A DNA stretch of 64,000 bases from Reclinomonas americana ATCC 50394 (Eukaryota): positions 930,001 through 994,000 of the forward strand of contig PS015009.1 of the NCBI GenBank assembly GCA_048213135.1, read 5' to 3'. The position numbers and the translations under genes were made by a program. Below, in pieces: positions 1 through 64,000 of this stretch (positions are counted from its first letter, which is position 1; every line of letters begins with the position of its first letter). A model generated the notes under the pieces. That model did no database searches. It was not told where the DNA came from and worked only from the letters and a program-made list of their open reading frames with translations.

Positions 1-2784
1 CAGGTAAAAAATGCCGGGCAGGCTGTTCACGATGGATTCGGAAAGGTCTCTTTCTTTTACGATGTCATCCTGCGCTTTTATCAGATCCGTTACATCCTGC
101 ACGGTTCCGGTGAGGTACAGGGGGTCGCCTTTCGCACTTCTTACCAGTTCGGCCATTTCGTGAGCGAAGAGTACAATATCGTCCCGTACAATGATGCGGT
201 GAATAAAATCGAGTGCCCGCTTTCCGGTGAGCGCATCTTCCAGCGCTTTATTGAATACTTCCCGGTCTTCCGGATGAATGGCATTGAAAAATGCTTCGTA
301 ATTACTGCTGAGTTGCTTGCGGTCCACATCGAATATGCGGTATATCTCATCCGACCAGGAAAGGCTGTTGTTCTTTACATCCAGTTCCCAGTGCCCCATC
401 TTACCGATCTGCTGCGCCCGGCGGTATTTCTCTTCGTTATCTTTTATTTTGAGTTCCGCCGTTTTGCGCTGGGTAACATCATGGTAATTCATCACCACGC
501 CATTCAGGTAAGGTTCCTGCAGCATATTACGGAAACTGCATTCCAGCCATTTGTAGTCGCCGTTGGGCAGGCGGTGGCGGTATTCAATGGTCACAATTTC
601 CGAAGGATCGTTGATCAGGCGGTTAAAGGTTTGCAGCACCAGCTGCAGATCGTCGGGGTGTATCTTACCCAGGTGCACCTTGCCCAGCATTTCAGATTCA
701 GGATAGCCTAGTATACGGGTGGCCGAAGGGCTCAGTTCGCGGAGCATACCATCGGCGCCAATAACGGCCAGCCCGTCGGTGCTGTTCTCTATCATAGCCC
801 TGAACCGTTTCTCACTATTCACCACGCTTTCTTCTGCCTTCTTGCGCAGGCGTTCTTTTTCAATGACTTCCATTGCAAAGGACACGTCGCCGGTGGCTTC
901 TTCCAGCAGGGCCAGTTCGGCGGAATCGAAGAAATTCTTTTCGGCCGCGAAAAAAGTGAATGCCCCGGTTACCTTACCGAATTTTTTTATGGGTAGCGAC
1001 ATGCACGCCTGGTAATCCCTGCTGAGGGCCTCTTTACGCCACTGTTCGGTAAAAGGCCCGTTCTCTATATCATTGCAGGTAAATACTTTTTCTTCATCAA
1101 CTGCCCGGTGCGCCGGCAGGTGCAGTGAGGCTTCCGCTTTAAGTACGATGGGGGTAATGGTATGCAGGAAGGCTTTTTCATCGCCGGCATACATTACCGG
1201 TTCCAGCTGGTTGTTTTTTTCATTGACCATACCTATCCACGCCATTTTAAAATTACCCTGCTCTACGGAAATGCGGCAGGCTTCTTTAAACAATACGTCT
1301 TCATTGGTTACCCGTACGATCATCTGGTTGATCTGGCTGATAAAAAAGTACAGGCGGTTGGCCTTGAGTATTTTTCTTTCCGCCCTTTTCTTTTCGGTAA
1401 TGTCCCTTATAAAAACGGAGATCCCTTCGGGTGATGGATATACATGATTCTCCTGCCAGAGATCAAGCGGCGGATAATAGTCTTCATTGTACAGGTACCG
1501 TTGCTCTGCGTAGGCCTTATGAAAAAGATGATAGGTGGCAGAGTTAACGGCTTCAGGAAATACTTCCCATACATTCTTCCCGATCAGCTCCTGCGGATCG
1601 CGGTGTATGAGTTCTCCCGCGCTTTTGTTGATATACGTGTAGTTCCAGTTTTTATCGAGTGCAATAAAACTGTCGGATATCCTTTCTACCAGCAACCGGT
1701 ATTTCTCCTCGCTGTTGCGAAGGTTGATCTCGGCTATCTTTTTTTGCGTGATCTCGCAGAAAAAAACCGACAGGCCATTAGGTGAAGGGTAGATGTGCAC
1801 TTCAAACCATTCGTGCATCGAAGGTGAATAGTCTTCCAGGTAAATATATTCCTGTGTTTCCATCGCTTTGTGGTAGGCATTGTAAAAATTTTGCCCGACA
1901 CTTTGCGGGAATTCCGTCCAGATATATTTCCCGGTCATCGTTTCCGGATCACGTTTCATGATCTCCCCGGCTTTCCTGTTCATATAGGTAATGCGCCAGG
2001 CAGTATCCAGCCCCATGAAGGCGTCGGTGATGCGTTCAAAGGTTTCCAGCAAAAGATTTTTCGTCTGCATCAGTTCCACCGCTCTTGCCTCTGCTTTCCT
2101 TTCAAGATCTCTATTGAGTTCCAGCAATGCCGCCGCTGCCTTTTTCCGGTCGGTAATATCCATTCTCACTTTCTGGAAAAAGAAAAGCATCAGCAACAGT
2201 ACCGTTCCCAATATGATCATGAGAATACGAAGCTGCCCGCCTACGGTATCATCATTGGCTTTTTTTCTTTTGCCGAGCAGGGTATTTTCATGGGCCTGTA
2301 TCTTACCGATCCATTGTTTTACCAGTTCACTGTATACCCTGCCTTCACCGCTTTCCACCAGCGCCATGGCATTGTCAAAACCCGAGTACTGCCGTGCCGA
2401 TACAGTATGATTGGAGAAGCTGATGCGTTTGTCGGTGTAGTACTGAACAGAGTCGATGTTATTTTGCTGAACAGGATTGTCTTCGGTAAGCTGTTTTAAC
2501 CGGAGTATGATATTGTAAATATCTTTTTGCGAACGGTCCAGCATCTGTAAAAAAGAAGGTTGGCTGGTGATGACAAAACCGCGTGAACTGGCTTCATTAT
2601 CACTTACCGCGGATACTAATTTTTCTGACTGAATGAGTACTTCCTGGGTATGCGCTATCCAGCGGGTAGTTTCCTTTACCTGCCTGGAACGGGAGATGGA
2701 AAAAATAATGATCGCGGCGAGAGACAGCAATAGCAGAACTGTCCCCGCGACCAATACAATATTGGTGGTGAACCTTAGCTTCAT
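1..2784 (-). CDS. Membrane sensor protein (CHASE3 + multiple PAS + GAF), probably a histidine kinase; C-terminus lies beyond the left edge
   Basis: Absent from the ORF track because it has no stop in the window. Read by hand from ATG at 2784: MKLRFTTNIVLVAGTVLLLL (TM), a CHASE3-like segment (HTQEVL...SSRGFVIT...LTEDNPVQ), a second TM, repeated PAS motifs (ITDAFMGLD..W.ITY.N; IHPDD; IHPEDR) and a GAF segment (ACRISVEQGNFKMAWIG). The frame stays open to base 1 (...IVNSLPGIFYL). The kinase domain itself is not visible. Confidence 0.85.
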   Translation of the reverse strand, partial: MKLRFTTNIVLVAGTVLLLLSLAAIIIFSISRSRQVKETTRWIAHTQEVLIQSEKLVSAVSDNEASSRGFVITSQPSFLQMLDRSQKDIYNIILRLKQLTEDNPVQQNNIDSVQYYTDKRISFSNHTVSARQYSGFDNAMALVESGEGRVYSELVKQWIGKIQAHENTLLGKRKKANDDTVGGQLRILMIILGTVLLLMLFFFQKVRMDITDRKKAAAALLELNRDLERKAEARAVELMQTKNLLLETFERITDAFMGLDTAWRITYMNRKAGEIMKRDPETMTGKYIWTEFPQSVGQNFYNAYHKAMETQEYIYLEDYSPSMHEWFEVHIYPSPNGLSVFFCEITQKKIAEINLRNSEEKYRLLVERISDSFIALDKNWNYTYINKSAGELIHRDPQELIGKNVWEVFPEAVNSATYHLFHKAYAEQRYLYNEDYYPPLDLWQENHVYPSPEGISVFIRDITEKKRAERKILKANRLYFFISQINQMIVRVTNEDVLFKEACRISVEQGNFKMAWIGMVNEKNNQLEPVMYAGDEKAFLHTITPIVLKAEASLHLPAHRAVDEEKVFTCNDIENGPFTEQWRKEALSRDYQACMSLPIKKFGKVTGAFTFFAAEKNFFDSAELALLEEATGDVSFAMEVIEKERLRKKAEESVVNSEKRFRAMIENSTDGLAVIGADGMLRELSPSATRILGYPESEMLGKVHLGKIHPDDLQLVLQTFNRLINDPSEIVTIEYRHRLPNGDYKWLECSFRNMLQEPYLNGVVMNYHDVTQRKTAELKIKDNEEKYRRAQQIGKMGHWELDVKNNSLSWSDEIYRIFDVDRKQLSSNYEAFFNAIHPEDREVFNKALEDALTGKRALDFIHRIIVRDDIVLFAHEMAELVRSAKGDPLYLTGTVQDVTDLIKAQDDIVKERDLSESIVNSLPGIFYL

Positions 2785-3048
2785 AAGGCCCTGATTAGGT
2801 TTCGTAAATCAAGGTTTTTCTGACAAATAAGCCCGAACAGTTACCCGTACCGGTTTCGTCTTATCGTAATGTACTAAAATTATCGGTAAGAAGCAATATA
2901 AGAAGGACTAACGGTAAGGGGTGGTTAGTCGTTAGTATTGAGTAGCAAGTATTAAGTAGCAAGAAGGGCTCTTTACACAAAAGAATAGCTATTCCTGTCA
3001 ATAGAATATTTACACATTCGCATATCCGCACATTAACTCATTCGTACA

Positions 3049-5892
3049 TTACTTACTCAGGTGCATACTCCTTTCCTTATACAACTGCCTGAAGTAAGGA
3101 TCTTTCAGGTCTTTGATAAAGCGGATGGCCTCTCCCGTGCTTTTCATCTCGGGCCCCAGCTCTTTGTTCACACCCGGGAATTTATTGAAGGAGAAAACGG
3201 GTTCCTTGATGGCGAAGCCGGTAAGTTTTTTCTCGAATGTATAATCCTTCAGTTGCGCTACACCCAGCATTACCTTAGTGGCAATGTTGAGGTAAGGAAT
3301 CTGGTAGGCTTTGGCAATGAAAGGTGTGGTGCGTGATGCCCTGGGGTTGGCCTCAATCACGTATACATTACCATCTTTAATGGCAAACTGTATATTGATG
3401 AGCCCACGGATATTAAGGGTGCGTGCAATTTTTTCGGCGTATTCTTCCATGGTGTGCACGATCAGCGGGGACAGGTTAAACTGCGGCAGAACAGCATTGC
3501 TGTCGCCACTGTGTATACCTGCCGGCTCAATATGTTCCATTACACCCATCACATGAAAATCGGTACCATCGAATATACCGTCGATCTCGGCTTCCTGGCA
3601 ACGGTCGAGGAAATGATCGATAAGAATTTTATTGCCGGGTAAATGCTTGATCAGGCTCAGTACACCTTTCTCCAGTTCTTCATCATTCAGTACGATGCGC
3701 ATGCGCTGACCACCGAGTACATAACTTGGCCTGATGAGTACGGGGTAACCTACTTCATTGGCCACTTCAATGGCATCGTCGGTATTGTACGCTGTTCCGT
3801 AGCGGGGGTAAGGTATGCCCAGTTCTTTGAGCATGTCGCTGAAACGGCCGCGATCTTCGGCGATATCCATATTGTCGAAAGAAGTGCCGATGATGGGAAT
3901 GCCTTTTTCATGCAGGCGTTTGGCGAGTTTGAGTGCCGTTTGTCCGCCCAGCTGAACGATTACACCCTCCGGCTTTTCATGCTCCACGATCTCCCACAGG
4001 TGCTCCCAGAAAACGGGTTCGAAATAGAGTTTATCAGCGATATCAAAATCAGTAGAAACGGTTTCAGGATTACAGTTCACCATAATGGCTTCGTAACCGG
4101 ATTCTTTGATGGCGAGCAGGCCATGTACACAGCAGTAGTCAAACTCAATACCCTGGCCAATCCTGTTGGGGCCACTTCCCAGTACAATGACTTTTTTCTT
4201 GCCGGAAGATTTACTTTCGTTGGAAGGCAATTGCGCTACTCCGTCTGCTTTATTTTCGAAAGTAGAATAGAAGTAAGGTGTTTTAGCTTCGAATTCGGCG
4301 CTGCAGGTATCCACCATTTTGAAGACACGGGTCAACCCCATCGCTTTCCTTCTTTCATACAAAGCTTCGGTGTCTTCTTCCTTCATGATGCGGATGATCT
4401 GTTCATCGCTGAAGCCGAGTACTTTGGCTTCTTTCAGCAGGTCATCTGGCAGTGTTTTACAATCGTATTGGGCAATCTGTTTTTCACAGTCGCATATCTT
4501 CTGTATCTGGTAAATGAACCACCTGTCTATGCCGGTGCTTTCGCAGATGCGTTTGATGCTGGCGCCGGCCATCAGTGCATCTTTAATGCGGAAAATCCTG
4601 TCCCACTTGGGTGTTTTGATGTATTCGATGAGTTCATCGGCATGCATCAGGCTTTTACCATAATAACCCAGTCCCACGGCTTCGTTCTCCAGGCTCTGGC
4701 AGGCTTTCTGCACAGCTTCGGCAAAACTGCGGCCGATGCCCATTACTTCGCCTACACTTTTCATCTGGAACCCCAGCGTATCGTTGGCGCCTTTGAACTT
4801 GTCGAAATTCCAGCGGGGTATTTTCACGATCACATAATCCAATGCCGGTTCAAAATAAGCCGAGGTGGATTGTGTGATCTGGTTCTTTAATTCATCCAGG
4901 TTATAACCGATGGCCAGTTTGGCGGCGATCTTCGCAATGGGATAACCGGTTGCCTTGCTCGCCAGGGCCGAAGAGCGGCTTACGCGGGGGTTGATCTCTA
5001 CCACAATGATCTCTTCCGTTTGAGGATTAAGCGCAAACTGCACATTACAACCACCGGCGAAGTTGCCGAGGTTGCGCATCATGCTGATGGCAGTGTTGCG
5101 CATCAGTTGGTAAGCCGTATCGCTCAGCGTCATTACAGGCGCCACGGTAATGGAGTCGCCGGTATGTACACCCATGGGATCAAAATTCTCCACGCCGCAA
5201 ATGATCACCACGTTGTCTTCATTATCTCTTAAAAGTTCAAGCTCATATTCTTTCCAGCCCAGTACCGCTTTTTCTACCAGTACTTCGTGAATAGGGCTGG
5301 CGGTAAGCGCCCGGTTGAGGGCTTCATCCAGTTCATCTTTATGGAATACAATGCCGCCGCCTGTACCACCGAGGGTGAAAGACGGGCGCAACACCAGCGG
5401 GAAACCGATAGACTGTGCAAATTCTTTTCCTTCCAGGAAAGAGTTGGCGATGCGTGCCGGGCAAACGGGGATGTTCATCTCGATCATCCACTGCCTGAAT
5501 TTTTCGCGGTCTTCCGCTTTGTCGATGGCTTTAATATCTACGCCTATCAGCCGTACATTATTTTTTTCCCATATACCCAGTTCATCCACTTCTTTACAAA
5601 GGTTCAGGGCCGTTTGTCCGCCCATTGTGGGCAGCACCGCGTCTATATTATTTTCTTCCAGTATCTGTTCAATACTTTCCACGGTAAGTGGCAGCAGGTA
5701 TACCTTATCGGCGATCATGGGGTCGGTCATGATGGTGGCCGGGTTGCTGTTGATGAGTATCACTTTGATACCTTCTTCGCGTAAGCTCCTGGAAGCCTGT
5801 GTTCCGCTGTAATCGAATTCGCAGGCCTGCCCGATAATGATGGGGCCGCTGCCGATGATCAGTACTGATTGAATGGAATTATCTTTTGGCAT
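3049..5892 (-). CDS. carB: Carbamoyl-phosphate synthase large subunit (short form, 947 aa)
   Basis: IIGSGPIIIGQACEFDYSG N-terminal motif, duplicated ATP-grasp halves, LGSGPNRIGQGIEFDY, GPEMKSTGE. Start moved to MPKDNSI (ATG 5892), downstream of a TAACTTTG box. Confidence 0.97.
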   Translation of the reverse strand: MPKDNSIQSVLIIGSGPIIIGQACEFDYSGTQASRSLREEGIKVILINSNPATIMTDPMIADKVYLLPLTVESIEQILEENNIDAVLPTMGGQTALNLCKEVDELGIWEKNNVRLIGVDIKAIDKAEDREKFRQWMIEMNIPVCPARIANSFLEGKEFAQSIGFPLVLRPSFTLGGTGGGIVFHKDELDEALNRALTASPIHEVLVEKAVLGWKEYELELLRDNEDNVVIICGVENFDPMGVHTGDSITVAPVMTLSDTAYQLMRNTAISMMRNLGNFAGGCNVQFALNPQTEEIIVVEINPRVSRSSALASKATGYPIAKIAAKLAIGYNLDELKNQITQSTSAYFEPALDYVIVKIPRWNFDKFKGANDTLGFQMKSVGEVMGIGRSFAEAVQKACQSLENEAVGLGYYGKSLMHADELIEYIKTPKWDRIFRIKDALMAGASIKRICESTGIDRWFIYQIQKICDCEKQIAQYDCKTLPDDLLKEAKVLGFSDEQIIRIMKEEDTEALYERRKAMGLTRVFKMVDTCSAEFEAKTPYFYSTFENKADGVAQLPSNESKSSGKKKVIVLGSGPNRIGQGIEFDYCCVHGLLAIKESGYEAIMVNCNPETVSTDFDIADKLYFEPVFWEHLWEIVEHEKPEGVIVQLGGQTALKLAKRLHEKGIPIIGTSFDNMDIAEDRGRFSDMLKELGIPYPRYGTAYNTDDAIEVANEVGYPVLIRPSYVLGGQRMRIVLNDEELEKGVLSLIKHLPGNKILIDHFLDRCQEAEIDGIFDGTDFHVMGVMEHIEPAGIHSGDSNAVLPQFNLSPLIVHTMEEYAEKIARTLNIRGLINIQFAIKDGNVYVIEANPRASRTTPFIAKAYQIPYLNIATKVMLGVAQLKDYTFEKKLTGFAIKEPVFSFNKFPGVNKELGPEMKSTGEAIRFIKDLKDPYFRQLYKERSMHLSK

Positions 5893-5915
5893 AGTAGCGT
5901 GCCGTGTGAGGCGGG

Positions 5916-5923
5916 CAAAGTTA
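5916..5923 (-). promoter_or_regulatory. Bacteroidota -7 promoter element for carB
   Basis: TAACTTTG on the minus strand matches TAnnTTTG, 23 nt upstream of the ATG. Confidence 0.65.
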
Positions 5924-5990
5924 CTTGATTCGGGGGTAAAAAAAAAGCTGCACATGGATGAATGCGCAGCTTTTTCTGACCAATATATTT

Positions 5991-6707
5991 TTAGTTCTTA
6001 CGAACGGGTATCTCTACCGACCACTCGCCTGCTTCATATATCTCAAAATCTATACTTATACTGCCGAAAGTAAAAATGCCGCGGAAAGGGAATGTTACTC
6101 CCTGGAAGTTGGTGACTTCTTTATTAGTCAGCGCACTGGAGGTTTTACTCATATAGGTGCCGCCGGTGATCTGCGACGAAGTCATTTTGATAGCGGTAGT
6201 ATTGCTGGAAGATGTGAGGCCCGCGCCGCTGCCCAGGTCCTGTACCTGCAGCATAATGGAGCCAACGTTGTTGGAGCCAACATCCCTCATCTTGGAAAAC
6301 TGCACCCTGCCGATCTCTGTCGTTGAGGTGAATATCTTATAAGCATTCTCATATTCGCCCCTGTACTTGCCTTTTGACCAGTATCCTTTCACTAAAGACT
6401 CCGCCTTGCCGGGGCTTTTCACGTGCATTTCCCCGTAGCCGTCCTGCAGACCTTTTTTCCAGGAACCGGTATAGGTGGTACCCGTGGCGGTCCAGGTGTA
6501 AGTGCCTTTACCATCAGGATAGCCCTTTTTGAACGAACCTTCGTAACTGTTGATACCCACAGATTTACCCTCGCCATTGGCTTTGCCTTTGTCGCACTCT
6601 CCAACATAAGTGCCTTTAATAGAGTCTACAAGTACTTCGCAGCTTGGGGTTTGAGCGCTGGCTTTTATGGAAACGAAGAAGATCAGGAGGAAGAAAATTT
6701 TTCTCAT
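5991..6707 (-). CDS. Secreted MORN-repeat protein
   Basis: Signal peptide, then repeats YVGEC.KGKANGEG, YEGSFKKGYPDGKG, YTGSWKKGLQDGYG. Confidence 0.8.
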   Translation of the reverse strand: MRKIFFLLIFFVSIKASAQTPSCEVLVDSIKGTYVGECDKGKANGEGKSVGINSYEGSFKKGYPDGKGTYTWTATGTTYTGSWKKGLQDGYGEMHVKSPGKAESLVKGYWSKGKYRGEYENAYKIFTSTTEIGRVQFSKMRDVGSNNVGSIMLQVQDLGSGAGLTSSSNTTAIKMTSSQITGGTYMSKTSSALTNKEVTNFQGVTFPFRGIFTFGSISIDFEIYEAGEWSVEIPVRKN

Positions 6708-6852
6708 AATACAGGTTGTAATTTTGAATAGTAAGAGATGGCCTGAAGAATAAAATTACATACTTCCCTGAACCTTGCCAATATAAAATTGTTCATTGAA
6801 TAATGAGTAATTTAGCGGCTTTCTGTTTCTAACCATCTGTAAAACAACCGGG

Positions 6853-8562
6853 TTGATCAAAAAGATAACGATAGTGTGTGGCATGGTGCTGCTGTTTTTG
6901 CACAACGGATTTTCCCAGGTATTTCCTGCAAAAAATTATCCGGCCGATTATTTCCAGTGGCCGGTAGCCGCCAAAGTGGGCATTGCCGCCAATTTTGGCG
7001 AACTGAGACCCAACCATTACCACATGGGGCTCGACTGCCGTACCGACCAGAAACAGAACATGCCCGTACTGGCCGCGGCCGATGGTTATATTGCCCGGGT
7101 AAAGATTGAGCCCTACGGTTTTGGACGGGCCATCTACATCAACCATCCCAACGGGCTCACTACTTTATATGCGCACCTCAACGACTTCGACAGCCTGCTG
7201 GAAGCCTATGTACGCCAGCAGCAGTATAAACTGGAAAGCTGGCGGGTGTTTCTTGATCTGCCACCCAACCTGTTCCCCGTAAAGCAAGGACAACAGATTG
7301 CCTGGAGCGGTAATACCGGCGGATCGCAGGGCCCCCATCTTCATTTCGAGATCAGGAATACCCAAACCGATAAGGTGCTCAACCCCCTGCTGTTCAATTT
7401 CCCTATCCCCGACAGTATTCCGCCCGATATTTATAAACTGGCCGTTTACAACCGCAACCTCAGCATCTATGAACAAAGTCCGCAGTTGCTGAACGTGAAA
7501 AAGACCAATGGTATATATATAATACCCGGCGGCCTGCTGAAAACAAATAACGACCTGTTGAGTTTTGCCATCAATACCTACGACCGGTCTACCGGATCGG
7601 GCAACCGCAATGGCATTTATGAAGCCGTTATTTATTTTGACGACAAGCCCATGAGTGGTTTCCAGATCGACGGCATTGGTTACGATGAAACCCGCTACCT
7701 CAACGCCCACATCGATTATAAAGTGAGGAGCAATGGCGGCGGATGGCTGGAGCAACTCTCCCGCATGCCCGGGTACCCGCCCGGTGTGTACAGGGATTTT
7801 GGCAGTGATGGTGTGATACGGCTCACCGATACGGCGCTACACCAGGTACGGATAGATGTAAAAGACGCGAACGGCAACACCTCTGTTGTACAGTTCGGCA
7901 TTCAGCTGAATGCCCTGCCCGCCGTGGTGGACAAACCCAACCCCTACCGGCAGCCGGGAGAATTTCACCCGGGGTTTGTCAACATCCTGGATGATGACCG
8001 CATCCGTTTTTATGTGGGTGAAAGCTGCCTGTACGATTCCATCCGTTTCCGTTTCAGCGTGGCTAATCCCTTATCCGCATTTCCTGTATACCAGTTGCAC
8101 AGCGCTGTTATTCCCGTGCACACCGCGTTTCCCGTATGGATCAAACCATTGGGACAATACGATACCTCCAAAATGGTGCTGCACCGTTTCTCCGGCGGCA
8201 AACACGATTTTGCCAAAGCCGTGTATGAGAACGGCTGGTACCGCTCTTCCGGCTTTCGTGATTTTGGCAGCTACCAGCTGATGGTGGATACCGTTCCGCC
8301 GGTGATCACTCCTGTTGGTTTTAAGAATGGAATGAATACAGCGAAACTGTCTTCCCTGCGTTTTGTGGTAACCGACAACAGCGAAGACCTCAGTTTCCGT
8401 GCCGAGCTGGACGGCAAATGGCTGCGCTTCACCAACGACAAGGGTCGTACGTTTATTTATATTTTTGATGAACATTGTCCGCCTGGTGAACATGAACTGG
8501 TGATTAAGGCGACTGATCAGGTGGGGAATACTTCTGAGAAGAGGTATGACTTCACAAGATGA
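6853..8562 (+). CDS. M23 family metallopeptidase
   Basis: HxxxD (HMGLD), YAHL and HxH (GPHLHFE) motifs; N-terminal signal peptide. Confidence 0.9.
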   Translation: MIKKITIVCGMVLLFLHNGFSQVFPAKNYPADYFQWPVAAKVGIAANFGELRPNHYHMGLDCRTDQKQNMPVLAAADGYIARVKIEPYGFGRAIYINHPNGLTTLYAHLNDFDSLLEAYVRQQQYKLESWRVFLDLPPNLFPVKQGQQIAWSGNTGGSQGPHLHFEIRNTQTDKVLNPLLFNFPIPDSIPPDIYKLAVYNRNLSIYEQSPQLLNVKKTNGIYIIPGGLLKTNNDLLSFAINTYDRSTGSGNRNGIYEAVIYFDDKPMSGFQIDGIGYDETRYLNAHIDYKVRSNGGGWLEQLSRMPGYPPGVYRDFGSDGVIRLTDTALHQVRIDVKDANGNTSVVQFGIQLNALPAVVDKPNPYRQPGEFHPGFVNILDDDRIRFYVGESCLYDSIRFRFSVANPLSAFPVYQLHSAVIPVHTAFPVWIKPLGQYDTSKMVLHRFSGGKHDFAKAVYENGWYRSSGFRDFGSYQLMVDTVPPVITPVGFKNGMNTAKLSSLRFVVTDNSEDLSFRAELDGKWLRFTNDKGRTFIYIFDEHCPPGEHELVIKATDQVGNTSEKRYDFTR

Positions 8563-8565
8563 GAA

Positions 8566-8680
8566 CAGTAGTGAGTAGTAAGTATCAAGTAGCAAGATAG
8601 GCCCTCATAGGTTGGTGCTCTTCCTGATACTCAATACTTGATACTTAATACCAATTTTGACTTTTTAATTTTGAATTTAA
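8566..8680. repeat. Degenerate heptamer tandem repeats arranged as an inverted pair (AGTA(G/T)(C/T)A vs TACT(T/C)(A/G)A), plus TTTT(G/A)A(A/C) heptamers
   Basis: agtagtgagtagtaagtatcaagtagcaag ... gatactcaatacttgatacttaatac, then aattttgactttttaattttgaattt. The same AGTAGCA family occurs at ~2925-2962. Confidence 0.6.
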
Positions 8681-8683
8681 CCA

Positions 8684-9151
8684 ATGATAACATTAAAAGA
8701 AGGCGACAAAGCCCCCGCATTCAAAGCTAAGGACCAGAACGGCAAACCCGTATCCCTGGCGGATTACAAAGGCCAGAAAGTAGTGCTGTATTTTTATCCT
8801 GAAGATGACACGCCTACCTGCACCGTGCAGGCCTGCAACCTCCGCGACAATTATGGTTTGCTGAAAAAGAATGGTTTTGTGGTACTGGGCGTAAGCCCCG
8901 ACGAGGAAAAGAAACACAAAAAATTCGAAGCCAAATACGATCTCCCTTTTACCCTCATTGCCGACCCTGGCCATGCTGTGATTGATAAATACGGCGTATG
9001 GGATGAAAAACAATTGTACGGCAGGAAGTACATGGGCATTTTGCGCACCACTTTTTTGATCGACGAAAAAGGCATCATCCGCAAAGTGTTCCTGCGCCCT
9101 AAAAACAAGCAGCACGCCGAGGAGATCATCAAAGCCTGGGAGCAGCTCTAG
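8684..9151 (+). CDS. bcp: Thioredoxin-dependent thiol peroxidase (BCP/PrxQ)
   Basis: LYFYPEDDTPTCTVQAC peroxiredoxin motif (PxxxTxxC with CxxxxC). Confidence 0.92.
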   Translation: MITLKEGDKAPAFKAKDQNGKPVSLADYKGQKVVLYFYPEDDTPTCTVQACNLRDNYGLLKKNGFVVLGVSPDEEKKHKKFEAKYDLPFTLIADPGHAVIDKYGVWDEKQLYGRKYMGILRTTFLIDEKGIIRKVFLRPKNKQHAEEIIKAWEQL

Positions 9152-9154
9152 CCC

Positions 9155-9472
9155 ATGGTGCATTTGCCCGCTCATATCCGCATTAAAGAAAACTCCTGGG
9201 TGGCAAGGATCGCCGCCTGGAAGCTGAACAGCCGCTCCGTAGCCATCGTTATAGGCCGTACCATTCACCTGTGCCGTTGCAGCAAAGAAGAATTTTTAGA
9301 AAGCGAACGTTGGGTAAAGCATGAGCTTTGCCATGTGAGGCAGTACCGGCAGTATGGGTTTCTTGGTTTTATTACCCGTTATGTGTGGGAAAGCATGCGA
9401 AAAGGGTATTACAATAATAGGTTTGAAGTGGAGGCGAGAGCAGCAGAGGAGGAATCAATTACGAATTACTAA
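9155..9472 (+). CDS. Small HExxH metalloprotease-like protein (DUF4157-like)
   Basis: KHELCHVRQY and NRFEVEAR motifs; directly follows bcp. The last residues (ITNY) are encoded by AATTACG heptamer repeats. Confidence 0.7.
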   Translation: MVHLPAHIRIKENSWVARIAAWKLNSRSVAIVIGRTIHLCRCSKEEFLESERWVKHELCHVRQYRQYGFLGFITRYVWESMRKGYYNNRFEVEARAAEEESITNY

Positions 9473-9486
9473 TTACGGGGAGCTCA

Positions 9487-9757
9487 TCAGGTTACATAAC
9501 CTAACGGATTACGTTACCCAACCTAATGGTTTACGTTACCCCACCTAAAAGGTTACGTCCGCTAACCTAACGAGTTACGTTACCCAACCCAATGCGTTAC
9601 GTCACCTGACCTAATGCGTTACGTTACCTGACCTAATGGATTAGGTTACCTAACCTAAAGGATTACGTCCCCCAACCTAATGGTTTACGTTACCCCACCT
9701 AACGGATTACGTTATATAACCTGATGGGATACGTTGCATAACCTAATGAATTACCCT
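9487..9757. repeat. Tandem array A: ~12.5 units with a 22-bp period, consensus AACCTAA-N4-TTACGTT-N4 (imperfect palindrome)
   Basis: Units start at 9498, 9520, 9542, 9564, 9586, 9608, 9630, 9652, 9674, 9696, 9718 and 9740, with an extra right half-site (TCAGGTT) at 9487. Confidence 0.95.
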
Positions 9758-9874
9758 TTTTTATTTAGTCGACGCTCTTTTAGCAGGCGTACAATCCCTG
9801 AAAACCTCGTTTTAACCGCAAAGTCCGCCAAGTTACCCGCGAAGAACGCTAAGTTAGCTCTCCGCACCCGTAAA

Positions 9875-10140
9875 AACCTAATGGAGATAGGTTCAGAACC
9901 TAACGGCATTACGTTCCCCAACCTAATGAGGATAGGTTAGAGACCTATCGAGGATACGTTACCCTACCTAACCCGGATAGGTTATAGACCTATCGAGGAT
10001 ACGTTACCCAACCTAATGAGGATAGGTTAAAGACCTATCGAGGATACGTTACCCTACCTAACCCGGATAGGTTAAGGACCTATCCAGGATACGTTACCCC
10101 ACCTAACCCGGATAGGTTCTCAACCTAACGGGAATACGTT
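9875..10140. repeat. Tandem array B: 12 units alternating 22/23 bp (45-bp higher-order repeat), consensus NACCTA-N7-TA(G/C)GTT
   Basis: Units start at 9875, 9897, 9920, 9942, 9965, 9987, 10010, 10032, 10055, 10077, 10100 and 10122. GACCTATCGAGGATACGTTACCC is identical at 9942, 9987 and 10032. Confidence 0.95.
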
Positions 10141-10141
10141 A

Positions 10142-10156
10142 TGCCGTGGTTGGTAT
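10142..10156 (+). repeat. 15-bp direct repeat, copy 1 (TGCCGTGGTTGGTAT)
   Basis: Identical to 15494-15508. Confidence 0.75.
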
Positions 10157-10306
10157 CTCCTGGTGTCTTTATAGCAATTCACCGGCTCCTCCCTGTGCAA
10201 CTTTGTGAAAACCCTTCATACCCTCTGTGACAGAAAAACTCCCTGCACGTATTTCCCGCACATCAACCCCTTTAAATTACCCGTATTTTACATTGAAATG
10301 GTTAAC

Positions 10307-10334
10307 TTGAACCGATCAAAACAAAATACATTTG
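10307..10334 (+). promoter_or_regulatory. Bacteroidota promoter (TTG-N17-TACATTTG) for the XRE regulator
   Basis: TACATTTG at 10327-10334 ends 4 nt before the ATG at 10339; TTG at 10307-10309. Confidence 0.65.
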
Positions 10335-10338
10335 TACC

Positions 10339-10743
10339 ATGACAACCAACAACAGAACCATACACCAGGGCCGCAACGTAAAGCGTTTTCGTGAAATGCT
10401 GGGCATAAAGCAGGACGCCCTTGCCGCCGACCTGGGCGACGACTGGAACCAGCAAAAAGTATCGCTGCTGGAACAAAAGGAAACTATTGATGATCGGCTG
10501 CTGCAGCAACTCTCTGCCGCACTTAAGATACCCGTGGAAGCGATTGAGAATTTTGATGAGGAGCAGGCGGTGAATATAATTTCGAACACCTTCAACACGC
10601 ATGACCAATCAAACGGCGTAAATGCATATCCTACTTTCAATTTCAACCCGGCTGAAAAAATGATTGAGTTATACGAACGCATGCTGCAGCAGCAAAAGGA
10701 AATGATTGAGAAGTTGGAGAAATTGTTGGAAAGGGGGAAATAA
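10339..10743 (+). CDS. XRE/Cro-C1 family helix-turn-helix transcriptional regulator
   Basis: HQGRNVKRFREMLGIKQDALAADLGDDWNQQKVSLLE HTH, followed by a C-terminal coiled coil (LYERMLQQQKEMIEKLEKLL), typical of Bacteroidota XRE proteins. Confidence 0.9.
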   Translation: MTTNNRTIHQGRNVKRFREMLGIKQDALAADLGDDWNQQKVSLLEQKETIDDRLLQQLSAALKIPVEAIENFDEEQAVNIISNTFNTHDQSNGVNAYPTFNFNPAEKMIELYERMLQQQKEMIEKLEKLLERGK

Positions 10744-10765
10744 ACCTTTTAGTTGAAATATTATA

Positions 10766-10797
10766 AAAAAGCTGCATGAAAATGCGGCTTTTTGTTT
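10766..10797 (+). terminator. Intrinsic terminator after the XRE gene
   Basis: AAAAAGCTGCAT-GAAA-ATGCGGCTTTTT hairpin followed by a T-rich tail. Confidence 0.7.
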
Positions 10798-10909
10798 ATG
10801 TTTATTGTGCCCTAAAATCCGATGCCTGTTAATCTCCTCAAGGCGAGTTTTGCCAGAAGCTATGTTTCACAATTTAACTGAGTTCGCAAATACAGCATGA
10901 ATTTGTGGG

Positions 10910-10981
10910 ATTGGCGAAGGTTGATTTCGCGTAATAGGTGTATTGGCGAAACCTTATTTCGTCAATACACGAGTTAGGCGC
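10910..10981 (+). other. Putative recombination site (attI/attC-like) ending in core GTTAGGC
   Basis: Two tandem dyads, ATTGGCGAA-N7-TTCGCGTAAT (10910-10935) and ATTGGCGAA-N7-TTCGTCAAT (10942-10966). A 13-bp hairpin pairs 10938-10950 with 10958-10970. GTTRRRY core at 10973-10979. Confidence 0.5.
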
Positions 10982-11008
10982 AAGCCGAAGAACATTAACC
11001 TTATCTAG

Positions 11009-11818
11009 ATGAAAAAGGAAAATAATCACCAAGAAGAAGAACAAGATTCCATTACGTTTGGCACCCAAGGATTTAGTGAAGAATTTACGAGTTCAGTTGG
11101 TAAATTGACTCTCAATTTTGCGCATTTAGAATTCATGTTTTCCTTGTTTGCGGGTATGCATATGAATACAGGTTATCCATTTAATGAACTTGTTTTATCA
11201 GAGCTTAGTTTTCGCCAACTTATGAATGTTAGTGTTGGCCTTCACGAATTACTTGAAACTGACAAAAGCAAACGAGATGAATTTAAAGAAATTGTCAAAA
11301 GAGCAACTTTTCTCGAACAACAGCGAAATACAATAACTCATTCGTTTTATGGAATGGAAGCAAAAAGTAAAGCAATAGTTCGCTACAAAAATGTTACGAG
11401 AATAAAAAGTGGTTATAGACAACAAAGACAAGAAATCACTGCTGACAATATACTCGCCATTGCATCCGAAATTGAAGAACTTAGTTTCACTTTAGGCAAG
11501 CTAATCTATGAAATAGACGAAGGCTGGTGGGAGAAAGATGCTAGAAATCCAGAAAATAAAGTAGATAGTGACATGAAAGAACTGATTATTGAAGACAAAC
11601 AAAAGTATCTTGACGAAAACTTTCCTTTTGAGAACGTACCAAACCTAAATGACCAGAGATGTTGTATTCATTGTGAGAAGATTATTAGAGTTGGAGATTA
11701 CAAAGTTTTCAAAGATGAAATGGGAGATGAATTCATTTGCTGTCCAAATACACCCGATTGCAACGGAACAGTAATTGATTGGGTTTCGACGGATTACCTT
11801 GATTCTTTGAAAAAGTAA
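11009..11818 (+). CDS. Hypothetical protein: HEPN-like (RxxxxH) N-terminal domain fused to a Cys-rich Zn-binding C-terminal domain; cassette-like
   Basis: AT-rich ORF with RNTITH in a helical-looking region, then CCIHC...CCPNTPDC. Flanked by GTTAGGCGC and GCGCCTAAC. Confidence 0.7.
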   Translation: MKKENNHQEEEQDSITFGTQGFSEEFTSSVGKLTLNFAHLEFMFSLFAGMHMNTGYPFNELVLSELSFRQLMNVSVGLHELLETDKSKRDEFKEIVKRATFLEQQRNTITHSFYGMEAKSKAIVRYKNVTRIKSGYRQQRQEITADNILAIASEIEELSFTLGKLIYEIDEGWWEKDARNPENKVDSDMKELIIEDKQKYLDENFPFENVPNLNDQRCCIHCEKIIRVGDYKVFKDEMGDEFICCPNTPDCNGTVIDWVSTDYLDSLKK

Positions 11819-11826
11819 ACCTGTAA

Positions 11827-11875
11827 TTTGGCCAGCGCCTAACATCAGGTTTGCCGCAAGCCTATTGGCGGCAGT
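11827..11875 (+). other. Partial attC-like site: inverse core GCCTAAC plus a small hairpin
   Basis: GCGCCTAAC at 11835-11843 starts 16 nt after the stop, followed by a TGCCGC...GCGGCA dyad. No clear downstream GTTRRRY was found. Confidence 0.5.
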
Positions 11876-12013
11876 ACACAAATTGGGGGGACACGGCAGA
11901 CAACCCAAGCTATTGACAACAATTTCACTGCCGACAAACCTTAACTATGCCATCAAACACTGCCAATTACTTTCATTTGCCTTTTAAGTTGCTTTATCCC
12001 TAAATTATAGATT

Positions 12014-13780
12014 ATGTATTTAGAAAAATTCATCATAAAGAATTTCAGAGGCATCGAAGATATTTCGTTGACTTTTAATAAAGGACTAAATGTTCTGATT
12101 GGTGAGAACAATGCTGGCAAGACTGCAATTATTGATGCACTTCGGATTTGTTTGAGTTACGGAAATCAAAGAAGAGAAATCTATGTTTCGCAATCTGACT
12201 TTCACCACGACAAGAATGCCGTATGTGATGGAGCCGAGAATATTGAATTCCATTTACACTTTCACATTGACGTTCCTGAAGAAGCAGGCTGGTTCAATGA
12301 CCTCTTATGCATTCAGGAAAATGGCACACAAGATTTGCAATTACATTTCAGGTTTTATCTTGACGAAAACGAAAGAGTAAAATACAAAGTTTGGGGAGGT
12401 GCAAATGAGGGACAAGCAATTGCCCCTGAAGTTCTTTTCCTAATCTATCATGTTCACTTGGATGCTTTGCGAGATGCAGAACAGTATTTAAGACCAGTTC
12501 GAGGAAACAGATTAGGGCAACTTTATTCTAATATTCAAATTGACCCAAACCACGATACTGACCAAGAAAAAAAAAGGGAATTAGCCAAGAAAGTTCGTTC
12601 CGCAGTTGATAACGATGCTGAATGGATTGGGCATGTTGCTAAAGGAAAAGAGAAAATCAATGAGCATTTAAAAGAAACAAGCTTTACCGACAAACAGCAA
12701 CAAGTTGAGATTTCATTTCTCCCTTTTGACTTCAACAAATTGGTTGACAATTTGAAAATTCAAATGCCGCTTTACTCTGACGAACTATTAGGCGGAGACC
12801 CGACAAAGCAAAAACATTTTGAACTTTATCAGAATGGATTAGGTTATAACAATCTTATTTATACTGCAACAGTATTAGGTGATTTGAAACAAAGAAAAGA
12901 AAGACAGAAAGAAACCTATTCAGCACTGTTAATTGAAGAACCAGAAGCACACCTGCACCCCCAATTGCAAAACTTGTTTTTCAATTATCTAAACAAACTT
13001 GATACTGAGCAAGGTTTTCAAATTTTTATTTCCTCACATTCTCCCACGATAACAGCAAAAGCAAACTTGAAATCAGTAATTGTTCTTCAAAACCAAGTGA
13101 ATAAAATTCATGCTCTTTCTCTTTCAAAATCAGGATTGAGTGACGAAAATCATAAGTATCTGCACAAATTTTTAGATGTTACAAAATCACAAATATTTTT
13201 TTCTAATGGAGCAATTTTAGTTGAAGGAATTTCCGAAGCGTTGCTTATGCCTGTTATTAGTCGAATAGTTGGAGCAGAATATAACATTGACAAAGCAGGG
13301 ATAGAGTTGGTAAATATTAACGGCGTTGCCTTCTCACATTTCGCAAATCTTTTCAACAATGATGATGATGTAAAAAATTTAAAAACAAGATGCTCTCTAA
13401 TTACAGACGATGATACTGCCGATGAGAATGATGAGATTACTTCAAGAGCAAAAATTGCAAAAGGACTTGAAAATAAAAATCTAAAAGTTTTTCTTGCCGA
13501 AAGAACATTTGAGTTTGAACTTTTCATTGCGGGGAATAAGGATTTGCTATTAACGATATTCGCAGAGATGCATCCTGTCGCAGCAGGAAGAATTGTAGCC
13601 AACGCAGACATAAAAATTCATGGAGCCAATTTTTTAGAAAAAGTAATTTCAAATAAAGCAAAGTCTGAATTAGCTCACAGATTAACGGTAAAACTTTCTA
13701 CTGATGAAGCTGCAAGAAACGCCTTTCAAGTCCCAGCTTACATTCAAAATGCAATTAAATATGCTGTTAAGGGAGAATAA
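12014..13780 (+). CDS. gajA: OLD-family ATP-dependent endonuclease (ABC ATPase + TOPRIM), GajA-like
   Basis: Walker A GENNAGKT, Walker B/D-loop LLIEEPEAHLHP, H-loop SSHSP, TOPRIM ILVEGISE and ITDDD. The stop overlaps the next ATG (TAATG). Confidence 0.85.
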   Translation: MYLEKFIIKNFRGIEDISLTFNKGLNVLIGENNAGKTAIIDALRICLSYGNQRREIYVSQSDFHHDKNAVCDGAENIEFHLHFHIDVPEEAGWFNDLLCIQENGTQDLQLHFRFYLDENERVKYKVWGGANEGQAIAPEVLFLIYHVHLDALRDAEQYLRPVRGNRLGQLYSNIQIDPNHDTDQEKKRELAKKVRSAVDNDAEWIGHVAKGKEKINEHLKETSFTDKQQQVEISFLPFDFNKLVDNLKIQMPLYSDELLGGDPTKQKHFELYQNGLGYNNLIYTATVLGDLKQRKERQKETYSALLIEEPEAHLHPQLQNLFFNYLNKLDTEQGFQIFISSHSPTITAKANLKSVIVLQNQVNKIHALSLSKSGLSDENHKYLHKFLDVTKSQIFFSNGAILVEGISEALLMPVISRIVGAEYNIDKAGIELVNINGVAFSHFANLFNNDDDVKNLKTRCSLITDDDTADENDEITSRAKIAKGLENKNLKVFLAERTFEFELFIAGNKDLLLTIFAEMHPVAAGRIVANADIKIHGANFLEKVISNKAKSELAHRLTVKLSTDEAARNAFQVPAYIQNAIKYAVKGE

Positions 13781-15471
13781 TGTTTGAATCACTATCAGAT
13801 AAACAAAGAGAAATCGTTTTTGATAAATCCGGCAAGTTCGTTGTTAGGGCTTGCCCTGGTAGCGGCAAGACATATTGTGTTAGTGCACGACTTGCAAGAT
13901 TGATTTTAGATTGGAAACAGGAATACCAAGGTATAGCGGCTGTTTCTTTTACAAATGTTGCTTGGCAAGAAATAGAAAAAAAATACTCTGAAGAATTTCA
14001 AATAGGCGATAGAATCTCTTTCCCTCACTACTTAGGAACGATTGATAGCTTTGTAAACAAGTACATTTTTCTTCCTTACGGACATTTAGTTTTAAAGTGT
14101 AAAAACAGACCTACATTAGTTGGTGAGCCACACGGTATTTGGACAGGAAGGTTTTTCAGCGATAGCTTATTTGACAATATCAGCTATAAAATTGATGGTA
14201 CTCTATACGCTATCAATGAAAGAATAATGCCGCAGAACTGGCTAAATAACCAACATATAGTCAACTCAAAAAAGAACATCAACAAGGGTGGCTACGCCAC
14301 CCAATCTGATGCGAATTATTTTGCAATGAAAATCCTTGAAGCATTCCCTCAAATTGCCAAGGCAATTGCATTTAGGTTTCCATACTTAATTGTAGATGAA
14401 GCACAGGATACTTCAGATATTCAAATGCGAATTATTGACTTACTGATAGAGAACGGGTTAAATCAAGTAATGCTTGTTGGAGACCCTGACCAAGCAATTT
14501 TTGAATGGAACGATGCAAGACCAGATTTACTTAACCAAAAATATAACGAGTGGCAAGATTCCGTGGTATTAAATGAGAGCAGGAGAAGTTCACAAAGGAT
14601 TTGCAATTTCACACATAATATATCTTCTCTTGCAGAACCATCTACTGCAGTCAGTGATGGTGTAAAAGATTTTGTACATCAGCCAAGAGTTATTTTATAC
14701 GACAATAATCTTCCACAAATTGTTGCAGATTTTATTTCAGAATGTGAACATAATGGAATTGATGTCTCAGAAGAATCCGTTGCAGTTATTTATAGAAGTA
14801 AAAATCTCTTTAACGATATAACGGGAATTCCAGAGGTTCCTTACAATTCTAGCCCTTGGTCAACACATGATAATTATACAAAGGATTTCGCAAGAGGGAA
14901 ATTCTTATATGACAATGGAGATTTTAAAGGAGGGTTTAAAGCAATTGAAAAGGCAATCTTAAAACAGGTTGGAAAGCTGTCCTTTTGCTCAGAGGACACT
15001 ATAGAAAAAATGATTAACAAGATTGGTTTTGTAAAGTTCAAATCACAAGTCTTTGCCTTTATCAATTCCCTTCCTAAATCTGACACAACTCTTGGCATTT
15101 GGATAACGGCAACTAATAAAATACTTACTGACAACAATATTAATTTTCAACTTAGCATCAATAATGCAGGTGCTGATTATTCATTTAATCAAGTATTTCA
15201 ATACGAAAGTGAAGAAATAGCTGACAGGAACTACCGACTTGGAACAGTACATAGTGTAAAAGGGGAAACTTTTGACGCAACACTTTTAGTTTTAAAAACA
15301 AAAGGGATTGGCAAAGCATACAAAACAATATTGAATCAGAATATTTCAATTTCTGATAGTGAGGAATTACGAATTGCTTATGTAGGTATGACAAGACCAA
15401 GAAAGATTTTACTCATAGCTGTTCCAAATCAAGACAACAAAACAGCTTGGGACAACAAACTAAGTCCATAG
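13780..15471 (+). CDS. gajB: UvrD-like SF1 helicase, GajB-like
   Basis: ACPGSGKT, IVDEAQD, VGDPDQAIF, TVHSVKGETFD and YVGMTR motifs; 563 aa, shorter than UvrD; coupled to an OLD nuclease as in Gabija. Confidence 0.82.
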   Translation: MFESLSDKQREIVFDKSGKFVVRACPGSGKTYCVSARLARLILDWKQEYQGIAAVSFTNVAWQEIEKKYSEEFQIGDRISFPHYLGTIDSFVNKYIFLPYGHLVLKCKNRPTLVGEPHGIWTGRFFSDSLFDNISYKIDGTLYAINERIMPQNWLNNQHIVNSKKNINKGGYATQSDANYFAMKILEAFPQIAKAIAFRFPYLIVDEAQDTSDIQMRIIDLLIENGLNQVMLVGDPDQAIFEWNDARPDLLNQKYNEWQDSVVLNESRRSSQRICNFTHNISSLAEPSTAVSDGVKDFVHQPRVILYDNNLPQIVADFISECEHNGIDVSEESVAVIYRSKNLFNDITGIPEVPYNSSPWSTHDNYTKDFARGKFLYDNGDFKGGFKAIEKAILKQVGKLSFCSEDTIEKMINKIGFVKFKSQVFAFINSLPKSDTTLGIWITATNKILTDNNINFQLSINNAGADYSFNQVFQYESEEIADRNYRLGTVHSVKGETFDATLLVLKTKGIGKAYKTILNQNISISDSEELRIAYVGMTRPRKILLIAVPNQDNKTAWDNKLSP

Positions 15472-15493
15472 TATCGGAACAATGAAGGCTACC

Positions 15494-15520
15494 TGCCGTG
15501 GTTGGTATTATCACCAACCA
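15494..15520 (+). repeat. 15-bp direct repeat, copy 2, within a REP-like hairpin (TGGTTGGT-N6-ACCAACCA)
   Basis: tgccgtggttggtattatcaccaacca. Confidence 0.7.
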
Positions 15521-15625
15521 TGTTTCATAAACCGGAAGGAGTTCTTCTCCTTCAGCAATGCTACGAATGACAATATCAGCAGCTGCGTCAAAACGTTGCA
15601 GATATCGCCAAATCAAAACATCCAA

Positions 15626-15693
15626 TCAGGGAAAGACTTTATAAATATCTTTTCTATGAATAAAGCGGGCAAGAAGAATGGTAGAACTTTCAT
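15626..15693 (-). pseudogene. Remnant of a RelE/ParE-family toxin with an internal deletion
   Basis: The ATG overlaps the antitoxin stop (TGATG). MKV(L) is joined out of frame to TILLARFIHRKDIYKVFP*, a RelE/StbE-like C-terminus. Only 68 nt remain. Confidence 0.75.
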
Positions 15694-15890
15694 CAGGCAG
15701 ATAATTTTTTCATTATCTCAGCCCGGCTGGCCTTTTTTGTTTTATCTGCCTGGCGCATCAATTTAGACATTCCAATATCTTCCAACTCCTCCTGGGTTAC
15801 CGTTGACGAGCCAACGCCAAGCTTTTTAAGTAGGTCGCTAATGAATTTAAATTCGTTGCTGTTTTTTGGAGTAACTACCAGTGCTTTCAT
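15693..15890 (-). CDS. Small putative type II antitoxin
   Basis: 65 aa (MKALVVTPKNSNEFKFISDLLKKLG...EDIGMSKLM), directly upstream of and coupled to the RelE remnant. Confidence 0.7.
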   Translation of the reverse strand: MKALVVTPKNSNEFKFISDLLKKLGVGSSTVTQEELEDIGMSKLMRQADKTKKASRAEIMKKLSA

Positions 15891-15954
15891 ATAACAAATG
15901 CACTAAAAACGGCAGACTTTCCATTCCTTCATTCTTTCCTTCTTCATTCCTTCA

Positions 15955-16701
15955 TTATAATATCCATTCCACCTCCCCAAACCCAAACTCCCGCTCCACA
16001 CTATCCGAAGTCTGCAACTGCCCGTTCATAGTTACCCCGTCCACCCTCGTCTCAAACACCATATTCTCCTTCCGCAGCTTCACCTTTTCGCCCAGTTTGT
16101 ACAAATGGCTGTTGTATTTTTTATGAAGCTCTTCGGCAGTACCGTCGTGCATCAGTTCCGCTTTTTCCAGTACCAGGCCGTGTAATTCAGTTGCCAGGCC
16201 TACCGTATCGTAATTCCGGCCGGTGACCTGCTTCAGTGATACGGGGTTTTTAAGGTTGCCCGTAAAGCTCAGCTGGTTGATGTTGATGCCTATACCGGCC
16301 ACGGCCCATTTCCATTCCCGCCCATGAAAAATATTTTCTATAAGTATGCCGCCTGCCTTTCTGTCATTGTAATACAGGTCGTTAGGCCATTTTATGGAGC
16401 AGCCCGGCCCGGCATAGGCGGAAAAAAAGCTGAAGCAGGCTTCGGCAATGGCCATACTCAGGTGGAACTGCTTACCGGCCGGAAGGCCCGCCGGGTCAAT
16501 AATGATGCTCATGGCGATGTTCTGGTCACGCGTCATTTCCCAGCTTTTACCCCGCTGGCCCTTGCCCTGGGTCTGCTCCCGGGCAAACCAGCCCATGCCA
16601 TGGTTCGCCAATCCTGCATGAATCCGGTCCATGGCATAGTTGTTGGTGCTGTCTACGCTGTCGAGTATTTTAAGCAGGGAAGAGCCGGGCATAAGAGACA
16701 A
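15955..16701 (-). CDS. birA: Biotin--[acetyl-CoA-carboxylase] ligase (no N-terminal HTH)
   Basis: DSTNNYA, QTQGKGQRGKSW, IKWPNDL and KAGGILIE motifs. Confidence 0.93.
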   Translation of the reverse strand: MSLMPGSSLLKILDSVDSTNNYAMDRIHAGLANHGMGWFAREQTQGKGQRGKSWEMTRDQNIAMSIIIDPAGLPAGKQFHLSMAIAEACFSFFSAYAGPGCSIKWPNDLYYNDRKAGGILIENIFHGREWKWAVAGIGININQLSFTGNLKNPVSLKQVTGRNYDTVGLATELHGLVLEKAELMHDGTAEELHKKYNSHLYKLGEKVKLRKENMVFETRVDGVTMNGQLQTSDSVEREFGFGEVEWIL

Positions 16702-16826
16702 AATGGCTAATAATTGTTACTTTTGAATAATAATTGCAAGCTACAGGCTGGCTGGCAAAAAACAATAATAAATACCCCGCCATTTGTACAGTGGCAAGGG
16801 TGTTGATCAACTAAAACTTTTCGCAT

Positions 16827-17231
16827 TTGGACAACTTGAACGCACTGAATACACGCAAAAAAAACAGCGTGGTAAGATTAACGAGGAACAGCAAAATCTT
16901 TAAAGCCATCATTCACGCCATACAGGAGAAGAAAGGAGAGCATATTGTAAGCCTCGATCTCCGGAAGATTCCGGAAGCGGTAGCAGATTTTTTCATCATT
17001 TGCCAGGCCAACAGCAATACCCAGCTAAAGGCGATTGCGGATTTCATTGAAGAAGATGTTAAAAATAAATGCCTGGAGACTCCCTACAAACATGAAGGCC
17101 GCCAGGCACAGCAATGGATACTGATCGACTACGTTAATATAGTGGTGCATGTAATGCTGCCCGAACCGCGTAAGTTCTACCAGCTGGAAGAAATGTGGAG
17201 CGATGCACCCCTTATGGAACACCTGGGGTAA
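16827..17231 (+). CDS. rsfS: Ribosome silencing factor
   Basis: DFFIIC, WILIDYVNIVVHVM and FYQLEEMW motifs. Start codon uncertain (TTG). Confidence 0.9.
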   Translation: MDNLNALNTRKKNSVVRLTRNSKIFKAIIHAIQEKKGEHIVSLDLRKIPEAVADFFIICQANSNTQLKAIADFIEEDVKNKCLETPYKHEGRQAQQWILIDYVNIVVHVMLPEPRKFYQLEEMWSDAPLMEHLG

Positions 17232-17332
17232 GCTCATCAAAATTGATTACTTTACGATAAAATAACGGCCATACCCGATCGTCTCCGTCAGAGACGGGTA
17301 AGTACCCATAAACAAGGCAATACAAGAAAAAT

Positions 17333-19441
17333 ATGAATCAACAAGACAGTAACAGGAAATTCAATCCCGACAATATACCCCCGAAGGGAGATGATCCGCA
17401 GAAGAAAAAAGGCAGGTTCAATATTTATTGGATCTACGGGATCATATTTGTGGGCATCGTGGGTTGGAACCTGTTCCGGGGCGTAAGCAATTCCGGCATC
17501 GAAATGAACCAGCAGAACCTGAGCGAACTGCTGAAGGCCGGCGATATTGACCAGGACCCCAAAAAAGAAAAGGAAAAAGAGAAGACCGGCATTGTGGTCA
17601 TCAAAAATAAATCGGTTGTACGCGTTTTCCTCAACAAAGACAGTGTAAAGAACAAGGAAACCTTCTACCGCACTTTCCTCAGCCAGTCGGATTACGACGC
17701 GCTGAAGAAAGCGGAAAACCCACAGCTGTACTTCACCATTGCCAAGCCGGAAACCTTCGCTACACAACTCGACGAGTTGTACAAAAACGATCCCGGTATT
17801 ACCAAAAAAATATTACCTAACTACACCGAAGAAGGCGAAATTTTCGGCCAGATCATCAGCACCCTGCTGCCCATCCTCCTCATCGGTTTGTTATTCGTGA
17901 TGATGATGCGCAAGGTAGGCGGACCCGGTGGTGGTGGCGGTCCCGGTGGCATTTTCAACATTGGCAAGTCCAAAGCCACGCTGTTCGATAAGGGCACCCG
18001 TGTTAACATCAACTTCGGCGATGTGGCCGGTCTGGATGAAGCCAAAGTGGAAGTAATGGAGATCGTTGACTTCCTGAAAAATCCCAAAAAATATACAGCT
18101 CTCGGCGGCAAAATACCCAAAGGCGCCCTGCTGGTAGGCCCTCCCGGTACAGGTAAAACCCTGCTGGCCAAAGCCGTTGCCGGCGAAGCGCAGGTGCCTT
18201 TCTTCAGCCTCAGCGGTTCCGATTTCGTGGAAATGTTCGTAGGCGTGGGTGCCAGCCGTGTACGCGACCTGTTTAAACAAGCCAGGGAAAAAGCCCCTTG
18301 TATCATATTCATTGATGAGATTGACGCCATTGGCCGTGCCCGTGGTAAAAATGTAATGATGAGCAACGACGAAAGGGAGAATACCCTGAACCAGTTGCTG
18401 GTGGAAATGGATGGCTTCGGAACGGATCTCGGCATCATCATCCTGGCGGCCACCAACAGGCCCGACGTACTCGACAGCGCCCTGCTGCGCCCGGGTCGTT
18501 TCGACAGGCAGATTTCCATCGACAGGCCCGACCTGGTGGGAAGGGAAGCCATTTTTAAAGTGCACCTTGAACCCATCAAAGTAGCGGCCTCACTGGATAT
18601 TCATAAACTGGCCGAACAAACGCCTGGTTTTGCCGGTGCCGATATCGCCAATGTTTGTAACGAAGCGGCATTGATCGCGGCGAGGAAAGGGAAAGATTCG
18701 GTAGATATGGCCGACTTCCAGGATGCGATCGATCGTGTGATCGGCGGCCTGGAGAAAAAGAACAAGATCATTTCTCCCGAAGAAAAAGAGATCATCGCTT
18801 ACCATGAAGCAGGACATGCTATCTGCGGCTGGTACCTGGAACATGCGTACCCGTTATTAAAAGTGACTGTAGTGCCAAGGGGTTCTGCGGCGCTGGGTTA
18901 TGCGCAATACACGCCAAAAGAACAGTACCTCTACAATACCGATCAGCTGATGGATCAGATTTGTATGACATTGGGCGGAAGGGCGAGTGAAGATATCTTC
19001 TTTGGCAAGATCAGTACCGGCGCCAGCAATGACCTGCAGCAGATCACCAAGATCGCTTACAGCATGATTACCGTGTACGGTATGAATGAAAAAGTGGGTA
19101 ACATCAGCTATTACGATCCCAACCAGGAGAACGTGTTCACCAAACCATTCAGTGAAGAGACCGGTAAAATGATCGACGAGGAAGTACGCAAACTGATCGA
19201 CGACGCTTACATTAAAACCAAGGCCCTGCTCACTGAGAAAAAGGCCGACGTTGAAAAACTGGCGAAAGAACTGCTGAAAAAAGAAGTGCTGTTCAAAAGC
19301 GATGTGGAAGCCCTTATCGGCAAAAGACCTTTTGAGGAAAAGAAAGCGCTTGATATCGATAACAAAGAGGGAGAGGAATCTGTGGTGGAACCACCTGCTA
19401 ACGGAATGCCTGAAACGCTGAAAGAGCCCCCGGCAATTTAA
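17333..19441 (+). CDS. ftsH: ATP-dependent zinc metalloprotease FtsH
   Basis: Two TM segments, [18 protein letters not shown] motif [25 protein letters not shown]. Confidence 0.97.
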
Positions 19442-19446
19442 CCACC

Positions 19447-20061
19447 ATGAGCGTATCTCCGGCAAAAGAAAATATTCTGAAAAAAATCAGGCAGGCACTG
19501 AGTAACCCGGTGCCTTTGCCTTTTCCCAACAGTGAAGGAACGAATTCCGTTTTTCACCCGGCGCAGGACGACCTGGAAGTGGTTTTTGCGCAGGAGTTCA
19601 CGCAACTGCAGGGCAAATTCGCTTTTTGTACCGATGAGGCGGACATGCAGCAGCAATTGCAGCAGCTCATCAGCCAGAAACAATGGACAAAGATCTTTTG
19701 TAACGACGACCGCTGGAACCCTGTGTTCAGCAATACCATCAGCCTGGCCACCTGCGACGCGTCCATTACCGGTTGCGAATACCTGGTAGCCCGCACCGGC
19801 AGCATCGTACTAAGCGCAGCCCAGCAAGGCGGCCGTACGGTAAGCGTATACGCCCCAATTCACATCTGCATCGCGTACACCAGCCAGTTGCTGTACGACG
19901 TAAAGGATGCCCTGCAGGCATTGAAAGAAAAATACAATGGCAACATTCCTTCTTTCATCAGCTTTGCCACGGGGCCAAGCCGCACGGCCGATATTGAAAA
20001 AACACTGGTAACCGGCGTTCACGGACCTAAAGAAGTGTACTGCTTCCTGGTGGATTCTTAA
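19447..20061 (+). CDS. LutC/YkgG (LUD domain) family protein
   Basis: TGPSRTADIEKTLVTGVHGP motif. Confidence 0.88.
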   Translation: MSVSPAKENILKKIRQALSNPVPLPFPNSEGTNSVFHPAQDDLEVVFAQEFTQLQGKFAFCTDEADMQQQLQQLISQKQWTKIFCNDDRWNPVFSNTISLATCDASITGCEYLVARTGSIVLSAAQQGGRTVSVYAPIHICIAYTSQLLYDVKDALQALKEKYNGNIPSFISFATGPSRTADIEKTLVTGVHGPKEVYCFLVDS

Positions 20062-20137
20062 TCCCGGCGAAGGAGGGATCTACCGACTGGAGGCATCTCC
20101 GGCCCATTGAAAAGATTCTTCCTATCTTTATTGTGTT

Positions 20138-20566
20138 ATGAGTACAGGTATTTTTCAACTGTTTGTATATGGCTCGCTGCGCAGCGGGTTCCGCACACCG
20201 GCGTATCAATACCTCACCAGGTATTTCAGCCTGGTGGGAGAAGGTATTGTAAAAGGAAAGCTATTTGAAAAAGGTAACTACCCCGTTGCCGTACCAACCG
20301 ATGAGGACAAATTCATTTTGGGTGAGTTGTACCGTATCAACGAACCGGCACAGTTTTCCTGGGCTATTGAGCAACTCGACGATTATGAAGGATTGAATGT
20401 AGAAGAAGGCGAAACGCCCCTTTATAAAAGAGAAGCAGTTAAAGTACTGGTGAACGGTGAGGAATCCGATACCTGGATATACTGGTACAACGGAGATGTG
20501 GAAGGAAGACCCGAAATACTCACCGGCGATGTGCTGAAGTATTTGCAGGACAAGCATAAACCCTGA
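20138..20566 (+). CDS. Gamma-glutamylcyclotransferase family protein
   Basis: LFVYGSLR, GELY and LDDYEG motifs. Confidence 0.88.
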   Translation: MSTGIFQLFVYGSLRSGFRTPAYQYLTRYFSLVGEGIVKGKLFEKGNYPVAVPTDEDKFILGELYRINEPAQFSWAIEQLDDYEGLNVEEGETPLYKREAVKVLVNGEESDTWIYWYNGDVEGRPEILTGDVLKYLQDKHKP

Positions 20567-20572
20567 TTGAAT

Positions 20573-20665
20573 CAAAAAGTAAAAAATCAAAAGTAAAAAG
20601 TGAAAATTCAAAAGTGGTTCATCATAAGCAGCTTTTTGAGTTTTTAATTTTGAATTTTTAATTTA
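20573..20665. repeat. Inverted pair of degenerate heptamer arrays ((T/C)AAAA(A)(G/T) vs its complement)
   Basis: caaaaagtaaaaaatcaaaagtaaaaagtgaaaattcaaaag ... ctttttgagtttttaattttgaattttta. The same family occurs at 23437-23510. Confidence 0.65.
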
Positions 20666-20671
20666 TTCTGA

Positions 20672-21427
20672 ATGGCGGATAACGGGAATAAAAAGGTCTA
20701 CTTTCTTTCGGACTTCCATCTTGGCGCTCCCAACGCGGCAGACAGTCTTGTTCGTGAAAAGAAGATCATCCGTTTTCTTGACGAGATCCGCCACAACGCG
20801 AAAGCCATTTTTATTGTAGGCGATCTTTTTGACTTTTGGTACGAATACAAAAAAGTAGTGCCCAAAGGTTATGTACGTATACTCGGCAAAATGGCCGAGA
20901 TCACCGACAGCGGTATTCCCATTCATTTTTTTGTAGGCAACCACGATATGTGGATGAAAGATTATTTCCAGCAGGAACTCAATATCCCTGTTTATTTTGA
21001 ACCACACCCTTTCGAATTTTATGGCAAGAAATTTTTAGTGGGGCACGGCGACGGGTTGGGGCCCGGCGATCATGGTTACAAGTTCATCAAAAAGATATTC
21101 CGCAACCGTTTCAGCCAGTGGCTCTTCGGCATACTGCCTCCGTATATTGGCATGGGTATTGCCCACTACTTCAGCAGGAAAAGCAGGGCGCAGACCGGTC
21201 AGACCGACGAAGTATTTTTGGGAGAGGATAAAGAGTGGCTCATTATTTATTGCCGGGAAGTGCTGCAGAAAGAGTACTACGACTATATGATATTCGGTCA
21301 CCGACACCTGCCCATCGATTGCCAGCTGAACGACAAAAGCCGCTACATCAATCTCGGCGACTGGATCAAATATTTCAGCTATGCCGTTTTCGATGGCAAA
21401 GAACTGGAACTGAAATACTATTCATGA
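20672..21427 (+). CDS. lpxH: UDP-2,3-diacylglucosamine diphosphatase (LpxH-like metallophosphoesterase)
   Basis: SDFHLG, GDLFDFW, GNHD, HGD, GHRH and NLGDW motifs. Confidence 0.85.
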   Translation: MADNGNKKVYFLSDFHLGAPNAADSLVREKKIIRFLDEIRHNAKAIFIVGDLFDFWYEYKKVVPKGYVRILGKMAEITDSGIPIHFFVGNHDMWMKDYFQQELNIPVYFEPHPFEFYGKKFLVGHGDGLGPGDHGYKFIKKIFRNRFSQWLFGILPPYIGMGIAHYFSRKSRAQTGQTDEVFLGEDKEWLIIYCREVLQKEYYDYMIFGHRHLPIDCQLNDKSRYINLGDWIKYFSYAVFDGKELELKYYS

Positions 21428-22248
21428 AAAAATCATTCTTCTTCATTGCCTGTAGTATCATCGGCCTTTTGCCAGTGATGACATCCGTTGCGCAGAATGA
21501 TTCTGTTTTCCGTTCCGTTAAATATATTCCCGGCGATTATACTTACCTCAATGTTGACAACCTCGACAATATTTACCTATTCACCGCCAGCACAGGTCAG
21601 CTGAAAAAACGCACCGCCAATGGCGATTCCGTAGGTGTATTCAATGACGTGAAGAAATACGGTATCCCCGCTTTCATTGATGTAACCAATCCTTTAAAAT
21701 CCCTGTTATACTACCCTTCCTATTCCACCGTTCTCATGCTCGACCGCCTGCTGAACAGCCGCAACAGCATCAACTTCAGGAAGCAGAATATTTTTACCGT
21801 AAAGGCCATTGCCATGTCGTACGACAACAACATCTGGCTTTTTGACGAGCAGGACCTCAAACTCCGTAAGATAGATGACGAAGGCAAACCGCTGATGGAA
21901 ACCACCGACTGGCGCCGGCTGTTCGATACCGTGCCTTCACCTGTACAGATCATCGATCGCAGCAATTTCGTTTACCTGTACGACCCCGAAAAAGGTTTTT
22001 ACATATTTGATTACTACGGCGGCTTCAAGAACAGGCTGCATTTTCTTCACTGGACCAATGTAGAAGTGTCGGGCAGCACCATGTACGGCTTCACCGGCGA
22101 TACCCTGTACAGTTACCAGCTGAATTCCTTTGCACTGAAAACCTATAAACTTCCGGCTTATTTCTCCGGGTACAGGGCCATCAAAGCCATCAACGGCAAA
22201 GTATACGTACTCAAAGATGACGGTGTTCACATCTACGAGGTGAAGTAA
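21424..22248 (+). CDS. Secreted hypothetical protein, probably beta-propeller-like
   Basis: The ATG at 21424 overlaps the lpxH stop (ATGA). Signal peptide MKKSFFFIACSIIG; repeated VDNLDNIY / DNNIWLFD / FVYLYD strands. Confidence 0.75.
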   Translation: MKKSFFFIACSIIGLLPVMTSVAQNDSVFRSVKYIPGDYTYLNVDNLDNIYLFTASTGQLKKRTANGDSVGVFNDVKKYGIPAFIDVTNPLKSLLYYPSYSTVLMLDRLLNSRNSINFRKQNIFTVKAIAMSYDNNIWLFDEQDLKLRKIDDEGKPLMETTDWRRLFDTVPSPVQIIDRSNFVYLYDPEKGFYIFDYYGGFKNRLHFLHWTNVEVSGSTMYGFTGDTLYSYQLNSFALKTYKLPAYFSGYRAIKAINGKVYVLKDDGVHIYEVK

Positions 22249-22341
22249 TCGAGGTCAGTCTTCCTCAATCACTAAAATGATAATTTTTACAGCAACAGCA
22301 TAACGGGTGTTATTCCTGAACAGTAATTCGTAATTTGGCGT

Positions 22342-23439
22342 ATGAATTTTTTCGACAGGATATTTTTGGACAATACCGTGCAGAGTTATTGTATTGTGGC
22401 GGGCTCCATTCTGCTGGTGGTGTTTTTAAGGCGATACTTATCGAGGTATATCGCAGCACTCGTGTTCCGTATTGTACACCGCATCTGGAAGGATATCAAA
22501 AAAAAGGATTTCGTTGACCTGGTGGTGCAACCCCTGGGCTGGTTCCTTGTGGTGCTGGTGACCGTATTCGCTATTGACAAACTGAATTTTCCCGGCGACT
22601 GGCGGTATACGCTTTATGGACATTCTACCGAAGAGATCATCAACAAGCTGGGCATGGGCATCATCATTGTCAATTTTACCTGGCTCATCCTTCGCTTTAT
22701 CGACTTCATCGCCCTGGTGCTGGAACAAAGGGCCACACTTACCATTGAAAAAAGTGACGAGCAACTGATCGTTTTCTTCCGCGATTTTTTGAAAGTGATC
22801 GTAGGCATACTGGGCCTGCTGCTGCTGATCAAAGCCTGCTTCAACCAGCCCATTGGCAACCTGCTTACCAGCCTGAGTATCGTTGGCGCCGTGGTAGCCC
22901 TTGCCGCAAAAGAAAGCCTCGAAAACCTGATCGCTTCCTTTATCATATTTTTTGACAAACCCTTTGCCACCGGCGATACGCTGAAAGTAAACGCGTTTAC
23001 CGGCACCGTGGAAAGGATCGGCCTCAGGAGCACCCGCATCCGCACCGCGGATAAAACACTGGTAACTGTACCCAACAAACAGATGGTAGACAGCGTAGTC
23101 GACAACTGGAGCATGCGTACACACCGCCGTGGCGAAATGAAACTGGAATTATCGCCCGCCACCCCTTCAGTAAAAGTGAAAGAAACATTCGACGCGATCA
23201 GCGGGTTCATCAATGGAAAGGCAGACAGCTTTACTTCCTCTTCCGTTTTTGTAACAGACATTACCAAAACCGGCGTTACTATTACCGTGGAATTTTTCAC
23301 GCAGCCGGTAACGCTTGACCAGTTCAATCATATTCGCCAGGACATGGTGATCTCGCTGAAAAAAATGATGGAAGACCTGCAGGTAGAAATGGCGGCAACC
23401 GGCAATACGGTTACCATCATCAATGAAAGCAAAGAATAA
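22342..23439 (+). CDS. MscS-family mechanosensitive channel
   Basis: Multiple TMs; DKPFATGD..GTVERIGLRSTRIRT..VPN motif. Confidence 0.9.
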   Translation: MNFFDRIFLDNTVQSYCIVAGSILLVVFLRRYLSRYIAALVFRIVHRIWKDIKKKDFVDLVVQPLGWFLVVLVTVFAIDKLNFPGDWRYTLYGHSTEEIINKLGMGIIIVNFTWLILRFIDFIALVLEQRATLTIEKSDEQLIVFFRDFLKVIVGILGLLLLIKACFNQPIGNLLTSLSIVGAVVALAAKESLENLIASFIIFFDKPFATGDTLKVNAFTGTVERIGLRSTRIRTADKTLVTVPNKQMVDSVVDNWSMRTHRRGEMKLELSPATPSVKVKETFDAISGFINGKADSFTSSSVFVTDITKTGVTITVEFFTQPVTLDQFNHIRQDMVISLKKMMEDLQVEMAATGNTVTIINESKE

Positions 23440-23514
23440 GTAAAAAGTCAAAAGGGGATTCTTTCTATTCGTTCTTTTTTTAATTTTTACTTTTGACTTT
23501 TTAATTTATTAATA

Positions 23515-24033
23515 CTACTGGTTCAGCATAGCCGCTAACTCCTTATCCCACTGTCCCGTTTTACCATACTCCACCACGCGGCCGACTTCTTTTCCATTCT
23601 TCATCACAATAATGGTAGGTACATTGGTAATGCCAAAAGCATCTGTTATGGAGGACAAGGATTTCTTTTCGCGGTTTACGGCGAAAAAGCTGATGGCGGT
23701 GTCTTTCACGCCGCTCATCTCCTGCAGTTTGAAAAATTTGGGAAGGATGAATTGGGTGTCTTCGCACCAGGTGCCGCCAAACACGACGAACTGAACTTTA
23801 TCTTTCGCTTTTTCAAAAGCATTGAGTGTTGCCGTATCAGGTTTGTAATAAGACTGGCTGCTGTTGAACCATTTGTAGGAACTGTCGTTCTGCACCAGGT
23901 ATTTATTAACGATACCCCGCATGATGTGCTGCTCGGGATGTTTAGGATCGGGCGTACTTTCATATTGAGCCTGGGCCGCGGCGGAACCGCTTAAAGCACC
24001 GGCTAATGCCAGGGCCATAATAATATGCTTCAT
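23515..24033 (-). CDS. Secreted thioredoxin-like protein
   Basis: GTWCEDT (WCxD) and cis-Pro VPT motifs; signal peptide. Confidence 0.85.
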   Translation of the reverse strand: MKHIIMALALAGALSGSAAAQAQYESTPDPKHPEQHIMRGIVNKYLVQNDSSYKWFNSSQSYYKPDTATLNAFEKAKDKVQFVVFGGTWCEDTQFILPKFFKLQEMSGVKDTAISFFAVNREKKSLSSITDAFGITNVPTIIVMKNGKEVGRVVEYGKTGQWDKELAAMLNQ

Positions 24034-24134
24034 CTGTTGTGTCGGTTATATGGTGGAGGAATAGATTCGCCGGTCATGGCAATAAAGATCGCATCTTTTG
24101 TAAAACCCAAAACAAGTATTTCGTTAATCGTAAG

Positions 24135-24728
24135 TTATAGACCGGCTTTCAGCTCGTGAAGGAATGACCGCATTTTTTTAAGCGACTCGATCATCGCGAA
24201 TTTCTCTTCCGCTTTTTTGTTTTGTTTCAGAAAGTCTTTAGCGCCTTCCATCGTATACTTACGTTCCCGCAGGAGATGGTAGATCAGTTTCAGGTTCTTT
24301 ACATCTTCGGGACGGAACAGGCGGTCACCTTTGCCATTCTTCCGGGGTTTAAGGATATCGAATTCATTTTCCCAGAAACGGATCAGGCTCTGGTTCACCC
24401 TGAACATTTCCGAAACAGAACCGATGGAGTAATACATTTTCTGAAACAGCACTTCATCTTCAGGTACAGCCACCAGGTCGGCAGCGGCTTCCATATCTTT
24501 CACACTCATGCGGCCGCGGGTGCTTTTACGTTTAAGCTTAACCGTTACTTCCGGGGCTGATGTAACGATCTCTTCTTCCAGGGAAATAACAGCTTCTTCT
24601 TCCACGGGTTGTTCTGCCATTACGGGAGCCACAGGTTGCTTTTCCTCCTGCTTCACTTCCGCCGGCGGCGCATCAAAGTCAAACGCTATTTGTGTAAGGG
24701 CCATACTTAAAGTTAGGTCATTTTTCAA
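24135..24728 (-). CDS. MerR-family transcriptional regulator with an acidic N-terminal extension
   Basis: YYSIGSVSEMFRVNQSLIRFWENEF...GDRLF MerR HTH. Start uncertain. Confidence 0.85.
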   Translation of the reverse strand: MKNDLTLSMALTQIAFDFDAPPAEVKQEEKQPVAPVMAEQPVEEEAVISLEEEIVTSAPEVTVKLKRKSTRGRMSVKDMEAAADLVAVPEDEVLFQKMYYSIGSVSEMFRVNQSLIRFWENEFDILKPRKNGKGDRLFRPEDVKNLKLIYHLLRERKYTMEGAKDFLKQNKKAEEKFAMIESLKKMRSFLHELKAGL

Positions 24729-24882
24729 TTGGTAATAATACCGGTGCGGATTGATAGCGCCTCAGTGATAAACTCTACCACCAAGCGGCTAAGGCCACAA
24801 AGGGTTGCCAGGTACAATAGATACTTAACGCTCTTCGTGTTTTTGCGGGAAATATATTCAAACTGAGACATTATCGCGGTTG

Positions 24883-25854
24883 TTAGTCGAGGCTCTTGGC
24901 GCTGCCTGTTGCTGCCATTTTCAGCAGGCGGTCGTATTGTTCTGCATTCAAATCGTTGTAGAAGAAATATACGGGATCAACCGGCGTACCGTTGATGTGC
25001 ACTTCATAGTGACAATGCGGACCGGTACTGGCGCCGGTGTTACCCACCCAGCCAATTACCTCTCCGCGTTGTACATGCTGCCCGGCGCGGGCTTTTATCC
25101 GCACCATGTGCATATACACCGTTTCATATCCATACCCATGGTTGATGATCACGTGGTTACCCGTTCCGGAACCCAGGCCCGCGGTAGTTACGGTTCCATC
25201 TCCGGTAGCATAGATAGGTGTGCCCTGCGGCGCTGTAAAATCCAGCCCGTTGTGCATTTTTGCTATACCGTAAATAGGATGTATACGCATACCGAAACCG
25301 CTGGCAATACGGGTGAGTTCTTTATTGCTTACCGGCTGAATGGCGGGGATACTGGCCAGTTTGGTTTCCTGGTTGTTGATGAGTTTTTCGATGGCGCCAT
25401 AACTCTCGAACTGGTAAGCCGCCCTGGCAGTGATGCTGTTGAGCGTTTTGGCGATATCGCGGCTCAGTTCATCATCGCCCATTACATTGACCTTATCCAG
25501 CTCCTTTTTTTGTTCGATCTGTTTGGAACGGGCACTGTCTGACAAAGGATTGGCTTCAAAAATAGAGCGGTACACTTCATTGTCGCGTTTCTCCAGTTCG
25601 GCCATTTGCTGCTGCAGGGTCTTCACCTTACCGTTGAGTACTCCAAAATTGTCTTTCAGTACGTCGTATCTTAATTGCAGTTCCTTATCCGTAGCCTTGG
25701 GAACAAACCGGGTATATATCCAGATGATGATAGCGGAGGTTACCAGCGCCGCCGATATGAAACCGAACATACGCAGCAGTTTTACCCGCAGGGGTGTCAC
25801 CAGTTTCTCGTAACGGAGCGTATTGGTATTGTAGAAATACTTAATTTTTTTCAT
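24883..25854 (-). CDS. M23 family metallopeptidase
   Basis: HNGLDF, YMHM and TGPHCHYE motifs; start set at MKKIKYFY (ATG 25854). Confidence 0.9.
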   Translation of the reverse strand: MKKIKYFYNTNTLRYEKLVTPLRVKLLRMFGFISAALVTSAIIIWIYTRFVPKATDKELQLRYDVLKDNFGVLNGKVKTLQQQMAELEKRDNEVYRSIFEANPLSDSARSKQIEQKKELDKVNVMGDDELSRDIAKTLNSITARAAYQFESYGAIEKLINNQETKLASIPAIQPVSNKELTRIASGFGMRIHPIYGIAKMHNGLDFTAPQGTPIYATGDGTVTTAGLGSGTGNHVIINHGYGYETVYMHMVRIKARAGQHVQRGEVIGWVGNTGASTGPHCHYEVHINGTPVDPVYFFYNDLNAEQYDRLLKMAATGSAKSLD

Positions 25855-25958
25855 AAACCCTGGGAGGTAGGAAGAGCATGCTTGAAAATGAATTCCCTGT
25901 TTTGCGCCCGGCACCACTTTCAGCCCATAACCGATATATAACACAAACCTTAAATGCC

Positions 25959-25966
25959 TATCTTTG
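25959..25966 (+). promoter_or_regulatory. Bacteroidota -7 element upstream of alaS
   Basis: TATCTTTG. Confidence 0.6.
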
Positions 25967-26039
25967 CCGCCACAAAACAAAAGTCTACAAATATAGGCCC
26001 ATAAATAACAAAAATCAACCCATTTAAACCTTTTGGTAT

Positions 26040-28664
26040 ATGATGACGAGTGCTGCGATCAGACAACAATTCCTGGATTTTTTCGCTTCAAAGGGACATA
26101 CCATTGTTCCTTCGGCGCCTATCGTAGTAAAAAATGACCCTACCCTGCTGTTCACCAACGCGGGCATGAACCAGTTCAAGGATTATTTCCTGGGCAACAA
26201 ACCCGCCCCCAATCCTCGTGTGGCTGATACGCAAAAATGTCTTCGCGTAAGCGGTAAACACAACGACCTGGAAGAAGTGGGCGTGGATACCTATCATCAT
26301 ACCATGTTTGAAATGCTGGGCAACTGGAGTTTTGGTGACTATTTCAAAAAAGAGGCCATTGCCTGGAGCTGGGAACTGCTGACGGAAGTATACGGGCTTG
26401 ATAAAGACCGCCTGTATGTGACCATATTTGAAGGCGACAGTAAAGAGAACCTGCCCAAAGACGAAGAGGCCTATAACGAATGGAAAAAAGTAATTGCAGA
26501 AGACCGGATATTGCTGGGCAACAAAAAAGATAACTTTTGGGAGATGGGCGATACCGGCCCATGCGGTCCCTGCACGGAGATACATGTAGACTGCCGCCCG
26601 GATGAAGAAAGAAAACAAACAGATGGCAAAACCCTGGTGAATGCCGACCATCCACAGGTGATCGAGATATGGAATAATGTATTCATGCAGTTCAACCGTA
26701 AGAAAGACGGTTCCCTCGAAAACCTTCCCGCCATGCACGTGGATACCGGTATGGGTTTCGAAAGACTGGTAAGGGTGATACAACAGAAGACATCGAATTA
26801 CGATACCGACGTTTTTACCGGTACCATCAGCGCTATTGAACAAATCACCGGGAAGAAATACGAATACAGCGACGACAAAAAAGATGTGGCCTTTCGTGTG
26901 CTGGCCGATCATATCCGTGCCATCAGCTTTACCACTGCCGATGGACAATTACCGTCTAATACCGGTGCCGGTTATGTAATACGTCGTATCCTGCGCCGTG
27001 CCGTTCGGTATTATTATTCTTACCTCGATCATAAACACCCGCTGCTGAACCAACTGGTACCGGTGATCGCGAAACAGTTTGAGCAGGTATTTCCTGAGCT
27101 GCAGCAGCAGTGCGACTTTGTGAGTAAAGTGATCAAAGAAGAAGAAGAAGCTTTTCTGCGCACACTCGACAAGGGTTTGAAAAATATCGACGAGATCATT
27201 AAGCAATCACAGCAAAACAAAACCATCAGCGGCACCGCGGCTTTTGAATTGCTCGACACTTTTGGTTTTCCTATTGACCTTACCCGGTTGATCGCTTCCG
27301 AAAATGGATTGTCGGTAGATGAGGCCGGTTTTGAAAAAGAAATGCAGCAGCAAAAAGACCGCAGCCGGGCTGCTACAGCGCTGGATACAGAAGACTGGGT
27401 AGAATTAAGTGATGATACAAGTGCCAGATTTGTGGGATATGATACATTAGAAGTTGATAACACATTCGTAAATCGTTATAGAAAAGTTACTTCGAAAGGA
27501 AAGACAATCTGGCAAATCTCATTAGTTGAAACCCCTTTCTATTCTGAAAGTGGCGGGCAAGTTGGAGATACCGGAACATTACAGTTCGGCAAGCAATTAA
27601 TTAATGTTTTTGATACGAAAAAAGAGAACGGCTTAATCCTTCATTACACAGAAGAAAAGCCCTTCGATCTTGTTGGAAACGTTATTGCTAAAGTAGATGG
27701 AGGCAGGAGAAAACGCATCACCGTTAACCACAGTGTTACGCACCTGATGCACGCCGCCCTGCGTTCCGTACTGGGTACGCATGTAGCACAGAAAGGCAGC
27801 CTCGTGAACGAAGAACACCTGCGTTTCGATTTCAGTCATTTTGCGAAAGTAACCGACGAAGAATTATCCGCTGTTGAAAAAATAGTGAACCGGAAAATAA
27901 GGGAGAATATTCCCGTTGTGATCAAGTCCATGAGCAAGGATGAAGCCATTGCCATGGGTGCTATGGCTTTGTTCGGCGAAAAATATGGCGATACCGTTCG
28001 CGTAGTGGTAATGGACCCCAACTATTCCATTGAGCTCTGCGGCGGCACGCATGTGGGCAGTACCGGGGAACTGGGCCTGTTCAAGATCAAACACGAAAGC
28101 GCTGTAGCCGCCGGTGTACGGCGTATTGAAGCCGTTTGTGGCGAAGCTGCCGAAGAGCTGGTGCACAGCCAGTTTGAGCAGGTTCGTGAGCTGAAGGAAC
28201 TACTGAAAAATCCCAAAGACCTCGCCAAATCGATCGAAAGCCTGCTGGCAGAGAACACCGCCCTGGGTAAACGTATCGAAGGCCTGGAAGCCCGCCAGCT
28301 GGTGGGTATACGTAATGAGCTGATGTCGAAAGACGAGATCATCAACAGTGTAACTTTCATCGGCGATATCGTTGAAGTCAGCAACCCCGAGGCATTGAAA
28401 AAACTCTGCTTCGACCTCAAACATCATCTGCGTGATCACGTGGCTGTATTGTGCAGCAATATCGATGGCAAGGCGCATGTCGCTGTAAGCGTCTCTGATA
28501 CGGTTGTGGCAGCCCGCAACCTGGATGCCGGCAAGATCATTAAAGAACATATCTCCGGCCTGATCAAAGGCGGCGGCGGCGGACAAAAAACGCTGGCTAC
28601 CGCTGGCGGGCAGGACGTTTCAAAACTCAGAGAAGTTATTGAGAAAGTAAGGTCATTAATTTGA
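26040..28664 (+). CDS. alaS: Alanine--tRNA ligase
   Basis: LLFTNAGMNQFK, HHTMFEMLGNWSFGDYFK, DTGMGFER, editing motifs HxxxH and CGGTH, C-terminal GGGG. Confidence 0.98.
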   Translation: MMTSAAIRQQFLDFFASKGHTIVPSAPIVVKNDPTLLFTNAGMNQFKDYFLGNKPAPNPRVADTQKCLRVSGKHNDLEEVGVDTYHHTMFEMLGNWSFGDYFKKEAIAWSWELLTEVYGLDKDRLYVTIFEGDSKENLPKDEEAYNEWKKVIAEDRILLGNKKDNFWEMGDTGPCGPCTEIHVDCRPDEERKQTDGKTLVNADHPQVIEIWNNVFMQFNRKKDGSLENLPAMHVDTGMGFERLVRVIQQKTSNYDTDVFTGTISAIEQITGKKYEYSDDKKDVAFRVLADHIRAISFTTADGQLPSNTGAGYVIRRILRRAVRYYYSYLDHKHPLLNQLVPVIAKQFEQVFPELQQQCDFVSKVIKEEEEAFLRTLDKGLKNIDEIIKQSQQNKTISGTAAFELLDTFGFPIDLTRLIASENGLSVDEAGFEKEMQQQKDRSRAATALDTEDWVELSDDTSARFVGYDTLEVDNTFVNRYRKVTSKGKTIWQISLVETPFYSESGGQVGDTGTLQFGKQLINVFDTKKENGLILHYTEEKPFDLVGNVIAKVDGGRRKRITVNHSVTHLMHAALRSVLGTHVAQKGSLVNEEHLRFDFSHFAKVTDEELSAVEKIVNRKIRENIPVVIKSMSKDEAIAMGAMALFGEKYGDTVRVVVMDPNYSIELCGGTHVGSTGELGLFKIKHESAVAAGVRRIEAVCGEAAEELVHSQFEQVRELKELLKNPKDLAKSIESLLAENTALGKRIEGLEARQLVGIRNELMSKDEIINSVTFIGDIVEVSNPEALKKLCFDLKHHLRDHVAVLCSNIDGKAHVAVSVSDTVVAARNLDAGKIIKEHISGLIKGGGGGQKTLATAGGQDVSKLREVIEKVRSLI

Positions 28665-28781
28665 ACATGTGACGATTTGAAGATGTGAAAATGAAGGCCC
28701 GGCAATTGGCGAGACTGTTTTGTTCCCTGAAAAGTTATTCCTGTACCAACAAATTTGCACATCTGCACATTATCACATTTT
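28661..28781. repeat. 8-9-mer repeat family (TTGAAGATG / CACATTTTCAA-like) as an inverted pair
   Basis: ttgaacatgtgacgatttgaagatgtgaaaatg ... aatttgcacatctgcacattatcacatttt. Related copies at 43852-43887 and 57946-57983. Confidence 0.55.
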
Positions 28782-28785
28782 TATT

Positions 28786-29292
28786 ATGGTCATTTTCGAA
28801 ACCCACAGGCTCATCCTCCGTCAATTCACCGAAGCCGACGCTCCGCTTGTTTTAGCGCTCAACAGTGATCCTGCGGTGCTGCAATACCTGCATGAGCCGG
28901 TACTGGAAGATGAAGAACATGCCCGCCGTATTATCCGCGACATCATCCTGCCACAATATCAAAACCGGCTGGGCCGCTGGGCCGCTTTCACCAAAGAAAG
29001 CCAGGAATTCATAGGCTGGTGCGGACTGAAACACCGCCCGGAGCTGGGCGAAATTGACCTGGGATATCGTTTCAAACAATCGGCCTGGGGTAAAGGCTAT
29101 GCCACTGAAACGGCCGCTGCCGCTTTGCAGTATGGCTTTACCCACCTAGGACTCAGAGAAATTACCGGCCGTGCGGATGTGGGCAACCTGGCCTCGCTGC
29201 GTGTGCTGGAAAAGATCGGGATGCAATATGTACGTGATGAAGTGATCGACGACTGCCCGGTAAAGACCTATACCGCTAAAAACCCGGCATAA
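28786..29292 (+). CDS. GNAT (RimJ/RimL-type) N-acetyltransferase
   Basis: ETHRLILRQF, FIGWCGL, WGKGYATE and NLASLRVLEKIGM motifs. Confidence 0.9.
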   Translation: MVIFETHRLILRQFTEADAPLVLALNSDPAVLQYLHEPVLEDEEHARRIIRDIILPQYQNRLGRWAAFTKESQEFIGWCGLKHRPELGEIDLGYRFKQSAWGKGYATETAAAALQYGFTHLGLREITGRADVGNLASLRVLEKIGMQYVRDEVIDDCPVKTYTAKNPA

Positions 29293-29368
29293 CTTTTCTG
29301 CACTGAAGGAAAGGGCATTGCATCCTTTATGGTAATAAAATATCTTTGTCGCAAAGCATCACCTCCCA

Positions 29369-30253
29369 ATGATCAATTACAACCCCAAAGACTGGTTCAC
29401 TTTCATCTTCCGTTTTCATAAGGCTGACACTTTCCGGCAACTCCTCTGGCTCATTATTGGCATCTGTTTCTATTCCTGGCTGATTGCTTATGTGGAGATG
29501 GAGTACCTCAAACTGTCGAAAACAAACCATATCAGTAACCTGCCTGTTATGCACAGCCTGCTGGGTTTTGTGATCTCCATGCTGCTGGTGTTCCGCACCA
29601 ACACAGCATATGACCGGTGGTGGGAAGGCCGTAAACTGTGGGGTTCGCTGACCAACAACAGCCGCAACCTGGCCATTAAACTGGCCGCTTTTTTACCGGA
29701 AGAAGAACAGGAGCAGCGCAATTTTTTCCGCAAGATCATACCCGCCTATGCGCATGCCCTGCGCAATCACCTGAGGTCGGAAAAAACAAGAACGGCTTTA
29801 TTCGAGGATAATCCGCATACCGCTATTTATAACCGCATCGACACAGAAAAACATATTCCCAACCAGATCGCCCTGCTCATGCTGCAGCATACACAGCAAT
29901 TGTATAAACAGCAAAAGATCACCGGCGACCAACTCATCGTACTCAATGCCGAGCTGCAGTCCTTTACCGATATCTGCGGTGCCTGCGAACGTATCAAGAA
30001 CACACCCATTCCTTTTGCCTACAGTGTTTTCCTGAAGAAGTTCATCTTCTTTTACGTGATGACGCTCCCTTTTGGTTTTGTGTTCAGCCTCGGTTATTAT
30101 GTGATCCCCGTTGTTGCCTTTGTATTCTATGTACTGGCCAGCCTGGAACTGATCGCTGAAGAGATAGAAGACCCCTTTGGCGGCGACGATAATGACGTGC
30201 CTACCGATAAAATCGCTGCCAATATTCACAAACACATAGACGAAATCCTTTGA
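29369..30253 (+). CDS. Bestrophin-family ion channel
   Basis: FRTNTAYDRWWEGRKLWG, ERIKNTPIP and EIEDPFG motifs; TATCTTTG promoter box at 29341-29348. Confidence 0.9.
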   Translation: MINYNPKDWFTFIFRFHKADTFRQLLWLIIGICFYSWLIAYVEMEYLKLSKTNHISNLPVMHSLLGFVISMLLVFRTNTAYDRWWEGRKLWGSLTNNSRNLAIKLAAFLPEEEQEQRNFFRKIIPAYAHALRNHLRSEKTRTALFEDNPHTAIYNRIDTEKHIPNQIALLMLQHTQQLYKQQKITGDQLIVLNAELQSFTDICGACERIKNTPIPFAYSVFLKKFIFFYVMTLPFGFVFSLGYYVIPVVAFVFYVLASLELIAEEIEDPFGGDDNDVPTDKIAANIHKHIDEIL

Positions 30254-30397
30254 TAATCAATACGGTTGAATAAAGAAATGTTAAAGCCGTAAAATTATCT
30301 GCGAAAGATTTCGTAATTCGGATTTTCTCCCTATTTTTGACCTACTAAACATTTCGTATTTAACGATCGCATCATTCAAAACATTAAAAGTATAGTC

Positions 30398-31447
30398 ATG
30401 AAAAAAGTTGTTTTAAGTATGTTTCTCCTGGGATTGGCCGGCGTGATGACCGTGCAGGCGCAGGATGATAAGCCGGAGAAGAAAGAGAAGAAGGAGAAAA
30501 AGGAAAGGCAGGAGATTGTGATCAGCACCAATGGCAATATCGACTCTAAAGTAGTGGTGGAGATCAAAGGTGATAAAGTAACTATTAACGGTAAACCCAT
30601 TTCTGAATTCAAGGATGATCATGTTTCCGTAAACAAAAGGAACATCATGGTTTGGAACGGCGACAGTCATTTCAGTTTCTCTCCCGACCAGTTTGCCCAG
30701 GGCTTTAACTGGAGTGACGACAAGGGTGAACCCCGTGCTTTCCTGGGTGTGAGTACCGATGAGAACGAAGCAGGCGCATCTGTTACCAATGTAACCAAAG
30801 AAAGCCCCGCGGAAAAAGCCGGTCTTAAAAACGGGGACATCATTACCCGTATCAATGATAAAAAAGTGACCGATCCCGAATCACTTTCCGATGTGGTAAC
30901 TTCCTTCAAACCTAAAGAAGAAGTAACAGTATACTATAAACGTGATGGCAAGGACGGCAGTGTCAAAGCCACGCTCGGCGAAAGAAAATCCATCATGTCT
31001 TATTCCTTCTCCAGTCCGGATGTACGTGCTTTCTCCGCTCCCCGGATTAACGTACAACCCCGCATCAATACCGAAGACTGGAAAGGGCTGGAAGAGCTGA
31101 ACAGCCTCCCTCGTGTATACAATTACAATTTCGACAGCGACCATGCTTATGGCGGTTTCTTCCCCAGGTCACAAAAACTGGGTATCAAGATACAGGATAC
31201 CGAAGATGGAAAAGGCATTAAAGTACTGGACGTGGAAAAAGATTCTCCTGCTGAAAAAGCCGGTCTCAAAAAAGACGACGTGATCACAGAAATAGGCGGC
31301 TCCAAAGTAACCAATACTGATGAAGCCCGTGAACAACTGATGGAAAATGCGGAAAAAGCCAGCTACACCATTAAAGGCAGCCGCAATGGCAGCAATATGA
31401 GCTTCGACATCAAAATACCGAAGAAATTAAAAACAGCGAATTTATAG
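30398..31447 (+). CDS. Secreted protein with two PDZ domains
   Basis: Signal peptide; two copies of SPAEKAGLK.(G/D)D.I. Confidence 0.85.
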   Translation: MKKVVLSMFLLGLAGVMTVQAQDDKPEKKEKKEKKERQEIVISTNGNIDSKVVVEIKGDKVTINGKPISEFKDDHVSVNKRNIMVWNGDSHFSFSPDQFAQGFNWSDDKGEPRAFLGVSTDENEAGASVTNVTKESPAEKAGLKNGDIITRINDKKVTDPESLSDVVTSFKPKEEVTVYYKRDGKDGSVKATLGERKSIMSYSFSSPDVRAFSAPRINVQPRINTEDWKGLEELNSLPRVYNYNFDSDHAYGGFFPRSQKLGIKIQDTEDGKGIKVLDVEKDSPAEKAGLKKDDVITEIGGSKVTNTDEAREQLMENAEKASYTIKGSRNGSNMSFDIKIPKKLKTANL

Positions 31448-31463
31448 TCATCTGAAAAACAGG

Positions 31464-31495
31464 AAAGCGTCGGGTCTCCATCCGGCGCTTTTTTA
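31464..31495 (+). terminator. Intrinsic terminator
   Basis: AAAGCGTCGG...CCGGCGCTTT hairpin plus a T-run. Confidence 0.7.
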
Positions 31496-31542
31496 TTTCG
31501 TCCAACTCCCCTGCCGGCTCGTTGATTCCTTATCTTTGCCCC

Positions 31543-32991
31543 GTGTCAGAACAGAATAAATACCAGGTAGTGATCGGTCTGGAAGTGCATGCCCAGCTCC
31601 TTACGCAAACGAAATTGTTTTGTGGCGACAGTGCGGCCTTCAGCACCGACCCCAACACGCATATCAGCCCTATTACCCTCGCCCACCCGGGTACCCTGCC
31701 GCGGATGAACCGCAAAGCGGTAGAGTACGCCTTACAACTGGGGCTGGCGCTGGGTTGCGATATTGCCATGCACAATTATTTCGCCCGGAAGAACTATTTC
31801 TATCCCGATCTGCCCAAAGGCTACCAGGTGTCGCAGCATACCACACCTATTTGCAGCGGAGGGTCGGTGAAAATAAAAATTGACAACAACGAAAGGGCCA
31901 TACAGCTGAACCGCATTCATATGGAAGAAGATGCCGGTAAAAGTCTGCACGATGTGGATGACAACTATACCTGCATTGACCTTAACCGCGCTGGTGTACC
32001 GCTGCTGGAGATCGTTTCTGAACCCGTGCTGCACAGCAGCGATGAAGCTTTTGCCTATCTTACCGAACTGCGCAAACTCGTTCGCTGGCTTGGCATCTGC
32101 GATGGCAATATGGAAGAGGGCAGTATGCGTTGTGATGCCAATATCTCCATCCGCCTGCAGGGCGATACACGACTGGGTACAAGGGTGGAAGTAAAAAACC
32201 TGAACAGCATCCGCAATGTAAAAAGGGCCATAGACCTGGAAGTGAACCGGCTGATCGGTATTGTTGAAGAAGGCGGCACCGTTTTACAGGAAACCAGGAG
32301 TTATGATGCGGACAATAACACTACTTTCTCGCTGCGGACCAAAGAAGATGCGGACGATTACCGGTATTTCCCTGAGCCCGATCTTACACCTTTTCATATT
32401 TCTGAAGAATTTCTGTCTGCTGTGAAGCAGGGCTTACCCGAATTACCGGAAGCCAAGCAAAAAAGATATACAACAGCATTGAACCTGTCGGATTACGACG
32501 CCGCTGTGCTTTGCGACGATAAAGAACAGGCGCTTTTCTTTGAAGCCATTACTGAACAACAAAGCAACTATAAAGCAGCCGCCAACTGGATACTGGGCCC
32601 GGTGAAAGGTTACCTGAATGAAAAAGGTATCGGCCTGTCTTCCTTCCCGCTGAAACCCGCTACCATTGCCCGTTTGATAGGGCTGGTGGATGAAGGCAAA
32701 CTGGGTTTTGGTACGGCTTCCGGAAAGGTATTTACGGCGCTGGTCAATGAACCCGGCGAGGACCCGCTGACCATAGCCACCCGGCTGAATCTGGTGCAGG
32801 AAAGCGATACCGGTTCCATAGAACAATGGGTGAACGAAGCCATTGATGCCATGCCCGATAAAGTGAAGGAATTCCGCAGCGGTAAAAAAGGACTGATAGG
32901 ATTGTTTGCCGGTGAAGTGAAGAAACGCAGCAAAGGAAAGGCAGATATGCAGGTGGTGACCCGCCTGCTGCAGGAAAAACTGAACGCGTAA
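31543..32991 (+). CDS. gatB: Asp-tRNA(Asn)/Glu-tRNA(Gln) amidotransferase subunit B
   Basis: VIGLEVHAQL, RKNYFYPDLPKGYQ and YRYFPEPDL motifs. GTG start at 31543, 4 nt after TATCTTTG. Confidence 0.96.
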   Translation: MSEQNKYQVVIGLEVHAQLLTQTKLFCGDSAAFSTDPNTHISPITLAHPGTLPRMNRKAVEYALQLGLALGCDIAMHNYFARKNYFYPDLPKGYQVSQHTTPICSGGSVKIKIDNNERAIQLNRIHMEEDAGKSLHDVDDNYTCIDLNRAGVPLLEIVSEPVLHSSDEAFAYLTELRKLVRWLGICDGNMEEGSMRCDANISIRLQGDTRLGTRVEVKNLNSIRNVKRAIDLEVNRLIGIVEEGGTVLQETRSYDADNNTTFSLRTKEDADDYRYFPEPDLTPFHISEEFLSAVKQGLPELPEAKQKRYTTALNLSDYDAAVLCDDKEQALFFEAITEQQSNYKAAANWILGPVKGYLNEKGIGLSSFPLKPATIARLIGLVDEGKLGFGTASGKVFTALVNEPGEDPLTIATRLNLVQESDTGSIEQWVNEAIDAMPDKVKEFRSGKKGLIGLFAGEVKKRSKGKADMQVVTRLLQEKLNA

Positions 32992-33015
32992 TATTTCAAC
33001 TCATATTTAATCTCA

Positions 33016-34164
33016 ATGAAAAAAACAGTCATAGCCCTCACATTGGTTGCGGGTATTCTTTCCTGTAACCAGAAAGAAGAAAAAGGAAAGTTCACCGTAA
33101 GCGGTGAATTGAAAAATGCCCCGGACCAGCGCATTTACCTGGAAGAGTTGTTCTTCAGCCAGAAGTCGCCACAGGTGCTGGATACAGCCGATATCAAGAA
33201 CGGCCGCTTTGAATTATCCGGCATTGCCAGTGAAGAAGGCATGTTCCGCATCCGCCTGGAAAAATCAGAATCGTCGTACATCTTCGTGAATGATAACAGC
33301 AAGATCGGCTTTACTGGCGACGCCACTAACCCATCTTTATCCGCACAGTCATTCCACAGCCCGGCCAATGCGTCTATGCGCAGCCTGATGCAGCACTCCG
33401 ACAGTACGCAAAAAGCGATTGAAGACAAGTACAAAACAATAGAAATGCTGCGGAATGCCAAAGCCCGTGAAGATGACAGCACTATTGTTGCCCTGAACAC
33501 AGAATTCAACAGTATGCGGGAAGCGCTTTCCAAATATTGCTTTCAATATTCAGATACGGCCAAAAGTCCTACAGTGGCTCTTTTTGCCGCTACCCTGGCG
33601 CCGGTAGAGTTACCGAAGTTTGAGATTCCGCTGGCCAACCTGGCCCGTCGTTTCCCTTCACACGCGGGTATTGCCGGGGCGGTAAATTTTATCAAACAGC
33701 AGGTAGCACAAGCCATGCAGGCCCAGCAGCAAGGCGGCCAGGGTATTGCCATTGGTACGCAGGCGCCAGACATTACCATGAATGATGTGAATGACAAACC
33801 TTTTTCCCTCAGCCAGCTGAAAGGCAAATATGTACTGGTTGATTTCTGGGCAAGCTGGTGCGGGCCCTGCCGCGGCGAGAATCCGAATGTAGTAGCGGCC
33901 TTCAATAAATTCAGGAGTAAGAACTTCACTATACTCGGCGTTTCGCTGGATGATAATAAAGATGCCTGGCTGCAGGCGATTAAAGATGACGGCCTTACCT
34001 GGCAGCACATCAGCGACCTGAAGAAATGGAAAAGTGCTGTGGTGGTACCTTATGGAATCGATGGTATTCCTTTCAATGTATTACTTGACCCCCAGGGTAA
34101 GATCATCGCCAGCAACTTAAGAGGCCCTGAACTGGAGAAGAAACTGGCGGAAGTAGTCAAATAA
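33016..34164 (+). CDS. TlpA-family disulfide reductase lipoprotein (DUF4369 + AhpC/TSA)
   Basis: Lipobox ILSC; DFWASWCGPCR motif. Confidence 0.9.
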   Translation: MKKTVIALTLVAGILSCNQKEEKGKFTVSGELKNAPDQRIYLEELFFSQKSPQVLDTADIKNGRFELSGIASEEGMFRIRLEKSESSYIFVNDNSKIGFTGDATNPSLSAQSFHSPANASMRSLMQHSDSTQKAIEDKYKTIEMLRNAKAREDDSTIVALNTEFNSMREALSKYCFQYSDTAKSPTVALFAATLAPVELPKFEIPLANLARRFPSHAGIAGAVNFIKQQVAQAMQAQQQGGQGIAIGTQAPDITMNDVNDKPFSLSQLKGKYVLVDFWASWCGPCRGENPNVVAAFNKFRSKNFTILGVSLDDNKDAWLQAIKDDGLTWQHISDLKKWKSAVVVPYGIDGIPFNVLLDPQGKIIASNLRGPELEKKLAEVVK

Positions 34165-34221
34165 TAAAGAGATAAAAAAAGAAAGCAGGAGTAATTAAGT
34201 TTTCTTTCTGTACTGAAATAA

Positions 34222-34248
34222 AAAGCCCCGGTCAGTGACCGGGGCTTT
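34222..34248. terminator. Bidirectional terminator between convergent genes
   Basis: Perfect inverted repeat AAAGCCCCGGTCA-G-TGACCGGGGCTTT. Confidence 0.85.
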
Positions 34249-34271
34249 CGTTTATGCAGTTGCAATAACTA

Positions 34272-35858
34272 TTAATAGAACGGGTTTTGCGCACACACAG
34301 GATTCGAGATGGTCTCATCTGAAGGAATAGGCCAGATGAACCTGTAGTTGGCGTAAGGTACCGCAGCCAGTGTGGTAGGTACTACAGGGTTAGTAGTACA
34401 ATTGTACATGCCCACGTTGGCATAAGTAGTAGCTACTTTAGCAGGAATACCACCGGTTCCGTAGGTAGCATCCAGCGCCAGGCGATGAATATCACCCCAG
34501 CGTTTGCCTTCACCCAGGAACTCGATCCTTCTTTCTACCAGGATCGCTTTTACCAGGTCAACTTTAGTAGCGAAAGACGCTACAGTATAGGAGGCTGCTG
34601 GTAATGCAGATGGAGGAATAGACCTGTTACGTACTGCATTCAGCAGGTCAACCGCCCTTGAGTTTACCGGGGAAGTAGCACCCAGCCTTGCTTCAGCTTC
34701 TGCCAGCATCAGCAAAACTTCTGCGTAGCGGATATAAGGAGCGGCATCGGTACGGCTTACCACATCTTTATATTTAGCGCAGTAGTAGTATGTTGGGCCA
34801 GGCAGGGTCAGTGAAGTCCTCCTGAGGTCATCACAACGCCAGCCGGCATTGTTCCACATAGCCTGGCTGATATCAACAAGACCACGGCCGCCAACAGAAA
34901 GCGCTCCGTACATAGATGGTAATGAACCATTCACGCCCGGGTTGTCATTGGCATCATTCTTAACAGAGAAAATAGACTCTTCGGAGTTGTTGTTCAGGAA
35001 AGCACCATCCGGAGGACCTGTCAGCCTTACTGTTCCGAAGGATGTAGGTGCGGCGAAAGGAGCTGACGCGTTCACCAGTTTATTACCTTCAGTAATAACA
35101 CCGGCCCAGTCTTCCATGTGCATTTTGATGCGCATTTTCAGTGCAATGGCAGCTGCCTTGGTAGCACGGAATGTACTTTTGGTTGCAGGCAGGTTGGTTT
35201 CCGCGAAATCAAGATCCGCCAGGATTTTAGTATAGCATTTGTTCACGGAATCACGCGGACGGTTATACTGTATCGCGGTGTTGATCTTGTCGAGGCTGTT
35301 GATGCCGCTGTCCCTGTAAGTAACACCCAGGTTCTTACCCTGGTTATCAGCATAAGGACGTGCGAAATGCAGCAGCAGTTCGTGATGCGCCCAGGCCCTT
35401 AAAAAGCGGCATTCGGCATCGTATTGTGTAGCGAGTGCACTGGTAAGCACACCTTTCGATTGTGCATCCACGCAACCTTCACGTACCAGGTTAGCCCTGT
35501 TGATCATGGCGTACAGGGTATGCCACATATAAACGTTATTGGCTGTGGTAGGATCGTAAGAGTTCTCGTATGTTACCTGGTAAAAAGTAGCATTGTTGTG
35601 CATGTCTTCACCACGCATATCACCCTGTTCGATGCTGGCAGCGCCGAAGGGATACCCCCTCACCTGTCCACCGGCATAAAAGCCGCTTTGTGCAGCGTCA
35701 TAAACGCCATTCAGCGAAGCGAGACATTTTTCCGGGGTAGAGTAAGCCAGGGATTCATCCAGTGAATTCGAAGGAGAAACTTCCAGCACTTTCTTACATC
35801 CTGTTGCGATCAGGATTGCTGCCCCCAGGAAAGCTATTATCAGTTTATTGTATTTCAT
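34272..35858 (-). CDS. RagB/SusD-family outer-membrane lipoprotein
   Basis: Lipobox ATGC; RYAEVLLMLAEA, ERRIEFLGEGKRWGD and WPIP..E...NP motifs. Confidence 0.93.
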   Translation of the reverse strand: MKYNKLIIAFLGAAILIATGCKKVLEVSPSNSLDESLAYSTPEKCLASLNGVYDAAQSGFYAGGQVRGYPFGAASIEQGDMRGEDMHNNATFYQVTYENSYDPTTANNVYMWHTLYAMINRANLVREGCVDAQSKGVLTSALATQYDAECRFLRAWAHHELLLHFARPYADNQGKNLGVTYRDSGINSLDKINTAIQYNRPRDSVNKCYTKILADLDFAETNLPATKSTFRATKAAAIALKMRIKMHMEDWAGVITEGNKLVNASAPFAAPTSFGTVRLTGPPDGAFLNNNSEESIFSVKNDANDNPGVNGSLPSMYGALSVGGRGLVDISQAMWNNAGWRCDDLRRTSLTLPGPTYYYCAKYKDVVSRTDAAPYIRYAEVLLMLAEAEARLGATSPVNSRAVDLLNAVRNRSIPPSALPAASYTVASFATKVDLVKAILVERRIEFLGEGKRWGDIHRLALDATYGTGGIPAKVATTYANVGMYNCTTNPVVPTTLAAVPYANYRFIWPIPSDETISNPVCAQNPFY

Positions 35859-35878
35859 TACCAATTATTTTTTATGTT

Positions 35879-38800
35879 TTAGAGTCCAACATTAAAGCCG
35901 AAAGAAATGGTCCTGATCGTAGGCGAGGTATTATTATCGATACCCAGTTCGCTGATGTTATCAGGATCCGGTCCTTTGTAGCTGGACCATGTCCAGAGGT
36001 TCTGACCCTGTACAAAGAACCTGCAGGATTTGAAGATACCTTTTGTTTTTTCGTCCAGGCGTTTGGCATCGAAATTATAGCTCAGTACAATGTTCTGCAG
36101 CCTCAGGTAATCACCGTCTTCCAGGAAGCGGCCATTGGTCCTGCCGGTCATGTTCACCTGTACGTCACGGCCATACCACAGTTTAGGAACGTTGGTTACT
36201 TGTCCGGGTTTGGTCCAGCGGTCGAGGATTTCGCGGCCGTTGTTCACAAAGCCCTGGCTCAGCAAGGTTTCCTGGCGGGTAAGGTTGTATACTTTATTAC
36301 CACCGCTGTAACGGAACATAACTTCCAGGCCAAAGTTTTTGTATTCAAATGTATTGGTAAATGCACCAAACCAGGTTGGTGTGGTTGAACCCAGGATTTT
36401 TTTATCCGCATCATTCAGTGTAGTCTGAACACCCAGGTTCGGATCATCTTTGCTCAATGCGTAGTAGTAAGAAGCGTTAGCGATGTTCAGCTGAACCAGG
36501 CTTCCGTCGGCTTTGTACCACATCGGGTTACCGTTACCGGAGTTAACACCTGCCCAAACAAAACCGTACAACGCGTTAACGGCTTCACCCTGGCGCAGGA
36601 TATTGAAGGTACCGTTGTTCGGACCTGCAACAGGAATGTCCTGTCCTTTATTCAGTTTGGTGATCTTATTGTTTACTGAAGTGAAGTTGGCATTCACGTT
36701 CCACTTGAAGTCTTTCTTTTGTACCAGGGCCACATTCAGGCTCAGTTCCACACCTTCGTTCTTGGAAGAACCAATGTTCTGGAATGTACCGTTACCGGGA
36801 ACACCATAAGAGTTAGGTGTAGGTACGAAGAAGATCAGGTCATCATTGATATTTTTATACCAGTCACCGGAGAAAGTAACCCTTCCGTTGGCCATGGTCA
36901 GGTCTACACCGATATCGTATTTTTTGTTGGTTTCCCACCTCAGGTCAGGCGTACCCACCGCGTTGATGGCGATACCACCGGTAGACGCGTAAGGAGCTGC
37001 ACCATAAGTAGTGAGGTAGGGGAAGCCACCGGCTACGTTACCCACAATAGCGTAAGAACCCCTGATCTTAACATCGTTGAACAGTTTCCTCATGATAGAG
37101 TTCTGCCAGAATTTTTCCTGGCCGAGCCTCCAGCCGATAGAAGCACCGGGGAAGTTACCGTACCTGTTATTGGGGTTAAGTGCTGTAGTCGCATCACGAC
37201 GAATAGAAAACTGGATAAAGTACCTGCTGTCGTAATCGTAGTTCACCCTTCCGAAATAAGACTGGAAGCCTGTTTTCTGGTAGCCACCGCCTGCGCTCTG
37301 GATAGCGAAGGTGTTGGTGAGGATATTATCCTGCTGGAAGAACAGGTCAGCGATGTTGGAACCCTGTGCCACCACAAATTTGCTTTTGTTACGCTGCATT
37401 TCGGTACCGGCGGTCAGGCCAACGGTATGACGTTTGAAAGTCCTGTTGTAGTTCAGGTAGTTCTGCCAAACATAAATTTCGTTTTGGGTAAAGGTGTTCT
37501 GTACGATACCATTAGAACTGAAACCGTCACCATGACGAGGGTCATAGCTCAGGAAGTCGTAGATCAGCTGGTAGTCAGCAGAAGCCTGTGTCCTGAACTT
37601 CAGTCCTTTTGCAAGGGTCAGTTCCAGGTAAGGCGTAGTGAAGATCCTGTATTTGTCAGAGTTGAATTTGTTTTTGTCCAGTACGAAAGCAATGTTCACG
37701 TAGTTGTTTTCGATGGTCCTGGTGTTGGCGTCCCTGGCCAGGGCGTTACCACCGGGCAGCAGGTTATAACCGGTTGCATGTGCACTGTTGAAAGGCACTA
37801 CGTTCGGCAGGTCACGCAAAGCAGCTGCAACAGCGCCGCTGAGGGCGTTACCACCATTTTGCTGGTCACCATCTTCCTGTTTAGCGATCAGGAGGCTGTT
37901 ACCGAATTTCACGTACTTGTTGATCTCGTGTTCGAAGTTCAGCTTCATACCGTACCTCCTGTTGAAGTTGGTGCGGATGGTACCATCCTGGTCGGAATAG
38001 TTAATGGAAGTATAGAAAGTGGTTTTGTCGTTACCGCCTGAGAAACTCAGGGTGTGGTTCTGAACAAAAGCATTGTCTACGAAAATTTGTTTCTGCCAAT
38101 CGGTGCTGGCACCGTCTGCACGCATGAACGCCTGGTTGGCGCCACCTGCGTTGTTCAGTTTTTCATTGGCAATGGTAACAAATTCCTGGGCGTTCAGCAG
38201 GTCAAACCTTTTGAAGGTGTTGCTGAAACCGAGTGATACGTCGTAGTTAACACGTGTCCTGCCTGATTTACCCCTTTTGGTAGTGATCAGCAATACACCG
38301 TTAGCGGCGCGTGAACCGTAGATGGCTGTAGCGGAACCGTCTTTCAGTACTTCCATGGATTCGATATCGTTGGGGTTGATATCGGCCAGGGCGTTGGAGT
38401 TGGTTACCGCGGCGTTGTTACCGGTAATAACCGGCACACCGTCAACCACCACCAGCGGGTCCCTGCCCAGTGAAATGGAGTTCACACCGCGAACACGGAT
38501 CCTGGCGGGAGCGTTCACCAGGCCGCCGGCTACCGTTACCTGAACACCCGCGGCACGACCGGCCAGCTGCCTGTCGATAGAAGGCGTAACCAGGTTCTTG
38601 AACTCGTCGGTCTGTATCTTACTGTAAGCACCGGTTGCTTTTTTCTTTTGTTGTGTACCATAACCTACGATCACCACCTCTTCCAGGCGGGTATCAACAG
38701 CTTTCAGGGTTACATCAATAACAGCCCTGCTGCCAAGTGCCCTGTTCTGTGTTTCAAAATTTACGTAGGAGAACACCAGCGCTTTCACTGATGCGGGGAT

Positions 38801-38986
38801 GGTAATAGAGTACTTTCCTTCCTTGTTGGTTTGAGTACCTTGTTTTCCGTCCGTACTCGTGACAGAAACGCCTTCAACCGGCGCTCCTTTCTCGTCAGAT
38901 ACCTTACCGGTAATCGTACGGTCCTGAGCAACTGCACTTAGTACGAATACAAATACAGTTGATAGGGTTAAAATCAATTTTCTCAT
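35879..38986 (-). CDS. SusC/RagA-family TonB-dependent receptor
   Basis: VVIVGYGTQ, plug motif DINPNDIESMEVLKDGSATAIYGSRAANGVLLITTK, LRWET, C-terminal FGFNVGL. Confidence 0.95.
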   Translation of the reverse strand: MRKLILTLSTVFVFVLSAVAQDRTITGKVSDEKGAPVEGVSVTSTDGKQGTQTNKEGKYSITIPASVKALVFSYVNFETQNRALGSRAVIDVTLKAVDTRLEEVVIVGYGTQQKKKATGAYSKIQTDEFKNLVTPSIDRQLAGRAAGVQVTVAGGLVNAPARIRVRGVNSISLGRDPLVVVDGVPVITGNNAAVTNSNALADINPNDIESMEVLKDGSATAIYGSRAANGVLLITTKRGKSGRTRVNYDVSLGFSNTFKRFDLLNAQEFVTIANEKLNNAGGANQAFMRADGASTDWQKQIFVDNAFVQNHTLSFSGGNDKTTFYTSINYSDQDGTIRTNFNRRYGMKLNFEHEINKYVKFGNSLLIAKQEDGDQQNGGNALSGAVAAALRDLPNVVPFNSAHATGYNLLPGGNALARDANTRTIENNYVNIAFVLDKNKFNSDKYRIFTTPYLELTLAKGLKFRTQASADYQLIYDFLSYDPRHGDGFSSNGIVQNTFTQNEIYVWQNYLNYNRTFKRHTVGLTAGTEMQRNKSKFVVAQGSNIADLFFQQDNILTNTFAIQSAGGGYQKTGFQSYFGRVNYDYDSRYFIQFSIRRDATTALNPNNRYGNFPGASIGWRLGQEKFWQNSIMRKLFNDVKIRGSYAIVGNVAGGFPYLTTYGAAPYASTGGIAINAVGTPDLRWETNKKYDIGVDLTMANGRVTFSGDWYKNINDDLIFFVPTPNSYGVPGNGTFQNIGSSKNEGVELSLNVALVQKKDFKWNVNANFTSVNNKITKLNKGQDIPVAGPNNGTFNILRQGEAVNALYGFVWAGVNSGNGNPMWYKADGSLVQLNIANASYYYALSKDDPNLGVQTTLNDADKKILGSTTPTWFGAFTNTFEYKNFGLEVMFRYSGGNKVYNLTRQETLLSQGFVNNGREILDRWTKPGQVTNVPKLWYGRDVQVNMTGRTNGRFLEDGDYLRLQNIVLSYNFDAKRLDEKTKGIFKSCRFFVQGQNLWTWSSYKGPDPDNISELGIDNNTSPTIRTISFGFNVGL

Positions 38987-39165
38987 GTGCAATTAGTTTT
39001 ACAGCGACAAATATAAACCACAATACGTGGATTTGTCAAATAACTGGACAATATTATTCTCTCTTTTGCTGCCTCTTCCGGCAGGCCGTATTGTTTTGTC
39101 AGCGCAGATTTCACGAAAAACAGCCCATCCGGGCTGAAAAGGACATATTTTTCTATTTTTTCATG

Positions 39166-41586
39166 TTAAATTTTCGTTTCCTTCGCCTTTGGAGCGGGTG
39201 CAGCAAGGAGTAACAAAACAGGTAATAACACGAGGTTGGTAACGGTTGCCACCAGCAGGGTAACTGAAGTGAGCCACCCCAATGCCTTGGTACCGCCAAA
39301 ATCGCTGATGCAGAAGATCACGAAACCGGCGATCAGTACCAGTGACGTGTATACGATGCTGAGACCGGTATTGCGGATGGTGGCACCCACCGTTTCTTCC
39401 ACGTTACCGTTATAGGAAGGCAGCTCCTGTTTGTAGTTCACCAGGAAGCGGATGGTAATATCGATGGCAATACCCAACGCCACGCTGAAAACCAGTACCG
39501 ATGAGGGTTTGATGGCCACACCGGCCCACCCCATAATGCCGGCCGTGATCACCAGCGGGATAAGATTGGGTATTAACGAACACCATAGGATACGCATGGA
39601 ACGGAACAGGTACAGCATACAAAGTGAAATAAGCAGGAAGGCCCAGAGGATACTTTCCTTCAATCCATTGATAATAAACCGGCTACCTTCCAAAAAGGTA
39701 GAGCTGGTACCGGTAACCGTTACTTTATAAGGTGCATTGAGGGTATCCTTAACCGTAAGGCTGTCTACCCCGTTCAGTATCCGGTTGGCATTCTGTTGTA
39801 TGCTGTCGATAACCGGGTTCAGCTGGCGGGTACCCACATCGGCCATACTCATACTGATGCGCAGGTATTGTTCCGAAGAATCGATGAAGGCGCCGATAAG
39901 TTTGAGCATGGCGGTATCTTTGGCCGTCATTTCTCCCGTTTCCTTTTTTAAATTAATCTCTCTCAGCGACTTATGCAGTTCCACCAGCGGGTTACCCAGG
40001 CTGGGCAATACAAAGGTGGAGTCGCCGCGGCCACCGCTGAGGCCCTGGTAACTGAACTTAATCCCATCCACCACGGAAAGCGGCTGGGCGATATCAGGTT
40101 GTTTTGACAGGAAGGAATCCTGGAAATAAGCGATGCGGTTCAGGTCTACCGACGAGCGCAGTATGCCCTTGGGTTTGCGGGTATCGAGTACGATCTCAAG
40201 CGGCATCACGCCTTTGAAATGATGTTCAAAAAATTTCAGGTCGGTGTAGATCTTATCGGTTTTGGGCAGGTCATCGACAATGTAAGCCACCGTTTTCAGT
40301 TTGAATATACCAATGCCGGAAACGATAAGAACGACAGCTGTAGCGCCAAACACGGTTTTTTTATGGTTGATCACCCACCGCTCAATACGCAGCAGCAGGT
40401 TGGTCACATACTTATTATTAAGGTACTTCGTTTGTGCGGCACCGGGAGCCCTCAGGTAACTCAGCGCCGACGGCAGCAGGATAAAGGAGATCACGAATAT
40501 CATCATGATGCTGATGCCGGCCACCACGCCAAACTCTTTCAATATAGCGCTGCGGGTAAGGGCGAAAACGGCAAAGCCAATGGCGGCGGTAATATTACAG
40601 AACAGGGTTACCACGCCCATTTTGCTCACCATATCCACCAGGGCATTGTGTTTGCGTTCTTTGGGTGAGGCGGAATCGGCCCCGTGCAGGTAAGAGCTGT
40701 GGTATTTATTGATGAAATAAATACAGTTGGGCACACCTATCACCACTACCAGTGGCGGCGTTAACGCGGTAAGCAGCGTGATCTGGTAACCACACAGGTA
40801 TAAAATGCCAACGCTCCATATCACCCCCAGTACCACCACCAGCAACGACAACATGGCCGTACTGAATGAACGGAAAAAAAGCAGCAATATAAAGGCGCTG
40901 AGCAACAGCGAACCGATGAGGAAGAATTTCATCTCCTGCTGTATCCTGTCGGCCACCACGGTGCGGATCAGGGGCAGGCCGCTGAGGTGGGTCTCCAGCC
41001 CGGCAGCCACGCCAAACTCGTCCACAGCCGCGGTAATGTCTTTTACAATTTTGGTACGCTTGGGCGAGTTCAGCGAATCTTTGTTGATGCGAACCCCCAT
41101 GAGGTAAGCGCCGGTTTGCGGGTTGTACAGTCGTCCTTTGTAAAAGGGCAATCCAAGAAAATTATCTTTTGCCGCATCCAGCAATGCCTGGTCATTCAGC
41201 GTATCTGGGAATATTTTTACGGTGTTGAGTTTGCCGGTGGTACTGTCCTTTTCCAGGCTGATGGCGGATGGTATGGCCAGGATGTCCTGCACATCGCTCA
41301 CTTTTTTTATTCTTTGCTGCATCCGCTGGTAGGCGTTGTACACGGGCAGGGTGAAGAACTTGTCAGTCTGGATGCCAATCACCAGCGTATTGCCATCGTC
41401 GCCAAAACGGTTACGGAAATCTACATAATCTTTATGCTTGGGATTATTGGTGGGAATGGCACGGGCAAATTCATAACTCAGTTTTACTTTACTCGCAAAG
41501 TAGCCCATTACACCCGTTACCAGGAATAAGATAATGAGCAGTACGAGACGATTTTTAAGGACGAACCTGCCTAAACTTTGCCACAT
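39166..41586 (-). CDS. MMPL/RND-family membrane transporter
   Basis: Two repeats of 1 TM + large loop + 5 TMs; ALGIAID and AAIGF motifs. Confidence 0.85.
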   Translation of the reverse strand: MWQSLGRFVLKNRLVLLIILFLVTGVMGYFASKVKLSYEFARAIPTNNPKHKDYVDFRNRFGDDGNTLVIGIQTDKFFTLPVYNAYQRMQQRIKKVSDVQDILAIPSAISLEKDSTTGKLNTVKIFPDTLNDQALLDAAKDNFLGLPFYKGRLYNPQTGAYLMGVRINKDSLNSPKRTKIVKDITAAVDEFGVAAGLETHLSGLPLIRTVVADRIQQEMKFFLIGSLLLSAFILLLFFRSFSTAMLSLLVVVLGVIWSVGILYLCGYQITLLTALTPPLVVVIGVPNCIYFINKYHSSYLHGADSASPKERKHNALVDMVSKMGVVTLFCNITAAIGFAVFALTRSAILKEFGVVAGISIMMIFVISFILLPSALSYLRAPGAAQTKYLNNKYVTNLLLRIERWVINHKKTVFGATAVVLIVSGIGIFKLKTVAYIVDDLPKTDKIYTDLKFFEHHFKGVMPLEIVLDTRKPKGILRSSVDLNRIAYFQDSFLSKQPDIAQPLSVVDGIKFSYQGLSGGRGDSTFVLPSLGNPLVELHKSLREINLKKETGEMTAKDTAMLKLIGAFIDSSEQYLRISMSMADVGTRQLNPVIDSIQQNANRILNGVDSLTVKDTLNAPYKVTVTGTSSTFLEGSRFIINGLKESILWAFLLISLCMLYLFRSMRILWCSLIPNLIPLVITAGIMGWAGVAIKPSSVLVFSVALGIAIDITIRFLVNYKQELPSYNGNVEETVGATIRNTGLSIVYTSLVLIAGFVIFCISDFGGTKALGWLTSVTLLVATVTNLVLLPVLLLLAAPAPKAKETKI

Positions 41587-41831
41587 GCGGATGAGTTGAT
41601 TGGGTTAAAATGTATCCGGCTGCAAAAGTAATGCCTTTACGGCTGAATGAAAGAATTAAGCCCCCGGGAACATATACCAGTCCGAAAATAGAAGGGATGC
41701 CCGCAAAGCCGTTAAGGTTTTTAGAATTATAATAACTGGTTACTACCAGGGACTGGTTCTTTTCGTCTTAGCGGGAAAAAGCCAACCACTACGGAACCAA
41801 AAGGTAGCTCTTTCCTTAATTTTGGGCTGTT

Positions 41832-42578
41832 ATGACGCACAAAACCAAAGGCATTGTTCTGCGCACGGTGAAATATGGTGAAACCAGTATGGTGGTGACC
41901 ATTTTTACGGAGCTCTTTGGCGTGCAGACCTACATGGTGAACGGCGTACGCAGTTCGGGGAAAAGGGCCGCGGGCAAGGCCAACCTGCTGCAGCCCACTG
42001 CCATATTGGAGCTGGTGGTGTATCACAGCGAGAATAAATCCATGCAACGGATTAAGGAATTTGCCTGGTCCACCATCTACCGTGAAGTGCTGAGCAATGT
42101 GGTCAAAAACAGCATCGCTCTTTATATGGCGGAACTGCTGTACAAATGCCTGAAACAACCCGAATCCAATCCCGATCTGTTTCATTTCTGCGAAGCGTCT
42201 TTACAGCAACTCGATGAGGCAGGAAAAGTGGTCACCGCCAATCTCCCGCTTTTTTTCACCCTGCACCTGGCCCATTTTTTTGGCTTCAGGATGACGGACA
42301 ATTACAACAGCAACAACACGATCCTTGACCTGGAAGACGGCTATTTTACCGATGCTCGCCCTCCTCACCCTCATTTTATCGAAGGCGAAGAAGCAGCGAT
42401 CACCGCCCACCTGCTGAAAGTAATGATGCCTTCGGAACTGGAAGACCTGCCCGCCCATTTTCACCTCAATGGCGAAACAAGAAGACGGTTACTGTTGCAA
42501 TACCTCCAATTTTACGGGTTACACATCCAGGAGTTCGGTCAAATGAAGACGCTGCTGGTGTTGCACGAAGTATTATAG
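41832..42578 (+). CDS. recO: DNA repair protein RecO
   Basis: KTKGIVLRTVKYGETSMVVTIFTELFG OB-fold start; TAATTTTG box at 41817-41824. Confidence 0.92.
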   Translation: MTHKTKGIVLRTVKYGETSMVVTIFTELFGVQTYMVNGVRSSGKRAAGKANLLQPTAILELVVYHSENKSMQRIKEFAWSTIYREVLSNVVKNSIALYMAELLYKCLKQPESNPDLFHFCEASLQQLDEAGKVVTANLPLFFTLHLAHFFGFRMTDNYNSNNTILDLEDGYFTDARPPHPHFIEGEEAAITAHLLKVMMPSELEDLPAHFHLNGETRRRLLLQYLQFYGLHIQEFGQMKTLLVLHEVL

Positions 42579-42580
42579 TT

Positions 42581-43765
42581 TTACAGTATCCTTTTTGCAG
42601 CGGATGTTTTCGTAGTATGCCCTTCATGAATATTGCCGATCAAAACAACGCCCGGTTTCTTACCTGCTTCAAAACTTCCCAGCTCATCATCCATGCCCAG
42701 CGCCCTTGCGCCGTTAAGCGTTGCCCAGCCCAGTATTTCGGCAAGGGGTATACGAAAAGTGAATTGGGCATCCAGCGTTTTGATCTCTTCCAGCATATTC
42801 AGCTGCCAGTTGCTGGCATAACTGTCGGTGCCGATCACCAGCTGGCAACCCTGCTTCCTGAACAACTCTACCGGCGGATCGCGTTGTTCAATATACTGAT
42901 TGGCATTGATACAAAGACAGAAGAAAAGCGATGACGGGTCTTTTTCTTTTACCACCCATTCCAGGTCTTCTTTACTGGTAAACGTGTTGTGCACCAGTAG
43001 CAGCTTTTGATCGTTGGTAAAATAGGGAAGCCAGCTTTGAAGGCTTGTTAATGCCGTAGGTTCAAAACTGCTGATGTCGATACCGAAGTTGGCATACAGG
43101 TCAAGAAACTCTCCCTGTTTATAGCGGTACAATTCATTTTCCGCCACGGCTTCCTGGTTATGAACAGACAGCAGTTGCCCTGGCGTGTTCTCGTTGATCA
43201 GCCTGAACAGGGTTTTGGAAACAGAATAAGGCGCATGCGGACTGAGGGTACTGTTGCCCATCCCTGCATTCATAAAAGCCGATTGTACTTCCTTCGATTG
43301 CTGCAGTCTTTTTTCAGCTGCGGCATCCACAAAACCGGTCACTTCTATAAAATTATGCCAGCGGATACCGCTTGTTTGTTTTACAGGGAGCGTATCGGCT
43401 GTATTGCAGATGTCGCCCACGGCTACAGTCCCCGACTGGTACAACTCCTGTTCCGCCTGCAGCATAGCCTCCTGCTGTAACGCTGCCGAAGAAGGGCCTC
43501 TCTTACTCATCACCTGCTGTACAAAGTTCACCAGCCCTGACCCCGGGGCAATGGCCCCTTTCATATGGCTCAGCTCCAGGTGGCAATGGGCGTTGATGAA
43601 ACCCGGGCAAAGCAGTCCTGGAAGACGATGTACAGCGTCTCCCGCTTCGCTAATGTCGGTTATGGTGGCGATGGTGCCGTCCTCGTTACATACCAGCACT
43701 TTACCCGCCGGGAGCAGCTCATGCCCGGTAAACAGGTGATCCGCTGCAAATTTGAGATAGGCCAT
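42581..43765 (-). CDS. Amidohydrolase-family metalloenzyme
   Basis: PGFINAHCHLELSH, SPHAPYS, IGTDS and ATLNGARALG motifs. Confidence 0.88.
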   Translation of the reverse strand: MAYLKFAADHLFTGHELLPAGKVLVCNEDGTIATITDISEAGDAVHRLPGLLCPGFINAHCHLELSHMKGAIAPGSGLVNFVQQVMSKRGPSSAALQQEAMLQAEQELYQSGTVAVGDICNTADTLPVKQTSGIRWHNFIEVTGFVDAAAEKRLQQSKEVQSAFMNAGMGNSTLSPHAPYSVSKTLFRLINENTPGQLLSVHNQEAVAENELYRYKQGEFLDLYANFGIDISSFEPTALTSLQSWLPYFTNDQKLLLVHNTFTSKEDLEWVVKEKDPSSLFFCLCINANQYIEQRDPPVELFRKQGCQLVIGTDSYASNWQLNMLEEIKTLDAQFTFRIPLAEILGWATLNGARALGMDDELGSFEAGKKPGVVLIGNIHEGHTTKTSAAKRIL

Positions 43766-43953
43766 ACTGTAAAATTGAATAAAGCGGCTTAAAAACCCAA
43801 AACCATTTCAATCCATCCAATCTTCATGCCCCGATTATAGTGATAATGGTCCATTGTCACATTTTCAAATTGTCACATTTTCAAATCGTGCTATTGGCAT
43901 AACTTTGTGCCCCCTCACCCGGAGCCGGTCCGGTGTCAAACAGGGAAATCATT

Positions 43954-45018
43954 ATGTTAGATAAACTGGAAGCCATAAAAGCCAGGTTCGATGAGCTGGG
44001 CGTTGCACTCACCAATCCCGAAATTGTAAGTGACAATAAGAAATTCGGTGCCCTCAGCAAAGAATACCGCAGCCTCGAAAAGATCGTACAGGCCCGCGAC
44101 GCCTATGTGCGCCTGCTCGATGATATTGAATTCAACAAAGAAGTGCTGAACGGCGATGATGAGGAGATGCGTGACCTGGCCAAGATGGAATTACCGGCGC
44201 TGGAAGAAAAAAAGACCGAATCGGAAGCCTCCCTGCGCAATATGCTTATCCCTAAAGACCCGCAGGATGATAAAAATGCCATTCTTGAAATACGTGCCGG
44301 TACCGGCGGCGATGAAGCCTCTCTTTTTGCCGGCGACCTGCTGCGCATGTACCTGAAATACTGTGAACGCAGGGGCTGGAAAACGGCTGTACTCAGCGAA
44401 AGTGAAGGTACCGTGGGTGGTTACAAGGAAGTGCAGGTAGAAGTGGTGGGCGACGATGTGTACGGCATCCTCAAATTTGAAAGTGGTGTACACCGGGTAC
44501 AACGCGTACCCGATACCGAGGCCAGTGGCCGCGTACATACCAGTGCCGCTACGGTGGCCGTAATGCCCGAAGCCGAAGAAGTGGATTTTGAACTGAAGGA
44601 AAGCGATGTGAAGATGGAAACGGCGAGGAGCGGTGGCGCAGGCGGACAGAATGTGAACAAGGTAGAAACGAAAGTATTCCTCACCCATATACCCACCGGC
44701 GTAGTGGTGGTGTGCCAGACAGAACGCAGCCAGCTGGGCAACCGCGAAAAAGCGATGCAGATGCTGCGTACCAAACTGTACGAAGAGCAGGTGCGCAAGC
44801 AGGAAGAAGAGATTGCCCGCCAGCGCAAAAGCCTGGTAAGTACCGGCGACCGCAGCGCCAAAATACGTACTTACAATTTCCCGCAGGGCCGCGTTACCGA
44901 TCACCGGATCGGGCTTACGGCCTACAACCTCGACGCCGTTCTCAATGGCGAGATACAGGAGTTCATCGACGCCCTGCAATTTGCGGAGAACGCCGAAAAA
45001 ATGACCATGTCGAACTAA
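43954..45018 (+). CDS. prfA: Peptide chain release factor 1
   Basis: PxT motif (VPDTE), GGQ and [14 protein letters not shown]; no internal frameshift; TAACTTTG at 43900-43907. Confidence 0.96.
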
Positions 45019-45083
45019 GTTTTGTTAACAGTAAAAAGAATTACTTTTTTACTGTTACATTAGCCGCCTAAAAAAGAATAAAT

Positions 45084-45713
45084 ATGTTAGAAGAACTGTT
45101 TAATCTCGTTAAAGGCGCTGCCGGCGAGTCTGTGATCAATAACCCCGATGTTCCCAACGAACAGAATAATGAAGTAGTGGCAGAAGCCACCAACACCGTG
45201 GCATCCGGCCTGCGCAATATGGTAGCCGGCGGAGGCCTGGAAAGCATTCTCTCCCTTTTTGGCGGAAACAGCAACCAGCAGAGCGGCGGTAAAGGCCTGT
45301 TAAGCAACCCCATCGTAAACATGATGATCGGTCATTTTGCCGGCAAACTGATGAGTAAGTTCAACCTGGGCACCAACCAGGCCAACAGTGTTGCCAATAA
45401 CCTGATCCCGAATGTGATCGGTAACCTCATCAGCAAAACCAACGATCCCAATAACAGCTCTTTTTCACTGGAAGGACTGCTGAACTCCATTACCGGCGGA
45501 CAAAGTCAGCAGGTAGCAGAGCAGCAACAGGAAAGCGGCAACTCCGGCTTCAACTTTCAGGACCTCATCGGCCAGTTCACCGGCGGCGGTGGCAGCAATG
45601 GTGGTGGCGGGTTAATGGATATTGTATCCCAACTGGCTGGCGGTGCCCAGGGCCAGCAACAGCGCAATGGCGGTGCCGGGCTGATGGATATGATCAAGGG
45701 CTTTATAAAATAA
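45084..45713 (+). CDS. Gly/Asn/Gln-rich hypothetical protein (DUF937-like)
   Basis: Long ORF with host-like codon use and GGG/GLMD repeats. Confidence 0.7.
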   Translation: MLEELFNLVKGAAGESVINNPDVPNEQNNEVVAEATNTVASGLRNMVAGGGLESILSLFGGNSNQQSGGKGLLSNPIVNMMIGHFAGKLMSKFNLGTNQANSVANNLIPNVIGNLISKTNDPNNSSFSLEGLLNSITGGQSQQVAEQQQESGNSGFNFQDLIGQFTGGGGSNGGGGLMDIVSQLAGGAQGQQQRNGGAGLMDMIKGFIK

Positions 45714-45808
45714 TAAGCGTATCAATATAAAAAGGAAGAATGGAGACATCTCCTGTCTTTATTCTTCCTTTTTCGTTCCTGTATTTTTTCGCTCTTTCAT
45801 TCCTTCCT

Positions 45809-46678
45809 TCACTCCTTCATTAATTCCAGTTTCACTTTTCTTTTTATACTTACAGGCATCTCCACGGCATAGGTGGTTAAGTCTTTCGTTGAATTGTACC
45901 GCATCCGCAGGGCCAGTTCATTGGTCATCTCTGCTTCCAGCAAGCGACCTGTTCTTTTATCAATCTTACTGTCGATGATGAAACTTTCCACGCCCCAAAA
46001 CAGGTTCACTTTATCGCCTGCACCTTTTTGTATCATCTGGAAATTATTCGGAACAGTACCCGTTACTGTACGGATGCTGTCTATAAGCGGCTCCAGGCAG
46101 AACGTGGCAGGCGGAAGAAAAGAAGTGCGTACCTCCGCATAATCTTTTTCATCTTTAAGCAACTGCTGCGTTACTTCTATGCAATCAGTTCCCGTCAGTA
46201 TCAACACCCCATCAGCAAAATTGCCCTGGCGTAATCCTTCATTCTTTAGCTGTGTTTGCGTTGCGGAAAGTTGTTGCGCCTTCAGTGCCGGGGCAATGGC
46301 CACGAGGAAAGTGTTCAGGTCGGTGATCTCTCCTGTCATGGCCGGGAAGTCAAGCTTGGGCAACGGCACATTCCCTTTGGGCGACAGCGACACCCGGTAA
46401 GGTTTTACCCTGGCGGTGATGCTGTCCAGTGTGGCAGTAACACTATCTCCTGAATAGTTTGTCTTCCCCAGCCAGCGTATCTCTTCGCTCCAAACACCTT
46501 TGTGTTTTATTACCCTGTGTTTCGAAACAGCAACCGACTTACCGCTGGGTTGCCCGTTGCGGTAACTTTCCGTGCTGATGCGATATTTCAGTACCTCTCC
46601 TTTCTTGTAATGCCGGTAAGGCACCGTTTGAGAGAAACAGGTGAAGGGCAGCAGGCAGGTGATCAGTATTTTCAGCAT
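45809..46678 (-). CDS. Secreted hypothetical protein
   Basis: 289-aa ORF with a signal peptide, co-oriented with its neighbours. Confidence 0.7.
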   Translation of the reverse strand: MLKILITCLLPFTCFSQTVPYRHYKKGEVLKYRISTESYRNGQPSGKSVAVSKHRVIKHKGVWSEEIRWLGKTNYSGDSVTATLDSITARVKPYRVSLSPKGNVPLPKLDFPAMTGEITDLNTFLVAIAPALKAQQLSATQTQLKNEGLRQGNFADGVLILTGTDCIEVTQQLLKDEKDYAEVRTSFLPPATFCLEPLIDSIRTVTGTVPNNFQMIQKGAGDKVNLFWGVESFIIDSKIDKRTGRLLEAEMTNELALRMRYNSTKDLTTYAVEMPVSIKRKVKLELMKE

Positions 46679-46696
46679 GTCGGTAGTGTTCTGGAT

Positions 46697-47089
46697 TTAT
46701 ACCGTGGGTACTTTTTCCTCAAGCATACAATTCCCGTTCTTATCATAATAAGTACAGGTCATGGCTTCTATATCCACGATCCATTTTTCAACACCCGTAA
46801 TGGCCGAATGGTTACAAAATTCAGGATAGGTCGATCCTCCCTGCTGGTGCAGTTTCAGGTAATGGGTGAACTGTGCCGCGTCGCTGGTATCGGCAACCTC
46901 AAGCGTGTCATATTTGGCATCCGAAGAAATGGTAAAGCCGTCGCTGCCGTAATAATCTGTATGACCGTCGTTTACATACGTATGATAGGAAAGAATTCCC
47001 AGCCCGGTCAGTTCCTGTATGTATTTGGGAAAATCGGCACCGCTCTTTACTTTGGCGTGCGCTGTTTTGATCTGTTGAATGCTGAACAT
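46697..47089 (-). CDS. DUF1398-family protein
   Basis: HAKVKSGADFPKYIQEL..LG..HQQG...GVEKW.VD...MTCTYYD pattern. Confidence 0.8.
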   Translation of the reverse strand: MFSIQQIKTAHAKVKSGADFPKYIQELTGLGILSYHTYVNDGHTDYYGSDGFTISSDAKYDTLEVADTSDAAQFTHYLKLHQQGGSTYPEFCNHSAITGVEKWIVDIEAMTCTYYDKNGNCMLEEKVPTV

Positions 47090-47129
47090 ATATATGCAAA
47101 TTGATAGTTAAATGAGGAGTGATCGAGGA

Positions 47130-47618
47130 TCAATGCAAACTGATCACCCTGGTAATTTTCCATCCTTCCGTTGTATGCTGCCACGCGATCACAAACTTAC
47201 CCACCCGTGGCGGCCCCGGATTTTTTTCGGTGCTGTTGGTGAAACTGTGCAGGCCCATTTCAATGGCACCATAATTTTTGATCGGGTATACTTCAATACT
47301 GCCGGGCACCAGGTGGCGGGTTACTTTTCCGCATACATTACGCTGTGTTCCATCTACCACATCCTTTTTAGAGGTACTGAGCCCGCCATTGTCGTGGTAA
47401 AACTCCAGGTTGTCGGAGAAGAAGGCGGCGTATTGCGGCAGGTTCACAGCGCAGGTATTGTACGCATGGAAGAAGATGCTGTCGAGCTTAACAATGGTGT
47501 CGTGCAGTGCCTGGTCGTCGGGATGATACTGGTAAGACTGGCTTTTACGCCCCGCAGAGCAGGCGGTGAATAAGGCGAGCAGGAATACAACAGCCAGGGG
47601 CTGAAGGTTTTTTTTCAT
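47130..47618 (-). CDS. NTF2-like (DUF4440) lipoprotein
   Basis: Lipobox FTAC; LDSIFFHAYNTC, LEFYHDNGG and WKITRVISLH motifs. Start at MKKNLQ. Confidence 0.82.
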   Translation of the reverse strand: MKKNLQPLAVVFLLALFTACSAGRKSQSYQYHPDDQALHDTIVKLDSIFFHAYNTCAVNLPQYAAFFSDNLEFYHDNGGLSTSKKDVVDGTQRNVCGKVTRHLVPGSIEVYPIKNYGAIEMGLHSFTNSTEKNPGPPRVGKFVIAWQHTTEGWKITRVISLH

Positions 47619-47854
47619 GGCGTTTACTTTTATAATCAATAAAGATAGCCATATGTTCTTTCCCTTTGCACAGTTTGTCATGTTACTGTGGCACTCCCGC
47701 CCCACCTGCGTCCATTATTTCCACAACAGGATGCCAATTTGCCGGCGTTAAGGTTATCAATCAATGTCGGAACAGCTATTTCACCTGCGCAAGACAGAAA
47801 ATACTGCCCCTTCTGTTCGTATTAAGGAAACCTTAACAGATGCCTTGAAACGTT

Positions 47855-47869
47855 TGGCACCTCATTTGC
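47855..47869 (+). promoter_or_regulatory. Sigma54 (RpoN) -24/-12 promoter
   Basis: TGGCAC-CTCAT-TTGC matches TGGCAC-N5-TTGC exactly. Confidence 0.75.
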
Positions 47870-47880
47870 GTTTATATAAG

Positions 47881-47960
47881 TACAAACAACGAGTTTTAAA
47901 TTTTCTCATAAGCAGTTAGTTTTGGTAACCGACCCCTGTTTCTACAGGGGTTTTTCTTTT
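47881..47960 (+). ncRNA. Candidate sigma54-dependent small RNA (~80 nt)
   Basis: Lies between the sigma54 promoter and an intrinsic terminator; no ATG-initiated ORF inside. Confidence 0.55.
47932..47960 (+). terminator. Intrinsic terminator of the candidate sRNA
   Basis: ACCCCTGT-TTCT-ACAGGGGT followed by TTTTCTTTT. Confidence 0.8.
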
Positions 47961-47984
47961 ATAGTCATTCCCTTATCCTTTGTT

Positions 47985-48038
47985 GTCATTCCGGCGAAGG
48001 GCCTGTCCCGGTGAGGAACGATACCAGGAAGGAATCTC
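47985..48038 (+). repeat. GTCAT-headed REP-like element
   Basis: GTCATTCCGGCGAAGG...AGGAATCT. Shares CCGGCGAAGG with 20064-20073; related to 57233-57296 and, inverted, to ~15541-15572. Confidence 0.55.
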
Positions 48039-48127
48039 ACTACCAGTATGTATGATATTATAATTCTGGTTAACACAAGGTTAAGCGTTCAAATGGCATT
48101 AACCTGTATTTTACCTTTGCCCGGTAA

Positions 48128-51100
48128 ATGACCACCCAACACCACCCACAGGTATTCCAGGCCAGGAATCGTTTCAGGGCCAGGGGTTTTAAATGGACAG
48201 GCCGCCTCCTGCTGGTTATCTTCCTGTTCCTGCTCGCCGTACTGGTAATCGCCATTGCTAATGGCAGCAAACCCAATCTTCCCAATATATCCAGCAAGGC
48301 AGGCGCTTACCAGGATAAACTGGACCCTTCCAATAAACTCACACTTACTTCCCCGCTCAATAAAAAATACAAAGGCTTTAAAGATTTTCTCTATAAAAAA
48401 CTGCGGGAAGACTCCGCCAGGAAGAAAGCGCTGGCTATCAACACCTCTTTAATAAGGGGCGCTTTTTATACCCCCTGGACGGCGGGTGCTTTGCAGGACC
48501 TGCAGCGTCACGCCGCCCGGCTGAACACCATCTACCCTGAATGGTTTTTTATTGACACGCTCACCCACGGCTTACAGACCCGTATCGACAGTGCCGGACT
48601 GGCCATCATGAAACAGCAGCACCTGAGCATTCAGCCCATCCTCAATAATTTCCGGTCGGCCACCACCAGCCAGGGCCGCGGTTTTTTTGACAGTCAATTG
48701 CTGCACGAGATACTCAGCAATGCGGACAAAAGGAAAAAACTCATTGGGCAGATTGCCGATACGCTTACGCATTACGGTCTGCAGGGGCTTAACGTGGACT
48801 TTGAAGAGATCAGGGAAAAAAGCAATGAACCGCTCTCCCGGTTCCAGCAGGAACTGTACACCGCGTTACACGCCAGGGGTTTTGTAGTAAGTATGGATGT
48901 GCAGGCGATGAATGATGATTACGATTTTAAAACACTGGCAGCATACAATGATCACCTTATCCTGATGGCCTATGACCAGTACAGCGACAACACAGGCCCT
49001 GGCCCTATCAGCGCGCAGAAATGGATTGAAGCGCAACTGGACTGGCTGGACGACAGGGTAGTTACTTCCAAGATCATCCTTGGCCTGGCCGGTTATGGCC
49101 GCGATTGGTGGGAAGACGATGAAGGCAAACACGTGGATGACATCAGTTATTACGACGCCATTAATATGGCCAAGATCGCCGGAGCTTCTATCAATTTCGA
49201 CAACGACAGTTATAACCTCAGTTACAGCTATACCCAGCCCGCAATGTCGGGCAATGCTGCATCGCACCATACCGTATGGTTTACAGATGCTGCTACGCTT
49301 TTCAATATCATGCGTTTCAGCGATGACTATGCTACTGCCGGTACCGCGCTCTGGCACCTGGGCGGCGAAGATCCCCGCATATGGAAGTTTTATGGCAGGG
49401 ACATATCAACCCCCAGTCTCAGGAACCAGCCTTTTGACTTCAGCACGCTCAGCACCATCCCCTACGATTACACCAGTAAACCCACAGCTACCGGTGAAGG
49501 TGAACTGCTGACCGTACTGTATACGCCTGAAAAAGGGCATATCGATATCGAGACCGATAATACCGAAATGCTCATTTCCGAACAGCGGTATACACAGCTG
49601 CCATCGGGTTATGTGTACCAGAAATTCGCCGAGGACAAAACACCCATGGGGCCGGGCCACAAGATCATCCTTACGTTCGATGATGGCCCCGATGCTACTT
49701 ATACGCCCCGCATACTCGATATCCTCGAAAAAGAAAAAGTGCCCGCCACCTTTTTTGTGGTAGGCATCAACGCGGAAAGGAATATCCCCCTGCTGCAACG
49801 TATTTATAAAGACGGTTACGAGATCGGCAATCATACGTTCACGCACAACAACATCGCCCGCATGAGTGCCGAAAGGGCCGAACTGGAGATGAAGACCACC
49901 CGGCTGCTGATTGAATGTGTAACCGGTCACTCCACTATATTATTCCGGGCGCCATACAATGCGGATAGTGAACCACAGACCTACGAAGAGATAGAACCCA
50001 TTGCCCGCAGCAAAAAGGACAATTATATTACTGTTGGTGAAAGCATCGATCCGAACGACTGGGATCCGAAGATGAATGCCGACAGTATTGTGAACCGTAC
50101 CATCCGCTATGCAGAGGCCAACGACGCCAATGTGATTCTCCTGCACGACGCCGGCGGTCTCACCCGCGAACCCACCGTGGAAGCCCTGCCCAGGATCATC
50201 GACTATTTTAAAAAGAGAGGATGCCAGTTCACCACCGTGGCTGACCTTATGGGCAAAAGCAAAGAAGAGGTGATGCCCAAAATAAAAAGCAGCTGGATCA
50301 ACTCCCTCAACTTCTTTTTCGCTGAAGCCACTTACTGGAGCGGTCACATCCTGTTCGCCCTGTTCATTATCGGGATCGGTCTTTCTGTAGGCCGCATCCT
50401 TGTTATGGCTGTACTTGCTTCCATACAAAAGAGAAGAGAACAAAAAGAAATGAAGGCTTTACCGGCGGCCGCCTCTTTTCCTGCCGTATCCATACTGGTG
50501 CCCGCTTATAACGAAGAGCTTAATGCCGTTCGTACGGTGGAAAGCCTGCTGCAACAGGACTACCCCAACCTGCGCATTGTATTTGTTGACGATGGAAGTA
50601 AAGACAACACCTTCAAAAAAGTAAGCGCCGCTTTTGAGCACGACTCCCGGGTACAGGTATACACCAAACCCAATGGCGGCAAGGCCTCGGCACTCAACTA
50701 TGGCATTGGTATTGCCACCACCGACTACCTGGTATGTATAGACGCCGATACACAACTGAAGAAAGACGCGGTATCCGAACTCATGCGCAAGTTTGACGAC
50801 AAGGACAAGCGGGGTGAAATTGCCGCCGTAGCCGGTAATGTGAAAGTGGGCAACGAGGTCAATATGATCACCCGCTGGCAGAGCATCGAATACATCACTT
50901 CGCAGAACTTCGANNNNNNNNNNNNNNNNNNNNNNNNNNNNNNNNNNNNNNNNNNNNNNNNNNNNNNNNNNNNNNNNNNNNNNNNNNNNNNNNNNNNNNN
51001 NNNNNNNNNNNNNNNNNNNNNNNNNNNNNNNNNNNNNNNNNNNNNNNNNNNNNNNNNNNNNNNNNNNNNNNNNNNNNNNNNNNNNNNNNNNNNNNNNNNN

Positions 51101-52422
51101 NNNNNNNNNNNNNNNNNNNNNNNNNNNNNNNNNNNNNNNNNNNNNNNNNNNNNNNNNNNNNNNNNNNNNNNNNNNNNNNNNNNNNNNNNNNNNNNNNNNN
51201 NNNNNNNNNNNNNNNNNNNNNNNNNNNNNNNNNNNNNNNNNNNNNNNNNNNNNNNNNNNNNNNNNNNNNNNNNNNNNNNNNNNNNNNNNNNNNNNNNNNN
51301 NNNNNNNNNNNNNNNNNNNNNNNNNNNNNNNNNNNNNNNNNNNNNNNNNNNNNNNNNNNNNNNNNNNNNNNNNNNNNNNNNNNNNNNNNNNNNNNNNNNN
51401 NNNNNNNNNNNNNNNNNNNNNNNNNNNNNNNNNNNNNNNNNNNNNNNNNNNNNNNNNNNNNNNNNNNNNNNNNNNNNNNNNNNNNNNNNNNNNNNNNNNN
51501 NNNNNNNNNNNNNNNNNNNNNNNNNNNNNNNNNNNNNNNNNNNNNNNNNNNNNNNNNNNNNNNNNNNNNNNNNNNNNNNNNNNNNNNNNNNNNNNNNNNN
51601 NNNNNNNNNNNNNNNNNNNNNNNNNNNNNNNNNNNNNNNNNNNNNNNNNNNNNNNNNNNNNNNNNNNNNNNNNNNNNNNNNNNNNNNNNNNNNNNNNNNN
51701 NNNNNNNNNNNNNNNNNNNNNNNNNNNNNNNNNNNNNCCGCAGGGCCTTCGACCTGCTCAATTGTATTACCGTGGTACCCGGCGCCATAGGGGCCTTCAG
51801 AAAAGACGCCGTATTGCTGTCGGGCGGTTTTACCACCGACACGCTAGCCGAAGACTGTGACCTTACCATGCGCCTGCACAAGAACGGTTACGTGATCCGC
51901 AATTGCAGCACCGCTATTTCTTATACTGAGGCGCCAGAAACCATGAAACAGTTCATGAAACAACGGTTCCGCTGGAGTTTTGGCATTATGCAGAGTTTCT
52001 GGAAACACCGCGACGCTATGTTCAATCCCCGGTATAAAAATTTCGGGATGGTGGCCATGCCCAATATTCTTATCTTCCAGATGATACTGCCTTTCCTGGC
52101 GCCGCTGGCCGACCTGATCCTGGTTCTGAGCCTTATAGCCGCCGGGCTGAACATCATTCCCGCCAGCATCGGGCATATTCTCCTGTATTATTTTATTTTC
52201 ACCCTGGTGGATATGGCCGGTGCGGCACTGGCCTTCGCGTTTGAAAAAGAAAAACCAGTCAAACTGCTGTGGATGATACCCCAGCGCCTCATTTACCGCC
52301 AGCTCATGTATTATATCCTTTTTAAATCATTCAGTAAGGCCATTAAGGGAGAAATACAGGGATGGGGGGTGTTGAAAAGAACGGGTAATGTAAAAACCGT
52401 TGCCGGCACTCCTGCTTCCTGA
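48128..52422 (+). CDS. Trifunctional GH18-like / polysaccharide deacetylase (NodB) / GT2 glycosyltransferase (PgaC/IcaA-like), spanning an assembly gap
   Basis: GLNVDFEE (GH18 DxE), LTFDDGP + HTFTH + LLHD (CE4), VPAYNEE/DDGS/DADT/AEDCD/QRFRW (GT2). The gap flanks join as QNFD|RRAFD. TACCTTTG promoter box at 48112-48119. Confidence 0.9.
50914..51737. other. Scaffold gap (824 N)
   Basis: Run of N. Confidence 0.99.
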
Positions 52423-52707
52423 CCCGTATGTACTTCCCTCAAAAGATCCTGGTTTCTGTCATCTTTGTACACGTTTCCCCTTTTCGGGGTAACAATTATG
52501 ATCCATTTTATTAGATTTGGACAGCATAATTCCGTACCTGTTCATCTGCAGCCGCTACCCGGTTAAGATCACTGCGATTGCCTGCATTCAATCTCCTGTG
52601 CGTCAGCACCAGCTTCCCGGATAACCAGGTCATGGAGTTAATTTTCTTCATGAGGTTTAAAACAAATCTTATAAGGATCCTCGTAAAATCTTTGTAAGTA
52701 CTTCTCT

Positions 52708-53763
52708 ATGAAATCAACATTTATCTGTTCCCTTCTTGTACTGGCCCTGCTCCTCGGTTTTACTGAACAAACGCAGGCCGGGCACAATGAAAGCAAAAGA
52801 AACGGCTGCTGGTTCCTCAACAAGCGGTTTAAGATCGACGCCCACGTTACGCTGGGTTTTCTGACACCATTGTGCATCAGGCGTGGCGGCGACTGCGATT
52901 TTTTAGAAGGCAGCTGTAACAATTTCGGTTCCTGCAACGCTTACTCCTGGTCAAAAGCAGGCTGGGGATTTGTTGGCGGCGGTCACCGTTCCTGTGGTAT
53001 TTATCATGCCGGTATTACCCCTGCGCTCATTCCGCAGCTGTACAGCAATATACCCTGGGGAGATGAGGCAGAGCACAGCGAAAGCAATGCCGTTGACCCG
53101 CAGTTTGAAAAAAACCTGGTACTGCTTAACAGGCTGTCCATCACCCTCGCCTCCTCTGCCAATTCCGATTGGGTAAATGAGTACCGCGTTACCGTGTGGG
53201 CCCCTGAAGACGATGAAGAAGCAGGTATAGAGGACGATGAGATCACCGCCGAAAAAACGATCGCCAGTTCCAGGATCTATATTAAGAACGGTGAAGTTGT
53301 GGTAACAGGTGGCATTCTCACCAAAGATGATTTCGAAATAAAAAGGTCCGGCGATATAGTTACCGTTACCTATAAAGGCGGAGATAAAAAGGTGAGTATT
53401 CCTGAATCATATGATGGTAAAGTGCTGGCGGTTACAACCGGCGGCGATGCCCAGCCCGATTTTGAGGGCCTGGTAAGCAAAAAGGCAGATGAATTATCCA
53501 CTTCCCCGCTTGCTGTTAAAACTACTGTTTATCCTAACCCGTCTGAAAACAGCATCATGCTGACCCTTGTTACTGAAAAAGAGCAGAAGATGAAATATAC
53601 GGTTTATGATGCCATGGGTAAACTGGTGATTCCCGGCGGCGAAGAAAAGGTGAAAGGCACAAAAGTGGTGACCATCGACATCAGCAAATTGTCAAAAGGC
53701 AGTTACTACGTACTGGTCAGCGACGGCAGGCAAAAAACGTTGAAAAAGTTCATTAAGCAATAG
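52708..53763 (+). CDS. T9SS (type A CTD) secreted protein with a Cys-rich N-terminal domain
   Basis: Signal peptide; C-terminal VYPNPSEN...YDAMGK...LSKGSYYV...KKFIK. Confidence 0.85.
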   Translation: MKSTFICSLLVLALLLGFTEQTQAGHNESKRNGCWFLNKRFKIDAHVTLGFLTPLCIRRGGDCDFLEGSCNNFGSCNAYSWSKAGWGFVGGGHRSCGIYHAGITPALIPQLYSNIPWGDEAEHSESNAVDPQFEKNLVLLNRLSITLASSANSDWVNEYRVTVWAPEDDEEAGIEDDEITAEKTIASSRIYIKNGEVVVTGGILTKDDFEIKRSGDIVTVTYKGGDKKVSIPESYDGKVLAVTTGGDAQPDFEGLVSKKADELSTSPLAVKTTVYPNPSENSIMLTLVTEKEQKMKYTVYDAMGKLVIPGGEEKVKGTKVVTIDISKLSKGSYYVLVSDGRQKTLKKFIKQ

Positions 53764-53792
53764 ATATTCCGCATATCTGACCGGGTAACAGG

Positions 53793-53828
53793 GAGGGCAC
53801 TTCAGCAAAGAGTGCCCTCTTCTTTTTA
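53793..53828 (+). terminator. Intrinsic terminator
   Basis: GAGGGCACT...AGTGCCCTC plus a T-rich tail. Confidence 0.7.
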
Positions 53829-53911
53829 TTGACCAGTCATTAACAGAACTTCTTGTTTCCTCTTCTGCCCATTTAACGGCGATACTTTACCTTTGCCAAC
53901 CAACAGCAAAA

Positions 53912-54805
53912 GTGGCAACACCGGCACCAGATAAAAAACTTTCCATCATTGGCAAGCTCCGCAAAGGGCGGGAAGCCGCTGTGCCTGAAGGCGAGATGAC
54001 CTTCATGGATCATATCGACGTACTGCGCTGGCACCTCATGCGCTCCGTGATCGCCTGGCTGGTGGCCGCCATCACCATTTTTGTTTTCGTAGACTGGATA
54101 TATGACAATATTATACTGGCCCCTTCCAGCGAAAATTTTGTCACCTACAGTGCTTTGTGCAGGTTCAGTCACTGGCTGGGCATCGGCGACAGTTTATGTA
54201 TGCCGCCCGTGAAGATCAACTTCCTGGTTACCGAAGTGAACGGCACTTTTACATCCGCACTTAATATTGCCATGATCGGAGGTGTTATCGTCGCCTTCCC
54301 TTATATATTCTGGGAGTTGTGGCGTTTCATCAAGCCCGCCTTGTCGGCCAAAGAAAGAAGGTATGCCCGTGGCAGCATCTTCTGGGTATCGCTGTGTTTT
54401 TTTTCCGGCGTGGCTTTCGGCTATTACCTGCTGGCGCCCTTTACCTTTAATTTCCTGGCCACATTTACTTTGGGCAAGTCTGGCGCCATTAAATACAGCC
54501 CCAGCATCAACGATTATGTAGATACCCTCAGCAACCTGCTGCTGGGCTGCGGCATCGCGTTTGAACTGCCCATACTGGCTTTTGTTCTGGCCAAGATCGG
54601 CATCATTTCCTCCGCCTTCCTGAAAAAGACCAGGAAGTACGCCTTCGTCATCATACTCATTGTTGCCGCCATCATCACCCCTTCCCCCGACTGGACCAGC
54701 CAGACCCTGGTGGCCATACCCCTGCTGCTGCTGTACTGGATCAGCGAATTCCTCGTAAGCCGGGTAGATAAGAAAAGGGCTAAGGAAGAAAAAGAGTGGA
54801 GCTAA
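53912..54805 (+). CDS. tatC: Twin-arginine translocase subunit TatC
   Basis: EMTFMDHIDVLR, WRFIKPAL, FELP and AIITPSPD motifs; TACCTTTG at 53888-53895. Confidence 0.93.
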   Translation: MATPAPDKKLSIIGKLRKGREAAVPEGEMTFMDHIDVLRWHLMRSVIAWLVAAITIFVFVDWIYDNIILAPSSENFVTYSALCRFSHWLGIGDSLCMPPVKINFLVTEVNGTFTSALNIAMIGGVIVAFPYIFWELWRFIKPALSAKERRYARGSIFWVSLCFFSGVAFGYYLLAPFTFNFLATFTLGKSGAIKYSPSINDYVDTLSNLLLGCGIAFELPILAFVLAKIGIISSAFLKKTRKYAFVIILIVAAIITPSPDWTSQTLVAIPLLLLYWISEFLVSRVDKKRAKEEKEWS

Positions 54806-54950
54806 AAATTAATGAAGGAATGTTTAAGTTCCTAATTCACTTTCATTCACAAAAGAGAGCAACGAAAACTCGTTATAATTTCTTCATTCCTTAATTCCTT
54901 CCTTCTTTCATTTAACTATTATCGCTAATTTGCATCGAAATCACACCAAC

Positions 54951-55400
54951 ATGCCTGTCTTTAATTTACAACTCCCCGTAGCCGTCGGCAGCGATCATGC
55001 CGGTTTCGATTGCAAGGAAGACCTGATATCCTACCTGGAGGCCAAGAATATTGTTTATAAAGACTTTGGTACCCACAGTAAGGATTCCGTTGATTACCCC
55101 GACTTTGCGCATCCCGTGGCGCTTGCGGTAGAGAACGGGGAAGCCGCCTTTGGCATCCTGCTCTGCGGAAGTGCCAATGGTGTGGCCATTACAGCCAATA
55201 AGCACCATGGCATTCGTGCCGCTATTTGCTGGGGTGAGGAACTGGCCGAACTGGCCCGCAAACACAACGACGCCAACATTATTTGCATACCCGCCCGCTT
55301 TGTACGCGACGGCGATGCAGAAAAGATGGTCGACATTTTCATGAACACCGAATTTGAAGGCGGCCGTCACCTCAACCGCGTGAAAAAGATCGACTGCTGA
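54951..55400 (+). CDS. rpiB: Ribose-5-phosphate isomerase B
   Basis: GSDHAG, VDYPD, CGSANG, HNDAN and FEGGRH motifs. Confidence 0.95.
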   Translation: MPVFNLQLPVAVGSDHAGFDCKEDLISYLEAKNIVYKDFGTHSKDSVDYPDFAHPVALAVENGEAAFGILLCGSANGVAITANKHHGIRAAICWGEELAELARKHNDANIICIPARFVRDGDAEKMVDIFMNTEFEGGRHLNRVKKIDC

Positions 55401-55537
55401 TATCGACCCAGGTAACCGCTTATCAAAATTCAACGGGGCACTGCCCCCTTTTGCTTAATTTCCCGTTATTATCAACCCGCCAGTAAAGCCCCCGCAAGGG
55501 CATGGCTTTTGCTTTATTCAACAACAAAAAAACACCA

Positions 55538-57118
55538 ATGAGAAAGATCGCTCTCTTTACGGGCCTGCTGTTCAGCGCCGCCACCGCTATGGCCCAGGCC
55601 GACGATGCCTCCCGCTATGCGGCTACCATTACCGGGGCCGAACTGCAGAAAAAACTCACCATCATCGCCAGTGATGAAATGGAAGGCCGCGAAACAGGCA
55701 CCGAAGGCCAGCGTAAAGCCGCGGCTTATATCGAATCGCAATTCAAGGCCATGGGCCTGGTATCACCTGCCGCACTCAAAGGCTACCAGCAATTGTACCC
55801 GCTGCACCAGGACAGTCTTCTCAGCACCGAACTCACCGTAAAAGGCACCGCTGCTGAATATGGTAAAGACTATATCATCAACATCAACCAGAACGAAAAT
55901 GGCAGCTTCAACGGAAGCTCACTCCTGTTTGTAGGTTATGGTATCGATGACCCGGCTTACAGCGATTATGGTAACATCAACGTAAAAGGTAAGATAGTGG
56001 TGTTCTTCACCGGCGAGCCCAAAAAGGATGGTAAATACTTTATCAACCCCAATGGCCGCGGTTCTGAATGGACATTCCCGGGCACCAGTAAAAAACTGGC
56101 CATTGCCGCAGCCAAAGGCGCCGTAGGAGCACTGGTGATTAACTCGCTGCAGGAAACATTCAGCCAGCGTATGATCGACGGTTCTAAAAAAACCGGTGTA
56201 TACTATCCCCGTAAAGACGACGGCACCAAACGTATCAACTACGCCACCCTGTCACACGCCTTTGCCCGCACCATTGTAAATGATTTTGATACCCTGCTCA
56301 AACAGGCAAAAGTAAATATGGTACTGCCGCAGGCAAAACCTACCGATGAAAAGACCAAAGTAGCGTTCAGCATAAAAAAATACCGCAACGTGATCAACGC
56401 CAGCAACGTACTCGGACTGGTGGAAGGATCGGATAAAAAAGACGAATACGTTTTTGTTACCGGTCACTACGATCACCTGGGCAAACACGATGGCAAAATT
56501 TATTATGGCGCCGATGACGATGGCAGCGGTACCGTAGCTGTTATGCAGATGGCCGCCGCGTTCGCCAAAGCCAAGGCGGAAGGCAAAGGCCCCCGCAGGA
56601 CCATGGTATTCATGACCGTAAGCGGCGAAGAAAAAGGACTGTGGGGAAGTGAGTACTACAGCGACAATCCTGTTTATTCTCTCGAAAAAACATCTGTTGA
56701 CCTCAACATCGACATGGTGGGCCGCCTGGATACCGAAAGGATGACAGCCGACTCCCTCAACTATGTATACGTGGTAGGCCACGATAAGATCAGCAGCGAA
56801 CTGCCCGTTATCAACGAAGGTATGAACAACAAATACACGCAGCTGGTGCTCGATTATAAATTCGATGATCCCAACGATCCCAACCGCATCTATTTCCGCA
56901 GCGATCACTACAACTTTGCCCGCAAAGGCGTTCCCGTACTGTTCTTTTATGACGGTATGCTGAAAGCCGATTACCATAAACCAACCGATACCGTGGACAA
57001 GATCAACTGGGACCTTTATGAAAAAAGGGTACGCATGATCTTCCATACCGCGTGGGAAATGGCCAACAGGAATAATATGCTCACCAGGGACAAACCCCTG
57101 CCTACCGCAACCCGCTAA
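55538..57118 (+). CDS. M28-family aminopeptidase with a PA domain
   Basis: GHYDHLG, GADDDGSG, GEEKGLWGS, RSDH and DYHKPTD motifs; signal peptide MRKIAL. Confidence 0.92.
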   Translation: MRKIALFTGLLFSAATAMAQADDASRYAATITGAELQKKLTIIASDEMEGRETGTEGQRKAAAYIESQFKAMGLVSPAALKGYQQLYPLHQDSLLSTELTVKGTAAEYGKDYIININQNENGSFNGSSLLFVGYGIDDPAYSDYGNINVKGKIVVFFTGEPKKDGKYFINPNGRGSEWTFPGTSKKLAIAAAKGAVGALVINSLQETFSQRMIDGSKKTGVYYPRKDDGTKRINYATLSHAFARTIVNDFDTLLKQAKVNMVLPQAKPTDEKTKVAFSIKKYRNVINASNVLGLVEGSDKKDEYVFVTGHYDHLGKHDGKIYYGADDDGSGTVAVMQMAAAFAKAKAEGKGPRRTMVFMTVSGEEKGLWGSEYYSDNPVYSLEKTSVDLNIDMVGRLDTERMTADSLNYVYVVGHDKISSELPVINEGMNNKYTQLVLDYKFDDPNDPNRIYFRSDHYNFARKGVPVLFFYDGMLKADYHKPTDTVDKINWDLYEKRVRMIFHTAWEMANRNNMLTRDKPLPTATR

Positions 57119-57157
57119 GGAACTGCGGAAACCATTCGCAAACAAGCATTGATGAAT

Positions 57158-57189
57158 AAAGGGCGCCGTCGAAAGATGGCGTCTTTTTT
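57158..57189 (+). terminator. Intrinsic terminator
   Basis: AAAGGGCGCCGTC-GAAA-GATGGCGTCTTT followed by a T-run. Confidence 0.75.
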
Positions 57190-57232
57190 ATTGCTTCCCG
57201 CAAAGGCACGAAGCCGGTTTATAACTTAGATT

Positions 57233-57296
57233 GTCATGCTGAGGAAACGAAACATCTATTGGTTATGCAGAGAGATTCCTCGTACCTCGGTATGAC
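57233..57296. repeat. REPIN-like inverted pair of GTCAT-headed REP elements
   Basis: Left arm GTCATGCTGAGGAAACGAAACATCT; the right arm's reverse complement is GTCATACCGAGGTACGAGGAATCT. Confidence 0.65.
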
Positions 57297-57381
57297 CGAC
57301 TCCGTAAAACTGGTGCACTGCCTTCTTATTACACATTTGCGCATTCCCCCAATTTTCCTTTTCTTTATTAAAAATCGCCTG

Positions 57382-57858
57382 ATGGAAAATACATCGCCAA
57401 CACCCGAACAAGACAACACCGCCGATTCCATTGCCGGCTACCACGACCAGATCAAACAAATACACACCGAAGGCATGGAGCAGGGTGTAAAAAAAGCCAG
57501 GAACGCCTTGTTTTTTATCGCAGGTATCCTCCTCATCTGGGAACTCATCAGGTATGCAGCCGGTGGAGATTCAGATGAGTATTCACTTGCCTTTACCGGT
57601 GTCATTGTTCTTATTTATGTCCTGCTGGGCTTATGGACCAAAAAGAAACCGTACACCGCCATCATCCTGGGCCTTGTTGTTTTCCTGCTTACCTGGGGTC
57701 TTTCCGTATTTTCGTATGCTATTGTATATGGCGCTACTGGTATAGCCAAAGCTCTGTTTGGCGGCATTTTTATCCGCATTGCCGTTCTGGTGATCCTGTT
57801 GCGGTCGCTCAGCAATGCCAAAGAGTTGCAGCAACTCAAAAACGAACAAAGTCTCTAA
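57382..57858 (+). CDS. Hypothetical membrane protein (4 TM)
   Basis: Start MENTSP at 57382; four hydrophobic segments. Confidence 0.75.
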   Translation: MENTSPTPEQDNTADSIAGYHDQIKQIHTEGMEQGVKKARNALFFIAGILLIWELIRYAAGGDSDEYSLAFTGVIVLIYVLLGLWTKKKPYTAIILGLVVFLLTWGLSVFSYAIVYGATGIAKALFGGIFIRIAVLVILLRSLSNAKELQQLKNEQSL

Positions 57859-57873
57859 CCAAAAACACCCAAT

Positions 57874-57903
57874 AAAAAAGCGAGTCCTTAAAGACTCGCT
57901 TTC
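57874..57903. terminator. Bidirectional terminator
   Basis: AAAAGCGAGTC-N6-GACTCGCTTT between convergent genes. Confidence 0.8.
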
Positions 57904-57986
57904 TGTTTATAAGTTAAAGAACAACTTCTTTCTATAGGTAAACTCCCATCTTCAAATCATCGCATCTTCACATTTTCAAATTAAAA

Positions 57987-58961
57987 CTACCATCCCAGTA
58001 TCCACGCGAATATCAGCGGGGCCACAATGGTAGCATCGCTTTCTACAATAAATTTCGGTGTGTGAATGTCCAGCTTGCCCCAGGTGATCTTTTCATTCGG
58101 CACCGCGCCGCTGTAAGAACCATAGGATGTGGTAGAGTCCGATATCTGGCAGAAATAACTCCAGAACGGCACATCATGCCATTCCAGGTCCTGGTACATC
58201 ATCGGCACCACGCAAATGGGGAAATCACCCGCAATACCGCCACCAATCTGGAAGAAGCCCACGCCCTTGCCCGATGAATTGTTGCGGTACCATTCGGCCA
58301 GCCATACCATGTATTCAATACCGCTTTTCATGGTGGTCGCCTTCAGTTCGCTTTTGATCACGTAAGAAGCAAAGATGTTACCCATGGTACTGTCTTCCCA
58401 GCCCGGCACTACGATAGGAATGTTTTTCTGCGCCGCCGCCAGCATCCAGCTGTTCTTCGGGTCAATTTCATAGTACTGTTCCAGCACGCCGCTCAGCAGC
58501 ATTTTGTACATGTACTCATGCGGAAAGTAGCGTTCGCCATTATCGTCGGCGTCTTTCCATATTTTATGAATGTGCTGCTGCAGCCTGCGGAAAGCTTCTT
58601 CCTCGGGAATGCAGGTATCGGTTACGCGGTTGTAATGATTTTCCAAAAGGTCCCATTCTTCCTGCGGACTCAGGTCGCGGTAGTTGGGTACGCGTTTATA
58701 GTGCGTATGGGCCACCAGGTTCATGATGTCCTCTTCCAGGTTGGCGCCCGTACAGCTGATGATCGACACTTTATCCTGGCGGATCATCTCTGCCAGGCTT
58801 AGCCCCAGTTCCGCTGTACTCATAGCACCGGCGAGGGTGATCATCATTTTGCCGCCCTCTTCCAGGTGAGTCACATAGCCTTTGGCCGCGTCCATCAGCG
58901 CCGCCGCGTTAAAGTGACGGTAGTGATGTTCAATGTATTGCGATACAGGTCCTTTACTCAT
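57987..58961 (-). CDS. Deoxyhypusine synthase-like protein (possibly homospermidine synthesis)
   Basis: TLAGAMST, CTGANLEED, DSTMG, IGGG and GSYSGAVPNEKITWGK (catalytic Lys motif). Confidence 0.9.
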   Translation of the reverse strand: MSKGPVSQYIEHHYRHFNAAALMDAAKGYVTHLEEGGKMMITLAGAMSTAELGLSLAEMIRQDKVSIISCTGANLEEDIMNLVAHTHYKRVPNYRDLSPQEEWDLLENHYNRVTDTCIPEEEAFRRLQQHIHKIWKDADDNGERYFPHEYMYKMLLSGVLEQYYEIDPKNSWMLAAAQKNIPIVVPGWEDSTMGNIFASYVIKSELKATTMKSGIEYMVWLAEWYRNNSSGKGVGFFQIGGGIAGDFPICVVPMMYQDLEWHDVPFWSYFCQISDSTTSYGSYSGAVPNEKITWGKLDIHTPKFIVESDATIVAPLIFAWILGW

Positions 58962-58989
58962 AGTTGGTTGCTTTTAGGAAGGCAAATTT

Positions 58990-59183
58990 AATTACGAATT
59001 ACGAATTAGCAATTACGAATATCTCAGATACCGGTCAGCCGGTCTTTTCACAATTACTCCGTCCCGCACCGGAACCAAGGATCACACTCCTGTACATCAG
59101 CACTTTAATCACCACGCATCCATAAATAACCATACGCCCATGCCCCCAACAAATTCGTAATTCGTAATTTGTCATTCGTAATT
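58990..59183. repeat. Inverted pair of AATTACG heptamer arrays
   Basis: (AATTACG)x~4 at 58990-59020 and (CGTAATT)x~4 at 59152-59183. The same heptamer occurs at 9456-9477, ~22324 and ~30311. Confidence 0.75.
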
Positions 59184-59192
59184 AACACCATA

Positions 59193-60539
59193 ATGAAAAA
59201 GCTCCTCATCGCCGCACTCCTCTTCCCCTGGCAAGCCGCCTTCTCCCAGCAAACGATCTCCCGCGACCCGGAGATAGAACAAATGGTACGTGAAGTCTCC
59301 CCAGATTCGTTAATGTCTTATATCAAAACGATGGTGAGCTTTGGCACCCGCAACACGCTCAGCAGCACTACCGACCCCAAACGAGGTATTGGCGCTGCAC
59401 GCAACTGGGTGCTCAGTCGTTTTAACGAGATCGCCAAAGGCGCACAGGGCAGGCTCACCGCTTTTATAGATACCACCACGCTGCAACCGGATGGTAAACG
59501 TGTGGATGCACCTGTACTGTTGGGCAATGTAGTAGCTACTTTAAAAGGCACCGACCCCAACGACAACCGCGTGTTCGTCATCAGCGGACACCTGGATAAT
59601 ATGCGCAGCAGTGTAATGGACCGCACCGGCGACGCACCCGGCGCCAATGACGATGCCAGCGGCGTGGCCGCCCTTATGGAGTGTGCCCGCATCATGAGCA
59701 AACACCGTTTTCCCGCCACCGTGGTATTTGTAGCTGTAAGCGGCGAAGAACAGGGACTGCTGGGCTCCAATTTTATGAGTGAAAAAGCAAAGAAGGAAGG
59801 CATGAACGTGGAAGCCGTGCTCAACAACGACATTATGGGCAGCAACAACAGCAACGAAACCAACATCATCAACAATACACAGGTCCGTGTGTTCAGCGAA
59901 GGACTACCTGCATTTGAAACGGAAAAGAATGCCGTACAGATCCGCAACCTGGGACTGGAGAACGACGGCCGCTCCCGGCAACTGGCCCGTTACATAAAAG
60001 AAGTTGGCGAACGGTATGTAGACAACCTGCAGGTGGTGCTCATTTACCGCAACGATCGTTTCCTCCGCGGCGGCGACCACACACCCTGGGTGCAGCGTGG
60101 CTTTACCGCCGTACGCATTACCGAAATGAACGAGAACTACACCCGTCAGCACCAGGACGTACGCACTGAGAACGGCATCGCTTACGGCGACCTGCCCGAA
60201 CATATAGACGCTGAATACCTGCGCAAGAACACCGCCCTTAACCTGTGCAATCTGGCCTCCCTTGCCAAAGCGCCCGCCATGCCCGATTCTATAAAGATGG
60301 ATGTTAAGAAACTCACCAACTCCACTTACCTGTATTGGAAGGCGCCACGAGTAGGCGTCGTAAAAGGCTACTACGTGCTCATCCGCGAAACCACCAGCGC
60401 CTTCTGGCAGCGCAAATTTTTTACCACAGCAACGGAAATACGGTTACCTTATTCCAAAGACAATTATTTTTTTGCTGTGCAGGCGGTGAATGAAACAGGG
60501 AATGAGAGTTTGATGGTGGTGCCGGGGGTGGGGAGGTGA
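59193..60539 (+). CDS. M28-family peptidase with a C-terminal FN3-like domain
   Basis: SGHLD, GANDDASG, GEEQGLLGS and RGGDH motifs; signal peptide MKKLLIAA. Confidence 0.9.
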   Translation: MKKLLIAALLFPWQAAFSQQTISRDPEIEQMVREVSPDSLMSYIKTMVSFGTRNTLSSTTDPKRGIGAARNWVLSRFNEIAKGAQGRLTAFIDTTTLQPDGKRVDAPVLLGNVVATLKGTDPNDNRVFVISGHLDNMRSSVMDRTGDAPGANDDASGVAALMECARIMSKHRFPATVVFVAVSGEEQGLLGSNFMSEKAKKEGMNVEAVLNNDIMGSNNSNETNIINNTQVRVFSEGLPAFETEKNAVQIRNLGLENDGRSRQLARYIKEVGERYVDNLQVVLIYRNDRFLRGGDHTPWVQRGFTAVRITEMNENYTRQHQDVRTENGIAYGDLPEHIDAEYLRKNTALNLCNLASLAKAPAMPDSIKMDVKKLTNSTYLYWKAPRVGVVKGYYVLIRETTSAFWQRKFFTTATEIRLPYSKDNYFFAVQAVNETGNESLMVVPGVGR

Positions 60540-60631
60540 GATTAATGAAGAATAGAGAGTTGAGAATGTATTGATACCAACGCTTGGCCTCCTAGACAGC
60601 GGTCAGCCTAGTTATTTATTAAGCCTTTATA

Positions 60632-60639
60632 TACCTTTG
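60632..60639 (+). promoter_or_regulatory. Bacteroidota -7 element for island 2
   Basis: TACCTTTG, 21 nt before ATG 60661. Confidence 0.6.
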
Positions 60640-60660
60640 TTAAATCATACTATCTATTTA

Positions 60661-61535
60661 ATGAATAAAATTACTCATAAAGATTACTATCATTTACCTT
60701 CCCTAAATCATAACACAGGCGATATATGGATAAACTTACCTACTCTGGGACTTCTAAAAAGTGAGACTTGCTCTGGCTTGATTATTACACCAGCTTGTGA
60801 TTTAGCTAACCAAAAAGTGGAAACGTTGACCTATTTGCCAATAATTGGAATAGATGAATTACTGTGTTCCCGTTTTTTTTATCCAATTATACGTAGTTCG
60901 ATTATTAGGTTATCAAAAAATATTGAAGGCCATTATCTTAACCAATTCCTCGAAAAAAATCACATCCCTTCGACCGAAGAGTTAACCTTTCTCAAAGCTG
61001 AATTCAAAGCCCTCATCAAGGGGAAAAAACAGACGAAATCATAAATAGAGTTCTAATGGGATTAGACCTAGCAACCAATATTATAAATCGCAAATCCGTA
61101 TGTGTTGAAATGAATCTGTTAAAATCTTTTTTATCCGATTCTGATTTAAGTAAGATAATAACTGGAATTATCAGAAATAGCTATAGTCCAGACCTTCATT
61201 TTTTACCTACAGATTATGAGGATGAAGTTTGGTCTAAAATGAAGAAACATTCTGTAGTTATGTTTCGATATCCAATCACTGCTCCGATTGAGATATTTGA
61301 AAGCGCAAATGATATTAATTGTTTAGACTGGAAGGCTAAAATGAATGAACTTTCCAATTATTTCACGATAGCTAAACAATTTGAATATGCAAAGCCATTA
61401 AAAACATCACGTCTTGACGAAAAGTTTTTAAGTGATGCTTTAACCAGATTTGTCAGTTTGTATGTCAGGATAGGGTCACCAGATTTTAACGACGCCGTTA
61501 TTAACAAAATATCTGAAGAAATTAGTAGTATATGA
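60661..61535 (+). pseudogene. Hypothetical ~291-aa protein split by a 1-nt frameshift (ORFs 60661-61044 and 61056-61535)
   Basis: The N-half carries GDIW...GLIITPACDL and the C-half LHFLP...RL...RFVSLYVRIG. The -1 frame is open from 61002 through the GGGGAAAAAA run into the second ORF. Confidence 0.65.
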
Positions 61536-63850
61536 ATTATCTAGGTATAACATTAAAAACAGCTGAGTGGCTATTAGCCAATCACAGCCTTCTGCAATCA
61601 TTTAAAAAGAACATCCAAAGTCTAGTTACAGAAAAAGCTCTTGCTGGGGGTGTCATTGCAGCAGGGACTTTACGTGTAACAAGTAATGATGACAATGTCA
61701 TTTGTTTTTGGAACACCGACTATCTAAGTGGTACAGACACTGAAGAATGGGGATTTATTCGACTTAGTGGTGAGTGGGGTATTTTTACAGAGCCCAGTAT
61801 ATATAATGAAGTATTGGAAAGATGTCTTTATTTAATAACCGTTCGTCTTCAAGGCTTCAATTTTCCAGACGATCGGTTCATTCATAGAAACCCTGCCGAA
61901 AACATTCATACTTGTTTATCAGGTAGAGGTGAGGCTGCACGTCAATATAGTATAGGCTGGTATGATGACAACATTGAGAGTAGTAAAGGGAAATTTCATT
62001 CAGTACTTATAATTGGCCCTTCAAATATCCCCGGGCTAGCGCAAGTAATTCACTCATTAGGTAAGGTCAAGCCAGTATTAGCAAAATTGCTCGATGCATC
62101 TAATGACCTACTAGTAAAAGCCAAATTACGCCCATTACTTGATAGCAAATATTTTGAAGAATTCAAGCCCAAATTGACCGCTCAAAATACGAGTTTACCT
62201 GTAGGAAATAAAGAGTTAGACAAAAATAAAATTAACGAAGAAAACAGATATATAAGTATTAATTGGTCTTATGATGACTGGATAAAAGTTGACAGTCCGT
62301 TAACTTCTCTACAAAGGGAAATCTTAGATACCGACATAATACTAAAACAACCATTGAGAATCATAGGTGCTGCAGGAACAGGCAAATCATTGCTGATGCA
62401 ACTGTTAGTGATGAAGAGATTAAGAGAAGCAGAATCTCTAAATAACTCAATCGATATTTTTTATGTAGTGCACAATTCAGAGATGGCCCATACAGTTACA
62501 GAGAAATTTATTTCGCTAGGCGGGGGGAACTATATAAGTCAAAACTTCGCTCAGAAACTTATTATTAAAACTCTTTTTGAATACGCTTGTGAAGAACTTC
62601 GGTTGGATGACACAATGATAATGGATAAAGATGCAGCCCAAACAAAAATGTTTCAACGATATACTGTTGCAGAATGCATAGATGAGATTTTTTTAGAAAA
62701 TAAAACTTATTGCGAGAAATCAGATTTAATCAATAAAATATCCGGGAATTACGAACTACGAGACGTGTTTTCCGACATTGTCACCTCAGAGATAGGAATA
62801 GGAATTAAAGGGAGGGATCTTGCTAATGATCGGCGAAAATATGTAGAGTCAGAAAGGCCATTTACAAGGTTTCATGGAATTCTTAATAGGAATGAACGCG
62901 AATTCGTATTCGACATTTTTACCAAATACAATCACAAAGTTAACCAACAAAATAACTTATTAGATTCTGATGATATCGCAATTTCTTTTTTAGGCACATT
63001 GAAAACTCCGTTATGGAATCTACGCCGTAAAAAATTGGCTTTTGATTATGTTTTTATAGATGAAACGCAATTGTTTAATCAAAATGAACGGCAAATTTTC
63101 AAATTTCTAACAAAAACTTTTGAAACGCATTTGCCCTTAGTAATTGCACTCGATGAAGCACAGGAAATTCGTGGGGCTTCTAATGCCGGGTTTGGGATGC
63201 TGGGCATTGAACATTTAGCAAATGAAACTTTACCGAATGTCCACCGATCTACAGAAGAAATCTTAAAACTAGCTTTTTTCGTCATTCAGAGAACAACAGA
63301 TTTATTTGGTTCCGATTTTCCAGATTTCACTAATACGACAAAAACTCTTGTTACATCACGAAATGGAATTAATTCCAAACCAAATCTGATTGTCAAAAAT
63401 GATCTTGATCTACCTAATGTTATAAAAAAAGAAATTAGCAATCTTAGAAAAAAAGATTTACGGCAGATTGCCGTGATAGTTCATCCCGAACGCTACTTCA
63501 AGGAAATTGTGAAATTCTTAAAAGAAGAAAAAGAGAATATAACCGTTGCTGAAAAGAGGGGTGAATTAATTGATCCAAAGAAACCAACAATTTATGTATC
63601 CAAACCGGACTTAATTGGTGGACAAGAGTTCGATGCTGTCATTGTAGTCGGCTTAGAACATGGAGTTATACCACCCTTGATTTATGGTCATTCTGGCTTG
63701 TCTGAAGCTCTTGAACAACAAGCTTTAAGAGAAATGTATCTTTCCTTCACCAGAGCAAAATATAATTTAACCATTATTAACAATAGAAACTCTTCTCCCT
63801 CTGCGATAATTCAGCAGGCAATAGAAGAGGGTATTATAACTTTCGAATAA
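61532..63850 (+). CDS. SF1 (UvrD-like) helicase/ATPase with an unrecognised ~240-aa N-terminal domain
   Basis: TSLQREIL (Q motif), GAAGTGKS, FIDETQ, DEAQ, HRS, GQEFD and YLSFTRAK; ATGA overlap with the upstream gene; AT-rich. Confidence 0.85.
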   Translation: MNYLGITLKTAEWLLANHSLLQSFKKNIQSLVTEKALAGGVIAAGTLRVTSNDDNVICFWNTDYLSGTDTEEWGFIRLSGEWGIFTEPSIYNEVLERCLYLITVRLQGFNFPDDRFIHRNPAENIHTCLSGRGEAARQYSIGWYDDNIESSKGKFHSVLIIGPSNIPGLAQVIHSLGKVKPVLAKLLDASNDLLVKAKLRPLLDSKYFEEFKPKLTAQNTSLPVGNKELDKNKINEENRYISINWSYDDWIKVDSPLTSLQREILDTDIILKQPLRIIGAAGTGKSLLMQLLVMKRLREAESLNNSIDIFYVVHNSEMAHTVTEKFISLGGGNYISQNFAQKLIIKTLFEYACEELRLDDTMIMDKDAAQTKMFQRYTVAECIDEIFLENKTYCEKSDLINKISGNYELRDVFSDIVTSEIGIGIKGRDLANDRRKYVESERPFTRFHGILNRNEREFVFDIFTKYNHKVNQQNNLLDSDDIAISFLGTLKTPLWNLRRKKLAFDYVFIDETQLFNQNERQIFKFLTKTFETHLPLVIALDEAQEIRGASNAGFGMLGIEHLANETLPNVHRSTEEILKLAFFVIQRTTDLFGSDFPDFTNTTKTLVTSRNGINSKPNLIVKNDLDLPNVIKKEISNLRKKDLRQIAVIVHPERYFKEIVKFLKEEKENITVAEKRGELIDPKKPTIYVSKPDLIGGQEFDAVIVVGLEHGVIPPLIYGHSGLSEALEQQALREMYLSFTRAKYNLTIINNRNSSPSAIIQQAIEEGIITFE

Positions 63851-64000
63851 TTTGAATGTTGTTTCCTTATCTTGTCCCTTTCTGAGCAAGTGTTCCGAAG
63901 GATCGCTTGTGACTACCAATTTCTCCGGATTGTATACAGGTTGACATCCTCCCTATCAAACCTCAACCTCAAAAAGAATTTCCTCCCAACTCCAGTTGTT

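Follow-up and report, generated by a model that had tools for sequence, protein, structure and literature searches.

Helically phased palindrome arrays ahead of a Gabija locus are very probably orphan members of a gene-linked array family

Two arrays of short palindromes lie shortly upstream of a gene for an XRE-family helix-turn-helix (HTH) protein and a Gabija defense system in a 64,000-nucleotide stretch of DNA (hereafter the window; positions 930,001 to 994,000 of contig PS015009.1, assembly GCA_048213135.1, filed under Reclinomonas americana ATCC 50394). What are these arrays, and does the neighboring XRE protein read them? The initial annotation, made from the sequence, had offered a multi-site operator, a filament or sponge platform, a centromere-like locus and the template of a multi-hairpin non-coding RNA. 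Host genes in the window have orthologues in one Chitinophagaceae genus at 65-80% nucleotide identity, which points to a Chitinophagaceae-like genome.

Both arrays are real and non-coding, as annotated, and each contains 12 dyad units. Array A (9488-9746, no strand) has a period of 22 and the unit AACCTAA-N4-TTACGTT-N4 with a 6-nt center; the proposed spacing of one half-site per 11 bp is exact across 21 intervals. In array B (9875-10141, no strand), the unit AACCTA-N7-TA[C/G]GTT, with a 7-nt center, recurs at alternating distances of 22 and 23, giving a 45-bp super-unit and a half-site spacing of 12/10/12/11. Allowing one mismatch, the A-type dyad ACCTA-N6-TASGT has 22 matches in the window compared to a mean of 4.19 in shuffles, and none of 100 shuffles of the window reached 22. 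Tandem Repeats Finder (TRF) scores for the arrays are 227 and 364. Every one of the six frames contains stops in both arrays (3-14 per frame), ruling out the coding (heptad) reading that we considered. The variation in array A had been assigned mostly to the 4-nt linkers, which turned out to be partly conserved: across 11 units, two positions of linker 1 are G (in 10 and 8 units, respectively), linker 2 reads A-C-C, with the three bases present in 8, 9, and 9 units, and the most variable unit positions are 1, 8, 11, and 22. As the arrays contain only one A4 run, A-tract curvature is unlikely. The 128-bp spacer between the arrays (9747-9874), which in the sequence starts with a T-run, had no blastn match among the loci we collected, nor did the flanks of the arrays match any of these loci. 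The distance from the end of array B to the ATG of the XRE gene (10339) is 197 bp, close to the one annotated.

The arrays lie within an insertion. A left-flank host gene (9155-9472, + strand), which encodes 105 aa with a weak eCIS-core/DUF4157-like match (Pfam E=5e-4), directly adjoins birA (15955-16701, - strand; Pfam BPL) in both relatives first examined and in eight of nine further relatives; birA was not seen in the ninth locus. Since these two genes are neighbors in relatives, 9473-15950 is an insertion. Its cargo includes gajA (12014-13780, + strand; PADLOC GajA E=4e-161) and gajB (13780-15471, + strand; PADLOC GajB E=1e-189), confirming the annotated Gabija system. Ahead of these genes is a cassette-like unit (10973-11843, + strand), in which a 269-aa ORF (11009-11818) lies between complementary GTTRRRY/RYYYAAC-type core sites that we take to fit the attC consensus. 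This ORF contains an RxxxxH motif, the sole basis for its earlier designation as HEPN-like, and matched nothing in Pfam, PADLOC, or NCBIfam. Downstream of gajB, a 65-aa ORF without a Pfam match (15693-15890, - strand) is followed by a short gene remnant; the two resemble an antitoxin and a RelE-type toxin C terminus, respectively (15640-15890).

Contigs from three other studies (runs X2, X3, and X5) cover the arrays and the XRE gene and hardly any of 10850-15900. One contig in run X3 links 10750 to 15964 through 3,344 other bases, indicating that the cargo between the XRE gene and birA is exchangeable. Thus, the arrays head a defense locus, as proposed, that is both inserted (relatives lack the insert) and variable (the cargo is swapped in X3). 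The array pieces recovered from these runs, 182-298 bases on contigs broken at repeats, show no differences in X2 and X3 and 15 differences in 291 bases in X5. We also observed attC-like inverted repeats, complementary in their core sites, on both sides of the 269-aa ORF (10800-10990 and 11830-11960), and in runs X2 and X5 the match to the window resumes at 10957 following 25 other bases. These observations suggest cassette exchange just behind the XRE gene, with no integrase in the window. Heptamer micro-arrays occur at gene ends (8567-8678, 9457-9477, 20570-20664, and 58990-59183); at 9457-9477, run X3 has one unit more. Fifteen bases at 10142-10156 (no strand) recur at 15494-15508, around the XRE-gajB segment. 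We rejected this direct repeat as a target-site duplication, because it is part of a dispersed REP-like hairpin repeat: the piece at 15494-15526 has other flanks in run X1.

The XRE gene (10339-10743, + strand) encodes 134 aa with an HTH_3 match (E=2e-4). Just ahead of its start is a promoter box (10327-10334, + strand) that we take to be of the Bacteroidota -7 type, TAnnTTTG. Upstream of this box is a GTA-N3-TAC dyad (10283-10291, no strand), a candidate XRE operator that is absent from the arrays. GTA-N3-TAC was the strongest spaced dyad found de novo before XRE homologues (37 of 96, compared to 4 of 96 downstream controls); it is rare in one genome, G051 (1 of 26 XRE loci). The XRE family is multi-copy, heads small low-GC cargo islets, and has homologues in 104 of 301 Chitinophagaceae genomes. 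G051 contains 29 of these genes, and our sample of 26 loci covers 27 of them.

Co-occurrence of the arrays with this XRE clade, which the annotation had proposed to test across Bacteroidota genomes, held only in G051 and the window. There, a phased array lies upstream of the XRE gene at 12 of 26 loci (five with the window motif, seven with others) and downstream at one of 26; five of the seven listed loci of the window motif stand 165-713 bp upstream of an XRE homologue, and two loci have the order helical gene (see below), array, XRE gene. Outside G051, any phased array was found upstream of three of 70 XRE genes, and the window motif upstream of none. No XRE homologue was detected in the DNA covered, up to 6 kb on each side, around 76 loci matching the array pattern, and none of the 30 best XRE homologues had the window motif within 1.5 kb. 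The XRE query had no match in two array-rich genomes, G004 and G005, or in four of the seven Chitinophagaceae genomes with real arrays. Moreover, three G051 XRE proteins with an identical HTH (~60 residues) are preceded by the window motif, by another motif, or by no array; the array motif does not follow the HTH recognition helix. Co-location of arrays and XRE genes is real but lineage-specific, with the window motif beside XRE genes only in G051 and the window, and the XRE gene is most likely a neighbor of the arrays with its own short candidate operator. Genes following the G051 XREs include KAP NTPases, AAA ATPase pairs, and TIR and DUF4062 proteins; many of the 29 paralogs (L344-L350, L364-L383) precede low-GC defense-like cargo. 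Outside G051, an ORF that is presumably SymE-like occurs in 18 of 70 XRE loci (L121-L150, L384-L423).

To find related arrays, we searched the GTDB collection with a two-unit pattern. We obtained 76 loci, several per genome, of which 54 carry Bacteroidota titles (Chitinophagales, Saprospiraceae, Bacteroidales, and Flavobacterium). Genome G005 has at least 11 arrays with unrelated neighbors, two of them gene-linked, and seven loci of the window motif are listed for G051. The annotation had named genome-wide scatter of the arrays among the grounds for giving up its proposal, and scatter is largely what we found, with at least 11 intergenic sites in G005. Neighbors of 48 loci with at least four units were unrelated, except for one uncharacterized family that appeared four times and again beside two of 14 further loci. 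Neither plasmids, phages, nor viral contigs matched the array motif, and viral contigs matched neither the XRE protein nor the helical protein described below. The Acinetobacter matches are a 22-bp repeat present in four nearly identical copies ahead of a Rep-like gene, and we set them aside as coincidental. The pattern matched 18 of 301 Chitinophagaceae genomes, of which seven were judged, partly by inspection of the sequence, to contain real arrays. A genome titled Blastocatellaceae (L002; G549, L282) carries the array motif and also encodes a close relative from the helical protein family, reflecting either transfer or a binning error.

The recurrent partner of these arrays is an uncharacterized ~160-aa all-helical protein (alignments A1 and A2) whose family comprises 1,379 clusters at 50% identity. 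To examine the association from the gene side, we fetched 110 loci by the protein alone; removing redundancy left 83, and both flanks were available for 64 of these. The pairing is clear: a periodic array adjoins 51 of 64 helical-protein genes, compared to two of 99 flanks of other genes (42 of 64 and one of 99 at a stricter threshold). For these 51 genes, the array is downstream of 46 and upstream of six, with one gene counted on both sides. In five loci (L172, L178, L193, L200, and L201), the module of gene and array follows the same host gene, presumably dtd-like, with variable cargo beyond the array; the cargo of L172 and L193 includes restriction-modification matches. In L245, the module lies between cas1 and cas4 matches. 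Within 260 ORFs around 89 modules we found no conserved gene and no recurring partition NTPase. The difference in GC content between downstream and upstream neighbors was not significant (p=0.07, n=49), and PADLOC matched eight of 60 downstream and five of 64 upstream neighbors, as raw counts without a local background.

The helical protein had no match in Pfam, NCBIfam, PDB sequences, or named ESM Atlas clusters, and no Pfam family matched more than one of 110 members. Its predicted structure (pLDDT 93.9) consists entirely of helices, one of them 55 residues long, with no strands. Foldseek returned nothing at E<=0.001, and the best structural match (Z 5.6, rmsd 5.4 over 59 residues) involved long helices only; the model matched neither a known DNA-binding fold nor a nuclease fold, HUH included. 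With a median pI of 5.3 and a net charge of -4, the protein is acidic; R42, K58, R86, D111, D113, and Y122 are conserved. The long helix of the model would span roughly two DNA turns, a hint from geometry only. As the 64-kb window contained no match to the helical-protein gene, the window arrays are orphan (gene-less) copies.

Array sequence changes with the protein while the pitch stays fixed. The best lag was 21, 22, or 42-45 in 49 of 51 gene-linked arrays, and between clades the sequences differ completely while the period is kept at 21-22 or double. In a larger set that includes loci found by array (89 of 107 with arrays), array similarity rose from 0.02 to 0.29 as protein identity rose from <25% to 70-85%; array and protein similarity were correlated (Mantel rho 0.34, 0 of 999 permutations), a covariation that can come from co-inheritance alone. 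The window arrays are closest to the arrays of one protein subgroup (cosine 0.58 and 0.57, compared to a median of 0.03-0.04). The nearest gene-linked arrays are L075/L087 and L152 for array A and L267/L114, L152, and L264 for array B.

Arrays and gene are also associated at the level of genomes. The helical protein is encoded in all seven Chitinophagaceae genomes with real arrays, compared to 44 of 301 overall (hypergeometric 9e-7, without kinship correction), and in 12 of 15 further array genomes, with no gene match in the other three. Gene-less copies are dispersed in these genomes, and many resemble the resident module: when 32 orphans were ranked against 89 gene-linked arrays, the array of the same genome was the best match for 14 and among the top three for 20, five more orphans without a scored gene-linked array being left out. 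One orphan is a near copy that includes 42 bp of flank. None of six orphans in G004 resembles the resident gene-linked array, and three of nine in G005 are unlike theirs. Shared end sequences were seen among orphans in G543 and in a few pairs elsewhere and were lacking in most. Whatever their role, the window arrays are very probably orphan members of this gene-linked family. The pairing of gene and array appears to be undescribed: the accessible literature, including passages of two 2026 preprints on non-coding arrays, yielded no description of the module. The annotation had recognized no named system in the arrangement of arrays and XRE gene.

How might the arrays act? The C/G positions of opposing half-sites are Watson-Crick matched in 70 of 155 distinct units and mismatched in 85, which is close to chance and shows no pairing bias. 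A terminator-like hairpin separates the gene from its downstream array in 40 of 77 modules. Chance-level pairing and the position of arrays beyond a terminator indicate recognition of duplex DNA. As a multi-site element with helical phasing, the arrays appear to operate at the level of DNA and not of RNA, and to this extent the annotation is supported. One explanation, to which we give roughly even chances, is that dimers of the helical protein read the arrays in trans as a DNA track of locked pitch and that orphans were seeded from the gene-linked array. The proposed module would have two parts, a gene for the ~160-aa all-helical protein and an adjacent 150-500-bp array of two-fold sites one helical turn apart, and both window arrays would be orphan copies of its repeat arm. 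The array would act as double-stranded DNA, on which protein dimers made elsewhere in the genome might assemble side by side along one helix face. Copies would be seeded from the gene-linked array into new intergenic sites and may mark or favor insertion hotspots, and two array subtypes would have landed before an XRE-headed cargo site that now carries Gabija.

We favor track reading because of the pairing of gene and array, the tracking of array sequence with the protein, the presence of the gene in all seven array genomes, the likeness of orphans to resident arrays, and the near-chance base pairing. The main objection is the acidity of the helical protein. Its confidently predicted structure, which would lack a known DNA-binding fold, also speaks against track reading, as do the absence of a match to the gene in the window, the orphans in G004 and G005 that are unlike the resident array, and the three array genomes that gave no match to the gene. 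The strong adjacency of arrays and XRE genes in G051 is explained by this reading only as co-location at hotspots. In addition, similar arrays flank DUF6261 genes, which showed no homology to the helical protein (one sequence compared, probability 0.1), and the reader may therefore be a third, shared host protein. At L361 (1260-2747), a 42-bp array lies between an XRE gene and a divergent DUF6261 gene. A broader and doubtful extension is that the modules form a class of mobile or architectural DNA in which a small protein of unrecognized fold reads and propagates palindrome arrays reprogrammed in each clade, with orphans serving as landing pads or control tracks at which XRE-headed defense cargo is captured and exchanged.

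Other readings assign the arrays to a different reader or to RNA. If the arrays served the adjacent XRE protein as one very large cooperative operator or as a sponge and controlled the defense cargo, this would account for the upstream bias in G051 and for the retention of arrays and XRE gene together in runs X2, X3, and X5 where the cargo is not covered, and the dyad spacing suits HTH dimers. However, XRE matches are missing from the pattern loci and from G004 and most of the array-bearing Chitinophagaceae genomes, the window motif is absent at the 70 XRE genes outside G051, an identical HTH accompanies differing arrays, and the XRE genes have a separate enriched dyad. We consider it rather improbable that the XRE protein is the cognate reader. 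Expanded boxes of a NarL/LuxR-type response regulator of the host, used as enhancer or titration sites, are very unlikely. Boxes of three to four ACSTA half-sites with alternating 10/12 spacing do occur beside response-regulator-like genes (as judged from N-termini) in 11 of 12 non-array matches fetched, but a T stands at the outer position of 19 of 24 box half-sites compared to eight of 562 array half-sites, the motifs of gene-linked arrays in other clades are unrelated, and no such regulator was recognized among the window ORFs. These single-copy boxes (three to four TACSTA half-sites at 10/12-bp spacing, directly after the regulator-like genes in many genomes; L424-L433, L437, L438) are likely an undescribed operator consensus. 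Least probable is that the arrays template small processed RNAs or a non-coding RNA with many hairpins. Folding of the arrays is more stable than that of shuffles (z -2.0 to -5.5), as expected of any dyad array; against an RNA stand the 85 mismatched stems and the missing pairing bias, the frequent position of arrays beyond the terminator of the gene, and the lack of a spacer-like variable segment. Nor did any Rfam family come near its gathering score; the only two matches in the window, both to miRNAs, were far below it.

A selfish repeat of the REP/REPIN kind shares its origin with track reading and differs on function. The arrays would be non-autonomous replicators with no regulatory role here, gathering at and creating insertion hotspots, and would owe their spread to the helical protein, which would itself be a DNA-processing enzyme or would recruit one. 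The arrays in G005 with unrelated neighbors, the resemblance of orphans to the resident module, and the lack of a conserved gene beside the module fit this account, and the six conserved residues could form a catalytic site. In G619, near-identical direct arrays flank a 2.4-kb low-GC segment with transposase-like ORFs; at this locus (L448:326-3061) the two arrays are of the 45-bp type. However, the predicted protein is all-helical and matches no HUH or other nuclease fold, orphans mostly lack shared ends, and selfish copying by itself would not call for the whole-turn pitch that unrelated sequences share. We regard a purely selfish repeat as unlikely.

Track reading, if true, would matter beyond this locus. 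The window adds to the gene-linked cases an orphan state, the likeness between orphans and the gene-linked array within a genome, and the finding that array and XRE gene are separate. The family is large and unannotated, and a pitch that is kept while the array changes with the protein is the signature expected of a reprogrammable system for DNA recognition or propagation. A protein that reads arrays would represent a new architecture for DNA binding, for which nature provides dozens of pairs of protein and site; a protein that spreads them would be a REP/RAYT analogue without an HUH enzyme. Either activity would help explain variable Bacteroidota defense hotspots that have no integrase nearby.

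Several known systems resemble the module in part. Plasmid iterons with Rep, such as the Acinetobacter 4 x 22-bp repeats, share the 22-bp period of two helical turns, but those iterons precede a Rep gene as direct copies that hardly differ, whereas the window-type arrays are dyad mosaics without Rep. Repeats of 42 bp reportedly precede hagB in P. gingivalis; our literature search did not match this report and we set it aside.

BrickBuilt, a minisatellite-MITE of Porphyromonas gingivalis, is likewise a Bacteroidota element of dispersed intergenic tandem units (~23 nt, 19 copies). According to the available text, it has conserved leader and tail ends, and is restricted to its species, and no cognate small gene is named (PMC4596501). 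The module mostly lacks shared ends, spans several orders, and is gene-linked. TIGR, VIPR, and CRISPR arrays are also periodic and non-coding, and each has a dedicated protein with clades that correspond to the repeat; in the portion of the preprint available, their periods are 18, 5, and 60-79 nt, and they contain guide segments that vary (bioRxiv 10.64898/2026.10.21.760802). The module has a period of 21-22.5, partly conserved linkers without a hypervariable spacer, two-fold symmetric sites, and a partner that matches no known effector family.

REP, BIME, and REPIN elements with RAYT share with the module short clustered intergenic palindromes, gene-less dispersal, and a dedicated gene beside some copies; as described in the accessible part of the source, they also have a GTAG foot and a perfect stem, which are absent here (PMC3733652). 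Dispersed extragenic palindromic copies are present in our genomes, as in G005 and G051. The unit consensus contains no GTAG, no GTAG or CGTC foot stands on a paired GC-rich stem, and the partner is all-helical rather than an HUH/Y1 transposase. Strict whole-turn phasing over 10-25 units is a feature of the module. In the type II plasmid centromere parC, the promoter is surrounded by two groups of direct repeats, each of five 11-bp copies. This centromere shares with the window two blocks of 11-bp-phased sites and with the module an adjoining small protein gene; judging from the text available, its repeats are direct, whereas sites here alternate in orientation (PMC2241845). The partner of the module is not ribbon-helix-helix, and the arrays are chromosomal, at many loci per genome. 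The centromere-like proposal of the annotation therefore stands as to phased tandem sites beside a small gene and fails as to a partition NTPase and matches in plasmids or phages. The module resembles REP/RAYT in dispersal and parC/ParR in geometry and departs from defining features of both.
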